From contig CM075988.1 in NCBI GenBank assembly GCA_038087875.1, positions 24,244,001-24,308,000 on the forward strand: a DNA stretch of 64,000 nucleotides, given 5' to 3'. Positions 1 through 64,000 of the stretch are shown here, piece after piece. Source of the stretch: Malacoraja senta (taxonomy: Eukaryota). The position numbers and the translations under genes were made by a program. The notes under the pieces were generated by a model. It made no database searches. It saw nothing but the letters and a program-made list of their open reading frames with translations, and had not been told where the DNA came from. Positions within the stretch are counted from its first letter, which is position 1. Every line of letters starts with the position of its first letter.

Positions 1-258
1 AGCTCCAGCCAGGCGGAAGGTACTCAGTCACAGTCAAAAGCTGCACATTATGTACATAGGTAACACTCCGGGAAATTACTGACCTTCCTTCCAACCAGGG
101 AGAGAAAAAAAAAGAAAAAAGTTCGTCAAATGGAACTAAAATGGGGGAATGGAGTGGCTGGATTAATGCAGCACCAGAGTCAGGATTCTGGAAAGAGTAG
201 AGATCAAATAAAGGACAAATGCACTTTCTTTAAGGAAGAGCACCAATGTAATACTTAA

Positions 259-572
259 AGGTAGACAAAAATGCTGGAGAAACTCAGCGGGTGAGGCAGC
301 ATCTATGGAGCAAAGGAAATAGGCGACGTTTCAGGTCGAGACCCAGAAAGCATCTATGGAGTGAAGGAATAGGCGACGTTTCAGGTCGAGACCCGGAAAG
401 CATCTATGGAGCGAAGGAATAGGTGACGTTTCGGGTCGAGACCCGAAAGGGTCTCGACCCGAAACGTCACCTATTCCTTCGCTCCATAGATGCTGCCTCA
501 CCCGCTGAGTTTCTCCAGCATTTTTGTCTACCTTCGATTGTTCCAGCATCTGCATGCAGTTCCTTCTTAAAC
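259..572. mobile_element. Penelope-derived short palindromic insertion (three tandem ~50-bp units followed by an inverted copy)
   Basis: Matches the 3' UTR of the Penelope element at 55230-55440. Inverted arms fold around gagacccgaaagggtctc. Direct repeat tgtaatacttaa at 247-258 and 575-586 (TSD). Confidence 0.85.
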
Positions 573-844
573 ATTGTAATACTTAAAATATCTCTCTCAA
601 AAATCGGTCAATGAATCTGGTGGCCAGTACAAAATGTGTGCCACAGAATCAGCCAGCAACCACACTCATCTCCGCAACCTCAGCTCCCATGGCTTCAACC
701 AAACCAAATATTTTGAGCTTTAAGAGCTGTCCCACCACATTTAACACTGGCAATCAAAAGGCAAATTTCACCCATTAATACAGACAAAAAACAAACAAAA
801 AATCTGTATCAGTGGGACCACGAGGCAGTGACAAAATGACCTCC

Positions 845-1232
845 TTGGAGGTCAGTAGGATGAGAGGGGATCTTATAGAAAATTCATATATGTTTTGGAC
901 AGGCTAGATGCAGGAATTTTTTTCCAATGTTGGGAGAGTCCAGAAACAGCAGTCAATTGCAGAATAAAGGGTAGGCCATTTAGGACGGAGACACTTTTTC
1001 ACCCAGAGAGTTGTGAATCTGTGGAATTCTCTGCCACAGTGGAGGCCAATTCACTGGATGTTTTCATGAGAAAGTTAGATTTAGCTCTTAGGGCTAACGG
1101 AATCAAGGGATATGGAGATAAAGCAGGAACGGGGTACTGATTTTAGATGATCAGCCATTATCACATTGAATGGAGCTGCTGGCTCGAAGGGCCGAATGGC
1201 CTACTCCTGCACCTATTTTCCTATGTTTCTAT
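845..1232 (+). mobile_element. CR1 LINE 3' fragment
   Basis: Degenerate ORF2 C-terminus (GLDRLDAG...RPFRTE...), 3' stem-loop gggccgaatggcct and tatgtttc-type tail. Confidence 0.9.
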
Positions 1233-2039
1233 GAAGCTTGCTCAGTGATGTCCTCACAGATCATGTCTGTTGGCTGCATTCAAACAGCTGAATCAGTCAT
1301 TAAAACCGTGCTAATTCCCACAATCGTTAGAATCAAAGGAGTTCAAAAGCATTCGGCTTGTGCTCTCCTGCCATTTGATAGCGATAGTGAAAATTTAATA
1401 GACCATATCAACAGCCCGACTGCAAGATAGTCTTTAAAGAGCAAGGTTTGCGTGGTGCTTAACACTCTCGCCAGCAGCCCATCACCACTCTGTGCCAGTG
1501 GCAAAACAGGAACAGCTCTCCACAAATTATCCACGCAAACATTCGCATCCAAATATTGATGTTGCAGGATATCTGAGGCCTATGGAGCAGAAATTAGACC
1601 AATTATCGTGTTGCTTCCAAATCAGTCGAACGCCATTAGGAGACCTGAACTTTCATCCAAACAGCCACGAACTTCCGTAATAAATGGGAACGCTGCCCAG
1701 CAACCAATGAAATGCAGGATAATTACTGCCTTAATGCTTCAAAGCAATTTGTTTGGCAGTCGTGACCAATCTCCTGTTCCCTCCGGTCACTTTATGGAGC
1801 GCCAGTGCGTGGAGTTTAAACGCCTTGATGTTTCTTGGTAAGATCAAGCATCTAATTCACTTGCGCTCCTTGACTCAACGGTTTGATCAAGTAATGGCGT
1901 AACCTTGCAGACATTCGAAGGTAGGGAGCCACAACAGGAACGTGTAAAGCACCAGGGAATTAACAAAACTAATTAAAACATAAATTAAAATCAATCGGCA
2001 CTTGGATTGGATGAACCAAATTCTAATTTTACTTAGTAA

Positions 2040-3186
2040 AATAGTAGCTTAGTAAATTCAAGTTTAGACATAGAATGCAGAAACAGACCCTTTGGCCCAT
2101 CAAGTCCGTGCCGACCAGCGATGCCCGTCACACAAGCACACTTGGACAGGTTGGGGGAGTGGGCAGATGCATGGCAGATGAAGTTTAATGTGGATAAATG
2201 TGAGGTTATCCACTTTGGTAGCAAAAACAGGAAGGCAGATTACTATCTAAATGGCGTCAAGTTGGGAAAAGGGGAAGTACAACGGGATCTGGGGAGTCCT
2301 TGTTCATCAGTCTATGAAAGTAAGCATGCAGGTACAGCAGGCAGTGAAGAAAGCGAATGGCATGTTGCCCTTTATAAAAAGAGGAATCGAATATAGGAGC
2401 AAAGAGGTCCTTCTGCAGTTGTACAGAGCCCTAGTGAGACCACACCTGGAGTTATGTGTGCCGTTTTGGTCCCCTAATTTGAGGAAGGACATTCTTGCTA
2501 TTGAGGGAGTGCAGCGTAGGTTTACAAGGTTAATTCCCGGGATGGCGGGACTGTCATATGCTGAGAGAATGGAGCAGCTGGGCTTGTACACTCTGGAGTT
2601 TAGAAGGATGAGGGGGAATCTTAATGAAACATAAGATTGTTAAGGGTTTGGACACGCTAGAGGCAGGAAACATGTTCCCGATGTTGGGGGAGTCCAGAAC
2701 CAGGGGCCACAGTTTAAGAATAAGGAGTAAGCCATTTAGAACGGAGACGAAGAAACACTTTTTCTCACAGAGAATGGCGAGTCTGTGGAATTCTCTGCCT
2801 CGGAGGGCAGTGGAGGCCGATTCTCTGGATACTTTCAAGAGAGAGCTAGATAGGGCTCTTAAAGATAGTGGAGTCAGGGGATATGGGGAGAAGGCTGGAA
2901 TGGGGTACTGATTGGGGATGATCACATTGAATGGCGGTGCTGGCTCGAAGGGCCGAATGGCCTGCTCCTGCACCTATCGTCTAACACTAGGGACAATTTA
3001 CAATTTTTACCAAAGCCAATTAACCTACAAATCAGCATGCTTTGGAGTGGGAGGAAACCGGAGCACCTAGCGAAAACCCATGGGATCACGGGGAGAACGT
3101 ACAAACTCTGTACAGACAGACAGAATCAAACCCGGGTCTCTTGTGCTGTAGGGCAGCAACTCTACCGCTGCACCACCGTGCCGCCA
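2040..3186 (-). mobile_element. tRNA-derived V-SINE (HE1-like) split by a CR1 insertion
   Basis: SINE tail at ~2040-2130; SINE body and head at ~2980-3186 (ctctaccgctgcaccaccgtgccgcc); CR1 lies between them. Confidence 0.75.
2131..2979 (+). mobile_element. CR1 LINE 3' fragment (ORF2 C-terminus, frameshifted)
   Basis: [43 protein letters not shown] motifs across frames; CR1 3' UTR. Confidence 0.95.
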
Positions 3187-3259
3187 CAAAGCTATAAACC
3201 TTTGTCCAAGAAACACTAGGCACATTACAAATGATAAACTGTGACCATAGGTTTAATAT

Positions 3260-3412
3260 GGGGTCAAGGAAAGAGCATTCACTTTGCAGCCCCGTTTCCA
3301 CCACCACACACAAGAAGCGACAAGACAGACACCACTGTATGCAGATGCCGAGAGGTGTGCTCAGCTCTGGCTGAACAACTTCCAATCTTGTGTGTAGACT
3401 CGATAAGAAGAA
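3260..3412 (+). mobile_element. Ribozyme-headed short retroposon, family B (degenerate copy)
   Basis: Homologous to 22616-22795; ends gataagaagaa; direct repeat tttaatatgg at 3252-3261 and 3416-3425. Confidence 0.85.
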
Positions 3413-3735
3413 ACATTTAATATGGAGTTTAATTTTAACTTGAGGGTTCCTTTCATAGGCTCCACATACAATACAACAGGGTTGGACAAGGTGGTAAGTG
3501 TGACTCAAAGCTGCTGGACCGGTGCAGACACAAGCTGTGAGGTAGTTACTTCACCAGCAATCCAGTTATCACTGGTGTACCAGAGATCAAAGAAAATCCA
3601 CTCAATTATGGATTCTCAATAAGGAAGGGAGAACTATACCAAGTTGGTCAACTGCCAGAGCTCACTACTCACAACATCAGCACTCGCACAAGTCAGGAGT
3701 GTTGCAACCTACAGCATACTTGGTGTTTCCTTAAC

Positions 3736-4032
3736 AGGCAGCGCAGTGGTAGAGCTGCTGCCTCACAGCGCCAGAGACCCAGGTTCAAACTCCAGTACGG
3801 GTGCTGCCTGTGCAGAGTTTGCACGTTCTCCCCGTGACCGTATGCGTTTTCTCCGGTTGACCTGGTTTCCTCCCATGTTCCAAAGACACACAGGTTTGTG
3901 GGTTAATTGGCTTCTGTGAATTTCCCCCAGTGTTGCTTGCAAAAGTGGGGTAACAATAGAACTAGTGTGTGGGTGACCAATAGTCTGCACGGCCCAAAGG
4001 GCCCATTTCCATGCTGTATCTCCAAACTAAAC
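3736..4032 (+). mobile_element. tRNA-derived V-SINE (HE1-like)
   Basis: A-box-like gcgcagtggtagag, B-box ggttcaaactcc, V-domain gtttgcacgttctccccgtg...tccaaagac, tail aaactaaa. Confidence 0.9.
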
Positions 4033-4746
4033 CTGCTTTTTTGTTAAAGCAAATCTTTTCAAAGGTCAATAAAATCTCAAATGCTTCAAGAGAGAGCATA
4101 AAACTGAGCATCATTTGAAATGAAAGCCAAACTCAAACATTCAAAATTCAACAGGTAACAATACAAACAGCAAGAGGCAGCTACTGTATACAGCAGTTTT
4201 AACACAGGAAAAAAAACATTTCCACACCACAGCTAAACTGGAGCTTGGTCAGTGGGAGATTTTAAGGAGAAACTCGAATTGTTTTCCAGTGGATCGTGCT
4301 TTTCTGTCACCAAATCCATTTACCACCTTTGCTTCTCAGTTTTGTTGGATCAGATTACTAAACAGTCACCCGGACCCTAACAATAACAAATACACCCATA
4401 CTTTCCCCAAGGACACTCCAAAGTAGAGACCATTTTGAGGCAGCGACTCTGATAAATCCCTTTGATGGTGAGGAGGTCAGAGCCGGTGATGGACTGGGCA
4501 GTGTTGACAACTTTTTGCAGTGTAGAGTTGAGGGCCTTCCTCCAGACAGCAGGAGTTCGCAGCAGTGTCTCAGCTCCACATATGATGAAAAACCATGGTC
4601 AGGACAAGCAATTGAACATGGGCCTCCACTACACCTCACTGAGCTTCTACCAAACAACCTACCCACATGATATTAAAAAGCTTACACCAGTGCGTATTTT
4701 TCCCTGATATTTTGTGCCCCATCCATTATCGCTCCTGTCCACATTA

Positions 4747-5244
4747 AGGGGCTGTCCCACTTGGGCGACCTAATTAGCGAGTTTAGGAGAGTTTGAAAAA
4801 AATGTCATGTTGAAGACCTCCTTCGAATATGTTGAAGACCAGCTTCGACTAGCTACAACTAACTTCGTAAAATTGGACACCGAATAGTGGAGAGTGAAGA
4901 CGACCTCCTTCGACCTCCCTTTGACTATGATGAAGACCATCTAAGACTACCTTCGACTACCTACGACTAACATGCCGACCTACTACGACTAAACCTACCA
5001 ATTAAAAAAGTGTCGATTTTTTCGATGGCAATCTTTTTTTACTCACGGGAATTTTTCAACGTTGAAAAATACGCCGCGACCTAGCTGAGGCCTTGAGTAC
5101 ACGGGGACTACTCTGGAGCATGAAGGAGAGTTACAAAGACCTCCTAAGACCTCCAAGGACCTCGTGTCGACCATGCTGCGAGTACGAGTCGAGGGCAAAC
5201 CCGCCAGAACTCGCGGATTAGGTCGCCCAAGTGGGACAGCCCCT
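4747..5244. mobile_element. PIF/Harbinger-type MITE
   Basis: 28-bp perfect TIR AGGGGCTGTCCCACTTGGGCGACCTAAT; flanks TTA/TAA; internal cgacc/cgact subrepeats. Confidence 0.85.
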
Positions 5245-6124
5245 TAAATCTGACACGGTGATTCCATCTCCTGCCACGGAGAATACTTTGATGCCTCAGT
5301 TTTGTCATTCTCAGCGCCTTCACTCCAACTAATTTTTCTGCTTTTAAAACTGACCTACATTTTGCTACTTATCAATAATGCATTTACAAATAAAGAAAAA
5401 GTATTCCTTGGCTGCAGGAAACAACTTTCATTCTGGTGAGCTGCCGATTGCCCAAAACCAAAATCTTTAATAAAGTCCAATTATTTTTTGGAACCAACAA
5501 ACACATTGAACACATAAACTTCAGATCTATTTCCATTTGCAATTCACTGCCATATCCAGCATTCACTATTCGGAGTGCAGTCCAAAATTCAATGTTAATG
5601 ATATTTATGATTCCATGTCAACCAGATGCTGGTCTCTATTGTGATTAAGTAATTAATCTGCAATGTCAAATCAGTCCAATAAAAGCAATCTGTACCTTAT
5701 TCAAAGGAGCGCTGCAGCTATTTTCTTCTCCATAACGATACGCATTTTAATAATTAAGCAACTTCAATCAAATTACCCGGTTCAGAGGGGCTAACTTTAA
5801 TGAATAATATAGCGCTTTATGCATTACTTACTATGAAGCAAGACACAAGCAGACTGAGACTGCTTTAGACAATTTTCATTATATGATTAGGACTCTTACA
5901 ATTCTGCCTTGGGGACCTGGTGCGTCAAATGGACCTTTAATTGCGCAGCAGTTTCTAAAGCAATTTAATAAAGCACCAGGCTTGCAGTTTACCTTCTCCG
6001 AAGCTGGCACAATCGAGAGGGGAGCGCCATAACGCATACTGCCCATTCCAGCTCCTGTCAAGGTACTGATGGCCGGTTCACTGCAGCCTTGAGTAAATAC
6101 TGACACGGGTAAACCCTTCACGTT

Positions 6125-6590
6125 CATAAGTTGTAGGAGCAGGATTAAGGGCCTGTCCCACTTTCACGACCTTTTTTACTCGTGGACATTTTTCAACATG
6201 CTAGAAAAAACCGCCCCGATCTACTTGATGCCACGAGTACCTACGACTAGCATCACGGCCCGCTACGTCCTACCTACGACCTCGTGATGACCATGCTGCG
6301 AGTATGAGTCAAGGGCAAACTCGGCAGAGGTCGAGAATTAGGCCGTGAAAGTGGGACAGGCCCTTTAGGCTATTCGCCTGCTCTGGAATTCAATCATGGC
6401 TGATCTATATCTCCCACTCAACCCCAGTCTCCTGCCTTCTCCCCAAAACCCCCGACACCCATACTAACCAAGAATCTCTCAGTCTCCACCTTAAACATAC
6501 CCATTGACGGCCTCCACAGCCTTCCGTGGCAATGAATTCCACAGATTCACCTCCCTCTGACTACAGAAATTCCTCATCATCTCCTATCTA
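6125..6590 (-). mobile_element. CR1 3' fragment interrupted by a Harbinger MITE
   Basis: aatcatggctgatc...cctgccttctcccc...gaattccacagattcacc CR1 motifs on both sides of the MITE. Confidence 0.8.
6148..6364. mobile_element. PIF/Harbinger-type MITE
   Basis: TIR AGGGCCTGTCCCACTTTCACG; TTA/TTA TSD; internal similarity to 4747-5244. Confidence 0.9.
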
Positions 6591-7859
6591 AAAATTGGTG
6601 ATATGTGAAGGCGAGCACCAAAATGCAAGCTGTGTATGGATACCAGTGACTACTGCAAGTAATCTGCAGGAAGGCAATCAGCCAACAATCCTCGAGTGGG
6701 GATCAGACCTGCTCAGTGAGGTGGAGTGGAGGTCCATGCTCAAATGCTCGTCTCAACAATGCTTTTTCATTACATGTGGAACTGAGCAACTGGGGCAAAC
6801 TCCTACTGCCTGGAGGTAGGCCCTCGACTCTCTACCTGTGGCCCCTCATTTCAGTCACTGCATTCGAGGAGGAGAGAAGCAGAGTCCCATTTGAGAGGTG
6901 GGGGACACTCCAAGATATCTGCCCGTTCCTGCATTGCTAATGATACCCACAGCACTCCTGGGCAAATTGTAATGACAACGTCTGGATTTGAAGAACCTCC
7001 AAGATGCATTCCAACTGAAGTCCAGGACACCATCTGGGCAAAGGCTTTGAGAATCGGGCCAAGAGCAGGCATTGGGATGACCATTAATAGGGCGTCATTC
7101 TATTTCCCTGCTGCTGTTCATTAACTTTGCAATACACAGTGATCAGGACTCTCGGTAAACCAACCTCTGCTGAGCGAGCCGACTTCCATTGCAAATAATC
7201 CAAAAAAGCAAAGCCCTCTCGGGTAAATTAGGCTGGCCATTAAACCCAACTGTTGTTAAACGCAGAGATGATAGACAAGAATACATTGCTCTGACTTTGA
7301 CGTCAACTCTAAGATTAGTAAAAGCATCTTACGTCAGGAGTTACAGATCAGATTGGACACCAACCCAGAGGCAATACCCTATCTTCATCCACCCTGTCCA
7401 ACCAGAAGACAAGCCTACAAGAGATGGTTAACTCATGAAAACTGGCCACTATCTCCAAATTCCTTCAAAAGTGAATCCATTTTCTTGTTTCAATCTGTCA
7501 TCTCCCCGAGGTAACTCGAGGTTAAAGGATAACAGGAGCAGACCCGTTAATGACCATTGCAATCCAATTTCACCACTTCCTATTAGCGACTAAATTGAGA
7601 AATCAGCTGCACATCCCGCACTGCACACTTGCAGATAATGAGGCCTTCAATCCATCAATGCAGCCACAGGGACACAGTCAGGACGCTGCAACAGCTGGAG
7701 TTACTGAAGCAAGATATCATATTTGGCAAAAATCAGGAACAACTGCATCAGTCGAATGAAAACAATTCCAACAAAACTCTCGAGTCTGTAAGAAAAAGGT
7801 TTGCTGCTCTACCACAGTAGCAACATCCGACAGATAGATGTGCTCTCTGGCTGCATGTA

Positions 7860-8035
7860 CCACTCACCCTCTTCCCCCCTCAGGCAAGAGGTACAGGAGC
7901 GGGAAAACACACACCTCCAGATTCAGGGACAGTTTCTTCCCAGCTGTTATAGGGCAACTGAACCCCTGACCTACCATCTACTTCATTGAAGACCCTCAGA
8001 CTATCTTTAATGAGACTTTACCTTACACTAAACGT
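7860..8035 (+). mobile_element. Rex1/Babar-type LINE 3' fragment
   Basis: HTSRFRDSFFPAVIGQLN-like frame, similar to 49150-49330. Confidence 0.8.
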
Positions 8036-8305
8036 TTAAGAAAGAACTGAAGATGCTGGAAAAATCGAAGGTAGACAAAATTGCTGGAGAAACTCAGGTG
8101 AGGCAGGATCTATGGAGCAAAGGAATAGGTGACTTTTGGGTCGTGACCCTTCCCAGCTCTCCCACAGCCTACTGTCTTCGCCTCTTCCTTTCTTCTTCCC
8201 GCCCCCCCCCCCCCCATCAGTCTGAAGGGTCTCGACCCGAAACGTCACCTATTCGTTTGCTCCGTAGATGCTGCCTGTCCCGCTGAGTTTCTCCAGCTTT
8301 GTCTA
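8036..8305. mobile_element. Penelope-derived palindromic insertion
   Basis: Inverted arms of the Penelope 3' UTR motif (gctggagaaactcag...ctgagtttctccagc). Confidence 0.8.
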
Positions 8306-8589
8306 AAATCCACATACATGGCACCCACATACACCATAAAAGAGCCGAGCCTCAATGCAGCAAACACCTTCATTTGAACTCTCAGATTCAAGTCAGTCCT
8401 AACTGAGGCATCACTTTTCCCTTAACGTCCTATGATGTTCACTTATTCCTTGATTCCTAATAACGTTCCAGGCAATCCTCAAAGACCAAAATTATTTCTG
8501 GTGCTGGACATTAGAAGCATAACTAAAACATGCTGGAAGAGCCCAGGTCAGTCAGTGGAAAGAGCAACAGTCAACGTTGTGGGTCTACT

Positions 8590-8750
8590 GGACTTTATCT
8601 TGCACTGAATGTTATTTGTGTTATTCCCTTTATCTTGTATCCGTACACTGCGGATGGCACGATTGTAATCTTGTATTGCCTTTCCGCCGACTGGTTAGCA
8701 CATGAAAGCTTTTCACTGTACCTCGGTACACTTGACAATAAACTAAACCT
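8590..8750 (+). mobile_element. Rex1/Babar-type 3' UTR fragment
   Basis: aaagcttttcactgtacctcggtacac.tgacaataaactaaac tail shared with 49300-49470. Confidence 0.75.
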
Positions 8751-8921
8751 TTGCCTGTACATCTGTCCAGTGCTCAGTTCACATCAGGCCCTGCATGGGA
8801 GGAGAGGGAAGTGATGTCAGTCTCACGTCACACAGCCTCTTACAGAGAGAGATGGGGATTTGTTTTCAAGCTTCCAAACATGGTTCACCAGGGAGATGAT
8901 AACATTCCTCACGCCTCAATG

Positions 8922-9120
8922 NNNNNNNNNNNNNNNNNNNNNNNNNNNNNNNNNNNNNNNNNNNNNNNNNNNNNNNNNNNNNNNNNNNNNNNNNNNNNNN
9001 NNNNNNNNNNNNNNNNNNNNNNNNNNNNNNNNNNNNNNNNNNNNNNNNNNNNNNNNNNNNNNNNNNNNNNNNNNNNNNNNNNNNNNNNNNNNNNNNNNNN
9101 NNNNNNNNNNNNNNNNNNNN
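8922..9120. other. Assembly gap
   Basis: Run of N. Confidence 1.
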
Positions 9121-9589
9121 NAAAATGCAAGCAGTTTTTCTTTTCCTTCGTCCACGAGTACTTTTAGTATCCCCAGCCAATGGCCACGTGATGCTCACAC
9201 TGATTAATGGCACTGTGCAATCTCAATACCACGAACTAAAAGAAAACCCTGGGCTTCGGAAGAGAGGGAGGCTTTTCATGGTATCCATGGAGAATATTTG
9301 GTTGAGAAATTTTAAAAAGAAAGACTTGCAGATGCCTAATAATTTTCACAGCAGTCCAATGCATTTTACAGCCAAGAAAACAATTTTTAAAATCATAGCT
9401 ATTGATGTAATTTAGGAAACAGTGCTGCCAATGTGTGCATGATAAGGTTCACAAACAGCAATGTAACAACCACATGATGATCTGCATCCATGAGTTTGAT
9501 GAGGATGAAATATTGACCAAGGCAGTGGGCAGATATCCCAGATCTTCTTTAAACCAGAATCAACGGACTGAATGGCCTTCTACTATGCA

Positions 9590-10025
9590 AGAAGATAGAA
9601 ACAGAGAAACAGTAGCAAATAGATGCAGGAGTAGGCCATTCCGCCCCTTCGAGCCAGCACCACCATTCATATGATCATGGCTGATCATCTAAAATCAGTT
9701 CCCGTTTCTGCTTTCTCCCTATATCCCTTGTCCTAGGAGCTCTATCTAACTCTCTCTTGAAAACATCCAGTGAATTGGCCTCCACTGTCTTCTGTGGCAG
9801 AGAATTCCACGGAATCCACAACTCTATGGCTGAAAAAGTTTTTCCTCATCTCAGTCCTAAATGGCCTACCCCTTATTCTTAAACTGTGACCCCCCCTGGT
9901 TCTAAAATCCCCCAACATCAGGAATATTTTTCCTGCATCTATCCTGTCCAATCCCTGAAGAATGATCACCTCTCATCCTTCTAAATTCCAACGAATACAA
10001 GCCCAGTCGATCCATTCTTTCATCA
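9590..10025 (-). mobile_element. CR1 3' fragment
   Basis: Reverse-strand GLDRIDAG...HSLRIRGRPFRTEMRK and CR1 3' UTR. Confidence 0.9.
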
Positions 10026-10349
10026 AAAGATGTATGAAATATGAAATTGCATGATGAGATCGTCACCACTTGATGGGAGAAAGTGGTATCTCAGCTTAAT
10101 ATCTAATTTAAAAGAATGTCAACGTTAGTTGTTGGATTGGGTTTTGAATCTTCAGTCTCAGAAGTGAGACCGCTACTAGTTGAGCCACAGTCCAAAGCTA
10201 ATCCTGCACACTCGTTATCTAAACATTATAGCTTGGGAATTCATCGCACTAAGTATATTGTGCTGCAATTTTAGCATATTATCTAACTTTTAGTGGATTT
10301 CAGAAAGAAGGCTTAGTGTGTTAACTCTAACAAGGAATACAAACAAGGC

Positions 10350-10960
10350 ATATCAGGCAACTGAATCATCCTACTACAACCAGACAGCAGTGCTGAACTA
10401 CTCTCCACCTCTGATTCTTGACTGGGCTTTGCTGGCTTTACCTTGCACTGAATCTTATTCCCTTATCATGTATCTATACACTGTAAATGGATTGATTGTA
10501 ATCATGTATTGTCTTTCTGCTGACTGGTTAGCACGCAATAAAAAGCTTTTCACTGTACCTCAGTACAATAGACAATAGACAATAGGTACAGGAGTAGGCC
10601 ATTCGGCCCTTCGAGCCAGCACCGCCATTCAATGTGATCACGGGCTGATCATCCCCAATCAGTACCCCGTTCCTGCCTTCTCCCCATATCCCCTGACTCT
10701 GCTGTTTTTAAGAGCCCTATCTAGCTCTCTCTTGAAAGCATCACGAGAACCTGCCTCCACCGCCCTCTGAGGCAGAGAATTCCACAGACTCACCACTCTC
10801 TGTGAGAAAAGTGTTTCCTCGTCTCCGTTCTAAATGGCTTACTCCTTATTCTTAAACTGTGGCCCCTGGTTCTGGACTCCCCAACATCGGGAACATGTTT
10901 CCTGCCTCTAGTGTGTCCAAGCCCTTAACATGTGACAATAAACTAAACTGAACTGAACTG
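10350..10960 (+). mobile_element. Rex1/Babar 3' UTR with a CR1 fragment (minus, ~10565-10930) inserted in its tail
   Basis: Rex1 tail cactgtacctcagtac | tgtgacaataaactaaactgaact is split by a CR1 3' end with (gacaata)n. Confidence 0.8.
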
Positions 10961-11604
10961 AAGTCAAGAATCAACAACCAGGAGTGTTTTCTTGTCATAA
11001 GTCCCAGATCGAACAATTACATTCTTACATTTTGATTTTGCCTTAAGATTTAACCTGCTGTGAATCTAGTAAAGTTTGATTAAAGATAGTCTGAGGGTCT
11101 CCAATTGAGGTAGATAGTAGTTCTGGACTGCTCTCTAGGTGTTGGTAGGATGGTTCAGTTGCCTGATAACAGCTGGGAAGAAACTGTTTAAATGCTTGAA
11201 ATACCAGGTCAGACAGCTTGACGTTCCATTAGGAGAGTTATGATGGCACTAGATTGTGCTTCATGGAGTTAAATGGGCTATTCTGACTTTTCTAAATTGG
11301 CACTGAAATATAATAAAACTTCTGAAGTGCAAGCTTGAAGTGAATACGTACGTTTATATCAATAATCGGGGAAGATAGGCTGAGATCAGAGAAGGATATT
11401 AGGTTAGGATGATTCGGTAGTGTTCTGATTGGACTATCTTTAATCGGACTTTACCTTGCACTAAACATTATTCCCTTTATCCTGTATCTGTACACTGTGG
11501 GTGGCTCGATTGTAATCATGTACTGTCCTTTCCGCCGACAGGTTAGCACGCAACTAAAAGCTTTTCACTGTACCTCGGTACACGTGACAATAAACTAAAC
11601 TGAT

Positions 11605-11972
11605 CAATAGACAACAGACATTAGGTGCAGGAGTAGGCCATTCGGCCCTTCGAGCCAGCACCGCCATTCAATGTGATCATGGCTGATCATCCCCAATCAG
11701 TACCCCGTTCCTGCCTTCTCCCCATATCCCCTGACTCCGCTATTTTTAAGAGCCCTATCTAACTCTCTCTTGAAACCATCCAGAGAACCCGCCTCCCACC
11801 GCCCTCTGAGGCAGAGAATTCCACAGACTCACCATTCTCTGTGAGAAAAGGTGTTTCCTCGTCTCCGTTCTAAATGGCTTACTCCTTATTCTTAAACTGT
11901 GGCCCCTGGTTCTGGACTCCCCCAACATAGGGAACATGTTTCCTGCCTCTGGCGTGTCCAAGCCCTTAACAA
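11605..11972 (-). mobile_element. CR1 3' fragment
   Basis: KGLDTPEAGNMFPMLGESRTRGHSLRIRSKPFRTE on the minus strand; (tattgtc)n tail. Confidence 0.95.
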
Positions 11973-12065
11973 GCTTATCTGTTTCAAGTGGAACTATCAA
12001 GGAAATCAAGCTGACTTGGGTAAAGTCCTCAGCCAGATCTGCATGGAAGGGTCTAACTCAACCCC

Positions 12066-12383
12066 GGGCGGTCACAGTTGCGCAGCGGTAGAGTGCTGCC
12101 TTTACAGCGAATGCAGCGCTGGAGACCCCGCTTCGATCCCGACCACAGGTGCTGTCTGTACGGAGTTTGTACGTTCTCCCGTGACCGTCTGGGTTTCCTC
12201 CGAGATCTTCAGTTCCCTCCCGCACTCCAAAGACGTACAGGTTTGTAGGTAATTGGCTTGGTAAATGTAAAAATTGTCCCTAGTGAGTGGAGGATAGTGT
12301 TAATGTGCGGGGATCGCTGGTCGGCGCGGACCCGGTGGGCCGAAGGGCCTGTCTCCTTGCTGTATCTCTAAACTAAACTAAAC
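12066..12383 (+). mobile_element. V-SINE (HE1-like), full length
   Basis: tRNA-like head, V-domain, gggccgaagggcctg stem-loop, (aaact)n tail. Confidence 0.92.
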
Positions 12384-13093
12384 CTGAGTCTGAATGTTTT
12401 ATCAAAATATACTCCTTGACCTGAACCACATTTGTGGCAGGTAGCCAGGTCCTCAGATGAACTGGGCAAAAAAATGACCTCTCACTAAGAGATATTATTT
12501 CTTAATATTCAATCTCACTAATATACAATTTAAAATGACCCCCCAAAGTACTGAGCAAAAGGAAGGGAGAAGTTGCTATTTGCATTGGGTTGTCCCATAT
12601 ATTGGAGGCTTTCTTAGATGAGGCTGTACTGATGGCACAGCAGGTTAAATCTTAAGGCAAAATCAAATTGAAAGAATCTGATTGTTCTATCTGATTGGGT
12701 TGTAATATTGTATCTGAACAAACTTTCAGTACACACCAGCAAAACTTTCAAAAACTTTGTAAGACTTGAAAACATTGTTAAGGATTCTCCTAAAGGGTAA
12801 TTAAAGGATCAGTACAATTAAGAGAGTGCCCAATTTCAGGAACATCACAGAATGTCTCTGAGTGTTCAGATGTCAGAAGAATATCTAAGAGGGCAGAAAG
12901 CAAATCCTAAGATGCAATCTCATTAGTTACATCAAAAGCCAAGAAAGTTAAAATTAAATTAAGTAAAATTGAAGAAGAAAAACAGGGTCAAATATTGAGG
13001 CAGTGGAAAGAACATTTAGAGCAGACATTACAAACTTTGTTAATGCAAGATAGATGCTTGAAATACCAGGTCAGACAGCTCCATGTTACATTA

Positions 13094-13404
13094 GGACGGC
13101 ACGGTGGCACAGCGGTAGAGTTGCTGCCGTACAGCGCCAGCAACCTGGGTTCGATCCTGACTGTGGGTGCTGTCTGTGTGGAGTTTGTACGTTCTCTCCA
13201 TGACCACTTGGGCTTTCCTCAAGTGCTCCAGTTTGAAACAGCCCACACTCCAAAGACGTACAGGTTGTAGATTAATCGGCTTCGGTAAAGATTGTAAATT
13301 GTCCCTAGTGTGTAGGATAGTGCTGGTGTACGGAGATCGCTGGTCGGCACGGGCTCGGTGGGCCGAAGGGCCTGTTTCCGCACTGTATCTCTAAACTGAA
13401 CTAA
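13094..13404 (+). mobile_element. V-SINE (HE1-like), full length
   Basis: tggcacagcggtagag A-box, ggttcgatcc B-box, V-domain, tail. Confidence 0.92.
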
Positions 13405-13723
13405 CGAGGAGAGTGATGATGGCACAAGATTATGCATCATGGGTCAAATGGGTTATTCTGACCTCTCTAAATTGGCACTGAAATACAATTGAACAAAATA
13501 TGCATTATATCTTCAATAAAACATGCTCTGCCCATTGGCTAATGTGAGAAGTTTGATAAGCGCACATTTGCTTTAAGAAAAATAAAAAGCCCATTATAGA
13601 AATAAATAACTTGTTTTTAAATTCATGATCTCAACTCAACCCCAGGCACAATCCAGCCAACTAATTACTGAATACGGTCACCGCCGATCCCAGGGAACCG
13701 TAAATGAGTCAGACTTTTACTGT

Positions 13724-13860
13724 TGTTTAAGAAAGAACAGCAGACGCTGGAAAAATCGAAGGTAGACAAAAATGCTGGAGAAACTCAGCGGGTGAGGCAG
13801 CTTCTTCAGACTGGAGGAGAATCACGACCTGAAACGTCACCCATTCCTTCTCAACAAATG
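13724..13860. mobile_element. Penelope-derived short insertion
   Basis: gtttaagaaagaac...gctggagaaactcagcgggtgaggcagc motif. Confidence 0.75.
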
Positions 13861-13909
13861 GTATTTTTTTCCCCAAAAAGGCAGTAAGGAGTAAACCCAG
13901 TAAATAATG

Positions 13910-14505
13910 TATAGATACATAGATACATAGAAAATAGGTGCAGGAGTAGGCCATTCGGCCCTTCGAGCCTGCACCGCCATTCAATATGATCATGGCTGAT
14001 CATCCAACTCTGTATCCCGTACCTGCCTTCTCTCCATACCCCCTGATCCCCTTAGCCACAAGGGCCACATCTAACTCCCTCTTAAATATAGCCAATGAAC
14101 TGGCCTCAACTACCCTCTGTGGCAGAGAGTTCCAGAGATTCACCACTCTCTGTGTGAAAAAGTTTTTCCTCATCTCGGTCCTAAAGGATTTCCCCCTTAT
14201 CCTTAAGCTGTGACCCCTTGTCCTGGACCTCCCCAACATCGGGAACAATCTTCCTGCATCTAGCCTGTCCAACCCCATAAGAATTTTGTACGTTTCTATA
14301 AGATCCCCTCTCAATCTCCTAAATTCTAGCGAGTATAAGCCAAGTCTATCCAGTCTTTCTTCATATGAAAGTCCTGACATCCCAGGAATCAGTCTGGTGA
14401 ACCTTCTCTGTACTCCCTCTATGGCTATAATGTCCTTCCTCAGATTTGGAGACCAAACTGTACGCAAATACTCCAGGTGTGGTCTCACCAAGACCCTGTA
14501 CAACT
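13910..14505 (-). mobile_element. CR1 3' fragment (second subfamily)
   Basis: 167-aa minus-strand frame LVRPHLEY...RTRGHSLRI...VVNLWNSLP; tatgtatc tail. Confidence 0.95.
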
Positions 14506-14549
14506 GTCACTTCAATTGATCCAGACAGTATTAATGGTCAAAAACACAG

Positions 14550-15090
14550 TGAATTGCAGATGTTGGATTACATTTAAAAAAAGACACAAAGTGCTGGAGT
14601 AACTCAGCAGCAACACTTCACATTCCACTTGGGTGGCTATAACGGTATGAATTTTAAATTCTCAATATTTAGGTAACTAACCTACAAACAACCCTTCCCC
14701 CTCTCCCCCCTCACTTCCACATTTTCTCCTCACTTCCCCATGCCCGACCTGGATTCACATTCATTTCTCTCTTTCCCACCCTCCCCTTCCGCCTGTATTC
14801 CTTTTTCTGGCTTCACAACTCACCCGTATTCTACCCATAACTCGCGCTTTTTGTCTTTCATCTCTGGCCTTTGTCCAACCATCTGTCGATGTAAAACTCC
14901 CCTCACCTGTATCCACATATGACTTGCCGGGCTTTGTCCTGGCTGGCCCCACCTGTCTTCCAGCTTTCTCTCCCCTCCCCACCACAGTCAGTCTGAGGGA
15001 ATAACCCGACCCAAAATGTCACCCAAACATGTTGTGCAGAGATGCTGCCTGACCCGCTGAGTTACTCCAGTACTTTGTGTCCTTTTTTTA
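14550..15090 (+). mobile_element. Older Penelope 3' fragment with a short inverted 5' arm
   Basis: Degenerate ORF end (HFTFHLG..GMNFKFS), pyrimidine-rich UTR, degenerate hammerhead region cagtctgaggg...ccaaaatgtcac, inverted arm at 14550-14610. Confidence 0.7.
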
Positions 15091-15403
15091 AATATTAACA
15101 ATCACCCAGATCAGGAATATGTTCAGCGAAAATCATGTGTGACCAATTTAATAGAGTTATTTGACAAGATACCAGATAGAAGACGAAGGTAACAGCAATG
15201 GATGGGGTCCATCCAGAAGTCTTTCAAAAAAATGCCACACAACAAGCTCATCAGCAAAGCATAAAAGGATTGTCTGAAGCAGGGTCTCGACCCGCGACGT
15301 CACCCATTCCCCCTCTCCAGAGATGCTGCCTGTCCCGCTGAGTTACTCCAGCATTTTGTATCTACCAAAGGATTGCGGTGACTGCTTGCTTCTTGGACTA
15401 GAG

Positions 15404-15625
15404 CAAGGGTTCCCAACTTGGGGTAAATTTCCCCCCAGGGGGGTACATTTCGCCTACCCAGGGGGTAAATTTGTTGATTCTGTACATATTTCTTCTCATT
15501 GACTGACTGTGTTTGGTTCTGGTATCTGTTCATCATTAATTGTTCATAAATAAGTGAAATAACATTGTTACTTGCTATTCAAGTTGCCAGGGGGTGAACG
15601 GGACGAAAAAGGTTGGGAACCCCTG
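15404..15625. mobile_element. hAT (Charlie-like) MITE
   Basis: TIR CAAGGGTTCCCAAC / GTTGGGAACCCCTG; 8-bp TSD gactagag at 15396-15403 and 15626-15633. Confidence 0.92.
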
Positions 15626-16154
15626 GACTAGAGTAAGGTGGTGGTGGCGTTCTCAGAGATTAGTGTGAGGGCTATTACTTTTTTCTTGTTTATCCGTTTT
15701 AATAACCTGGACTGCAAGGTAAAAGCCATAATTTGTACATTTGTCGATGTGATAACATGTGGGGGTGATTGTGAACCATAAAGAGGTGGTGATATATGAA
15801 GCAAGATATACTGTATATAAACAGGCATATGAAGAATAATGCAGTGAAACGCCAGGTGATGCATTTTGGTCGGGTGAATGAAGAGCAGTAATATAGTATG
15901 AAGGATACTATTTTAAGAGGTGTACGAGAGCTAATAGTCCTGGGGCAGTGTGTGTACAATGGCAAGGCAGGTCAAGAAATGAACATGGTTAATATTGCAT
16001 GCCCAATTCTGGGCTATATCAGTAGAGGCACAGGCATCATGGTGCTGCAGCAGTTAAGTTGCTACCTTACAGCCCTTACAGCACCAGAGATCCTGGCTAT
16101 TTGTGCTTGTCTGTATGGAGTTTGTATGTTTGTATGTATACTTCAAATCGGCTG

Positions 16155-16448
16155 TTTAAAAAAGAACTGCAGATGCTGGAAACATCGAAGGTAGACAAAA
16201 ATGTTGGAGAAACTCAGCGGGTGAGGCAGCATCTATGGAGCAATGGAATAGGTGACGTTTCGGGTCGAGACCCATCTTCAGACTGATGTGGGGGTGGGGG
16301 GGGGGGCGGGAAGAAGAAAGGAAGAGGCGGAGACAGTGGGCTGAGGGAGAGCTGGGAAGGGGAGGGGAAGGAGGGAGAAAACAAGGACTACCTGAAATTG
16401 GAGAAGTCAATGTTCATACCGCTGGGGTGTAAACTACCCAAGCGAAAT
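16155..16448 (-). mobile_element. Penelope 3' end including the last codons of the ORF
   Basis: Minus strand reads FRLGSLHPSGMNIDFSNF, matching the C-terminus of the ORF at 55441; 12-bp TSD aaatcggctgtt at 16145-16156 and 16449-16460. Confidence 0.9.
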
Positions 16449-16949
16449 AAATCGGCTGTTCTGATTAAGAGAAAAGTTGTGCCTAATTACTCTAGTTTAA
16501 GGATCGATCTCTGTCTCAGATTTAGTTGCAGTTATAATTTAGCATTTAACTCAACTTTGACTTTCACATTTATAATGTTATAGAGTGCTAAACAAGCTCC
16601 TGATAGCAGTAGTCTCGTAGCTAATTGGGTAGCTAGGTATAATTGGTTCTCTGCTAATTATAAAGGAAGCAGAACACTTTAAGTACATGGTGGGTCAAGC
16701 AGCATCAGTGGAAGCAGTTAATTGGTACTGGGCCACTTCAGTCTTTGCTTAAACATGCATGAAAAGTTGAATTCCAGAGGTGATTATGAGACGTTTGTCC
16801 TTGACACCAAGATACAGTATAATTTGACTGTGCAGCACAAAGAGCCCGAATAAAACTGAAACCAATAGACAACAAAGAGAAAAGCACTCTAATGTTTGGA
16901 GTTGTACTTCACACAATTGAAGATGTTATTGCAGCCTGGATAACCACCA

Positions 16950-17260
16950 GTGGGAGAGTCCAGGACTAGACGTCATAGCCTCAGAATTAATGGACTTTTT
17001 TTTAGGAAGGAGATGAGGAGGAATTTCTTTAGTCAGAAAGTGGTCAATCTGTGGCATTCTTTGCCACAGATGGCGATGGAGGCAAATTCAATGGATATAT
17101 GTAAGGCAGAGATAGATAGTTTCTTGATTAGTACGGGTGTCAGAAGTTATGGGGAGAAGGCAGGAGAATGGGGTTAGGAGGGAGAGATAGATCAGCCATG
17201 ATTGAATGGTGGAGTACACTTGATGGGCCGAATGACCTAATTCTACTCCTATCACTTATG
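16950..17260 (+). mobile_element. CR1 3' fragment (third subfamily)
   Basis: GESRTRRHSLRI...VVNLWHSLP; gatgggccgaatg stem-loop. Confidence 0.9.
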
Positions 17261-17669
17261 TTGACCTTATAATCCCTGCATGTCCTCCTCAAGGCACTGT
17301 CTGGGGCTCAACCATCTTCCACTGTTTCATTACCGTTGTTCCTTGCATCAGATGATCAGAAGTGCGGATGTTCACTGATGATTGCACAATGTTCAATTCC
17401 ATTTGCATCTCCACCATCAAATGAAGCCATATGCCTGTCGCCAGCAAGACCTAGACGGCATTTAGGCTTCAACTGATGAGTGGCAAGAAACATTCCAGTC
17501 ACAGAAATACCATGGTATGACCATTTCTAACAAAGGAAGTCTTCCTCCCTATCCCTGACATTCGTTGGCATGACCACGGCCAAGTCCCTCACCGTCAATA
17601 TCCGGGCGTCACCTGCGACCAGAATCTCAATTGCACCAGCCAAATCATTCCTGTTGCTACAAGATCGGG

Positions 17670-18162
17670 ATGTGTTCAAGAGAGATTTCGATTTAGCTCT
17701 TCGGGGTAACGGAATCAAGGAATATGGGGAGAAAACAGGAACAGGGTACTGATTCTGGATGATCAGCCATGATCATATTGAATCGCGGTGCTGGCTCGAA
17801 GGGCCGAATGGCCTACTCCTGCACCGATTTTCCATGTTTCTATGTTTAAGAGTGGGGTTTGTGGGGGAGTGCATCTAAACAACTCTCAAGAAAATTGATA
17901 GCATTCAGGACAAAGCAGCTCATTGAGTGGCACCCCAGCAAATCTCTTGCACCTCTGCCACAGAGGGTAGTTGAGGCCAGTTCATTGGCTTTATTTAAGA
18001 GGGAGTTAGATGTGGCCCTTGTGGCTAAAGGGATCAGGGGGTATGGAGAGAAGGCAGGTACGGGATACTGAGTTGGATGATCAGCCATGATCATATTGAA
18101 TGGCGGTGCAGGCTCGAAGGGCCGAATGGCCTACTCCTGCACCTATTTTCTATGTATCTATG
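17670..18162 (+). mobile_element. Two short CR1 3' ends
   Basis: FKRD/ELD...GYGEK motifs and 3' UTRs at ~17670-17845 and ~17953-18162. Confidence 0.85.
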
Positions 18163-18869
18163 TACCTCTGGTGGCCACCATCGTTAAATGCACTGGTAAT
18201 GACTCTACGATGGTCTGAAATCACCCTCCACCACGAGGAACATCTTACAGATGCATGGAAACACCATTATCTGGAGATTCTCCTCATTGTATCATACCAT
18301 CCCAACTTAGACATAAATTGCCATTCCTTCATCCACACTTGGCCAAATTTCTGGAAGTCTCTCCCCACAGTGCTGTGGGAGGACCTTCACCAGAAGGACA
18401 GCGGTGGTTCAAGCAGGAGACTGGCTGCTCTCTCCTCAAGGGGAATCAGGATTAGGCGACAAATTCTGGCCTCTCCTGAGATGCCCAGATCTTGAGAAAT
18501 AAATTAAAAAATGCATTGTTTTTTTTAATGCCGTTTTGACCACCCTATCTACCTGTGACACCACTTTCAAGGAACCACGTACCTGCACTCCTAGATCCAT
18601 CTGCTCCACAATACCCTATCATTCACCGTGTAGGTCCTGCTCATGTTAGACCTCCCAAAATACAACACCTCACAGTTTTATGTGTAAAATTCCATCAACC
18701 ATTCCTCAGCCCACCTGCCCAACCGATCAAGATCCTGCTGCAACTATTAACAACCATCTTCACTATCTACAATACCACCCACCTTTGTGTCATCTGCAAC
18801 TTTGCTAATCGTGCCACATATGTTCTCATCCAAATCATTAATATAGATGACAAACAGCTTGGGGAGACC

Positions 18870-19256
18870 AAACATATAAGAATGTTAAGGGCTTGGACAC
18901 GCTAGAGGCAGGAAACATGTTCCCGATGTCGGGGGAGTCCAGAACCAGGGGCCACAGTTTAAGAATAAGGGGTAAGCCATTTAGAACGGAGACGAGGAAA
19001 CACTTTTTCTCACAGAGAGTTGTGAGTCTGTGGAATTCTCTGCCTCAGAGGGTGGTGGAGGCAGGTTCTCTGGATGCTTTCAAGAGGGAGCTAGATAGGG
19101 CTCTTAAAAATAGCGGAGTCAGGGGATATGGGGAGAAGGCAGGAACGGGGTACTGATTGGGGATGATCAGCCATGATCACATTGAATGGCAGTGCTGGCT
19201 CAAAGGGCCGAATGGCCTACTCCTGCACCTATTGTCTATTGTCTATTGTCTATTGT
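18870..19256 (+). mobile_element. CR1 3' fragment (young subfamily)
   Basis: LDTLEAGNMFP...GYGEKAGTGY; (tattgtc)n tail. Confidence 0.95.
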
Positions 19257-20319
19257 CAAAGCAAAGGAATATGCAATAAATAGGATAGCGAGATGTGTGG
19301 TGGAACAAGTGTGTTTTGGAGCCTACATGTTACAGATCCTTAAACTGAGCCAAATGGACGAAGTAGTTGAAGACATACAAGTTCCTTCAATAGTGTAGGC
19401 ATTGAATATAAGAACAAGGAAATTTGGCTAGAACTGTATGCCACGCTAGTGAGATCATCGGTTGAGAACATGTTCACTCTGGTAAGCATATTACAGAAGT
19501 GATGGATTACTCCAGGGAGGTTGTGAGTGAGATTCCATTGTCAGCAATGGAAAAGTTTAGCTAGGAAGGAAAGATTGTTTGCCTTGGACTATTTTCTTTG
19601 GATCACAAGGTGGTAAAAGAGACTTAAATGTGGTGCATACTACAGCGCCTCGATAGAGCATATTTAGTCACTCATTTATCTGCTATTTATGCTGCCAGAA
19701 ATCTAATTTTCTAAGAAAATTAAACAATTTCTTTTTTTTCTTCCAAAAAATGCCTTCCAAAGTGAAATTTCAGCTGAACCTGGTGAAATGTCATTAGAAT
19801 ATCCGAACACGGTGAATAGATTGCACTGCTTTTTTGACATTTGGAATTAAGTGATTTCAATTTAAATGGTAGCCTGGCCCCGGCTAGGCAAAGCATAGAA
19901 GTCGAAGCATAGCCGACAAGATTGTTTTGCTGTCATGAAATAGGCTCAAAGAATGAATTTTATTTTAAATGTTCTGCAAAATAAGTGTGAAAAAGACATG
20001 TTCAGTTTATTTATGTTCATACATTTCGGGCAATGTAGTTATCGGCTGATTAGTAGCAACAACCTCTTTGAAGATTTCATGCTTCGTGTGATGGCGACTG
20101 TAGTCATTCATTTGACAGTTTTCGCATTAAAGTGTAGAAGTGCGGTGTAAAACATTGTTATTTAAAAGAGGGGAGGATATGATGTATAGTCCAGCTATTT
20201 ATTTTGTGGTTTGTGCATAGATTACCACTTCGTGACGTGGAGTAATATTCTTTTGCCGTATTCATGCAGCAGGCACTTTCCCATTCCCCATGGATACTGA
20301 ATGGGTGAGAGTGTCCTGC

Positions 20320-20986
20320 AGTTTAGTTTGGTTTAGTTTAGAGATACAGTACGGATACAGGCCCTTCAGCCCACTGAGTCGGCGCCGACCGACGATCCTA
20401 GCTCTATCCTACATACACTAGGGACATTTTACAGGAGCCAATGAACACAATTAGCAGAAGCCAATCAACCGGCCGGCCACGGTGGCACAGCGGTAGAGTT
20501 GCTGCCTTACAGCGAATGCAGCGCCGGAGACCCGGGTTCGATCCTGACTACGGGTGCTGTCTGTACGGAGTTTGTACGTTCTCCCCGTGACCGAGTGGGT
20601 TTTCTCCGAGACCTTCAGTTTCCTCTCACACTCCAAAGGTATGTAAATTAATTGGCTTGGTCTTACATACCAAAGGTATGTAAATTAATTGGCTTGGTGT
20701 ATGCGTAAATTGTCCCTAGTGTGTGTAGGATAGTGTTAATGTGTGGGGATTGCTGGTCGGTGCAGACTCGATGGGCCAAAGGGCCTGTTTTCGCTTTGTA
20801 TCTCTAATCTAAACCAACAAACCTAAACAAAACTATATGAGAGGAATCCGGAGCACCCAAAGAAAACCCATGCAGGTCTCGGAGAGAACGTACAAACTCA
20901 GTACAGACAGTACCCAGTGTCAGGATCGAACCCAGGTCTCCGGAGCTGTAAGGCGGCAACTCTACCGCTGCGCCACCGTGCCACCC
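20320..20986. mobile_element. V-SINE (+, ~20471-20815) nested inside a V-SINE (-)
   Basis: Minus SINE tail at 20320-20460 and head at 20840-20986 enclose a full plus-strand SINE with an internal ~29-bp duplication. Confidence 0.85.
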
Positions 20987-22615
20987 TGTAGTTGTATGTT
21001 TTCTATGATTCGTTGAATAAAGACTTTAAGCGATTATTTGACCAGTTTCCCCCTTCCTATTCTGACTCACCTGAATTTAAAAGCTACATTTTAAGTGTGT
21101 GATGTACAGCCTCCCTTTGTGCCCTTGAGGTGTCATCACGTCTTTGAGCGGCATATTTGGTAACACACTGTACACAACATCTCTGCAACTCGTTGTTTCT
21201 TCTTAAGAGTATAAAAGTAGAACTTGACCCAATCAAATCATGACTCCAAAGGATAGTGTTCGTGTGCAGGCATTGCTAGTCAGTACGGACTCGGTGGGCC
21301 GAAGGGCCTGTTTCCGCATTGTATCTCTAAACTAAACTAAGAATGACATATTTTTGGCTGAAATCTTTCTGATATGCATTTGTTTTAGATTCCCCACACA
21401 TTTATCCAATATTCCTATTAAACGTGCTTTGATAAAGCCTTCTGTGCTGCAAAAATCACAGCTTAAAGAAGCCTCCCCTAACCTCTCTGTTCTCATTCCC
21501 AGTCTGATGTCGTGGACACAGCTTGCCTATTCACCCTTCATAATGTTATTAAACCTGACTAAATCTCCTCTTGGCTATTTTTGTTTTAATGTACAGTCCC
21601 GATTCCGCAAGCCTACCTTCAACATTTTAATTGCACCCATTGAAATTTTATTTTCTCAGCGCCAACGTTAAAGAGATTTTAGGTTTTTTTTCCAAGCAAT
21701 TTTAACTTTGCTTGAAGATGTAACTGAATTATTAATTTGCAGAGATTGGCTGCTGTCCATGTCAGCCTACGCAAGCCGTAGTCATACATTTTAGCTCCAA
21801 ATTAATGTTTATTAATGATTATATAACTTGGCAAACACACAGTGCTTTCGGACGGGAATCATCTGATAGCTGAGAAAGTAGCAGGGTGGTGGCTAACAGC
21901 TGAGTGAGAAGCTACAAATGGTTCAGGGAGGAGGTAAGGGAAGATGGTCAGAGGCCAAATGCCAATTCACCACAAAGATCAGCTTGCTTTCATAAAGTGC
22001 CATTCAAATAAGAAATCATTCCAAGAGACGCACTAACAAAAGAAGGGCCCGGAGCCAAAGGAAGAGGAAATGGACCATTAAAAGCTAAGTGAACCCTTAG
22101 GATTTATGAATGGTAGAATGATGCAGGAGCTTACAGAGTGAATATCGGAATGTGGAGCCTGGGAAGATGAAAGCACAACCACCAATGATTCAGCAAACAG
22201 AAAAGGCAATGATCAGAGTACAGGAATGGGAGGAACCTATGCCTCAAAACCCCAGTGCATCTTAAATGTAAACTAGAATGGTAACATCTCAGCGGTGGCC
22301 CCACGGCACCAAATTTCAGTTGTGATTGAGGTCCAAGACCATTGGAGTTGCCAATCTCCCACCGTCAGAGGCCAGCCCCATGGGCATTGGGACTCATTGG
22401 TCATGGTTGGAGTAGAGGCAGGGCAGAGCAACGGAGCCCAAGGTTTCGTTGGTTGGAGGAAGTGAGTGGGAGTTGCGAGTGGTAAAGGAAGTTCAATGTG
22501 TAGGAAGGAACTGCAGATGCTGGTTTGAACCGAAGATAGACACAAAATGCTGGAGTAACTCAGCGGGACAGGCGGCATCTCTGCACCTATTTTCTATGTT
22601 TATATGACTGTTGGC

Positions 22616-22668
22616 GGGGTCAAGGAAAGAGCGTTCATGTCGCGGCCCCTGTTTCCACCAATCTTTCC
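22616..22668 (+). ncRNA. Minimal HDV-like (CPEB3-like) ribozyme
   Basis: P1 GGGGTC/GGCCCC(T), P2 GGAAAGA/TCTTTCC, P3 GCG/CGC, L3 TTCATGT, J4/2 ACCAA, in the canonical nested double-pseudoknot order. Confidence 0.8.
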
Positions 22669-22795
22669 ACCACCACGCACAAGAAGACACAAGAAGCGAC
22701 AAGACAGACACCATTGTGTGCAGATGCCGAGAAGTGTGCTCAGCTCTGGCTGAACAACTTCTAATCTTGTGTGTGGTGGACTCGATAAGAAGAAG
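22616..22795 (+). mobile_element. Ribozyme-headed short retroposon, family B
   Basis: 12-bp TSD atgactgttggc at 22604-22615 and 22796-22807; HDV-like fold at the 5' end; ends gataagaagaag. Confidence 0.9.
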
Positions 22796-22877
22796 ATGAC
22801 TGTTGGCAGATCAATTTCCCTCCTGGGATAAATAAAGTTCTATCGTACTGTCTCGTACCATATCGTATGATAGGTTT

Positions 22878-22999
22878 GGGGTGAGAGATTGCAACCTGTT
22901 TCGACGAATGCAATCAACGCGACGTGCACAAACAAATAGATCAAATAGAACAAGTTGACCCACAACTTTAGGCTGTGCACGCCATACGCAAGAAGAAGA
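22878..22999 (+). mobile_element. Ribozyme-headed short retroposon, family A (internally deleted copy)
   Basis: Homologous to the reverse complement of 32223-32366; 16-nt deletion in the ribozyme core; imperfect TSD gtatg(a/g)tagg. Confidence 0.85.
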
Positions 23000-23524
23000 G
23001 GATGTATGGTAGGCACAGGACTGAGTTTGTGATATGCGGAGGTGCCTGAGGAGTTATATGGCCCACTTCTGTTTCTAATACAAAACGGTATCAATACAAA
23101 GTGCCACCAACCATATTAACAAACATAAATTATAGTTGTAGCTTTGGAGATGGCATTGTCTGATTTCTTTCTTTCATTCAGAGTTGCTCTGTTGCCATTC
23201 TCAATGTACACGCTGATGGCAAATTAATGCGTTGTTCAGCCAGGGCACGTCAGCTCCCAAATCTCCTCATGCATAAACTTAATAATTCCGTTTCAAAGGA
23301 AGCACGAACAAACCTATTGAAAGAGCTATTTGTTCAAGGCATGAGGAAGAAAAACTGGACGCACACAAAAATCATAACAGCTACAGTGTCAGGTGTGAGG
23401 ATGGATATAACATGAAATTGAAACAGGAGTAGGTCATTTAGTCACTCATGTGTGCTCTGCCGTTCGATAAGATTCTAGCTGGTATTTTACCTTAGCGTTA
23501 CTTTCGTGAGAAAGACACACATTA

Positions 23525-23708
23525 AAGTTGCGGAAAGGCCTAATGAACCACCGTGGCCTAAATATCCATCAGGCGAGAATGAAATGCTCGGAGAAGGAGA
23601 AAGAGGTGCAGAGCACAGGCCTTGAACCTGGTGAGACGCAGGAGGAGCCCGGCCAGGACTCACCCCACAGAGCCCAATCCCTCCACGCACTAGAGTCTCC
23701 CAACCCCT
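23525..23708 (+). mobile_element. N-terminal zinc-finger fragment of a HERO/R2-like non-LTR element
   Basis: CGK..(frameshift)..NHRGLNIHQARMKC...TGLEPGETQEEPGQDSPHRAQSLH resembles fish HERO-type N-termini as recalled. Confidence 0.55.
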
Positions 23709-23980
23709 GCCATTTAGAACGGAGACGAGGAAACACTTTTTCTCACAGATAGTGGTGAGTCTGTGGAATTCTCTGCCTCAGAGGGCGGTGGAGGCAGGTT
23801 CTCTGGAAACTTTCAAGAGAGAGCTAGATAGGGCTCTAAAATATAGCGGATTCAGGGGATATGGGGAGAAGGCAGGAACGGGGGTACTGATTGGGGATGA
23901 TCAGCCATGATCACATTGAATGGAGGTGCTGGCTTGAAGGGCCAAATGGCCTACTCCTGCACCTATTGTCTATTGTCTAT
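23709..23980 (+). mobile_element. CR1 3' fragment
   Basis: PFRTETRKHFFSQ...; (tattgtc)n tail. Confidence 0.9.
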
Positions 23981-24137
23981 TGGAGTGTGGGAGGAAACCA
24001 AAGATCCCGGGGAAAACCCACACAGACCACGGGGAGAACGTACAAACTCCTTACAGACACGCACCCATAGTCAGGATTGAACCCAGGTCTCTGGCTCCAT
24101 AAGGCAGCAACGCTACCGCTGCGCCACCTTGCTGCCC
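23981..24137 (-). mobile_element. V-SINE 5' half
   Basis: ggagtgtgggaggaaacc...ctaccgctgcgccac. Confidence 0.85.
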
Positions 24138-24709
24138 CAAGAGGTTGTTGTAAACTTCTAATCTCTCGTCGTGATCCAAACCCCATCTCGTGGAATATCC
24201 AGGTGAGCCATTGTCTCACACTCCCTTCATTGCAAGTATATATTCACTAAAGTAGTGAGAGCTGTACTGTACACATTATCCAACTATGGTCCCACAAGGA
24301 TCCCACACAATTGCAGTCATACATCTTTACTCTTGCATTTAAATCCTCTTTCAATAAAGACCAACGTGCCGTTTGCCTTTCTAATTGCTTGCTGTACCCA
24401 CAAGTTAGCTTTCAGTAATTCTCAGTGAAGCTGATGTATGGGTCTCCCAATAATCATTAATTACGTCCAGGACGAGAGTATTTACACACGAGCAAATAAT
24501 GAAGTGTTTAACATGTCCTCCAAATGCAGTCAAATATAAATTCCTTTGTTGAAACAGGGACATGTCGAAGCAAGGAAGTCAGAACCTGGTCATGGGACAG
24601 GAGGAATCACAGATGGGGAGCAGGAAGAGAGGAAGAGAAACACCTTAGTTGCTCATACATGTTGTCATTGCTCAATAAGGGTTACCTACGAAGTTTGGGC
24701 ATTTACTGT

Positions 24710-26212
24710 TATGAGAGTAAGCATGCAGGTACAGCAGGCAGTGAAGAAAGCCAATGGCATGTTGGCCTTTATAAAAAGAGGAATCGAATATAGGAGCAAA
24801 GAGGTCCTTCTGCAGTGGTACAGAGCCCTAGTGAGACCACACCTGGAGTATTGTGTGCAGTTTTGGTCCCTTAATTTGAGGAAGGACATTCTTGCTATTG
24901 AGGGAGTGCAGCGTAGGTTTACAAGGTTAATTCCCGGGATGGCGGGACTGTCATATGCTGAGAGAATGGAGCAGCTGGGCTCGTACACTCTGGAGTTTAG
25001 AAGGATGAGAGGGCATCTCATTGAAACATATAAGAATGTTAAGGGCTTGGACACACTAGAGGCTGGAAACATGTTCCCAATGCTGGGGGGAGTCCAGAAC
25101 CAGGGGCCACAGTTTAAGAATAAGGAGTAAGCCATTTAGAACGGAGACGAGGAAACACTTTTTCTCACAGAGAGTGATGAGTCTGTGGAATTCTCTGCCT
25201 CAGAGGGCGGTGGAGGCCGGTTCTCTGAATGCTTTCAAGAGAGAGCTAGATAGTCAAGTCGTCATGTCAATCCCAAGAAGCTACTATAGCGCACTCATTT
25301 GTTTTCTGTACAAAAATTCAAAAATTTTGGATTGAAATTTTCGAAATCTTTACATAATTATTTAAAATAAAACTGATACCCAAAGCAGAATGGATTATCT
25401 TCGGAATAACGGAAGATGGTCCAGAACTAAATGTGTTTCAAAAGAAACTAATAGACTACGGGTTAATAACTGGAAAAAAGCTAATCCTAAAATTTTGGAA
25501 GAAGGCTCCAATACCAACTATAAACATATGGATTTCAAATATGTTCGAAACACTACACCTAGAAGAGATAAGACTCCTCCTGGCAGGTAAACCAGATCAC
25601 TTCCATCTGACGTGGTCTGCATTTATAGAATTATTACAAATATAGGGTGCAAAGGTACCTTAAAAAAAAAACTGAGGTCAGGTAAGGGGGGATGATAGTT
25701 GAAGAGTTGGTATGTTCCATTTGCATAATGCTCATAAAAACTATTTGTTTTTCTCTTTTCCCTCTTTCTCTTTCTCCTTCTTTTCTAGGGTCTATTTCTT
25801 AACTCTTTTTCTTTTGTTTTTAATTTTGTTCTTATAGGGTCTTCGTTCTTTTTTGTTGTCACACTTTCTACACTCTCACTTTTTCCTTCACTTTCTTCTT
25901 TCTTTCAATCTCATCCTTTCCCTTTTGTAGTGTAAAAAACAAAGGGAGTACATTAATTGTAAGAAGACATAAGTGACGAGTACTAATGTATGTGGTTGTA
26001 ATGTAATGTACTTCTAATAAATTAAAATTTAAAAAAAAAGAAAGAAAAAAAGAGAGAGCTAGATAGGGCTCTTAAAAATAGCGGAGTCAGGGGATATGGG
26101 GAGAAGGCAGGAACGGGGTACTGATTGGGGATGATCAGCCATGATCACATTGAATGGCGGTGCTGGCTCGAAGGGCCGAATGGCCTACTCCTGCACCTAT
26201 TGTCTATTGTCT
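24710..26212 (+). mobile_element. CR1 3' fragment interrupted by an L1 insertion
   Basis: SMQVQQAVKKANGMLAFI...RPHLEYCVQFW frame; 3' UTR resumes at 26050. Confidence 0.92.
25254..26049 (+). mobile_element. L1-clade LINE 3' fragment
   Basis: CQSQEATIAHSFVFCTKIQKFW knuckle remnant and KKLILKFWKK..PT..W motif; T-rich UTR, aataaa plus A-rich tail; 17-bp TSD aagagagagctagatag at 25237-25253 and 26050-26066. Confidence 0.88.
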
Positions 26213-26365
26213 ACTGTAATCTAAAGCTACTGGAGACATGAAGATAAAAAAGTTCCGTGAGACTGGTGAATTCTGTCTTCAACCAAGCAGTTTTGCCGGG
26301 TTGAAAATAGAGGTTTAGCACGGAACCATTAGCTTCATCGAGCTCACATAACAAAAACAAGAAGG

Positions 26366-27000
26366 ACATGACTGGTTGCATCATTGTCTGGTTCGACAAC
26401 TTGAACGTCCAGGAGCAGAAAAGACTGCAAAAGGTTGTGAACACTGCCCAGTCCATCACCGGCTCTGACCTCCCCACCATCGAAGGGATCTATCGGAGGC
26501 GCTGCCTCAAAAAGGCAGCAAACATCATCAGAGACCCACACCATCCTGGCCTCACACTCATTTCCCTACATCCATCAGGCTATTAAACACTACAACTTCA
26601 TATAGGCTCTGAACTACAATAGACTATTGTTACTATTGTTTAAGAAAGAACTGCAGATGCTGGAAAAATCGAAGGTAGACAAAAATGCTGGAGAAACTCA
26701 GCGGGTGAGGCAGCATCTATGGAGCGAAGGAATAGGTGACGTTTGGGGTCGAGACCCTTCTTCAGACTCCTATTATTGTTGCACTGTTTTGTTTGTTTTT
26801 TTGAGTATGTGTGTATGTATATATATATATATATATGGGTATGTTGTGAGTATGTGTATATATACACACCGAGCTTTTCTTTTCTCTCTCTCAAGTTTGT
26901 CATATCATACTATGTTTACATATTCTGTTGTGCTGCAGCAAGTAAGAATTTAATTGTTCTATCTGAGACATATGACGATAAAACACTCTTGACTCTTGCC
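26366..27000 (+). mobile_element. Rex1/Babar-type 3' fragment with a Penelope 3' end inserted (~26638-26768)
   Basis: TGCIIVWFDN...LQKVVNTAQSITGSDLP...RCLKKAANIIRDPHHP. Confidence 0.85.
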
Positions 27001-27883
27001 TCCTTTAAGGACTGAGTACCAATTCATTTCACTGTGCCTTCGTTGGTACATGTGCCAAATAAAGTTGACTTTGGCTTTGACAGTTGTGGAGTGATTTGAG
27101 TCATGTGGTATATTCATGTCTTACCAGTCTCGTGAATGTGTGTGCGGTTATGCGCGGTGTACTTTTGTAAAATATAGAAGACCCACCCTGGCAACCGCTT
27201 GACTGAAACCAGCGTTACTTTCCATCCTCTGCCACTACCGTGATATCTTACAACTCCAGCAGCTCCCATTCACCTCCCTCAACGTTCTAATCCCAGAAAT
27301 CCATACTGGTGCCTTTCCAGAAATGTTGACTTTGTGCTTCATTTGTTGTGCGTGGCCCAGTGTTCCACAACTCTACCCTTTTGATGGTAAACCACCTGTG
27401 CCAATGGCCACCTTTATTCACATCACATATTGAACAGGTAAACTGGCCTCTTCAATCATCTTTGTCATCTTTGTCAATAACCCCATCATGAAATCTTCAA
27501 TAAGGTCATTTCAACACCTTTTGTTTAAACCAATGAGAACAACTTTCGTATCCTATTTTATAATTTGAATATCAAGAACTATTTTGGTTGTTATTTTCTG
27601 CTTAACGTTGTTTTTATAATTTGCTAGCCAGAACTGTACCCAACACCCAATATAAAGTTTGACTGGTATTTTAAAATGTTATTCCTTGTATTTCACACAG
27701 TTCAACAGGTGAAAACGCCATTGTGTGATTGAGACAGGCCTAATGTAAGTGGAGATGGAGATGGTGTACAAGTGGTGGCGGTTTGGAGGTTACACACATG
27801 CACGGGGAAAGGGACCAATTGGATGTACTGACAGAATCAGAGCAGATTAGCCTGAGCTTACATGGGGCAATACCAGCATGGAT

Positions 27884-28019
27884 CTTCTTCTTGCGTGTGG
27901 CGTGCACAGCCTAAAGTTGTAGGTCAACTTGTTCTATTTGATCTCTTGTTTGTGCACGCCAGGTTGATTGCATTAGTCGAAACAGGGCGGACCAGGTGAA
28001 GGTTGCAATCTCCCACCCC
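27884..28019 (-). mobile_element. Ribozyme-headed short retroposon, family A
   Basis: 10-bp TSD cagcatggat at 27874-27883 and 28022-28031; HDV-like fold at 28019-27966; (AAG)n tail. Confidence 0.9.
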
Positions 28020-28044
28020 GTCAGCATGGATGAGATGGGTTAAA

Positions 28045-28270
28045 TAAAACACAAAGTGCCGGAGTAACACGATGGGCCAGGCACCATCTCTGGAGAACAC
28101 CAATAGGTGATATTTCAGGTCGGGACCCTTCTAAAGAAGGGTCTGAAGTCTGAAGAAGGGTCCTGACCCAAATGGTCTCCACTCGATGTTCTCCACATAT
28201 GCTGCCTGACCCACCGAGATACTCCAGCACTTTGTGTTTTACTCATGATTCCAACCTCTGCAATTCTGTT
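28045..28270. mobile_element. Older Penelope-derived palindromic insertion
   Basis: aaaacacaaagtgccggagta...tactccagcactttgtgtttt inverted arms. Confidence 0.75.
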
Positions 28271-30239
28271 TGTCACCATGGGTTGAATCGTTTGCCTGAG
28301 TGTTGTGGATTATATGTAACTGTGTAGAAACAATACATTGTTGTTATTTTACACTGCGGTTGAAAGCCTCAATTATATTATTCCTGGATATCTTCCCTGA
28401 TTAATCATCTCTGCTGCAAAATAAATGCGATAGCAAGTGAAGACAAGATATGACTGGGTTATGATGCCCTCGAGGCACTGACAAGGCTAGAATGAATGAC
28501 TGCCTGAGCAGAAGGCTCCAGAGCTCCCCAAACTGTTCCCTACAGGAATGCAAGATATTAGGTGTGGCAGCTATGTTGTTAAGTTATTAACCTCACAATT
28601 AGAGGCCCTGCCCACTGACAGAGCGATACGAGCTTAAATATCTGCGGGTTTATTTTAAGTCAATCAATTAAGTTCATAAGGTAGCCAAAAGTACTGGAGA
28701 AACACAGCGGGTGCAGCAGCATCTATGGAGCGAAGGAAATAGGCAACTTTTCGGGCCGAAACCCTTCTTCAGACATAAGTTCATATGTTCATCAGTGATA
28801 GGAGCAGAATTAGGCCATTCGGCCCATCGAATCGACTCTGCCATTCACCATGAATGTGTGATCCATCTTCCTCTCTCAACCCCATTCTCCTGCCTTCTCC
28901 CCGTAACCCCTGACATCCGTACTAATCAGTTAAATTAGTGTGGCACGATAAATCACGACTCGTAATAACCACGCAACCACTGGATCGTTGTAAAATCCCA
29001 CCAGGTTCATCTGGGAAGAAAAACTGGCATCTTTTCATTTAGCTTGGTCTCTGTGTGATTCTTGGCCGTTCAATGTAGTTGACTTTTAATTACGTGCTTA
29101 ATTCAGGAGCAACTACGTTTGGACAGAAAGCATTTCCCACAATTTTTGTGAATGAATCAAGAAAAGAACATTCTTATTTCCTTTCCAAAACTAATTTGCC
29201 TCTGATCTATTTTGGTTCGCATTTGCCACCTGCGTCTTGGTTAATCAAAGGATCTAATCATGTTTAAATTGCTCTGTTTACTCACCCTCTTGTTTAGTTG
29301 CTGTCTATAGGCCTGGATATTTCACTCCACTCTTGACCAAATGAAATATCAAATGGACCAAGATGATGCTGGCAATGCTTTACAAACATCACATTTTCAA
29401 TTAGCTTCTAATTTCCAACTGTATCATTCTGGCAATTAACAAAAAAAACAAATGTTACAAGAAATTCCACATAGGGACATTGGCAGGGGTAATGCAAATT
29501 GATTTTTAGAACTGTGTAATAGATTGTGTTTTGTAAAAAACGGATGGTTTAAAAAATGATATGGACTGGGATAATATACTCAAATGAATTGGATTTTTAT
29601 TTCCTCCATTTGTGATGGCATCCAAGTATATCAGTGCCTTGTAACACACCCAAACCAATGATTACTTTATGAAGAGAGAATTTTAAGATGCAAGATGGTA
29701 ACACATATAACAGTGGCCAGTCAAAAATCAGAAGAGTAATTGCAAAGAACAGTTTATGTGACATATGAAATCTGTGCAGGCACATGTTTAAATCTTCCAC
29801 TCTTGCAGTACATTTGCTCTGTGGTTAATGTGGCTTCCATTATTTCTTGCGTCTCAATCAGTGCTTCCTGTCTTGGTCAACGGCAGGTCAGTGCATTGTC
29901 GTCTATGTGTCATTTACTCTAGGTTCCAATCTGACTTCTGGCTTCTGTGCTGTGTTAGCTGCAGGGTGCCCCGTGCAGATGAAGGGATAGTTGGGGGAAT
30001 AACATCTGGATACTTTGAGTGGTTCCCTTCTGGAAGTTAGGGAGAAAATGGAAAAGGAATTCCCTGACAGCGAACTAACTTTGCTTCAGTAAAACAATTT
30101 GTAAATTGTCCTTCGTGTGTAGAATAAAGCCAGTGTACGGGGATCACTGGTCAGCGCGGACTCAGTTGGCTGAAGGACCTGTTTCCATTCTGCATCTCTA
30201 AACTAAGCTAAACTAAACTAACCTTCCAAATACCATATA

Positions 30240-30742
30240 GACTTTAGACTTCAGCGATACAGTGCATAAACAGGCCCTTCAGCCCACCAAGTCCATGCCA
30301 ACCAGCAATCACCCTGTAGACTAGCACTATGCTACACACTAGGGACAATTTACAATTCACCGAAGCCAATTAACTTACAAACCTGTTTAAGAAGGAACTG
30401 CAGATGCTGGAAAATCGAAGGCAGACAAAAGTGCTGGAGAAACTCAGCGGGTGCAGCAACATCTATGGAGCGAAGGAAATAGGCAACGTTTCGGCCCGAA
30501 ATGTTGCCTATTTCCTTCGCTCCATAGATGCTGCTGCACCCGCTGAGTTTCTCCAGCACTTTTGTCTAACCTACAAACCTGTGTGTCTTTGGAGTGTGGG
30601 AGGAAACTGGAGCACCTAGAGAACAGGAAGAACATACAAACTCCGTACAGACGGCAACCGTAGTCAGGATCAAACACGTAGTCAGGATCAAACCCGGGTC
30701 TCTGGCGATGTAAGGCAGCAACTCTACCGCTGCGCCACCGTG
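30240..30742 (-). mobile_element. V-SINE with a Penelope palindrome inserted (30387-30566)
   Basis: SINE motifs on both sides; TSD taac(t/c)tacaaacctgt at 30371-30386 and 30567-30582. Confidence 0.88.
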
Positions 30743-30999
30743 TATCTGCACAATTGCACTTTAGTCTGGCTGTTGAAAGGTCTATGAAAACTTACTCCAG
30801 AATGTGGCAGGAAAGATAAAATAGTTGATGAGAGGTTGAGGAGGGAGTGAGGGTTGTGTGGGAATTAGAATTAGCATTAACACCGTATGTTACGGTGCGT
30901 TGCTTACCAGTGCTATTTCCGGGTTACAGTTGTGCGTAGGGCCTTGAATTTAAAATCCATACTCAGTCATCAGTAAAATAATCAGTAAAATAAAATAAA

Positions 31000-31293
31000 A
31001 GGGTCTGAAGAAGGGTTTCGGACCGAAACGTTGCCTATTTCCTTCGCACCATAGATGCTGACCTATGTTTGACCTTTACAGTGAAGGCAGACAAAAGTGC
31101 TGGAGAAACTCAGCGGGTGCAGCAGCATCTATGGAGCGAAGGAAATAGGCAACGTTTCGGCCCGAAACCCTTTCGGGTTTCGTCCCGAAACGTTGCCTAT
31201 TTCCTTCAGGGTTTCGTCCCGAAACGTTGCCTATTTCCTTCGCTCCATAGATGCTGCTGCACCCGCTGAGTTTCTCCAGCATTTTTGTCTACC
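31000..31293. mobile_element. Complex Penelope-derived palindrome
   Basis: ctgaagaagggtttcggaccgaaacgttg core plus nested inverted and tandem arms; direct repeat atcagtaaaataaaa on both sides. Confidence 0.85.
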
Positions 31294-31644
31294 ATCAGTA
31301 AAATAAAACTGTTTGTTCCCCTTCATCTAATTCCATGTTGCTCTTGTTATTTTTTTTTTTGGCAGATTGCTCCTCCACAACATTCAACCATAATTGTCCT
31401 GCAAAGAGACGATTGAACATGCCTCCTCATTAGTTGTGTGTGATAAATGAGGTGTGTGATCTGAAGGAGAGCCATGGCGTGAAGGGGTGGAGATGGCCAT
31501 ACCCATGAGCAGTGAAGCAGGATGAAGCAATCCTCTCCGGCCAGGAGGCAGAACAACATTCCCTCCTCCGGTTTACCTCCTTCTTCACACGGAGATACCA
31601 GTAAATGCCGCACACAGTCTGTATCTCGGCTTCAGTGGTAGACT

Positions 31645-32012
31645 GTTAAGGGCTTGGACACGCTAGAAGCAGGAAACATGTTCCCGATGTTGGGGGGAGT
31701 CCAGAACCAGGGGCCACAGTTTAAGAATAAGGAGTAAGCCATTTAGAACGGAGACGAGGAAACACTTTTTCTCACAGAGAGTGGTGAGTCTGTGGAATTC
31801 TCTGCTTCAGAGGGCGGTGGAGGCAGGTTTCTCTGGATGCTTTCAAGAGAGAGCTAGATAGGGCTCTTAAAGATAGCGGAGTCAGGGGATATGGGGAGAA
31901 GGCAGGAACGGGGTACTGATTGGGGATGATCAGCCATGATCACATTGAATGGCGGTGCTGGCTCGAAGGGCCAAATGGCTTACTCCTGCACCTATTGTCT
32001 ATTGTCTATTGT
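31645..32012 (+). mobile_element. CR1 3' fragment
   Basis: Near-identical to the other young CR1 3' ends; (tattgtc)n tail. Confidence 0.95.
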
Positions 32013-32222
32013 CAAAAACGCCGGAGAAACTCAGCGGGTGAGGCAGCATCTATAGCCCGAAAGGTCGCCTATTCCTTTGCTCCATAGATGCTATAGAAGA
32101 TATGTCCCTATAGAAGATAGTTTCGGGTCGAGACCCTTCTTCAGACTGATGTGGACTAAGGGAATGGTTGGGGAATAGCATCTACAAATTATTAGTGGCC
32201 TCATTGAAGCATACAGAATAGT

Positions 32223-32366
32223 TTTATTCTTCTTCTTGTGTATGGCGTGCACAGCCTAAAGTTGGAGGTCAACTTGTTCTATTTGATGTTATTTGATTGT
32301 GCACGCCGGGTTGATTGCATTAGTCGAAACAGGGTGGACCACGTGAAGGTTGCAATCTCCCACCCC
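32223..32366 (-). mobile_element. Ribozyme-headed short retroposon, family A (best copy)
   Basis: 12-bp TSD atacagaatagt at 32211-32222 and 32367-32378; tail AAGAAGAAGAATAAA. Confidence 0.92.
32313..32366 (-). ncRNA. Minimal HDV-like ribozyme (54 nt)
   Basis: GGGGTGG GA GATTGCA ACC TTCACGT GGT CCACCCT GTTTCGA CTAA TGCAATC: P1 7 bp with G1-U wobble, P2 7 bp, P3 3 bp, L3, catalytic-C J4/2 CUAA. Confidence 0.87.
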
Positions 32367-32369
32367 ATA

Positions 32370-32730
32370 CAGAATAGTGAAAGGCCTGGATAGAGTGGAT
32401 GTGGAGAGGAATTTTCCACTAGTGGGAGGGTCCAGGACCAGAGGTCATAGCCTCAGAATTAAAGGACGTTCTTTTAGGAAGGAGATGAATGTATCTAGTC
32501 AGAGGGTGGTGAATCTGTGGAATTCTTTGCCACAGAAGGCTGTGGAGGCCACAAGTCAGTGGATATTTTTAAGGCAGAGATAGATAGATTCTTGATTAGT
32601 ACGGGTGTCGGAGGTTATGGGAAGAAGGCAGGAGAATGGGGTTTGGATGGAGAGATAGATCAGCCATGGTTGAATGACGGAGTAAACCTGATGGGCCGAA
32701 TGGTCTAATTCTGCTCCTATTACCTATGAC
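32370..32730 (+). mobile_element. CR1 3' fragment
   Basis: KGLDRVDVERNFP...RTRGHSLRIKG. Confidence 0.9.
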
Positions 32731-32894
32731 CTTATGGCCTCTGCTGGAAGCTAGGGAGAAAATGGACAAGGGATTCCCTGATAGTGGACCAATCTTCCAA
32801 CACTCATGTCTATAAATGGGCAATAAATGCTGGCATTTATTGACGTCTTCCAGTTCTCCTCCAAGTTTGGCAAAAGAATAAATCAGGGAAGGTA

Positions 32895-34938
32895 GTGCAT
32901 CCGTGGATAACAAGGGAAATCAGGGATAGTATCAACACAAAAGAGGAAGCCTACAAATTAGCCAGAACAAGCAGCCTACCAGAGGACTGGGAGAAATTCA
33001 GAGTCCTGCAGAGGAGGACAAAAGGCTTAATTAGGAAAGGGAAAATAGATTATGAAAGAAAATTGGCAGGGAACATAAAAACTGACTGCAAATGTTTTTA
33101 TAGATATGTCAAGAGGAAAAGATTAGTTAAAACAAATGTAGGTCCCTTGCAGTCAGAAACAGGCGAATTGATCATGGGGAACAAGGACATGGCAGACCAA
33201 TTGAATAATTACTTTGGTTCTGTCTTCACTAAGGAAGACATAAATAATCTGCCGGAAATAGCAAGGGACCGGGGGTTAAATGAGATGGAGGAACTGAGTG
33301 AAATCCAGGTTAGCCGGGAAGTGGTGTTAGGTAAATTGAATGGATTAAAGGCCGATAAATCCCCAGGGCCGGATAAGTTGCATCCCAGAGTACTTAAGGA
33401 AGTAGCCCCAGAAATAGTGGATGCATTAGTGATCATTTTTCAAAACTCTTTAGAGTCTGGAGTAGTTCCTGAGGAGTAGCTAATGTAACCGCACTTTTTA
33501 AAAAGGGAGGGAGAGAGAATGCGAGGAATTACAGACCAGTTAGTCTAACATCGGTGGTGGGGAAAATTCTGGAGTCAGTTATTAAAGATGGGATAGCAGC
33601 ACATTTGGAAAGTGGTGAGTTCATTGGACAAAGTCAGCATGAAAGGTAAATCATGTCTGACGAATCTTATAGAATTTTTCGAGGATGTAACTAGTAGAGT
33701 GGATAAGGGAGAACCAGTGGATGTGTTATATCTGGACTTTCAGAAGGCTTTCGACAAGGTCCCACATAAGAGATTAGCATACAAACTTAAAGCACATGGT
33801 ATTGGGGGTTCAGTATTGATGTGGATAGAGAACTGGCTGGCAGACAGGAAGCAAAGAGTAGGAGTAAACGGGTCCTTTTCAGAATGGCAGGCAGTGACTA
33901 GTGGGGTACCGCAAGGCTCAGTGCTGGGACCCCAGCTAATTACAATATATATTAATGATCTGGATGAGGGAATTGAATGCAACATCTCCAAGTTGCGGAT
34001 GACACGAAGCTGGGGGGCAGTGTTAGCTGTGAGGAGGATGCTAGGAGGCTGCAAGGTGACTTGGATAGGTTGGGTGAGTGGGCAAAGGCATGGCAGATGC
34101 AGTATAATGTGGATAAATGTGAGGTTATCCACTTTGGTGACAAAAACAGGAAAGTAGACTATTATCTGAATGGTGGCCGATTAGGAAAAGGGGAGATGCA
34201 ACGAGACCTGGGTGTCATGGTACACCAGTCATTGAAAGTAGGAATGCAGGTGCAGCAGGCAGTGAAGAAAGCAAATGGTATGTTAGCATTCATAGCAAAA
34301 GGATTTGAGTATAAGAGCAGGGAGGTTCTACTGCAGTTGTACAGGGTCTTGGTGAGACTACACCTGGAGTATTGCGTACAGTTTTGGTCTCCAAATCTGA
34401 GGACAGACATTCTTGCCATAGAGGGAGTACAGAGAAGGTTCACCAGACTGATTCCAGACTGATTAGGGATGGCAGGACTTTCATATGAGGAAAGACTGGA
34501 TAGACTCGGCTTGTACACGTTGGAATTCAGAAGACTGAGGGGGGATCTTATAGAAACTTACAAAATTCTTATGGGGTTGGACAGGCTAGATGCAGGAAGA
34601 TTATTCCCGATGTTGGGGAAGTCCAGAACTAGGGGTCACAGTTTAAGATAAGAGGGAAGACTTTTAGGACCGAGATGAGGAAATCATTTTTTACACAGAG
34701 AGTGGTGAATCTGTGGAATTCTCTACCACAGAAGGTAGTTGAGGCCAGTTCATTGGCTATATTTAAGAGGGAGTTAGATGTGGCCCTTGTGGCTAAAGGG
34801 ATCAGGGGGTATGGAGAGAAGGCAGGGATGGGATACTGAGTTGGATGATCAGCCATGATCATATCAAATGGCGGTGCAGGCTCGAAGGGCCGAATGGCCT
34901 ACTCCTGCACCTATTTTCTATGTTTCTATGTTTCTATG
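32895..34938 (+). mobile_element. 5'-truncated CR1 LINE with disrupted ORF2 (reverse transcriptase)
   Basis: [47 protein letters not shown]-like LHLEYCVQFW motifs over several frames; CR1 3' UTR. Confidence 0.97.
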
Positions 34939-34939
34939 A

Positions 34940-35637
<698 letters not shown>

Positions 35638-37090
35638 TCATACAGCGAGGAAACAGGCCCTTCAGCCCTATTTACCCATGCTGGCCAACATGCCTCATCT
35701 ATACTAGTCCCACTTGCCTGCGTTTGGCCCATATCCCTCTAAACCTGTCCTGTCCAAACGTTGACGAGATGCTGTTTATGAATATGGATCGCTTCCTTCA
35801 TTCAGCGGTGACCATCTCCGTGTGAGCATGGACAGAAATGAGTGTTGGAACCGCACCCCCTCACCCACGTCCGCGGAGCTTGCAGCTAATTTTCACGCAG
35901 TCTGCTCACCTGAAACATTAAGGCTCCAATCCTGTCCATTCCTCCTCGGTCTCCGCATGCAAGCAATACCAAATACCAAAGGCCCTCGTGACTTACTTTC
36001 CTTACTCTAAGGTCCTGGGGATAAGTGCAACATCAAATTGCTGCTGAACTTACAATCAGCTAACTTGGCATTATCCAAGATATGAAACAGGGACCAAATA
36101 GTCACAGTTTTTAGTTAAGCACTGACTTTCTCCAATGGTCTATTGGGAAAGCTAGCTAATGCCATTTCTAATTTAAGATTCATCTGGAGTGCTTAAAACC
36201 GAATAATGAAATGGCAAACGGAATAGAAGAACTTCATATTTCAGATTGTCCTGTCTTAGAAACAGGGAAAGGTCAACAGCTCCAAGCAGCCGGGCAGTGT
36301 TTGTGAAGGTTTCAAAACAAATTATAAATAACTTCCCTTCTGAGTGAAACAAATATTGAGTGAAAGGTCATAGATTTAAAATAATTGGCAAATAACTGGA
36401 AGGGTAGAAAAAAATGTGTTTCCTACAGTGTTGTTAGACGAGACACACAGTGGGATGGCAAGTTGCCTTTGATTCCTGCACTGCAATCATAGAGTGCACA
36501 TAGGCATTGTATTCGCTCTGTAAAATTGAGTTCCATTGACTTTCATTGACAGGAGTTTGCAGAGTTCCACAGCAAATTCGGACAGGTGCATGGATGTTAC
36601 ACGTTTGGACAGGTACATGGATAGGTAAGGTTTAGAGGGATAGGGGCCAAACGCGGGCAGGTGGGACACTAGTGTAGATACCTTGGTTGGCGTGGGAAGG
36701 CTGGGCCGAAGGGCCTGTTTCCGTGCTGTGTGACTCTATGACAATCCAGCAACATCTCCTCTCACTAGATGCCAAGATTGCTCAGGTGCTAATGCAGCAA
36801 ATAGTGGGAACTCGATGGGGCATGGATCCACTACACACACAGACAGGAAGACCCTTGTGTAAGACGGTCATGGGCGGAATGCATAAAGTTATTGGGTGAC
36901 TGTTGCCTGCAGTATAGCAGGTTGCCATATGACATTTGTTTGGAATGATTTTGTGGTGGCTTTTACTTTGTGCCTGTGGCTAGTAGACTCTGTGATGGTG
37001 CATGTCAGATGGACAATAGGTTCGGACTGTGGTAAGTGGGTTTTATAGTTGTGATTAGTGCAGCAACACTCAGATGGTCCACAAAGAAGG

Positions 37091-37290
37091 NNNNNNNNNN
37101 NNNNNNNNNNNNNNNNNNNNNNNNNNNNNNNNNNNNNNNNNNNNNNNNNNNNNNNNNNNNNNNNNNNNNNNNNNNNNNNNNNNNNNNNNNNNNNNNNNNN
37201 NNNNNNNNNNNNNNNNNNNNNNNNNNNNNNNNNNNNNNNNNNNNNNNNNNNNNNNNNNNNNNNNNNNNNNNNNNNNNNNNNNNNNNNNNN
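37091..37290. other. Assembly gap
   Basis: Run of N. Confidence 1.
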
Positions 37291-37603
37291 GCTACTGAGT
37301 TTCTAGAACTGTTCTCTCATATTGGTGAATAGTTGTTTGAAGAAGATTTTAAAGGCAGTGGTGATGTGGGGGGGGGGGGGGGGGGAGCAGCGGGTGAATA
37401 TAGAACAGTTAGCCTGACATCAGTAATAAGGAATTATTAAGGAGATAATTACAGGGATTTGGAACATAATCCCTTCTCCTTCTCTCCAGAGATGCTGCCT
37501 GTCCTGCTGAGTTTTTTGTGTCTATCTTCGGTTTAAACCAGCATCTGCAGTTCCTTCCTACACATAATGATAGGATTGTGTGGAGTCCAATGGATGTTTC
37601 ATT

Positions 37604-37765
37604 AAGCAGAAACAAAGAACTGCAGATGCTGGTTCATACCACAGATAGACACAAAGTGCCGGAATAACTCAGCGGGTCAGGCAGCATCTCTGGAGAAAAA
37701 GGATCCATGATGTCCAGAGATGCTGGGTGACCCGCTGAGTTATTCCGGCATTTTGTGCCGATATT
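37604..37765. mobile_element. Penelope-derived palindromic insertion
   Basis: Inverted arms; 13-bp TSD tggatgtttcatt at 37591-37603 and 37766-37778. Confidence 0.85.
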
Positions 37766-38049
37766 TGGATGTTTCATTCATCTTCTTTGAAGTAGAAGTT
37801 AGCAGGCAAGCAGGAAGCCATAGTTGTCATGCTTAAGAAGCGCAGTTTAGTTTAGTTTATTGTCACGTGTACTGATGTACAGCGAAAAGCTTTTTAGTTG
37901 CGTGCTGATCAGTCAGCAGAAAGACAATACATGAGAAATGAACAGTGTACATATATGTGGTGAAGGGAATAATGTTTAGAGTCTTACAGAGTGGAAACTT
38001 GAAAGAAAAAGTCAAGATTCGGTGCAAGATAAAGTCCAGTAAATTCAGT

Positions 38050-38750
38050 CAGAGGGTATAAAGCACCCTTTATATAAAGGGTTACACAGGAGGTTTTGAA
38101 ACAAAGTTAGAGCATCTGGGATTGGGACAAATTCCCTGGAGAGGATTGAAGATTGTTTAATAGACAAACAGAGTAGGAATGAATGAGTCATTTTTGAATT
38201 GGGATGTTGCGGGGACTGGTTCCGGGAGCTCCAATTGTACAGAATTGATCTCATTGATTTGGAAGAGAGCATTAAGCATAATGGGTCCAGGTTTACTGAT
38301 GATGCAAGGCTGGATGCCAGTGTGGATTGTGGCGAAGATGGGGAATAAATTTCAGGGGGTATGGCCATGCTCAGTGAATGAATAACAGCACAGCTAAAGT
38401 CAGATAAGGTTGAAAAAACTGTGAGGCCATTCACTTTGGTGAAAGATATAAAATCAAATTCTTTTTTTTTTAATGGTGAGGGATAGTGAAGTATTGCCAT
38501 TTGAAAGTGTTTGGTTAACCAGTGGATTAAAGTTCATCTGCAGGTGGAGCAAACAACTAAGAAGGAAAATAGTTTGTAAACTTTTATTGCAAAAGGATTT
38601 AACAATTGAAACCTACGGCTGGAATTCCATAAAACACCAGTAAAACTGCACTCGGAATGTCTGTTTTCGCTACCTAAAAGGATTTGCTGATGAGAAACGA
38701 GAATGTAATAAATGTTAATTTCAAGATTCGTTCCTGGGATAGATGATTTT
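38050..38750 (+). mobile_element. Old, heavily decayed CR1 RT region
   Basis: Residual FTDD motif (tttactgatgatgcaaggctgg), gtgaggccattcactttgg, tgcaggtggagcaa similar to CR1 ORF2. Confidence 0.6.
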
Positions 38751-38756
38751 TTTTTT

Positions 38757-39075
38757 TAGTTTAGTTTAGAGATACAGCGCGGAAACAGGCCCTTCGGCCC
38801 ACTGGGTCTGTGCCGACCAGCGATCCCCGCACATTAACACTATCCTACACCCACTGGGGACAATTTTTACATTTATTCCAAGCCAGTTAACCTACAAACC
38901 TGTACGTCTTTGGAGTGTGGGAGGAAACCGAAGATCTCGGAGAAAACCCACGCGGGTCACGGGGAGAACGTACAGACTCCGTACAGACAGCACACGTAGT
39001 CAGGATCGAACCCGGGTCTCCGGCGCTGCATTTGCTGTGAGGCAGCAACTCTACCGCTGCGCCACTGTGACCGCC
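38757..39075 (-). mobile_element. V-SINE, full length
   Basis: Reverse complement of the 12066-12383 type. Confidence 0.92.
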
Positions 39076-39339
39076 CACTTATCCTATGAGATGAGGCCTG
39101 TGCCCTCCAGAGTTCAAAAGAAATAGCGGTATTCTCATTGAAACATGCAAAATTCCTATGGAACTTGGCATGATAGCAGGGAAAGTTCCATGTTATAAGT
39201 GTTACCTCAAAGAATAAAGACCCCTTTCCAGTTCACCACTCATTGAGAAGAGTTTATTGGATGGCAATTTGTCCTAATGCTTTGCACGAGTAATTTTCAA
39301 TAGAAATACAGAGGGTGTGTGAAGGAATGCCCCAGGGTC

Positions 39340-39597
39340 CAGAGCGGAACTCGCTATCAAAACATGGAGGGGACGGGGGACACAATTTTTGGCGGCCGCG
39401 CGCGCATGCGCACACACACACACTCCTCCCTCCACCAATCATCGCGCCCTCGATCAGCAGTCCCACGTCCACTGTCTCGCGGAAAGCGGAGATTTTAAAA
39501 TACGGATCACAAAAACTTGGGGGGATGTCCCCCACCTCTCAAAACATAGGGGGGAACGTGTCCCCTCTGCCCCCCCCCCCGGGTTTTCCGCCCCTGC
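39340..39597. mobile_element. Probable hAT-type MITE
   Basis: Imperfect TIR cagagcggaa/ttccgcccctg; subterminal ggggac/gtcccc repeats; partial direct repeat cagggtc/cagtgtc. Confidence 0.5.
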
Positions 39598-39734
39598 AGT
39601 GTCGCATAATGATGCAGGTAGCTAAGCTACTGCCTCATGGCTCCAATGAACCTTGTTCCATCCTGATCTAGGGTGCTGTCTGTGGGTCCTGGAGTGCGGA
39701 GGTTTCTCTATGTCTGAGTGGGTTTCCTAGGTGA

Positions 39735-40078
39735 CAGGAGCAGAATTAGGCCATTCTGCCCATCAAGTCTACTCCGCCATTCAATCATGGCTGATCTATC
39801 TCTCCCTCCTCACCCTATTCTCCTGCCTTCTCCCCATAACCCCTGACACCGTACTAATTAACAATTAACATATCTATCTCTGCCTTACACATATCCATTG
39901 ACTTGGCCTCCACAGCCATCATTGGCAATGAATTCCACAAATTCACCAGCCTCTGACGAAAGAAATTCCTCCTCATCTCCTTCCTAAAGGAACGTCCTTT
40001 AGTTCTGAGGCTGTGCCCTCTGGTCCTAGACTCTCCCACTAGTGGAAACATCCTCTCCCCATCCACTCTATCCGGGCC
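39735..40078 (-). mobile_element. CR1 3' fragment inside an old V-SINE (~39600-40290)
   Basis: DRVDGERMFPLVGESRTRGHSLR on the minus strand; decayed SINE motifs on both sides. Confidence 0.85.
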
Positions 40079-40473
40079 TCCAGGTGCCCTGGGTTCCTCC
40101 CACGTCATGTCATTGACTATGCCTGAAGTTGGTAGATTCACTCGTCACTGTGAATTGTCCCGAGTTTGTAGCTGAGTTGGTAGATTCTGGATGGAGGAAG
40201 TGGTGGGAATGTGCAGAGAATAAAGTGGGAATAGTGAAGGGTGGGGTTTACAACTGCCTGGTCTTGGTTGGCCAAAGGGCCTGTTTACATACAGTAAGAT
40301 TAGAGTTTTGCCTTTGCTGACCGATGGGATTAAATGTAGCTCGAGGGAAGTGCAGAAAAGAAAAACTGGTTGGGGGAGGATTTCTCACTCTTCTGACAAT
40401 CAAAAAATAAGGTTAATACAATATGCAGCATCTTTCATAACCTCGGCACATTGCAAATCACTATATGGCCGTT

Positions 40474-40607
40474 GAAGTCTGAAGAAGGGTCTCGACCCGA
40501 AACGTCGCCCATTTCCTTCGCTCCATAGATGCTGCCTCACCCGCTGAGTTTCTCCACCATTTTTGTCCACCTTCGATTGTTCCGGCATCTGCAGTTCTTT
40601 CTTAAAC
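40474..40607 (+). mobile_element. Penelope 3' end with hammerhead core
   Basis: gtctgaagaagggtctcgacccgaaacgtcgc...gttctttcttaaac. Confidence 0.85.
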
Positions 40608-41694
40608 ATACAGCCATTGAAATACTTCCATAGTGTGTCCCTGTGGTAATGGAGGTAATGCAGCAACCAATTTACCAATTCAAAGCCCAACAATTGGAAT
40701 GTGATAATAAACTGATCATCTATTTTAAAGATGGCAATGGATGGATAAATACTGGCCAAGCAAAGTGGGGAGAAGTCCATTTGTCTTCAGGGATGGGTGA
40801 CATTTTGGGTAGAGACGCCTGAAGAAGGGTCTCGACCCAGAACGTCGCCCAATTCCTTCTCTCCAGAGACGCTGCCTGTCCCGCTGAGTTGCTCCAGCGT
40901 TTTGTGTCTACCTTCTTGTCGTGGATGCTCTTGTACTTCCCCAGTTTTATTGGAGGAGAAATCATTCAGGCAAGTGGCAAATATTCCATCACGGCCCTGC
41001 CACGTGCTTTGTGAATGACGGATAGGTTTTGGGGAATCGGATGATAAGTCGCTCGCCGCAGGATATCTAGCCTCTGACCTGTTCTTGGAGTCACAGTGCT
41101 GATATGGCTGGTCCCACTAAGTGGCTGGGCTCACTGGATGTTAACCGCGGGGGACTCAGTGGCGATAATTCATCGAATGTCAAGGGTAAATGGTTACACT
41201 CTCTCTTGGAGTTGCTCATTGCCTGGCACTTTCTTTATCGTCCCTTATCAGTCCGTGCTAAATTGTTGTCTTAGTCTTGCTCCATGCAGGCACAAGCTGT
41301 TTCATTTATCAACGGGTTGTGAATGGAATCGAACAATGTGCTATTGCAGCAAATTCCCGTGTGCAGAACATGATGGATGGAAGGTCATCGATGAGGCAGC
41401 TGAAGAGGTTTGGTTCTGACATTGCTCCTACACCAATGATTGTCCTCCATCAACCACAACTTCCTTTGTGCGAGCTATGGTTCCGACTTCAGAAACACAA
41501 TCTATCTCTTTGCTTAGATACGAGCCCCTCTCCCAAACAATGTTTCCTGCTTTGGTGCTACAAAAGGCTTCAGAATTCAGGATGGTTTACAGTTACCCTA
41601 ATTAAGTTTAGTTTCTTTTCGAAAAAGTGAGGTCTTTTTTTGAAGTTGTTTCACTGAAATATTTTTACCCAAGCTCTCAAAACGAGATTGACAA

Positions 41695-41960
41695 GGTCAT
41701 AAGTGAGAGGAGCAGAAATAGGCCATTCGGCCCATCAAGTCTACTCCGCCATTCAATCATGGCTGATCTATCTCTCCCTCCTAACCCCATTCTCCCGCCT
41801 TCGCCCCATAACCCCTGACACCCCAACTAATCCAGAATCTATCTATCTCTGCCTTGAAAATATCCATTGACTTGTGGCCTCCACAGCCTTCTGTGGCAAA
41901 GAATTCCACAGATTCACCACCTTCTGACGAAAAAGATTCCTCCACATCTCCGTCCTAAAG
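41695..41960 (-). mobile_element. CR1 3' fragment
   Basis: aggccattcggcccatc...gaattccacagattcaccac. Confidence 0.85.
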
Positions 41961-42298
41961 GTTGACCCAAGATTGACCCAAGGGGTTGTTTAATGAGTGG
42001 ACAAAATCAAAGATGAGGAATTAACAACATGAAGAAAGCTGATACAATTTCTTCAAGAAGAAAATAATGTAATGGAATAAGTTGTCAAAAAGGACAGATT
42101 GCTTAAGTAGGTTTAAGGTTAGAGAATGAAGATTTAATTGGAGCTCAGGGGCAACCTTTCTACTGAGAGTGTAGTAGGTACATGGAATGAGCTGCCAGAG
42201 GAGGTCGTTGAAGCAGGTACTATAATTGCATTTAAAAGACACTTGGACAGGAGGGATAGGCCAAACGCAGGCTAATGGCATTGGTTTATGAATGAATG

Positions 42299-42459
42299 TT
42301 CAAGAAGGAACTGCAGATGCCTGAAAATCGAAGGTAGACAAAAATGCTGGAGAAACTCAGTGGGTGCGACAGCATCTATAGAGCGAAGGAAATAGGCAAC
42401 GTTTCGGGCCGGATCGTTGCCTATTTCCTTCGCTCCACAGATGCTGTCGCACCCGCTGA
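42299..42459. mobile_element. Penelope-derived palindromic insertion
   Basis: 15-bp TSD gtttatgaatgaatg at 42284-42298 and 42460-42474. Confidence 0.88.
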
Positions 42460-42634
42460 GTTTATGAATGAATGACTGACTACGTTATTGTCACAGTGAA
42501 ATTCTTTGCTTGCATACCCAGGTATGTAAATAGTCGCCCATAAAGAGCGCTTGCAAAGTTATCAAATGGGCAACTTAGTCGACATGGACCTGCTGGGCCA
42601 AACATCCTGTTTCCATGCTTTATGCATCTATGAC

Positions 42635-43455
42635 ACTGAAGTTCAAGTTCACATTCATTGCCACATGCAACAATTAAGGTACAGTGGTATTTAATTTACC
42701 ATGAAGCCACACAATCAAAAAGAGCACAATACACAACAGAATACAACATGAACATCCACCACAGTGGGATCAACATTCTTCACTGTGTTGGAAGGCAATA
42801 ACGTTCAGTCAGTCCTCCTCCTTTGTCATCCGTGGTCGGGGCCATGGACCCTCCGTAGTCACCGCCACGGACGGCCCGATGTACAGGCCCTCTCGTCGGG
42901 ATGATCGAAACTCCGACGACGGGACGGACGGACACTCCGCGGCTTGGAGCGCCCGAATCGGCCGCTTCCTACCGGAGACCGAGGCTTCACGATGTTACTG
43001 GCCGCAGGCCGGCGGTCGGAGCTCTTCTCCGGAAATCCCCGGCGAGGGTTCCCAGACTCCGCGATGAAAAGTCCACGCCGCGCCGGCGGCTAGAAGCTCT
43101 GCAGACCGCGGCTTCAGGATGTTATAGTCTGCGGGCCAGCGATCGGAGCACTTCTTCTGGCGATACCCGGCAAGGGATGGCCCGGCTCCGCGATGGAAAG
43201 TCCAAAGCTGCTGAAGCTCTGGGCCCGACTCCGGGCGAGGCCGCACCAATCCAAGCTGTAAGGCCGCGAGGGAGGGCAAAAATGCGACTAGGAGAAAAGT
43301 CGCATTCCACCGAGGTAAGTGACTGAAAAACAGTTCCCCCCTATTCCCCTGCCACCACCCCCCCCCCCCCCCCCCCAACACACTTTTAGACATACTAAAA
43401 ACTAAAAACAGTCGAAAGGACGAACAGCTGCCGGCTCGCGGCTCCACGGCTGATA
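42635..43455 (-). mobile_element. CpG-rich unclassified repeat, probably a non-autonomous retroelement
   Basis: Abrupt GC/CpG-rich block with internal repeat ctccgcgatg(a/g)aaagtcca; minus-strand tail ...gaacttgaactt resembling Rex1-type tails. Confidence 0.5.
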
Positions 43456-43844
43456 GAGACAATGGCGTAAGGAAAAAAACGTAGAAACAAGGAAATGCAG
43501 ATGCTGGTCTTCAGGGCAAGAAGCTTCAAGGCTTCTTCAGTGGGCTCTGACCGTAAACATTGTCCGTTCATTTCCCTCCACAGATGCTGCTTGACCCACT
43601 TACTTCATACAGCAATTTGTTTTTTGCAACAAAATTGTAAGAACCGGCATTTCTACATTAGTCAACGGGACATCCTGGAACTGCTGATGTGGAGGGGAAT
43701 CACTGTTTGCATTTAGGAATTATGGCAAGAGGCTAATGATCTGTTTTGTCTTTTATTGATGCAAATTGCAGAATAGATATTAGCCCAGCTACAGTGTTAT
43801 TGTAAAATATCAGCTTGCTATCCTTCTTGTGGTCGAGAATGGCA

Positions 43845-44355
43845 ATTCAGTTTCAGTTTCAGTTTATTGTCACGTGTACTGAGGTACAGTGAAAAGCTTT
43901 TGTTATGTACTAATAAGTCAGCGTAAAAACATAATTACAATCGAGCCATTTACAGTGTATAGATACATGATAAGGGAATAACGTTTAGTGCAAGGTAAAG
44001 CCAGTAAGGTCCGATCAAAGATAGTCTGAGGGTCACCAATGAGGTAGATAGTAGTTCAGGACTGCTCTCTGGTTGCGATAGGACGGCTCAGTTACCTGAC
44101 AATTGCTGGGAAGAAACTGTCCCTGAACCTGGAGGCGTGCGTTTTCACACTTCTGTACCTTTTGCCCGATGGGAGAGGTGAGAAGAGGGAGTGGCCGGGG
44201 TGCGACTCGTCCTTGGTTATGCTGCTGGCCTTTGCCGAGGCAGCGTGGGGGTGCAAATGGAGTCAATGGAAGGAAGGAGGGTTTGTGTGATGGTCTGGAC
44301 AGTTCGCTGCAAGTTCTTGCGGTCTTGGATGGAGCTGTTCCCAAGCCAAGCCGCG
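43845..44355 (-). mobile_element. Rex1/Babar-type 3' fragment
   Basis: Reverse complement of the 48890-49470 type. Confidence 0.88.
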
Positions 44356-45524
44356 ATGACAAGGTTGAAAATGTTCAAAGTGGAAACATTTTAGTGCTCT
44401 CGACATCGACATTATCCACCATGAGAAGCAGCAAAATGTTGCCACAAATTGGCCGACCAAATGTCAGAGACAAACGTGAGGCACTGTGGCTATGTAGACG
44501 CAGGGGGGGGGGGGGTCACGTTAATGGAGTTGACACTAATTGGAAAATTTACAAAGAGAAAGAGAAGTGAATGGATACAAAATAAATATAATTAGTCACG
44601 AGAAAGAATAACTTTCCCTGGCAATCTTTTTTCACTGTCAATTATATTAAACAAGACATTAATCTACAGTGCTTAGAATGCCTGGAATAATCAGTAGGTA
44701 ATTACTGTGGGGAAGTATGGTACCATAAAGAACAATCTGCACAACAACAAAAAAAGAACTATTAAACAATGGGAGACTGTTACAATTGATTTTTCAAAGT
44801 AAAGGTTATATTCTATAGTTTAAATTAACCACAAATCAATGTTATGTTAATTTAAACATTTAAATGAATCAGAGTTAGACTCCGACTTCAGAGCATTATT
44901 TCCAGAGTTAATCTAACCGTTCAAACGGCGAGGTTGGCATTGACGGAACAGTGCAGCAGGGTGTTGCTGGAACTCGACGAGCAGTGAGACCCAGTGTCAG
45001 ACTGGTTCAGTAATGAGAGGTGAGCACAGCTCGTGCCACCCCAATGCCACAGGGAACTCCATCAACACCAGCAATTAGTGCATAGAGAAATACATTCCAC
45101 CCTGAGTCACAGCAGCAGTTTAACTGCAGCTAAAGGAATATTACCATCCCGAGGAACAGCTTTAATTTCTAGAGATATTAGAACTCCTCTGGCTATGAAT
45201 TGGCAAGCATTGCAATCTTCCTAGAGTTATTACGGATACAGTATTACAATCAATGGGATGAGACTAATTAAAAACTTGTCAAGCCCCACTTGAAAACGCC
45301 AAATGGTGCAGGTTGTGGCTGGTACATTTGTCAGTCAGCTACACTTCTGAACACGTCCAGTGAGCAACAGACAGGCCTGGTGTAGCTGGGATTCTCGAGC
45401 AGTGCACCTCACATTCAATACTAGGTCTGACCAGATTGGAGCTCCTGTTTTTCTGAATGGAAATTTGTGTCAGATGGAAAAATACACCGGTATTTTCGCT
45501 CAGTCTAGATTCATTCTGTTTGTT

Positions 45525-45682
45525 GTGGGAAGGAACTGCAGATGCTGGTTTAAACCGAAGATAGACACAAAATGCTGGAGTAACTCAACGGGATAGGCAG
45601 CATCTCTGGAGAGAAGGAATTCCTTCTCTCCAGATATGCTGCCTGTCCCGCTGAGTTTCTCCAGTATTTTGTGTCTATCTTC
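45525..45682. mobile_element. Penelope-derived palindromic insertion
   Basis: Inverted arms centred on agaaggaattccttct. Confidence 0.85.
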
Positions 45683-45791
45683 ATTTATTTGTGATACTTT
45701 TACCTAAATCACCGAAAACTTGTTTCAGTATTTTGTTTAAATTACTGACAGCAAAGTTCCTAGTTAAAAAAATATTTCACATCAACTTGCA

Positions 45792-46345
45792 TGGCACGGT
45801 GGCGCAGTGGTAGAGTTGCTGCCTCACAGCTCCAGATTCCCGGGTTCGATCCCGACTACGGGCGCTCTCTGTACGGAGTTTGTACATTCTCCCCGTGACT
45901 GCGTGGGTTTTCTCCGGTTGCTCCGGTTTCCTCCCACACTCCAAAGACGTACAGGTTTGTAGGTTAATTGACTTTTTTTTAATTTTTTATTTTTTAAATT
46001 ATTTTTATTAGAAGCAATTGTACAAGGATAAAACATTCGGCATGTAAAATTATACAATTATTGTTCAGCTTCAATTTTAACCTTTTAACCCGAAAATGAG
46101 AGAAAAGAGAGAAAGACCAAGAGAGCGGAAAAAGTGAGAAGTGAAAAGATAGCTCGAAAAAGCACATAGAAAAGACCCCTAGACAACCAACGTAGTGGGG
46201 CCGAAAAGTGAATAAAGATATAAGAGAGAGGAAAAAAAAAGAAAAAAAAGTGGAGATATACCTGCCTTTGGTCAAAATTGTAAATTGTCCCTAGTGTGTA
46301 GGCGGGGACTCGATGGGCCTGTGTCTCAAAACTATACTCAACTAA
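45792..46345 (+). mobile_element. V-SINE interrupted by an L1-type 3' UTR fragment (minus, ~45972-46265)
   Basis: SINE head and V-domain, then a poly-T/tttattagaag segment (minus-strand ttctaataaa + A tail, as at 26010-26049), then the SINE resumes. Confidence 0.8.
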
Positions 46346-46822
46346 ACATAGGAACTGTTAAGGACGTCCGACAAATTTAACAGGAGGCGAGCGAGGTTGT
46401 GTCTCAGCATGCCCCCCGTTAACAGTGACCCCGGGCTCTCCCCAGGGTGGGGTAAACCACACAAGGACTGCGCATTGCAGAAGGTTCATGGCTCAGGGGG
46501 GTGGAGGGTCAGTTTGTTCAGCTGCCAGCGCTCGAGCAATGTTTGCACAGGCAGGCTGGCTGGCTCTGTGAGCTGCACGATCACACGACAGGCTGAACCC
46601 TGTCCAATTTAACCATTTACTCTTCTTCAACATCACTGCCCACTTGTCAACGATGTAAAGGTGGCTGCCTTAGCAACAGGTTGAGGAAACCGATATTAAA
46701 ATGAAAAGTGGTGGGAAATACTCAGCGGGCCAAGCAGCGCCCCTGGAGAGAGAAGTGGTCAACCGCCTTTCAGCAAAAGTGGAGTCCAGCAACTTAAAAA
46801 AAAATAAAATTACTTTCTTCTC

Positions 46823-47111
46823 AGGCTGTCCCACAGGACTGAAGATTACTTACTTCCACTTAGAGTAAAATAGCGACCCCACTCCACTGGCATCGACCAA
46901 ACGGCAACCTATTTTTAGTCGAGGCCGGTTTTGATTTTGTTGAAATAATCGCAGGAACATAGAAGAGGCCTCGACTATGCGGAAACCACTTTCGACCAAT
47001 AGGGAGAGTGACCAAAACCTCCGGGAACCTCTGGGAACCTCACGGAAACCTTGGGTGGGGTGCAAGGTCATCAGAGGTTTCCGTTCAGGTTTCCTAAGTG
47101 GGACAGGGGCA
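46823..47111. mobile_element. Degenerate Harbinger-type MITE
   Basis: ctgtcccac...gtgggacag termini as in the other MITEs. Confidence 0.55.
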
Positions 47112-47902
47112 ATAGAGTTATACAGCCTGAAAACAGGGCCCTTTGGCACAACTTGCCCACACCTTCTGTCCTCATGAGCAAAGAGATCACTGGACGAGGC
47201 CATAAGCTATGAAATTGATGCCGCAAAATGTCTCCACCTCTCTGGCCCATTTTAAGATGTTCCTGGACACAAATGTCACCTACGGTAAATTTTTAAATGA
47301 GGCTGGAAAGTGCTTTTGCTGAGCCGGCCATTTTGTAAATGGAAGTTTATGTTCATTAGGCCAGACCGATGAATGGCGCCACTCAAAACGTAAACCTTGC
47401 TTTCCCAGTTAGCTTGGTGGTGTTTCTCATAGTTTATGTTTCTGTAACTAAAATGTCGTAATATTTGCAAATTCTCTACAAAATACAAGGGGGACCATTG
47501 GAATTTGCCTCTCGGGACATCTATGTTACTGATGACCGGATGGCTCCTTCAGCGCCGAGTCATTCTGCAATGCAGGGATGTACAGACCAAGATAGGTATA
47601 TTCACGCTTCCCTCCAAACTACCACACTCCTCAAAATCTGTGGAGGCCAAGTCCATGGATATTATTTTGTATGCGGAGATTGACAGATTCTTGATCAGTA
47701 AGGGTGTCAGAGGTTGTAGGGAGCAGGCAGGGGAATGGATTTGGAGGGAGAGATAGATCAGCCATGATTGGATGGCTGAGTAGACTTGATGGGCCGAATG
47801 GCCTAATTCTGTTCCCAGAACTTATGAGCTATCTCATTAAAGAAGGAATTTGCATTCATCCTCAGACCTCCAGTGTTGAGTCTGCTCGCTATTGCAATAT
47901 AG

Positions 47903-48205
47903 TGGGCGGTAGAGCTAATGCCTTACAGCGCCAGAGACTCGGGTTCGATCCTGACTATAGGTGCTTGTCTGTACGGAGTTCATACGTTTTCCCCGTGACC
48001 GTGTGGGTTTTCTCCGAGATCTTTGGTGTCTTCCCACACTCCAAAGGCGTACAGGTTTGTAGATTAATTGACTTGGTATAAATGTAATATTGTCCCCAGC
48101 ATGTGTAGGATAGTGTTAATGTGCGGGGATGGCTGGTCGGTGCGGACTGGGTGGGCCGAAGGGCCTGTGTCCGCACTGCATCTCTAAAACTAAAAACTAA
48201 AACTA
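47903..48205 (+). mobile_element. V-SINE
   Basis: ggttcgatcc B-box, V-domain, tail. Confidence 0.9.
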
Positions 48206-48889
48206 ATTGCGGCAGCCATAATGAACGATGTGTTGATATCGAGAGACTGTGTTACAGTGAGTGACAGTAAATGTTAACTAGGACACGGCAACAACTTCTC
48301 TGTTGTGACTCGAAATAGTCTCCTGGGACTTTTTTCCAATTGATTTGTTCACAGGATATTGACAAACCTGGCAAGGCCTGCAGTTATTGTCCTTCATTCA
48401 ATATGGGTTCTCCATGGAAAGGCTTATGAAGCCATTTCAATACCTCGAGTCATATTCGGACCAGTCCAGGGGTAACGAATTTGAGTTCCCTGATGGATTC
48501 AAACCCATCTGTCAGGAGCGTAGACCACTGGATGGTAGTCCACACTTTTAGTTTAGCGATACAACACGGAAACAGGCCCTTCGGCCCACCGACTCCATGC
48601 TGACCAGCAATGCCCGCACACTAACAATATCCTACGCATTCTAGGGACAATTTACAATGATATCAAACCTGAGGGTCTCGACCTGAAACGTCACCCATTT
48701 CTTCTCTCCAGCGATGCTGCCTGTCCTGCTGAGTTACTCCAGTATTTTGTGTCTGCCTACACCAGCAAACATGTCCCATCTACACTAATTCCACCTACCT
48801 GCATTTGGTCCAGATCCCTCTAAACCTGTCCTATACATGTCCCTGTCTAAATGTTTCTTAAACAATGCGATTGTACCTGGACTATCTGT

Positions 48890-49470
48890 ACTAAGAAGGC
48901 TTAGGAAGTTCGGCATTTCCCCAACAACCCTCACCAACTTCTACACAAGTGCTGTAACAAACATCTTATCGGGATGCATCACGGCTTGGTTTGGGAACAG
49001 CTCCATCCGAGATCGAAATAAATTGCAGGGAATTGTAGGCGGAGCCCAGACCATCACACAAACCAACCTCCCTTCCATTGACTCCATTTATATCTCACGC
49101 TGCCTCGGCAAGGCCAGCAGCATAATCAAGGACGAGTCGCACCCTGGACGCTCCCCCTTCTCCCCTCTCCCATCGGGCAAAAGGTACAGAAGTGTGAAAA
49201 CACACACCTCCAGATTCAGAGACAGTTTCTTCCCAGCTGTAATCAGGCAACTGAACCATCCTACCACAACCAGTGACCCTCAGACTATCTTTGATCGGAC
49301 TTCACTGGACTTTATCTTGCACTAAACATTATTCCATTACCATGTATCTGTACAGTGTGGATGATTCAATTGTAATCATGTATTTTCTTTCCGCTGGCTG
49401 GTTAGCACGCAACAAAAGCTTTTCACTGCACCTCGATACACGTGACAATAGACTAACTGAACTGAACTGG
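48890..49470 (+). mobile_element. Rex1/Babar-type LINE 3' fragment
   Basis: LRRLRKFG...LTNFY...ILSGCITAWFG...HP..SPLPSGKRYRS...RFRDSFFPAVIRQLN; tail gtgacaatagactaactgaactgaact. Confidence 0.92.
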
Positions 49471-50380
49471 AGGGCTGGACAGACCTGGCCAGTGCGAGAG
49501 TGTGTGAGAGAGGGTGTGGAAGGTCAGAATAGCAAAAAGCCATGTTTGTACTTTCACGTCAGTCGATGGCCAGCGTGGACATTTCACCTCCGGCACTGCC
49601 CAGCGCTGTTAATTTGTTCATTTTCCAGTTACAACCTCCTTTGAAATAGCTAGGAGAGGATTTGAAACGGATACGTTGCAGGCTTGGATGGACAAGTCCC
49701 CGCTTGAAGAGTACATTGACAACATCTTTCTAATTGCCACCCTTTTCTTGTAAGATGTCTGTGGAATCTCAAAGCGAGTAACTCCACCCAGTCACATTGC
49801 CATGGAAATTGCCATTTTCCAGTGCAGCCCGATTTTCAATAACAAGTAAATTAGTGACTGACTTTTTTAATTAAATTTTAAGGCTAAACTCCCAGGTGCC
49901 TCTGGCACTTACCTGTATGGAGCTCATATCCTGCACCGCTCTTAAAGGAACTAAATAAGCAATGGTCCGATTTACACTCCAGGCCCTTATTACACTTGCA
50001 ACCTGAGTATTAAGACCATTGTTGGTCAACACTTCAAGAGCAGTGGTAAAATATTTATTTCAATTAATGAAGACATGTTGAACAACATTGGATAATATTA
50101 CTGAATCAATCACTTCAGCGCTGGTTAACAATTGTTTTTTAATACACGCATTTCTGAGGTGGGAGTTTCTCGGCAAAGGACGACTTTGCAGCTCTGAAGG
50201 ACGCAGGTCCCAAGTCAAGCAGAACAGTTTTATCCAGAGAGCCTGGTAATTTAAACTGAAAAAATAATTTACTTAAATGTGAAGTACGAGTAAACATGGG
50301 TTGAGCAAAAGAAAGGGGCAGCAAAATGGAAATTAAAAAATCAGTCATCTGTGGAGAGAAACGAAAGATCCCAAAGGATC

Positions 50381-50383
<3 letters not shown>

Positions 50384-50417
<34 letters not shown>

Positions 50418-50422
50418 AGTGT

Positions 50423-50484
<62 letters not shown>

Positions 50485-51147
50485 GCGTGTGTGTGTGTGT
50501 GTGAGTTTGTGTGAGAGTGTGTGTGAGAGTGTGTGTGAGAGTGTGAGTGTGTGTGAGTGTGTGTGAGTGTGCGAGAGTGTGCGAGTGTGTGTGAGATTGT
50601 GTGAGTGTGTGTGAGTGTGTGTGAGTGTGTGAGAATGTGTGAGAGAGTGTGTGAGTGTGTGAGAGAGTGTGAGATTCTGTGAGTGTTTGAGAGGGTGTGT
50701 GTGTGTGTGTGTGTGAGTGCGCGTGACAGAGTGTGCGTGAGTGTGTGTGAGGGTGTGTGAGTGGGCATGAGAGGATGTGAGAGAGGGTGTGAAAATGTGA
50801 GTGTAAGAATGTAAGAGTGTTTGTGTGAGAGAGCATGAGAGTGTGTGTGTGTTTGAGTGTGTGCATGTGAGAGTGTGAGAGTGTGTGTGTGTGAGTGTGT
50901 GCATGTGAGAGTGTGAGAGTGTGAGAGTGTGTGTGTGTGAGTGTGTGCATGTGAGAGTGTGAGAGTGTGAGAGTGTGTGTGTGTGAGTGTGTGCATGTGA
51001 GAGTGTGAGAGTGTGAGAGTGAGTGTATGTTTGAGTGTGTGCATGTGAGAGTGTGAGAGTGTGTGTGTTTGAGTGTGTGCATGTGAGAGTGTGAGAGTGT
51101 GAGAGTGTGTGTGTTTGAGTGTGTGCATGTGAGAGTGTGAGAGTGTG
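50384..51147. repeat. Compound (GT)n / (GTGA, GAGTGT)n microsatellite with a higher-order unit gtgtgtgcatgtgagagtgtgaga
   Basis: Direct inspection. Confidence 0.98.
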
Positions 51148-51667
51148 ATATTAAGATACATTGCATGAGAAATTGAGCATTTTGTGCTAAAACATTGGTA
51201 ACAACACATTAGAACCTTTCTCTTTATCGTACGCTAATTGGCGTCAGTGGGAGAATAGGAATGGCTGCGTTAACGTTACTGAATGGGAAGCTAAACTACG
51301 CAAAACAAAATAGAGTCAAGCCTTGACCTTGAATTAATTTTAGATTAGAAGTTCAGGAAAACCTATTATAATCTCTGAGTTCCTCGGCTGTGCAGGAAAC
51401 AGTTAGTACATTGGGTGTCAGGAACTTTGTCACCTGTACAAGGAAGTTCTCAGCTTTGCTCACTTGATTCGCCATCATGGGGATCTTGTAAAACTATTTT
51501 ATTTTTGACGAAGGAACGTGCCCTGTTCAATAACCAGATATACTAAACACGGGTCAGAAAGATTATCTGTTCAATTCAATTACGGTAGGTGGTTCGATTT
51601 GGTTCCATTTTTCAATGGCACATTAGTCTGAGATGCAATGGGTTTTTAAATTAAGATTTTCAGATTA

Positions 51668-52162
51668 TCTTATAGAAACATATACAATTCTTAAGGGATT
51701 GGACAGGCTAGATGCAGGAAATATGTTCCCCATAGGTAGACAAAAATGCTGGAGAAACTCAGCGGGTGCAGCAGCATCTATGGAGCGAAGGAAATAGGCA
51801 ACCTTCGATTTTCCAGCATCTGCAGTTCCTTCTTAAACAATATGTTCCCCATGTTCGGGGAGTCCAGAATCAGGGGTCAAGGTTTAAGCAAAGGGGTCGG
51901 CCATTCAGGACTGAGATGAGGGAAAAAAAATTTCACCCAGAGAGTTGTGAATCTGTGGAATTCTCTGCCACAGAAGGCAGCGGAGGACAATTCACTGGAT
52001 GTTTTCAAGAGAGAGTTAGATTTAGCTCTTAGGGCTAACGGAATCAAGGGATATGGGGAGAAAACAGGAACGGGGTACTGATTGGGGATGATCAGCCATG
52101 ATCATATTGGCTCGAAGGGCCGAATGGCCTACTCCTGCACCTATTTTCCATGTTTCTATGTT
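51668..52162 (+). mobile_element. CR1 3' fragment with a Penelope-derived insertion (51734-51838)
   Basis: 14-bp TSD aatatgttccccat at 51720-51733 and 51839-51852 within CR1 sequence. Confidence 0.9.
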
Positions 52163-53112
52163 TACATGCTGTTGCCAAATTTAACATAATTCAAGGGAAT
52201 TAAATTTTTGATTAAAGTTTGGAATAACATTTAGAATTAGACTGAAAGTGTGCAGAATGATGCTTACCCACAATGAGTACTCTGCCTCATACTGAAATAA
52301 TGGAGGTTCATTAAAAAATCATCCCAGGAAACATCTACATTTGCTGTGTTGAAAAGGTTTAATTCATTTGAGTTTAATGGAGCTAGTTGCCTGCAGCCCA
52401 GAATATTAGGGCGGCAATTGTTTTAATTAGCACTTTGCCTGCCTCTTCTGAAGGACTAGATGCTGGGAGAAGTCAGAGGTTTCTCTCAGCTCCCTGCCCT
52501 GCTATGAAAGGACATCCCAAAAATCAGGACACATTGTTAGTATTCCAGACACCAACTGCGAAGATCTCATTGGGACTAATACCAATTGATTTCCGAGAAA
52601 GTAATCATTAAATATGTTTATTTCACACCAGACGGGGAAAAAAAGTGACATGCTTTTGTGTTGTCTTATGTAGAAGGCTTGAATTCGTTTAGTTTTATCT
52701 AATAAAATACAAATAAATAGACTCACATAGAATTTTTTTCTTGTCCTTTTCACTAATAAAACTCTTACAGAGGTCCATAATAAACATGAACGACACAAAA
52801 CTTGCATTTTCATTCGATTTGCGATAAGCATGGCCATCGAGGATATTCAAGTTGCTCAAATATAGTTATAGAATTATACAGCGCAGAATCAGGCTCTTCG
52901 GTCCAACTTGTCCATACTGACCAAGTTGCCTATACAATTCCAAGATGATCTACATGAGTTCCTGTATGAGCTATATGCATCCCATTTGCCTGCAATGAGC
53001 ACTCATCTTCCTGTATGACCCAGTCCAAATTTCCTTTAAATGGACCTCTGACCAGTCCCACTAGTTCATGATTGAAAAGTTTCATGATGATGTTTTGGAA
53101 AAAGCCTGAAGC

Positions 53113-53410
53113 ATGGTGGCAGAGTGGTGCAGCTGGTAGAGCTGCTGCCTCACAGTGCCAGAGACCTGGGTTCGATCCTGACCTCAGGTGCTGTTTGCAC
53201 GTTCCCCCGTGATCGCATTGGTTTCTTCTGGTTTCCTCCCACATACCAAAGGTGTGCGGGTTTGTAGGTCGATTGGCTGCTGTAAAATTGCCCCTAGTGT
53301 GTAGGGAGTGGATGAGAAAGTGGGATGTCGCAGAACTAGTGCGAACTGGTGATTGGTGGTTGGCATGGAATCGGGTCTGTTTCCATGCTGTATCTCTAAA
53401 CTAAACTAAT
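53113..53410 (+). mobile_element. V-SINE
   Basis: tRNA-like head, V-domain, tail. Confidence 0.88.
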
Positions 53411-53606
53411 GTGAAAGCACCAGTGGAAATGAAGCGAGAAGCAAACGTTTTTGAGATTAGAGTTATAGTAAGATAACAACATAAACAAGGCCTGAAGCCC
53501 ACTGAGTCTGCTCTGATCATCAATCACCCATTTTACACTCATACTGCTCACTTTATTCTTTCCACATTCTCATCAGCTACCTCCAGATTCTATCACTCAC
53601 CTATTA

Positions 53607-53970
53607 AGGGCCTGTCCCACGGGCATGCGACACCATGCGGCAAGCGCGACCTAACCGGAAGCGGGGGCCGCGCGGAGGTCGCGGGGCCAGTCCCACTTAG
53701 ATCACCGGAGCCGTATGGAGTTGTGCGGAGCTGGTCCCGACATCGCGCGGGGCTCCGAAAAACTGACAGTGTTCAAAAATTCCGCGTGGCAACGGCCTGC
53801 AGTCCCGCAGCCCCGCAGCCGCATCGAGGCCGTGCGCGCCGCATCGGTGGCCGTGCGCACCGCCTCGACGCTGGGCGCACCGTCTTGACGTCACTCGACC
53901 TCCGCGCGGCCCCCGCTTCCGGTTAGGTCGCACTTGCCGCATGGAGTCACATGCCCGTGGGAAATGCCCT
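53607..53970. mobile_element. PIF/Harbinger-type MITE (GC-rich family)
   Basis: Long imperfect TIR AGGGCCTGTCCCACGGGCATG; TTA/TTA TSD. Confidence 0.88.
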
Positions 53971-53999
53971 TTAGTATCACACACTAGCATTGAGGTAAT

Positions 54000-54292
54000 T
54001 TAGACTTTCGACTTTCGACTTTTGAGAGATAGAGTGCAGAAACATTCACTCTGGCCCACTGAGTCCGCGCCGACCAGCGATCACCCCATACACTAACCTA
54101 CACTCACCAGGGACAATTTTACAACTTACTGAAGCCAATTGACATACAAACCTGTGCGTCTTTGGAATATTGGAGGAAACCGGAGTGCCCGGAGAAACCC
54201 ACGCAGTCACAGGGAGAACCTACAAACTCCGTACAGACAGCACCCGTAGTCAGGATCGATCTCGGGTCTCTGGCGCTGTAAGGCAGCAACTC
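54000..54292 (-). mobile_element. V-SINE
   Basis: Minus-strand SINE motifs. Confidence 0.85.
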
Positions 54293-54854
54293 CTAATTTA
54301 GTGTGGCTTGTTTGGCCTATCAGGTAGAGCTCTACTCATTGTGCCACTAGGCCACCCAATAACATGAAAGGAGGTGAATATTTTGTTGAAGAAATAATCA
54401 AAATAAAGCCGGAACTAGTCTCGTCTATAAACTTCATCATCAACAATGAGGAAATGTCCTCTGTAGAAAATCAAGGTTGATGCATCCCTTGGCTGAACAT
54501 TGTAATAACTACACATACTCCATTTTGCCAAATGATAATTAAAAAATGATAAAAAAAAACATTAAACTGGTCAAAAAAACTCGTTCAATGTCACATGAAG
54601 CATTATCAAATTGGTACAAGGTACTGCAAAAATGTATATACATTAATTATGCGTGTAAGATAAATCAGTTAGCAATTTATAATTGGCCTTATGACATTAA
54701 AGTAGTTACCTGGAATTGTTTGATTCTGTTTTAAGTCCTGGGGTCTTAAATACACAGAGAGAAGATGAGCATTGTTTAAGACTTATCACTGGAGCAATGG
54801 AGGAGTTCAAAGGCAGAGAGTTCAGAAGTAGTGGAGGGGGAAGTAAATTGGCAG

Positions 54855-55195
54855 GTGTAGGAAAGAACTGCACATTTAAACCAAAGGTAGACACAAAATG
54901 CTGGAGTAACTCAGCGGGACAGGCAGCATCTCTGGAGAGAAGGAATTGATGATGTTTCGGGTCGACACCCTTCTTCAGACTGAATCTGAGCCTCGACCCG
55001 AAACGTCACCCATTCCTTCTCTCCAGAGATGCTGCCTGTCCCGCTGAGTTACTCTAGCATTTTGTGTCTACCAAAGAACAGCACATGTTGGTTTACACCG
55101 AAGATAAACACAAAAAGCTGGAGTAACTCAGCGGGTCAGGCAATATCTCTGGAGTAAAGGAATAGGTGATGTTTTGGGTTGAGTATGAAGAAGAG
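54855..55195. mobile_element. Cluster of Penelope-derived short elements
   Basis: Palindrome at 54885-55072 plus a further arm. Confidence 0.8.
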
Positions 55196-55229
55196 TCGGG
55201 TTTCCTCCCACACTCCAAAGACAAACAGG

Positions 55230-57218
55230 AGGTACACAAAAATGCTGGAGAAACTCAGCGGGTGCAGCAGCATCTATGGAGCGAAGGAAATAGGTAACGT
55301 TTCGGGCCGAAACCCTTCTTCAGACTGATAGGGGGTGGGGAGAAGAAAGGAAAAAAGGACAAAGGCGGAGGAGGAGCCCGAGGGCTGGGGGAGGGGAGGA
55401 GACAACCAGATGGCTGATGAAGGGGAGGGGACAGCAAGGGCTAGCAGAATTGGGAGAATTCAATGTTGAGGCCCCCAGGATGTAGACTGCCCAAGCGGAA
55501 TATGAGGTGCATTTCCTCCAATTTACGGTGTTGCTCGCTGTGGCCATGGAGGAGACCCAGGACAGAGAGGTCAGATACGGAATTGGAGGGGGAGTTGAAG
55601 TGCTGAGCCACCGGGAGTTCAGGTTGGTTATTGCGGACCGACCGGAGGTGTTCGGCGAAACGATCGCCAAGCCTCCGCTTGGTCTCACCGATGTAGATCA
55701 GCTGGCATCTAGAGCAGCGAATGCAATAGATGAGGTTGGAGGAGATGCAGGTGAACCTCTGTCGCACCTGGAACGACTGCTTGGGTCCTTGAATGGAGTG
55801 GAGGGGGGAGGTGAAGGGACAAGTGTTGCATCTCTTGCGGTTGCAAGGGAAAGTACCCGGGGAGGGGGTGGTATGGGAGGGAAGGGAAGAATTGACAAGG
55901 GAGTTACGGAGGGAGCGGTCTTTGCGGAAGGCAGACATGGGGGGAGATGGGAAGATGTGGCGAGTGGTGGGGTCACGTTGGAGGTGGCGAAACTGACGGA
56001 GGATCACTTGTTGTATGTGACGGCTGGTGGGGTGAAAGGTGAGGACTAGGGGGACTCTGCCTTTGTTGTGAGTGGGGGGATGGGGAGAGAGAGCAGTGTT
56101 GCGGGGTATGGCAGAGACCCTGGTGCGAGCCTCATCTATGGTGGAAGAGGGGAACCCCCGTTCCCTGAAGAATGAGGACATTTCAGATGCCCTGGTCTGG
56201 AACGCCTCATCCTGGGAGCAGATGCGGCGTAGACGGAGGAATTGGGAGTGGGGGATGGAGTCCTTACAGGAAGCAGGGTGGGAAGAAGTGTAGTCCAGAT
56301 AGCCATGGGAGTCGGTAGGTTTGTAGTGGATGTCGGTAAGGAGTCTATCACCTGCGATGGAGATAGTGAGGTCAAGGAATGGTAGGGAAGTGTCGGAAAT
56401 GGTCCAGGTGTATTTGAGTGCCGGATGGAAGTTGGTGGTGAAGCGGATGAAGTCAGTCAGTTGTGTGTGGGTGCAGGATGTGGCACCAAAACAATCATCG
56501 ATGTAGCGGAGGTAGGGGTCGGGGATGGGGCCCTGGTACGCATTGAACAAGGATTGTGCTACGTACCCGACAAAGAGGCAGGCGTAGCTGGGGCCCATGC
56601 GTGTGCCCATAGCTACGCCTTGTATTTGGAGGAAATGGGAGGAGTCAAATGAAAAGTTATTAAGTGTAAGTACCAGCTCCGCTAGGCGGAGGAGGGTGTC
56701 AGTGGCCGGGTATAGATTGCTTCTACGGTCGAGGAAAAAACGGAGGGCTTCGAGACCATCCTGGTGGGGGATGGAGGTGTACAGTGACTGGACGTCCATG
56801 GTGAAGATGAGGGGGTGAGGGCCTAGAGAGTGGAATGCGCGGAGATGACGGAGAGTGTCTGAGGTGTCTTGAACATAGGTGGGGAGGGATTTAACCAAGG
56901 GGGATAGGATGGAGTCGAGGTAGGTGGAGATGAGTTCGGTGGGGCACAAACAGGCAGAGACAATGGGTCTACCGGGACAGTCAGGTTTGTGGATTTTGGG
57001 GAGAAGGTAAAAGCGGGCTGTGCGGGGCTGGGGAACGATGAGGTTGGAGGCTCGTTCGGGCAGGGCGTGGGAGTGGATGAAGTCGGTGATGGTGCTGGAG
57101 ATGGTGGCCTGGTGCTCGTCAGTGGGGTCATGGTCCAGCGGTAAGTAGGAGGAGGTGTCCGAGAGTTGGCGCGTGGCCTCAGCTTTGTAGAGATCGACGC
57201 GCCAGACTACCACGGCAC
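55230..57218 (-). mobile_element. Young 5'-truncated Penelope-like element (Neptune group)
   Basis: 17-bp TSD ctccaaagacaaacagg at 55213-55229 and 57219-57235; uninterrupted ORF plus 3' UTR. Confidence 0.95.
55293..55325 (-). ncRNA. Minimal hammerhead ribozyme motif in the Penelope 3' UTR
   Basis: GU-CUGAAGA-A-GGGU(UUCG)GCCC-GAA-ACGU-U-AC; stem III reduced to palindromic ACGU; stem I short. Confidence 0.65.
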
Positions 57219-57222
57219 CTCC
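55441..57222 (-). CDS. Penelope-like reverse transcriptase + GIY-YIG endonuclease (5'-truncated, no native start)
   Basis: LPKIHK..GRPIVS, MDVQSLYTSIP, QGVAMGTRMGPSYA, LRYIDD, CNRKRCNTC linker, LIYCIRC..IYIGET..RF.EH. Confidence 0.93.
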   Translation of the reverse strand, partial: GGAVVVWRVDLYKAEATRQLSDTSSYLPLDHDPTDEHQATISSTITDFIHSHALPERASNLIVPQPRTARFYLLPKIHKPDCPGRPIVSACLCPTELISTYLDSILSPLVKSLPTYVQDTSDTLRHLRAFHSLGPHPLIFTMDVQSLYTSIPHQDGLEALRFFLDRRSNLYPATDTLLRLAELVLTLNNFSFDSSHFLQIQGVAMGTRMGPSYACLFVGYVAQSLFNAYQGPIPDPYLRYIDDCFGATSCTHTQLTDFIRFTTNFHPALKYTWTISDTSLPFLDLTISIAGDRLLTDIHYKPTDSHGYLDYTSSHPASCKDSIPHSQFLRLRRICSQDEAFQTRASEMSSFFRERGFPSSTIDEARTRVSAIPRNTALSPHPPTHNKGRVPLVLTFHPTSRHIQQVILRQFRHLQRDPTTRHIFPSPPMSAFRKDRSLRNSLVNSSLPSHTTPSPGTFPCNRKRCNTCPFTSPLHSIQGPKQSFQVRQRFTCISSNLIYCIRCSRCQLIYIGETKRRLGDRFAEHLRSVRNNQPELPVAQHFNSPSNSVSDLSVLGLLHGHSEQHRKLEEMHLIFRLGSLHPGGLNIEFSQFC

Positions 57223-57244
57223 AAAGACAAACAGGTTTGGAGGT

Positions 57245-57715
57245 TGTGTCGGAAGGAACTGGAGATGCTGGTTTATACCGAAGTTAGACACACAATGCTG
57301 GAGTAATTCAGCGGGCCAGGCAGCATCTCTGGATAAAAGGAATGGGTGACATTTCGGGTCGAGATCCTTCTTCAGACTGAGCGTCAGGGTAGAAGGAGTT
57401 TCAGAGAAGATGTGTAAAGATCAAAAGAGATGTAGATCAAGGAAAATGTAGAACAGACCATTGTTAGCTCAGAGAAGGTGACAACAAAACAAACAGAGAT
57501 ACCATGTAACCAGTGGGACAGTCAGACTGGTCGGAGAACAGGAGAGGGGGAGGGATGGAAAGTGAGGGAAAGCAAGGGTCACTTGAAGTTAGAGAAGTCA
57601 ATATTCATACAGCTGGGGTGTAGCGGGCCAGCATCTCTGGAGAAAAAGAATAGATGATGTTTTGGGTTGAGTCTGAAGAAGGAAAGTCAATATTCATATA
57701 CGAGGTGCTGTTCCT
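57245..57715 (-). mobile_element. Older Penelope 3' fragment of a different subfamily
   Basis: ccttcttcagactga hammerhead region; gagaagtcaatattcata ORF-end motif. Confidence 0.75.
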
Positions 57716-57721
57716 ACAAAC

Positions 57722-57870
57722 CTGAGGTTTACACGTTAATTGGCTTGGTATAAATGTAAATTGTCCCTAGTGTGGGTAGGATAGTGTTAATGTGTGGGGA
57801 TCACCCATCGGCGTAGACTCGGTGGGCTGAATGGCTTGTTTCCGCTCTGTATCTCTAAACTAAACTAAAA
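57722..57870 (+). mobile_element. 3' half of the V-SINE whose V-domain lies at 55196-55229
   Basis: ttaattggcttggtataaatgtaaattgtccctag...aaactaaactaaaa. Confidence 0.8.
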
Positions 57871-58557
57871 AGTCAACAACTTGGAGTTATCCGTTTTATA
57901 TGTCAAAGAGTTTCCAGCAAAATCTATCCAGCTTGCAGCCACGTTTGTTTGGGAATCCAAACTGTAGAATGCTCATTGCCTCCATCATCACAAACTGAAG
58001 ATGCCTTGCCTTCGCTCTCTAGAAGCAGTGACCCAAACGTAAGCTTCTCCTCTCATTATTATTGACCCTGACTAAGTTGCTCCTTCCACTACTCCTCTGG
58101 GAGCATGCTCACACTGCAATAGACAAAGGGCGTTACCTTGATTTCTTTTTTGCCACTTAATTGTTCCAACTGAACGAGAATATTTTTCCCATGCAATGAA
58201 ATTGTGGACAGATTTGCAAAGAATTGGTTTATGAATTGACTCTTTCTAGGCCCACTGAATGTTGAAATCTATTTGCATTTGCAGTCCAAGAAGTTGAAGG
58301 GGCAGCACTTTCTCTCACCACATGTTATTTAAAACCATTTTAGATGGAGGTAGTTAAAGAGGATTAACGCAGCAATTTCAGCGCTTCTCCAAAAAACCAA
58401 TTTCTATTTATAATCTTATCTTGAGTTGCTTTCATTATGTAAAATATATTTCTAATGGTCTTTCCTGCTTTCTCCTGTCAATAACAACTCCAGGCAGCAA
58501 AGTACTGCACACATTGACAGGGATCTACAGAGAGGCTCGGTCTAGTATCTTTGGTCT

Positions 58558-59120
58558 GACAATAGACAATAGACAATAGACAATAGGTGCAGGAGTAGGC
58601 CATTTGGCCCTTCGAGCCAGCACCGCCATTCAATGTGATCATCGTTGATCATCCCCAATCTGTACCCCGTTCCTGCCTTCTCCCCATATCCCCTGACTCC
58701 GCTATTTTCAAGAGCCCTATCTAGCTCTCTCTTGAAAGCATCCAGAGAACCCGCCTCCACCGCCCTCTGAGGCAGAGAATTCCACAGACTCACCACTCTC
58801 TGCGAGAAAAAGCGTTTCCTCGTCTCCGTTCTAAATGGCTTACTCCTTATTCTTAAACTGTGGCCCCTGGTTCTGGACTCCCCCAACATCGGGAACATGT
58901 TTCCTGCCTCTAGCGTGTCCATGCCCTTAACATTCTTATATGTTTCAATGAGAATCCCTCTCATCCTTCTAAACTCCAGAGTGTACAAGCCCAGCTGCTC
59001 CATTCTCTCAACATATGATAGTCCCGCCATCCCAGGAATTAACCTTGTAAACCTACGCTGCACTCCCTCAATAGCAAGAATGTCCTTCCTCAAATTAGGG
59101 GACCAAAAGGGCACACAAAA
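58558..59120 (-). mobile_element. CR1 3' fragment
   Basis: 190-aa minus-strand frame FWSPNLRKDILAIEGVQRRFTRLIPG...; (tattgtc)n tail. Confidence 0.95.
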
Positions 59121-59651
59121 TGCGTAAGTGGGACAGGGGACTTTAGAGACAAGAGGGTAAAGAGAGAAGGGAAAGATGGGAGTGAGGCTGGGATCACTGA
59201 ATTACCAAGATGTGCTACACTGTTACAGCGAGCAGCTGTCATCTCATTAGTCAGGTAGCAGCAGCAGCACTTCAGGTGGGTCTTGATGAAAGAAAGCTGT
59301 TCAATCTCAAATGGAGAGTAGAGAATAACGAGATATTTATACCACTACATCCCCTTCCAGGCAAACAACTGGCTGACATTTTTTTTATTGTGTTGGTGCA
59401 GCTGTCGACCAATTTGCACACAGCAAGGTCTCCCAAATAGGGTGGGGGACTGAATAACTAATAATTCTCTTGATCAGTGGTTTGAAGCTCCTTGCACTGG
59501 GATATTAAAAACAGGGATTCGGTGGTGTGTTTTTTTTTTTAACATCTGACACTGTAACGCAGTGTTTAGGCGCCGAGGATTGAAGGTCTTTTTTGTCTAC
59601 TTAAGGAGCGGCTTGGGTCTGGCTTTGCTCCATCCGCTTCAACTAACTATT

Positions 59652-59998
59652 TAGGTTAGTTTAGTTTAGAGATACAGCGTCGAAACAGGCCCTTTGGCCC
59701 ACCGAGTCCGCGCCGACCAGAAATCCCTGCACAGTGTGTATCTCTATACTAAACTAAATAGTTAGTTGAACACTATTCTACGCACACTGGGGACAATTTT
59801 ACATTTATACCAAGCCAATTAGACCTACAAACCTGCACGCCTTTGGAATGTGGGAGGAAACCGGAGATCCCGGAGAAAACCCACGCGGTCACGGGGAGAC
59901 CCGTACTGTCCGTACACACACTACACAGAGAGCAGGATCAAGCCCAGACCTTGGGCGCTGTAAGGCAGCAACCCTACCTTTGTGCTGCTGTGCCTCCT
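59652..59998 (-). mobile_element. V-SINE with an internal inverted duplication
   Basis: Minus-strand SINE motifs; see finding at 59638. Confidence 0.85.
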
Positions 59999-60389
59999 GT
60001 AAACAAAGTTCAGTGTCAGGCTCGATGCCGTGTTAAATCTCTCGACTGCTGCCTGAACCCACAGTCCAGTGTGTTGATCTACTCTCACACCTCCAGAGGC
60101 AGGGGTTTAACTTGTCAGTGAATGGGATCAGGGCTCCCTGAGTCCAAGTGAAACTGTTTCCCAATCTGCATCAACCCACGCGTTCCTGATATGTAATTCA
60201 AAAATGATGAGACATGATTGGGGACGATCAGCCATGATCACAGAGAATGGCGGTGCTGGCTCGAAGGGCTGAATGGCCGACTCCTGTACCTATTGTCTAT
60301 TGTCTATGTTTCTATGAGCATTTTCAACTTCCTTTCAACCCAGTAGAGTCTTTTGAGTTTTTTTAAACCTTGAGTTGCCCCTCAGGTTC

Positions 60390-60632
60390 CTATTACATTT
60401 CTCCCCTCTCACCTTAAACCTATGTCCTCTGGTTTTTGTTTCCCCCTACTCTGGGTAAAGGAGTGCATTTACCCTTTCTATCCCCCTAATGATTTTATAC
60501 ATCTCTAAAAGATCACTCCTCATCCTCCTGCCCTCAAATAATAAAGCCCTTGCCTGCTCAACCTCTCCCTATATCTCAGGCTCACAGGGCCCGGCAATAT
60601 ACTCGTAAGCCTTCTCTGCACCCTTTCCAGCC
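60390..60632 (-). mobile_element. Old CR1 fragment
   Basis: caccttaaacctatgtcctctgg (reverse of RGHRFKV), cttctctgcaccctttccagc. Confidence 0.7.
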
Positions 60633-60764
60633 TTCAGGGGTCAGTTGAGAGGTCATTAAATGTTCTCCAACCTGGCATTCATCTCCTTGATGCTTCACCC
60701 CTGGTATTGACATCACCAATCTTCTTCTAGAAGTGCCGACTAATAAACCAAGGACTTTACCTTT

Positions 60765-61062
60765 GTTTAGTTCAGTTTAGTTTAGAGATACAGCGCGGAA
60801 ACAAGTCCTTCGGCCCACCGAATCCGTGCCGACCAGCGATCCCCGCACACCAACGCTATCCTGCACACACTAGGGCAATTTACAATTATACCAAGCCAAT
60901 TCACCTGTAGCTCTTTGGAGTGTGGGAGGAAACCGGAGAAAACCCACGCAGGTTATGAGGAGAACGTACAAACTCCGTACAGACATGGACCTGTAGTCAG
61001 GATCAAACCCGTGTCTCTGGCGCTGCAAGGCAGCAACTCTACCGCTGCGCCACTGTGCCATC
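60765..61062 (-). mobile_element. V-SINE
   Basis: Full minus-strand copy. Confidence 0.9.
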
Positions 61063-61431
61063 CCATTCCATGCCAATGGCCCAAAATCTTAGGCCATTGG
61101 CATCGAATTCTTGCCACCTCAGACCTTGTGTGCACAGGTGGAGAGATGTCCAGGGCAGTATCTGATGTCCAGAACACCTGAATTTATTTGATGGCACTGC
61201 CCTCAAAGCGTTGGAATGACTTGCTGCGGTGGGGAGAACCATTAACCTATTTCCCCATTAAGAGATGCAGTAGAGGCTTCAATTACTGTTGCTGGCAGCT
61301 CCTTATTAATTGGCATGAATGTGTTCATCAGCAAGGCTTGTGCATGGTGCAATCAAAATAATGAGGGAGGCACACTAATTTCAACCATGACCTGAACCAG
61401 GGCAAAATAACGAGTTACCCAGAATGAGTTG

Positions 61432-61608
61432 AGGAATAGGCGAAGTTTCAGGTCAAGACCCTTCTTTAGACTTAAATCTGAAGAAAGGTCTTGACCCAAA
61501 CGTCGCCTATTCCTTCTCTCCATAGATGCTGCCTCACCCGCTGAGTTTCTCCAGCATTTTTTGTTTACCTTTGTTTTTTTCCAGCATCTGCAGTTCTTTC
61601 TTAAACAC
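61432..61608. mobile_element. Penelope-derived palindromic insertion
   Basis: ctgaagaaaggtcttgacccaaacgtc core; flanking direct repeat aatgagttga. Confidence 0.85.
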
Positions 61609-62343
61609 AATGAGTTGATATCAGTTTAGTTTTACTGTCACGTGTAGCGAGGTACAGTGAAAAGCTTTTGTTGCGTGCTAACCAGTCGGCATCAAAGCAG
61701 TTGTTTACCATTGGAATAGACCTCTTCCCTGAACCCCCCTGTGAAACACTGCGGTCAAACAGACACAAGACAGGGAAACCAAAGTTTAGATAAACTTCCT
61801 AGCGCACTTCACCCATTGATTAACTCAGTAAAGCTATTTCACTGAACAGCCTAGAGAAATAGTTATCTTTGAGAAAATAGACCAATTGAAATCAGAAAAC
61901 TTAAAGGGATAGAAGTACATTTCCCATATTTTAATCCTCTGTGTATAAATGATAATGAAATTCTGATTATTGTGTGCTCCCTGCTTCAATTATTCAGAGA
62001 GTGATGATTTAATGTCACGCAGTAATTACCTTTCATGCTGATAGTAATTGAAGTTTTAATAGAAACGAAACGGCAGACGTAAAATTAATCCTCGCTGGGT
62101 CGAATTCAGGTCAATCGCTTCGGCAATATTTTATCATATGACCCACTAATAGCTTGTTACATCAAACCGCGGAGACCCTCTCCAGATCTCGCTGCATTGA
62201 AAACTGGGACATGTCTTGGTGACAAAGGACTTGTCATATTTTGAGGTGCGTTGAGAACGTCAGATCATCGCAGGCTAAGTGTAGATGAAGCCTATCACGA
62301 GGTTTTAAAAGAAGAGGCCAACCTGCTTGTGAAGTCCGCGTAA

Positions 62344-63146
62344 GGGCGGCACGGCTACACAGCGGTAGAGCTGCTGTCTCACAGCGCCAGAGACACGGGT
62401 TCGATCCTGACTTTGTACGTTCTCCCCGTGACCTGCGTGGGTTTTCTCCGAGATCTTCGGTTTCCTCTCACACTCCAAAGACGTACAGGTTTGTAGACTA
62501 ATTGACTTGGTATAACTGTAAATTGTCCCTAGTGTGTAAAGGATAGTGTAAAGGGCCTGTCCCACGAGCATGCGACTGCATGCGGCAAGCACGACCTAAC
62601 GTGGTCGCGCTAGCCGTGCGGCCTCGCGGGGCCGGTCCCACTTCGATCGCGGGAGCCGCATGGAGTTGTGCGGAGCTGGTCCCGACATCGCGCGGGGCTC
62701 CGAAAAACTGACAGTGTTCAAAAATTCCGTGCGGCAAAGGCCTGCCGGCCCGCTGCCGCATGGTGGCCGCATGCACCGCCTCGACGCCGCACGCACCGCC
62801 TCGACGCCGTACGCACCGTCCCGACGCCGTTCGCAGCGTCTTGACGCCGTACATCACGCGCGAACTTCCTGCGCACTTCGCGCGAACCTCACGTCACTCA
62901 CTCGACCTCTGCGCGGCCCCCGCTTCTGGTTTGGCCGCGCTTGCCGCATGCAGTCGCATGCTGGGGGACCGGCCCTGTACGGGGATCACTCGACCTCCGC
63001 GCGGCCCCCGCTTCCGGTTTGGCCGCGCTTGCCGCATGCAGTCGCATGCTCGTGGGACAGGCCCTTTAGTGTGCTGGGATCGCTGGTCGATGCGGACTCA
63101 GTGAGCCGAAGGGCCCGTTTCCACGCTGTATCTCTAAGCTAAACTA
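62344..63146 (+). mobile_element. V-SINE interrupted by a Harbinger MITE
   Basis: SINE gatagtg|t(a/t)a|gtgtgc split by the MITE. Confidence 0.88.
62552..63065. mobile_element. PIF/Harbinger-type MITE (GC-rich family) with a duplicated right end
   Basis: TIR AGGGCCTGTCCCACGAGCATGCGACTGCATGCGGCAAGC; flanks TAA/TTA; related to 53607-53970. Confidence 0.9.
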
Positions 63147-63291
63147 GATGCAAATTGTCAAAGGATTCAGTTTCTCATATGATGGCTCTGAAGTCTTACA
63201 TTTTGTTCATCCTTGTGCCTTAAGAATTTTTCTAATATTCTCTCGCTTCAGAATTCATCTCCAAACCTGTGGATTGTGGAACTTGGGAGAC

Positions 63292-63652
63292 GGACAATAG
63301 ACAATAGGCGTAGGAGTAGGCCATTCGGCCCTTCGAGCCAGCACCGCCATTCAATGTGATCATGGCTGATCATCGCCAATCAGTACCCCGTTCCTGCCTT
63401 CTCCCCATATCCCCTGACTCCTCTTTAACAGCCCAATCTAGCTCTCTCTTGAAAGTATCCAGAGAACCTGGCTCCACCGCCCTCTGAGGCAGAGAATTCC
63501 ACAGGCTCACAATTCTCTGTGAGAAAAAGTGTTTCCTCATCTCCATTCGATATGGCTTATCCCTTATTCTTAAACTGTAGCCCCTGGTTCTGGACTCCCC
63601 CAACATCGGGAACATGTTTCCTGCCTCTAGCGTGTCCAAACCCTTAATAATC
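63292..63652 (-). mobile_element. CR1 3' fragment
   Basis: DTLEAGNMFPMLGESRTRG on the minus strand. Confidence 0.92.
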
Positions 63653-63664
63653 TTTGCTTGGATT

Positions 63665-64000
63665 AAATATCACCAGCAACTTGTCCTGAACTAGTCATAT
63701 CGAAGCATTGGCCAAGAAAGCACACCAACGCCTCTACTTCCTTAGAAGACTTGGGATGTTCGGCATGTCCCCAACAACTCTCACCAACTTCTACAGATGC
63801 CGTAGAAATCATTTCATCGGGATGGATCATAGCTCGGTTTGGGAACAGCTCCATCCAGGGCCACAAGAAATTGCAGGGAATTGTGGACGCAGCCCAAACC
63901 ATCACACAAACCAACTTTCCTACCATTGACTCCATCTACACCTCAAGCTGCCTCGGCAAGGCCATCAGCATAATCAAGGACCCTCAGTCTCACTCCCTCT
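63665..64000 (+). mobile_element. Rex1/Babar-type LINE fragment (runs off the window)
   Basis: AKKAHQRLYFLRRLGMFGMSPTTLTNFYRC. Confidence 0.9.

What the first reader, a model, noticed from the sequence alone, without database searches (positions are those of the whole stretch)
22616..22795. Second, unrelated ribozyme-headed mini-retroposon (family B) with a core nearly identical to the mammalian CPEB3 ribozyme
Seen: GGGGTC-AA-GGAAAGA-GCG-TTCATGT-CGC-GGCCCCT-G-TTTCCA-CCAA-TCTTTCC, i.e. P1, a perfect 7-bp P2, P3 GCG/CGC, L3 and J4/2, with no P4. It starts right after a 12-bp TSD (atgactgttggc) and appears to lack G1. A 15-bp stem (22670-22684 with 22765-22779, one G-U) follows, then a GATAAGAAGAAG tail. 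From recall, the CPEB3 ribozyme core is AGCGUUCACGUCGC(A/G)GCCCCUGU. This element reads AGCGTTCATGTCGCGGCCCCTGT, one CpG-type change from the G variant. Inference: either strong convergence on the catalytic core, or a vertebrate retroposon lineage related to the source of the CPEB3 ribozyme.
Basis: partly seen in the sequence, partly recalled or inferred. Interest (0 to 1): 0.88.

Follow-up and report, generated by a model that had tools for sequence, protein, structure and literature searches.

The report
CPEB3-type ribozyme heads shark retroposons
This is a dead copy of a short, high-copy jumping element from a cartilaginous fish that starts with a minimal self-cleaving ribozyme, and its parent jumping gene carries a full ribozyme that matches the mammalian CPEB3 ribozyme, pointing to where that mammalian ribozyme came from.

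Summary
Window 22616-22795 (+) is a 180-nt retroposon copy between perfect 12-bp target-site duplications. It starts with a P4-less HDV-like ribozyme, has a stem-closed body and ends in (AAG)3.

It belongs to a family with about 1,600 first-look candidates in a 1.94-Gb genome. Mitochondrial COX1 places that genome among cartilaginous fish.

- The family majority has a 6-bp P1 (GGGGTC/GGCCCT) with a G1-U wobble, so G1 is not missing.
- The predicted GGGGGTC start is not the majority form.
- "Family A" is not unrelated. It shares L3, the linker, J4/2 and the tail, and differs only by compensatory helix changes.

The main new result is a young, about 3.1-kb, single-ORF (endonuclease plus RT) RTE-like LINE with the same 3' end as family B (15 of 17 nt, (AAG)n). 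It carries a full ribozyme with P4 at its exact 5' end. Rfam's "Mammalian CPEB3 ribozyme" model scores such heads at 47-64 bits (cut-off 35), and 39 hits in this genome pass the cut-off. Some copies reproduce the model's P1, P3 and P4 stems letter for letter.

Descent of the CPEB3 ribozyme from this LINE ribozyme lineage is now more likely than convergence. Cleavage was not tested.

The parts
22604..22615 (+). Left target-site duplication, ATGACTGTTGGC
   Evidence: Perfect 12-nt direct repeat with 22796-22807. It abuts the first G of the element.
22616..22668 (+). Minimal (P4-less) HDV-like ribozyme of the CPEB3 type, a decayed copy. P1 is 22616-22621 with 22644-22650. P2 is 22624-22630 with 22662-22668. 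P3 is 22631-22633 with 22641-22643. L3 is 22634-22640. The presumed catalytic C is at 22658, in CCAA.
   Evidence: RF00622 gives 32.2 bits. Helices are supported by covariation across families. The catalytic-C column is at least 90% conserved in alignment A2. Cleavage was not tested.
22669..22779 (+). Structured body closed by a long stem (22670-22684 with 22765-22779), with an inner hairpin
   Evidence: Fold of -44.5 kcal/mol, z = -4.2. A majority copy (L013) gives z = -4.4 with a 12-bp closing stem. No similarity to the LINE's UTRs above shuffled controls.
22779..22795 (+). 3' end GACTCGATAAGAAGAAG, including the (AAG)3 tail at 22787-22795
   Evidence: 15 of 17 nt are identical to the 3' end of the RTE-like LINE, GACACGAAAAGAAGAAG. 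It is unpaired in the fold.
22796..22807 (+). Right target-site duplication
3260..3412 (+). Second, older family-B copy. It is 80% identical and has lost the P2 3' strand.
   Evidence: blastn of the element against the window. Sequence read. RF00622 gives 23.3 bits.
22878..22998 (+). Family-A copy, of the variant that lacks P3 and L3
27884..28019 (-). Family-A copy with a full ribozyme head. TSD ATCCATGCTG.
32229..32366 (-). Family-A copy with a full ribozyme head. TSD ACTATTCTGTAT.

Best explanation
Window 22616-22795 is an inactive copy of a roughly 175-nt non-autonomous non-LTR retroposon (family B) in the genome of a cartilaginous fish. It differs from sister copies at about 4-6% of positions.

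Proposed life cycle:
1. A source copy has no promoter of its own that I could detect. It is transcribed as part of a longer host transcript.
2. The 52-nt head folds as a minimal HDV-like double pseudoknot (P1, P2, P3, one P1.1 pair, a 6-nt linker in place of P4, and a catalytic C in C-N-AA). It cuts immediately 5' of G1, which sets the exact 5' end of the RNA.
3. The 3' end imitates the 3' end of a young, about 3.1-kb RTE-like LINE. That LINE has one ORF with an AP-type endonuclease and a reverse transcriptase, and an (AAG)n tail.
4. The LINE's protein copies the RNA into a nicked target by target-primed reverse transcription. This gives 9-13-bp target-site duplications.

Relation to other elements: the head is a P4-less offshoot of the ribozyme at the LINE's own 5' end. 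That LINE ribozyme lineage (families C, D, E and F here, plus one relative on a metagenome contig) belongs, by sequence, to the same family as the mammalian CPEB3 intron ribozyme. The CPEB3 ribozyme is therefore most likely a retained 5' end of such an RTE-type element.

Shown: copy structure, 5'-end precision, covariation, the LINE and its shared 3' end, and the model scores.

Inferred: self-cleavage, read-through transcription, mobilisation in trans, and descent of the CPEB3 ribozyme.
For: Retroposon:
- 21 of 30 sister copies have a TSD of 8 bp or more. In 17 of these it abuts GGGG directly.
- 40 of 40 scored hits match essentially full length (from query position 1-3 to 178-180); the 39 other than the window copy are 94-96% identical.
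- The tail is a fixed (AAG)3 with occasional expansion.
- There is no tRNA-like head.

Fold:
- Families A and B (41 sequences): 91.3% of cells pair, against 36-50% with slid partners. 8 pairs change on both sides.
- Families A to F (25 sequences): 90.4% pair, against 35-45% slid. 18 of 26 pairs change on both sides, against 10.8 +/- 1.8 in shuffles (0 of 500 reach 18). This includes 7 of 8 P4 pairs.
- J1/4 G-T and A65 of J4/2 are invariant, and the catalytic C is at least 90% conserved.

LINE:
- One copy of 3,107 nt runs from GGGGATC to ...GACACGAAAAGAAGAAG with an 11-bp TSD.
- Its ORF pieces match Exo_endo_phos_2 and RVT_1.
- Relatives of 900-1,000 aa sit on contigs of about 3.2 kb.
- There are 15 5' ends against 209 3' ends, and at least 100 of the 3' ends are exact 34-mers.

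CPEB3 link:
- RF00622 scores the heads of families C and D at 47.4-61.3 bits (6 of 6 loci); the best head in the genome scan scores 64.2.
- In the genome scan, 59 candidates were scored, 51 had E <= 1e-3 and 39 passed the cut-off. None of 14 control genomes gave a hit.
- Copy L126 has the P4 stem CAGATTC/GAATCTG, the same as the model consensus. L115 has P1 5' GGGGGCC and L117 has P1 3' GGCCCCT. L117 is identical at 51 of 60 model positions, counted by eye.
- Metagenome RTE relative L138 (RT 64% identical) has P1, P2 (GCAGAA/UUCUGC) and P3 identical to the model and scores 55.6 bits.
- More distant RTE relatives have HDV-like heads that do not match RF00622 at E <= 1. Only 1 of 10 loci hit it.

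Host: COX1 is 97% and 95% identical to shark cluster representatives, and 90% or less to mammals.

Against: - No cleavage assay and no RNA 5'-end data exist.
- The window copy and most B copies score below the RF00622 cut-off (26.8-32.2 bits).
- P1.1 is a single invariant C-G pair, which carries no covariation information.
- A P4-less form with this linker has not been tested in a eukaryote.
- An abundant family-A variant lacks P3 and L3 yet still begins at GGGG next to a TSD. Either the core is lost during reverse transcription, or 5'-end definition does not always need the ribozyme.
- 9 of 30 B copies have no clear TSD.
- The bodies of B and A show no similarity to the LINE's UTRs. The link to the LINE rests on the head type, 17 nt at the 3' end, TSD length and young age.
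- The LINE's clade was not placed on a tree.
- Eickbush et al. 2013 (PMC3774820, passages read) argue that active-site similarity among HDV-like ribozymes can be convergent.
- The covariation counts mostly reflect a few splits between families, not many independent events.
Confidence: 0.72

Rival explanations
1. Convergence. The family-B and LINE ribozymes resemble the CPEB3 ribozyme only because few sequences can form an HDV-like active site. There is no common descent.
For: - Eickbush et al. [quoted passage not shown]
- L3 of the form UUC[AU][CG]GU also occurs in distant RTE heads that otherwise differ, so L3 identity alone says little.
- Sister family A shares the loops but barely matches RF00622 (1 of 6 copies, 17.1 bits).
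Against: - The identity extends to helices whose sequence is free to vary within this same lineage.
- P4 is absent in A and B and differs among C, D and F. Yet copy L126 has the model's 7-bp P4 stem exactly.
- The P2 of L138 equals the model's P2.
- Scores of 47-64 bits against a cut-off of 35 are far above those of other RTE heads, which give no hit at E <= 1.
Confidence: 0.2
2. The conserved 5' head is not a self-cleaving RNA. It is a DNA or RNA signal of another kind, such as an internal promoter or a protein-binding site for the reverse transcriptase, and the precise 5' ends come from transcription initiation.
For: - Cleavage is untested.
- In L1Tc the same 77 nt act as both promoter and ribozyme (abstract of PMC3383444, search listing).
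- The family-A variant without P3 and L3 still has precise 5' ends.
Against: - Compensatory changes keep P1, P2, P3 and P4 paired in the nested double-pseudoknot topology. This is an RNA-level constraint.
- The catalytic-C context C-N-AA and J1/4 G-T are conserved.
- The heads match a covariance model built from a proven ribozyme.
Confidence: 0.05
3. Family B is mobilised by a different, unidentified LINE, and the RTE-like LINE found here is only a relative of its true partner.
For: - The body of B has no similarity to this LINE's UTRs.
- B shares the ACCAC leader with families D, E and F rather than with C.
- Only about 17 nt at the 3' end are shared.
Against: - 15 of 17 3'-terminal nt are identical, including the same (AAG)3.
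- TSD lengths are similar (11 bp against 9-13 bp).
- The LINE is young, with at least 100 exact 3' 34-mers.
- No other LINE with this tail turned up. However, the search was not exhaustive.
Confidence: 0.2

Closest known systems
Mammalian CPEB3 intronic ribozyme (Rfam RF00622)
   Same: - HDV-like double pseudoknot.
- For family B: P3 GCG/CGC, L3 UUCACGU in the majority, the C-rich end of the P1 3' strand, J1/4 G-U and a C-N-AA J4/2.
- For the LINE heads of the same genome: also P4, with scores of 47-64 bits against a cut-off of 35.
   Different: - Family B has no P4, a 6-bp P1 and a different P2. It scores below the cut-off in the window copy (32.2 bits) and in majority copies (26.8-31.7 bits).
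- It is multi-copy and sits at the 5' end of a mobile element in a cartilaginous fish, not single-copy in a CPEB3 intron.
HDV-like ribozymes at the 5' ends of RTE, R2, Baggins and L1Tc non-LTR retrotransposons
   Same: A ribozyme at the exact 5' end is thought to free the element RNA from a co-transcript. This rests on the review PMC6765202 (passages) and on Ruminski et al. 2011, which I cite from recall and reference lists only because it could not be read. The LINE here has the RTE layout described in the abstract of PMC2887409: one ORF with endonuclease and RT, and a simple-repeat 3' end.
   Different: - The host is a vertebrate (cartilaginous fish).
- The ribozyme matches the CPEB3 model at the sequence level.
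- Its non-autonomous derivatives outnumber it by more than ten to one.
R2 SIDEs and trypanosome NARTc (non-autonomous elements that keep the partner LINE's ribozyme head)
   Same: A short element with a LINE-type HDV-like ribozyme at the 5' end and a LINE-type 3' end, copied by the LINE's protein (PMC3414825 abstract; PMC3383444 abstract; search listings).
   Different: - SIDEs are internal deletions of R2 and insert in 28S rDNA.
- B and A insert genome-wide.
- Their bodies are unrelated to the LINE.
- Their ribozyme has lost P4.
Minimal HDV-like ribozymes without P4 (metagenomic drz-Mtgn, phage theta ribozymes)
   Same: P4 is absent. The core consists of P1, P2, P3 and P1.1 only (PMC10879173, introduction passage).
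   Different: Those come from phages and metagenomes and have other functions. Here the minimal form heads a eukaryotic retroposon and visibly derives from a P4-bearing LINE ribozyme.

Membership tests
HDV-like self-cleaving ribozymes | Nested double pseudoknot: P1 enclosing P3, P2 crossing P1, and P1.1 | tested here: met
   90-91% of cells pair, against 35-50% with slid partners. 8 pairs and 18 pairs change on both sides. P1.1 is one invariant C-G pair and so is uninformative.
HDV-like self-cleaving ribozymes | Cleavage site 5' of G1, which forms a G-U pair at the base of P1 | tested here: inconclusive
   Majority B copies start at G1 opposite T of GGCCCT, and the TSD abuts G1 in 17 of 30 copies. 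This is consistent with cleavage at G1 but does not measure it. The window copy has an extra C that shifts the register.
HDV-like self-cleaving ribozymes | Catalytic cytosine in J4/2 | tested here: met
   C of CCAA (B) and of CGAA or CTAA (A, C to F). The column is at least 90% conserved.
HDV-like self-cleaving ribozymes | Self-cleavage activity | not testable with these tools
   Needs an in vitro transcription and cleavage assay.
Rfam RF00622 CPEB3_ribozyme | Score at or above the gathering cut-off of 35 bits | tested here: not met
   - Window copy: 32.2 bits.
- Majority B copies: 26.8-31.7 bits, 5 of 5.
- Met by some B copies with four C in P1 (35-43.7 bits) and by the LINE heads of families C to F (38-64 bits).
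Rfam RF00622 CPEB3_ribozyme | P4 helix | tested here: not met
   In family B, P4 is replaced by the 6-nt linker TTTCCA. P4 is present in families C to F.
Rfam RF00622 CPEB3_ribozyme | Single-copy location in an intron of CPEB3 in mammals | tested here: not met
   It is multi-copy at retroposon 5' ends. The host is a cartilaginous fish by COX1.
SINE in the strict sense | Head derived from tRNA, 7SL or 5S with an internal Pol III promoter | tested here: not met
   ARAGORN finds no tRNA in 22400-23100. Rfam finds nothing but RF00622 there. The element is better called a SINE-like non-autonomous retroposon.
RTE clade of LINEs (for the partner element) | About 3.2 kb, a single ORF with AP-type endonuclease and RT, and a simple-repeat 3' end | tested here: met
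   3,107 nt, Exo_endo_phos_2 plus RVT_1, (AAG)3 tail. The features are as listed in the abstract of PMC2887409.
RTE clade of LINEs (for the partner element) | RT groups with RTE reference elements on a tree | not tested
   No labelled reference LINE sequences were available. Relatives at 50-69% identity carry only generic names.

The most novel reading that the evidence does not exclude
The mammalian CPEB3 intron ribozyme is a domesticated 5' end of an RTE-type LINE, or of one of its short derivatives. It comes from a ribozyme lineage that is still mobile in cartilaginous fish. These elements would supply the outgroup that has been missing for the CPEB3 ribozyme. They also show, within one genome, how the same ribozyme sheds P4 to become a 52-nt minimal form that heads thousands of parasitic retroposons.
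Probability: 0.6. Interest if true: 0.85.

Novelty: new variant of a known kind. Interest (0 to 1): 0.8.

Why it matters
Origin of the CPEB3 ribozyme. It is conserved in mammals and has been linked to memory, but its origin is open. A 2021 study states that it has not been found outside mammals, so no outgroup exists (PMC8233481).

What this genome adds. A cartilaginous-fish genome holds dozens of hits that pass the curated CPEB3 model, all at the 5' ends of an RTE-like LINE and its relatives. That turns "where did it come from?" into testable questions:
- Does the ribozyme tree nest CPEB3 inside the RTE heads?
- Do mammalian CPEB3 introns keep relics of an RTE downstream of the ribozyme?

A natural experiment. 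The genome offers a series of full, shortened and P4-less versions of one ribozyme, each with thousands of copies for mutational analysis.

Limits of the novelty claim. Eight searches of the open-access library found no paper linking the CPEB3 ribozyme to RTE elements or to sharks. Three key papers could not be read: Webb 2009, Ruminski 2011, and Webb and Luptak 2011. Prior mention there cannot be excluded.

Tried and rejected
- **Rfam at gathering thresholds on the whole window:** no hit. The E-value mode was needed.
- **Earlier findings of this scan:** nothing by place, sequence or words.
- **First attempt to find the LINE:** I excluded the P2 of A and B from the core pattern (53 hits) and fetched six odd loci. 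This gave only mutated or rearranged A and B copies.
- **RNA evidence:** no RNA holder is listed. All four runs that were laid are contigs, so starts and ends cannot be read. The runs show only that fragments of the element occur in runs labelled with four coded organisms, and that the window copy's private differences are absent from most contigs.
- **ESM Atlas search with the RT piece:** only generic RVT_1 clusters.
- **Body of B or A against the LINE's 5' and 3' 400 nt:** scores lie within the shuffled range. I rejected the idea of a simple internal-deletion derivative.
- **tRNA-derived head:** none.
- **LINE 3' end:** no significant fold (z = +1.0).
- **A 121-kb fetch of 15 loci:** Loci for could not be cut for the same reason, so families D, E and F could not be followed further.

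Full report
**The observation**

A perfect 12-bp direct repeat, ATGACTGTTGGC, lies at 22604-22615 and 22796-22807 and brackets a 180-nt element.

The element starts GGGGTC-AA-GGAAAGA-GCG-TTCATGT-CGC-GGCCCCT-G-TTTCCA-CCAA-TCTTTCC and ends GATAAGAAGAAG.

Rfam finds nothing in the window at gathering thresholds. In E-value mode, the only family matching this region is RF00622, "Mammalian CPEB3 ribozyme". It scores 32.2 bits against a cut-off of 35. The E-value is 7e-7 for 401 nt and 1.2e-4 for the whole window.

The fold has z = -4.2, and 0 of 200 shuffles fold as well. ARAGORN finds no tRNA-like sequence.

**It is a repeat family**

The window's genome has 1.94 Gb in 6,182 contigs. The element gave 1,628 first-look candidates. 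Forty were scored and all 40 matched essentially full length, from query position 1-3 to 178-180; the 39 other than the window copy were 94-96% identical.

Of the 30 copies fetched, 21 have a target-site duplication of 8-13 bp. In 17 of those it abuts the first G directly. Nine have none that I could find.

Most copies are 175 nt long and differ from the window copy in several ways:
- Their L3 is TTCACGT. The window copy has a CpG-type C-to-T change there.
- Their P1 3' strand is GGCCCT, with three C where the window has four.
- Their 3' stem strand lacks a 3-nt insert found in the window copy.

With GGCCCT, P1 is a 6-bp helix, GGGGTC/GGCCCT, and G1 pairs with T. The apparent lack of G1 is therefore an artefact of reading a minority form. 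The predicted consensus GGGGGTC is not the majority.

A second, older B copy lies at 3260-3412.

**Family A is a sister, not a stranger**

The stretch 82 nt downstream (22878-22998) belongs to another short family with 2,346 first-look candidates.

Intact heads of this family read GGGGTGG-GA-GATTGCA-ACC-TTCACGT-GGT-CC(G/A)CCCT-G-TTTCGA-CGAA-TGCAATC. They are followed by a stem-closed body and an (AAG)n tail. Two copies with full heads lie on the minus strand at 27884-28019 and 32229-32366.

The pattern TTCACGT-N8-9-TGTTTCSACSAA occurs 3,477 times in the genome, against once for the reversed control. Of the first 100 places listed, I counted 69 of A type and 31 of B type.

A and B share L3, J1/4, the linker, J4/2 and the tail. 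They differ in P1, P2 and P3. In an alignment of the window copy plus 20 A and 20 B copies taken in genome order, 91.3% of cells pair, against 36-50% when partners are slid. Eight pairs differ on both sides. These eight changes amount to essentially one A-versus-B split per pair, so they count as few events. All of them preserve pairing.

**The partner LINE**

I searched for the same L3 and P1 end followed by something other than the A/B linker (149 hits, control 1). This uncovered heads reading GGGGATC-AA-GGTAGAA-GCG-TTCACGT-CGC-GATCCCT-GT-CAAGTAAT-loop-ATTACTTG-CGAA-TTCTACC. About 35 nt downstream there is an ATG and an endonuclease-like N-terminus.

One copy is 3,107 nt long. It ends ...GACACGAAAAGAAGAAG and has an 11-bp target-site duplication that abuts G1. 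Its ORF is in three frame pieces in this copy. The pieces match Exo_endo_phos_2 (36 bits) and RVT_1 (117 bits).

Relatives at 50-69% identity are proteins of 900-1,000 aa on contigs of about 3.2 kb. They come from insects, echinoderms, amphioxus, a lizard and teleosts. This layout is the one described for the RTE clade in the abstract of PMC2887409. I did not place the LINE on a tree.

The genome holds 15 matches to the LINE's 5' 35-mer and 209 to its 3' 34-mer, at up to 2 mismatches. At least 100 of the 3' matches are exact. The LINE is therefore young and mostly 5'-truncated.

Family B's last 17 nt, GACTCGATAAGAAGAAG, match the LINE's at 15 positions. The bodies of B and A show no similarity to the LINE's UTRs beyond shuffled controls.

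**The CPEB3 link**

RF00622 scores the LINE heads at 47.4-61.3 bits in 6 of 6 loci.

A scan of the whole genome with RF00622 scored 59 candidates. Of these, 51 had E <= 1e-3 and 39 passed the cut-off; the best scored 64.2 bits. None of 14 control genomes gave a hit.

The 30 loci returned fall into five head types:
- 12 of type C, the LINE above.
- 3 of type D (GGGGGTC..., with a longer P4).
- 5 of type E.
- 4 of type F.
- 6 of type B.

Type E is the closest to the model:
- L115 has P1 5' GGGGGCC.
- L117 has P1 3' GGCCCCT.
- L126 has the P4 stem CAGATTC/GAATCTG, the same seven pairs as the model consensus.
- L117 is identical at 51 of 60 model positions, by my count from the printed alignment.

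I aligned 25 heads: 8 C, 3 D, 5 E, 4 F, 3 B and 2 A. I left out C copies L103, L112, L118 and L120, whose 5' ends are mutated or cut. In this alignment 90.4% of cells pair, against 35-45% slid. Eighteen of 26 pairs change on both sides, against 10.8 +/- 1.8 in shuffles, and 0 of 500 shuffles reach 18. Seven of the eight P4 pairs are among them.

P4 sequence is therefore free to vary in this lineage, and A and B do without P4 altogether. That makes letter-for-letter P4 identity with the CPEB3 model hard to ascribe to constraint.

**Is the likeness general to RTE heads?**

I fetched 80 metagenome loci that encode relatives of the RT. I searched them with a covariance model built from the 25 heads.

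Seven loci matched. Three of these are the same locus in three records, so I count them once. That element's RT is 64% identical to the LINE's. Its other features are:
- P1, P2 (GCAGAA/UUCUGC) and P3 are identical to the CPEB3 model.
- It has an ACCAC leader.
- Its 3' end reads ...AGACACGA followed by (ATC)n.
- It has an 11-bp target-site duplication.
- It scores 55.6 bits with RF00622.

Four more distant relatives (RT about 40% identical) have HDV-like heads with L3 of the form UUC[AU][CG]GU but other helices.

Of the 10 loci given to Rfam, only the one described above hit RF00622 at E <= 1. Two others gave weak hits to a different HDV-like family, below its cut-off.

So the L3 sequence is common to RTE heads. 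The CPEB3-type helices mark one sublineage.

**Host**

The assembly's mitochondrial COX1, read with table 2, is 97% and 95% identical to shark cluster representatives and 90% or less to mammals. The host is a cartilaginous fish.

**Mechanism and its weak points**

The best-supported reading has four steps:
1. The element is transcribed by read-through from host transcripts.
2. It cuts itself at G1.
3. The LINE's protein recognises its LINE-like 3' end.
4. Target-primed reverse transcription inserts the copy.

Steps 1-4 are inferred from anatomy. No RNA data could be had: no RNA holder is listed and only contigs were available.

One observation does not fit neatly. Many family-A copies lack P3 and L3 but still start at GGGG beside a target-site duplication. 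Fifteen of the 39 non-self hits are of this form. The core may be skipped during reverse transcription, or the ribozyme may not always be needed.

**What is known**

HDV-like ribozymes at the 5' ends of RTE, R2, Baggins and L1Tc elements, and in their non-autonomous derivatives, are described in the review PMC6765202 (passages) and in the abstracts of PMC3414825 and PMC3383444. P4-less minimal forms are known from metagenomes and phages (PMC10879173, passage). The kind is therefore known.

What appears new is threefold:
- The curated CPEB3 model is matched outside mammals.
- The match occurs in a LINE context.
- A P4-less offshoot heads thousands of short retroposons.

Bendixsen et al. [quoted passage not shown] Eight library searches found no paper making the link. 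Three central papers were not available to read.

Eickbush et al. 2013 warn that core similarity can be convergent (PMC3774820, passages). I put convergence at about 0.2, because here the identity reaches helices that vary freely among close relatives.

Noticed in passing
window 22878-22998 (+); loci L032, L034-L037, L040: An abundant variant of family A lacks the 13 nt that hold L3, the P3 3' strand and part of the P1 3' strand (GCAACC joined to CTGTTTCG). It still starts at GGGG next to a target-site duplication. It may arise when the reverse transcriptase skips between short ACC repeats, or it may be a ribozyme-less subfamily that still spreads.
   Followed up: partly
loci L113, L115, L117, L123, L126 (type E); L116, L119, L125, L127 (type F); L106, L110, L114 (type D): Old copies of head types D, E and F share only the ribozyme plus about 30-45 nt of an ACCAC... 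leader and then diverge from one another. The head may act as a module that gets joined to different 3' sequences.
   Followed up: partly
locus L115, element positions 1-261 (G000 C3:83740467-83740727, minus strand): This copy looks like a chimeric retrocopy. A type-E ribozyme and leader (1-101) is joined to an unrelated repeat (118-253), followed by A10 and a short target-site duplication. In other loci the two halves of that repeat lie about 52 nt apart.
   Followed up: partly
metagenome locus L138 (same locus as L139 and L140), 2459 to about 5600: An RTE relative from an unknown organism has a CPEB3-type head (RF00622 55.6 bits), an ACCAC leader, a 3' end ...AGACACGA plus (ATC)n, and an 11-bp target-site duplication.
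   Followed up: partly
window 30438-30553, 31022-31270, 37520-37745, 42357-42459, 45578-45661, 400-492: Long, nearly perfect hairpins match plant and animal microRNA precursor models on both strands, far below their cut-offs (35-44 bits against 73-85). They look like copies of a palindromic interspersed repeat, not microRNA genes.
   Followed up: no
window 8922-9121 and 37091-37290: Two runs of 200 N, which are assembly gaps or withheld stretches.
   Followed up: no
G000 contig C2915 (COX1 at 10356, 27079, 43802, 60525) and C6182: The mitochondrial genome appears as a head-to-tail concatemer with a 16,723-bp period on one contig and again on another. This is probably an assembly artefact.
   Followed up: no
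window 22540-22587: The left flank of the element is itself part of a very abundant interspersed repeat. Its summed contig depth is orders of magnitude above the element's in all four runs laid.
   Followed up: no

What the first reader, a model, noticed from the sequence alone, without database searches (positions are those of the whole stretch)
32223..32366. 144-bp retroposon whose 5' end is exactly the cleavage site of a minimal HDV-like ribozyme (family A)
Seen (minus strand): GGGGTGG-GA-GATTGCA-ACC-TTCACGT-GGT-CCACCCT-G-TTTCGA-CTAA-TGCAATC. This gives P1 (7 bp, G1-U wobble), P2 (7 bp perfect), P3 (3 bp), a 7-nt L3 and J4/2 CUAA, all in HDV order, with P4 reduced to a UUCG-containing stub. 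G1 abuts a 12-bp TSD (atacagaatagt). A 10-bp stem GGCGTGCACA/TGTGCACGCC, enclosing an inner hairpin AAGTTG/CAACTT, leads to an AAGAAGAAG tail. No Pol III A/B boxes are visible. Established: HDV-like ribozymes define the 5' ends of R2, RTE and L1Tc/ingi elements. Inference: this is a promoterless, SINE-sized parasite released from read-through transcripts by self-cleavage and copied by a LINE RT, possibly an internally deleted Ingi/Vingi derivative. I do not know of a description of it in cartilaginous fish.
Basis: partly seen in the sequence, partly recalled or inferred. Interest (0 to 1): 0.9.

Follow-up and report, generated by a model that had tools for sequence, protein, structure and literature searches.

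The report
Ribozyme-headed mini-retroposon parasitising an RTE-like LINE
A 144-base jumping element present in roughly ten thousand copies starts exactly at the predicted cut site of a stripped-down HDV/CPEB3-type self-cleaving RNA and ends with the last bases of an RTE-like LINE. It is a ribozyme-defined parasite of that LINE, a known kind of element seen here at unusually high copy number in a probable cartilaginous fish.

Summary
Window 32223-32366 (-) is a 144-nt retroposon flanked by a 12-bp target-site duplication. Its first 54 nt fit the HDV-like double pseudoknot, with no P4.

- **A real family.** There are about 7,000 exact anchors, suggesting roughly 14,000 copies. Their 5' ends pile up at G1 and the duplications abut it.
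- **A real ribozyme lineage.** The genome holds 39 matches above the Rfam CPEB3-ribozyme cut-off. The best one (64 bits, with P4) lies 35 nt upstream of the start of an endonuclease/RT ORF of RTE-like type.
- **Covariation.** That ribozyme, family A and a second P4-less family B in the same window share an identical unpaired core. Ten of 17 helix pairs differ by compensatory changes.
- **The LINE partner.** The last 37 nt of family A match (36/37) the end of an RTE-like ORF, its stop codon, short 3' UTR and (AAG)n tail.

Self-cleavage itself is not shown: one poly(A) RNA run gave no pile-up of read ends at G1. I rate it a new member of a known kind (R2 SIDEs, NARTc). No description was found in four literature searches; Repbase and Dfam could not be checked.

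The parts
32223..32366 (-). Family A retroposon, copy 1 (144 nt), the finding itself
   Evidence: It is 100% identical to the query. 40 of 40 scored genome matches are 94-100% identical, and 39 of those 40 start at position 1.
32313..32366 (-). P4-less HDV/CPEB3-type ribozyme module. P1 32360-32366/32331-32337; P2 32351-32357/32313-32319; P3 32348-32350/32338-32340; L3 32341-32347; J1/4 plus stub 32324-32330; J4/2 CTAA 32320-32323, with the putative catalytic C at 32323.
   Evidence: Descriptor hit. RF02682 scores 17.5 bits over model 1-74 at exactly these borders, and RF00622 scores 13.5 bits; both are below the gathering scores. Covariation with family B and the LINE ribozyme.
32228..32264 (-). 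Segment shared with the 3' end of an RTE-like LINE: last codons, TAG stop inside CAACTTTAGG, about 25-nt 3' UTR and (AAG)n
   Evidence: 36/37 identical to L092 252-288. L092 frame 2 aligns to the C-termini of 963-996-aa APE+RT proteins, E 8.7e-9 to 4.2e-7.
32244..32307 (-). 3' stem-loop: 10-bp stem (32298-32307 with 32244-32253) enclosing the hairpin AAGTTG/CAACTT (32270-32275 with 32259-32264)
   Evidence: Minimum-free-energy and centroid folds. The 5' arm was not found in the 230 nt of LINE sequence upstream of the shared segment in L092.
32223..32237 (-). (AAG)n / A-rich tail
   Evidence: All 30 listed copies end in AAGAAGAAG.
32211..32222 (.). Target-site duplication, 3' side of the element
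32367..32378 (.). Target-site duplication, abutting G1
27883..28019 (-). Family A copy 2. TSD tccatgctg at 27874-27882 and 28022-28030, with 2 extra nt before G1. P1 pair 5 is U-G.
22878..22999 (+). Family A copy 3, with positions 21-33 of the ribozyme deleted
22616..22796 (+). Family B retroposon (181 nt). It has a related P4-less ribozyme at 22616-22668, a different body and an AAGAAGAAGA tail. TSD tgactgttggc at 22605-22615 and 22797-22807.
   Evidence: RF00622 scores 32.2-32.3 bits, E 1.6e-7. Sequence. Its 5' 17-mer occurs 1,506 times in the genome, control 0.
3260..3415 (+). Family B copy 2, with the ribozyme partly deleted. TSD tttaatat at 3252-3259 and 3416-3423.
   Evidence: RF00622 scores 23.3 bits. 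Sequence.

Best explanation
Family A is a non-autonomous, promoterless retroposon made of two functional modules.

**The 5' module (nt 1-54)** is a minimal HDV-family ribozyme of the CPEB3 type.
- P4 is replaced by a 6-nt stub.
- It is homologous to the P4-bearing ribozyme that heads an RTE-like LINE in the same genome.
- Inferred: when a copy is transcribed as a passenger of a host or neighbouring transcript, the ribozyme cuts immediately 5' of G1. It needs no upstream sequence, and the cut gives the RNA its exact 5' end.

**The 3' module** is the last ~40 nt of the LINE (end of ORF, stop codon, short 3' UTR, (AAG)n tail).
- In the SINE this segment is clamped into a long hairpin.
- Inferred: the LINE's endonuclease/RT recognises it and primes target-primed reverse transcription. 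This produces full-length copies with 7-13-bp duplications that abut G1.

**Shown:** the anatomy, copy number, 5'-end pile-up, homology and covariation of the ribozyme, and the shared LINE 3' end.

**Inferred:** catalysis, co-transcription, and use of the RTE-like enzyme.
For: **1. Ends of the copies**
- 39 of 40 scored genome matches start at position 1.
- Among copies chosen by their 3' 78 nt only, 26 of 31 start at position 1, 2 at position 2, 1 at position 3, and 2 have internal deletions.
- Of 48 distinct copies (61 hits minus 13 duplicates), 46 reach position 3 or earlier.
- 33 of those 46 have an exact TSD of 7-13 nt. In 25 it touches G1 directly. A control displaced by 25 nt gave 0 of 46.

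**2. Abundance and completeness**
- An exact 5' 16-mer occurs 6,960 times and an exact 3' 16-mer 7,520 times. Reversed controls gave 2 and 0.
- In the first 18.86 Mb of contig C1 there are 84 5' anchors and 100 3' anchors, of which 61 are paired. That implies about 138 copies there, or roughly 14,000 genome-wide.

**3. The fold is not chance**
- The descriptor rate in shuffles is about 1.4e-6 per site.

**4. Family context**
- RF00622 run on the whole genome scored 60 matches, 39 at or above the 35-bit cut-off, best 64.2 bits. The same search gave 0 above the cut-off in 14 control genomes.
- The best match (L091) is a complete ribozyme with an 8-bp P4 (E 1.5e-17). It is followed after 35 nt by an ATG opening an ORF.
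- That ORF's closest relatives (P0001 95%, P0003 92%) carry endonuclease domains. Further relatives are single 937-1014-aa Exo_endo_phos + RVT_1 proteins on 3.1-3.4-kb contigs.

**5. Covariation among A, B and the LINE ribozyme**
- The unpaired core is conserved: L3 UUCACGU (UUCAUGU in the B copy), J1/4 G, J4/2 C-N-A-A.
- Ten of 17 helix pairs change on both sides (P1 pairs 5-7, P2 pairs 2-6, P3 pairs 1 and 3).
- 3 of 51 cells are non-canonical.

**6. High-share variants in four laid runs**
- Within the ribozyme they fall only at J1/2, the J4/2 N position, the stub, and two P1 positions that keep pairing (U-G/U-A, G-C/G-U).
- That is 5 positions in the 54-nt ribozyme against 18 in the next 86 nt. 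32 further rows were not shown.

**7. The 3' end**
- A pattern test found about 15 places where the 3' anchor is preceded by a shared non-SINE sequence.
- One of these (L092) is the C-terminal end of an RTE-like ORF. Family A nt 103-139 match it 36/37.

**8. P4 is dispensable**
- P4-less HDV-like ribozymes in retrotransposons are reported active: Bombyx R2, and an abalone example with 5 nt in place of P4 (PMC3774820, passages read).
Against: - **No cleavage evidence.** In the one raw RNA run laid (X24, poly(A), coded organism H), no place met the tool's criterion for many molecules beginning or ending.
- In that run at least 266 reads (139 + 127) run on past G1 into heterogeneous flanks, at a depth of about 500. 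Much of the RNA carrying copies is therefore uncut, antisense or from dead copies; sense and antisense could not be separated.
- **Rfam scores.** Family A itself scores only 12-17.5 bits, far below the gathering scores of 35 and 44.
- **Weak P1.1.** It can form only one G-C pair.
- **LINE ends not linked.** The 5' end (L091) and the 3' end (L092) come from different loci and are not shown to belong to one family.
- **Origin of the ribozyme unresolved.** Family A's ribozyme is only 24/38 + 7/11 identical to L091's. Pattern searches found no LINE that continues from family A's own ribozyme (101 hits, almost all SINE copies with indels).
- **Limited within-family signal.** Within family A the only paired-position variants are CpG transitions, which would be common anyway.
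Confidence: 0.78

Rival explanations
1. The ribozyme is a relic. The head descends from a LINE ribozyme but no longer cleaves. The exact 5' end would come from an internal Pol II or Pol III start site at G1, or from another processing event.
For: - The RNA lay shows no pile-up at G1 and many read-through reads.
- P4 is lost and P1.1 is reduced to one pair.
- Rfam scores are 12-17.5 bits.
- In L1Tc the same 77 nt act as both promoter and ribozyme (PMC3383444, abstract seen in the listing).
Against: - There are no A/B boxes beyond chance, and no tRNA, 5S or 7SL similarity.
- All high-share variants inside the module are compatible with the fold.
- Two independent P4-less families (A, about 14,000 copies; B, at least 1,506) kept the core and compensated their helices while amplifying. 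That is hard to explain without selection on the fold.
Confidence: 0.12
2. The fold is kept for a role other than cleavage. It could be a binding site for the LINE protein, or it could help 5'-end integration or template handling. The 5' end would then be set by another nuclease.
For: - A review reports that R2 protein binds a pseudoknot within the 5' ribozyme region, independently of cleavage (PMC6765202, passage read).
- No cleavage signal is seen.
Against: - The catalytic-core letters (C of J4/2, L3) are conserved, not only the helices.
- The 5' end coincides to the nucleotide with the HDV cleavage position in 43 of 48 copies.
Confidence: 0.07
3. The resemblance is chance: an ordinary SINE whose first 54 nt happen to fit an HDV descriptor.
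For: The Rfam matches for family A alone are not significant (E 0.1-0.5).
Against: - The descriptor rate is about 1.4e-6 per site.
- Homologous ribozymes above the curated cut-off occur in the same genome, one of them heading a LINE.
- Ten of 17 pairs covary.
Confidence: 0.01

Closest known systems
R2 SIDEs and R2/R1 hybrid SIDEs of Drosophila (PMC3414825; abstract and passages read)
   Same: - Short, ORF-less elements built from a 5' HDV-like ribozyme, a few further nt, and the 3' end of a LINE.
- Not Pol III-transcribed; they rely on co-transcription and on the LINE's enzyme.
- The hybrids show that the ribozyme and the 3' end can come from different LINEs.
   Different: - SIDEs are site-specific in rDNA and low-copy, and their ribozymes were shown to cleave.
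- Family A is dispersed with variable TSDs, has about 10^4 copies, parasitises an RTE-like LINE, lacks P4, and its cleavage is untested.
NARTc / L1Tc and the Pr77 ribozyme of trypanosomatids (PMC3185411, PMC4035085, PMC3383444; abstracts seen in the listing)
   Same: A dispersed non-autonomous partner shares the LINE's 5' HDV-like ribozyme, which releases the RNA from co-transcripts.
   Different: - A different clade (ingi/L1Tc) in a different host.
- There the 77 nt also act as a promoter.
- NARTc is a truncated LINE, not a 144-nt element.
HDV-like ribozymes at the 5' ends of RTE and other LINEs (Ruminski et al. 2011, recalled and not held; cited in passages of PMC6765202, and PMC7761336)
   Same: The ribozyme sits at the 5' terminus of a promoterless APE-type LINE, just upstream of the ORF, as in L091.
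   Different: The finding concerns the SINE-sized derivative and its minimal ribozyme. I could not see whether that paper lists vertebrate short derivatives.
Mammalian CPEB3 ribozyme, Rfam RF00622
   Same: - L3 UUCACGU, the CCCUGU segment and J4/2 CGAAU are identical to the family consensus printed by cmscan.
- The LINE ribozyme L091 scores 64.2 bits against a cut-off of 35, and also shares P3 GCG/CGC and most of P2.
   Different: - CPEB3 is a single-copy intronic ribozyme of mammals with a P4.
- Family A has no P4, has different P1-P3 helices, and fails the cut-off.
P4-less R2 ribozymes of silkmoths and an abalone HDV-like ribozyme with 5 nt in place of P4 (PMC3774820, passages read)
   Same: Natural HDV-like ribozymes without P4, reported active.
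   Different: Those have long J1/2 loops and sit in R2 or in other contexts.
Twister-variant ribozymes at the 5' end of Perere-3 (RTE clade) in Schistosoma mansoni (PMC8501958, passages read)
   Same: An RTE-clade LINE with non-specific insertion and TSDs uses a 5' self-cleaving ribozyme.
   Different: A different ribozyme class.

Membership tests
HDV-like ribozyme family | Nested double pseudoknot in the order P1-J1/2-P2-P3-L3-P3'-P1'-J1/4-(P4)-J4/2-P2' | tested here: met
   P1 is 7 bp, P2 is 7 bp and P3 is 3 bp, all canonical or G-U.
HDV-like ribozyme family | Cleavage site immediately 5' of G1, with a G1-U wobble closing P1 and no upstream sequence needed | tested here: met
   This is met at the sequence level only. 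G1-U is present, and 43 of 48 copies begin at G1 with unrelated upstream flanks. The chemistry was not tested.
HDV-like ribozyme family | Catalytic C in J4/2 followed by N-A-A | tested here: met
   CTAA in the window copy, CGAA in most sampled copies, CCAA in family B and CGAA in the LINE ribozyme.
HDV-like ribozyme family | L3 core and the P1.1 mini-helix | tested here: inconclusive
   L3 UUCACGU equals the RF00622 consensus. Only one G-C pair is available for P1.1 (the C of L3 with the G after P1).
HDV-like ribozyme family | P4 helix | tested here: not met
   P4 is replaced by the stub TTTCGA. According to PMC3774820 P4 stabilises the ribozyme but is not required, so this is not a disqualifying feature.
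HDV-like ribozyme family | Curated Rfam score (RF00622 35 bits; RF02682 44 bits) | tested here: not met
   Family A scores 12.1-17.5 bits and family B 32.3 bits. The LINE ribozyme L091 scores 64.2 bits and meets the cut-off.
HDV-like ribozyme family | Compensatory changes in the helices among relatives | tested here: met
   10 of 17 pairs change on both sides among A, B and L091, and 3 of 51 cells are non-canonical. Only three lineages were compared.
HDV-like ribozyme family | Divalent-ion-dependent self-cleavage | not testable with these tools
   The RNA lay gave no pile-up of ends at G1. This cannot settle the point.
Classical SINE (Pol III, with a tRNA/5S/7SL-derived head) | Internal A and B boxes, or similarity to tRNA, 5S or 7SL | tested here: not met
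LINE-dependent non-autonomous element (SIDE-like) | 3' end shared with an autonomous LINE | tested here: met
   36/37 identity with L092, which encodes the C-terminus of an APE+RT-type ORF.
LINE-dependent non-autonomous element (SIDE-like) | 5' end shared with the same LINE (internal-deletion origin) | tested here: inconclusive
   The fold and core are homologous, but identity to L091 is only 24/38 + 7/11. No LINE continuing from family A's own ribozyme was found. L091 and L092 have not been linked to each other.
LINE-dependent non-autonomous element (SIDE-like) | Target-site duplications, no ORF, and a simple-repeat tail | tested here: met
RTE clade (the partner LINE) | A single ORF of about 1,000 aa with APE and RT, a unit of about 3.2 kb and a very short 3' UTR (features recalled from Malik and Eickbush 1998, not read) | tested here: inconclusive
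   - The ORF starts 35 nt after the ribozyme.
- Relatives are 937-1014 aa with Exo_endo_phos + RVT_1 on 3.1-3.4-kb contigs.
- The stop codon lies 37 nt before the end of the element, tail included.
- No full copy was read and no RT phylogeny was made.
   No reference sequences were at hand. Nothing found here points to Ingi/Vingi.

The most novel reading that the evidence does not exclude
The ribozyme carried by this RTE-like LINE and its two SINE-sized offspring may be a true homologue of the mammalian CPEB3 ribozyme, not a convergent look-alike.

- The LINE version passes the curated 'mammalian CPEB3' model at 64 bits.
- It shares the catalytic core, but also P3 and most of P2. These helices are free to drift, as families A and B show.

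If so, the CPEB3 ribozyme would be the exapted 5' end of an ancient RTE-type element (or of a short derivative) that landed in the CPEB3 intron. These fish elements would then preserve the ancestral, mobile form.
Probability: 0.2. Interest if true: 0.8.

Novelty: new member of a known kind. Interest (0 to 1): 0.6.

Why it matters
- **Scale.** A self-cleaving ribozyme may stand in for the Pol III promoter in building a SINE-scale family, about 10^4 copies in a vertebrate. Ribozyme-headed short elements were previously documented as low-copy rDNA parasites or in trypanosomes.
- **A natural experiment on the HDV fold.** One genome holds a P4-bearing LINE version and two amplified P4-less versions with rewired helices.
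- **Annotation.** Genome annotators should expect thousands of minimal HDV-like motifs that fall below Rfam cut-offs.
- **Origin of the CPEB3 ribozyme.** Matches to the 'mammalian' CPEB3 model in a non-mammal, heading a LINE, make this question testable by phylogeny.

Tried and rejected
**Earlier findings.** The search of earlier findings by place and by sequence returned nothing.

**Whole-genome file.** Not available.

**Looking for the LINE partner**
- The 30 best RVT_1 loci are another LINE type (RVT_1 plus a weak zf-RVT hit). They hold no family A tail and no L091-like sequence.
- A search for other (AAG)n-tailed families in about 360 kb of held sequence found none.
- A pattern test upstream of the 5' stem arm gave 38 hits, nearly all SINE copies with indels.
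- A pattern test downstream of the ribozyme gave 101 hits, likewise, with no recurrent non-SINE continuation.

**Sequencing runs**
- No RNA holder was listed.
- Contig runs X1, X19 and X20 show the family in three more coded organisms. They cannot show RNA ends.

**Window ORFs for a host gene or taxon.** Only transposon ORFs were found.

**Papers**
- Ruminski 2011 and the Webb and Luptak 2011 review are not held.
- Four searches returned no paper describing such an element: HDV-like ribozyme/SINE/non-autonomous; HDV-like/ribozyme/shark/retrotransposon; self-cleaving ribozyme/SINE/cartilaginous; RTE/HDV-like/ribozyme/non-LTR.
- One further search ('ribozyme-terminated') returned nothing.
- Repbase and Dfam could not be consulted, so an existing library entry cannot be excluded.

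**Rejected idea.** I considered the best A-box and B-box matches at positions 5 and 37 as a hidden Pol III promoter. They are at shuffle level.

Full report
**1. The observation**

- A 12-bp duplication (atacagaatagt, 32211-32222 and 32367-32378) brackets a 144-nt insert.
- The first 54 nt of the insert can form P1 (7 bp, closed by G1-U), P2 (7 bp), P3 (3 bp), a 7-nt L3 and a J4/2 of CUAA in the HDV order. Six nucleotides stand where P4 would be.
- A 10-bp stem enclosing a 6-bp hairpin, followed by an AAG-repeat tail, fills the rest.
- A descriptor I wrote for this topology hit only this element and a second copy at 27883-28019 in the 128 kb of both strands.
- It hit 7 sites in 40 dinucleotide shuffles, about 1.4e-6 per position.
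- The insert sits inside another, even more abundant repeat (depths).

**2. It is a large family with a fixed 5' end**

*5' ends*
- The own genome (1.94 Gb) gave about 2,400 first-look candidates. 40 were scored at 94-100% identity, and 39 of those 40 start at position 1.
- That sample favours full-length copies, so I searched again with the 3' 78 nt only. Of 31 copies, 26 start at position 1, 2 at position 2 and 1 at position 3. Two have internal deletions of the ribozyme.

*Target-site duplications*
- The two searches gave 48 distinct copies (13 duplicates dropped). 46 of them reach position 3 or earlier.
- 33 of those 46 have an exact duplication of 7-13 nt.
- In 25 it touches G1, in 4 it is one base away, in 1 two bases and in 3 three bases. 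13 have no exact duplication of 7 nt or more.
- A displaced control found none in 46.

*Copy number*
- Exact 16-mers from the 5' and 3' parts occur 6,960 and 7,520 times (controls 2 and 0).
- Pairing them over the first 18.86 Mb of contig C1 gives 84 and 100 anchors, 61 of them paired. That suggests about 14,000 copies genome-wide, with little 5' truncation.
- The window holds three copies, the third with an internal deletion.

*Other species*
- Contigs of three further coded organisms, and RNA reads of a fourth, carry the family.

**3. The head is not a Pol III head**
- ARAGORN finds no tRNA.
- cmscan at E<=10 finds no tRNA, 5S or 7SL.
- The best A-box and B-box matches are at shuffle level (motifs recalled from memory).

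**4. The head belongs to a real ribozyme lineage**

*Rfam scores of family A alone*
- Alone, family A scores weakly against the two HDV-type Rfam models that matched at all: RF02682 at 17.5 and 14.4 bits, RF00622 at 13.5 and 12.1 bits. The cut-offs are 44 and 35.
- The RF02682 alignment runs end to end and begins exactly at G1. The RF00622 alignment also spans the whole model, which adds ~11 nt upstream of the cut site, and places G1 to within one base.
- L3 is identical to the CPEB3 consensus.

*RF00622 on the whole genome*
- Running RF00622 over the whole genome changed the picture. 60 matches were scored, 39 at or above the cut-off, the best at 64.2 bits.
- The same search gave none above the cut-off in 14 control genomes.

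*The best match: a LINE ribozyme*
- I could still fetch 251 nt around the best match (L091).
- It is a complete ribozyme with an 8-bp P4 (E 1.5e-17).
- After 35 nt comes an ATG and an ORF.
- Its closest relatives (95% and 92% identical) carry endonuclease domains.
- More distant relatives are single 937-1014-aa endonuclease + reverse-transcriptase proteins on 3.1-3.4-kb contigs.
- This architecture fits an RTE-type LINE. That label rests on recalled features, and no phylogeny was made.
- Its 5' 18-mer occurs only 10 times in the genome, 8 of them among the top RF00622 matches.

*Family B*
- One RF00622 match lies in the window itself (22604-22668; 32.2 bits on the whole-window scan, 32.3 bits at 22616-22668 on the close-up).
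- It heads a second SINE-sized family, B (22616-22796, with an 11-bp duplication and an AAG tail). A damaged copy lies at 3260-3415.
- Its 5' 17-mer occurs 1,506 times in the genome.

**5. Covariation**

I laid the family A ribozyme (window copy and L010), family B and the LINE ribozyme side by side.
- The unpaired core is constant: L3 UUCACGU (one CpG transition in the B copy), a G after P1, and C-N-A-A before P2'.
- Ten of the 17 helix pairs differ by changes on both sides.
  - P2: GATTGCA/TGCAATC in A, GGAAAGA/TCTTTCC in B, GGTAG.../...CTGCC in the LINE.
  - P3: ACC/GGT in A against GCG/CGC in B and the LINE.
  - P1 pairs 5-7: UGG/CCG(A) in A against AUC/GAU in the LINE.
- Three of 51 cells are non-canonical: two in B's P1 and one in the LINE's P2.
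- A and B share the same P4 replacement (GUUUCGA / GUUUCCA), so they probably descend from one P4-loss event.
- In the four laid runs, variants at 5% share or more fall inside the ribozyme only at five positions: J1/2, the stub, the N of J4/2, and two P1 positions that keep pairing.
- The next 86 nt have 18 such positions. 32 further rows were not shown.
- Only three lineages could be compared.

**6. The tail is the tail of an RTE-like LINE**
- Pattern tests showed no LINE sharing the region upstream of the 5' stem arm.
- A test placed further 3' gave 111 hits. About 15 of them shared a non-SINE sequence before the 3' anchor.
- I fetched one of these, 316 nt (L092). Its frame 2 aligns to residues ~880-970 of the 963-996-aa relatives (E 8.7e-9 to 4.2e-7). 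This copy has one in-frame stop.
- The ORF ends at a TAG inside CAACTTTAGG. About 25 nt of UTR and AAGAAGAAGA follow.
- Family A nt 103-139 match this 36/37.
- So the SINE's 3' module is the LINE's last codons, stop codon, UTR and tail.
- The 5' arm of the SINE's long stem is not in the 230 nt of LINE read upstream. It seems to be an addition of the SINE.

**7. Mechanism and what remains open**
- The anatomy matches the SIDE logic described for R2 (PMC3414825). A 5' ribozyme frees the RNA from a co-transcript, and a LINE 3' end recruits the enzyme.
- P4-less HDV-like ribozymes are reported active (PMC3774820).
- Catalysis is inferred, not shown. In poly(A) RNA of coded organism H the element is covered (depth about 130-220 and 240-355 in the two mate classes).
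- No position qualifies as a place where many molecules begin or end. At least 266 reads continue past G1 into diverse flanks.
- This argues against efficient cleavage of the bulk of transcribed copies.
- It cannot separate sense from antisense, young from decayed copies, or loss of 5'-OH fragments.
- The LINE 5' end (L091) and 3' end (L092) are from different loci and are not linked.
- Family A's ribozyme is diverged from L091's (24/38 + 7/11 identical). A hybrid origin, as in the R2/R1 SIDEs, is as likely as a simple internal deletion.

**8. Comparison and novelty**
- The kind is known. Examples are ribozyme-terminated LINEs including RTE (reviews PMC6765202 and PMC7761336; Ruminski 2011 recalled, not held), the R2 SIDEs, and NARTc.
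- New here are the scale (about 10^4 dispersed copies), the host, the RTE-like partner and the minimal CPEB3-type ribozyme.
- The host is a chordate. The best named matches to a window transposon ORF are elasmobranch.
- Four literature searches found no description. Repbase and Dfam could not be checked.

**9. Verdict**
- Interest is moderate to high. Part of it comes from the side observation that a LINE ribozyme in a non-mammal passes the 'mammalian CPEB3' model by a wide margin.

Noticed in passing
window 22616-22796 (+) and 3260-3415 (+): A second ribozyme-headed SINE-sized family (B). It has a P4-less CPEB3-type head (32.2-32.3 bits on RF00622), a different body and an AAG tail. Its 5' 17-mer occurs 1,506 times in the genome. 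Its consensus P1 appears to have two mismatches. Its LINE partner is unknown.
   Followed up: partly
L091 (G000:C21:8957950-8958200, minus strand), plus 59 further RF00622 matches listed: A non-mammalian genome holds 39 matches above the curated cut-off of the 'mammalian CPEB3 ribozyme' family. The best one heads an RTE-like LINE and shares P3 and most of P2 with the CPEB3 consensus as well as the core. This could mean common descent rather than convergence.
   Followed up: partly
window 32123-32158 and 32367-32466: The family A copy is inserted in another repeat. That repeat is even more abundant in all four laid runs. Loose-end consensus sequences show the uninterrupted form of that repeat.
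   Followed up: no
window 55441-57420 (-): A 659-aa open frame with RVT_1 and a weak GIY-YIG match, which is Penelope-like. Its best-matching named relatives are elasmobranch proteins at 63-74% identity.
   Followed up: partly
window 30438-30553, 31022-31270, 37520-37745, 42357-42459, 45578-45661: Sub-threshold matches to unrelated miRNA and plastid hairpin models occur on both strands of the same places. These look like long palindromic hairpins, perhaps inverted-repeat transposons.
   Followed up: no
G000, many loci, e.g. L071: A different LINE family has many copies with uninterrupted frames of up to 1,271 aa (RVT_1 plus a weak zf-RVT match). There are 159,857 first-look RT candidates genome-wide. 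It is not related to family A's tail.
   Followed up: partly
window 33597-34157 (+): A reverse-transcriptase fragment (RVT_1, E 6.8e-15) lies 1.2 kb from the family A copy. It was not classified.
   Followed up: no
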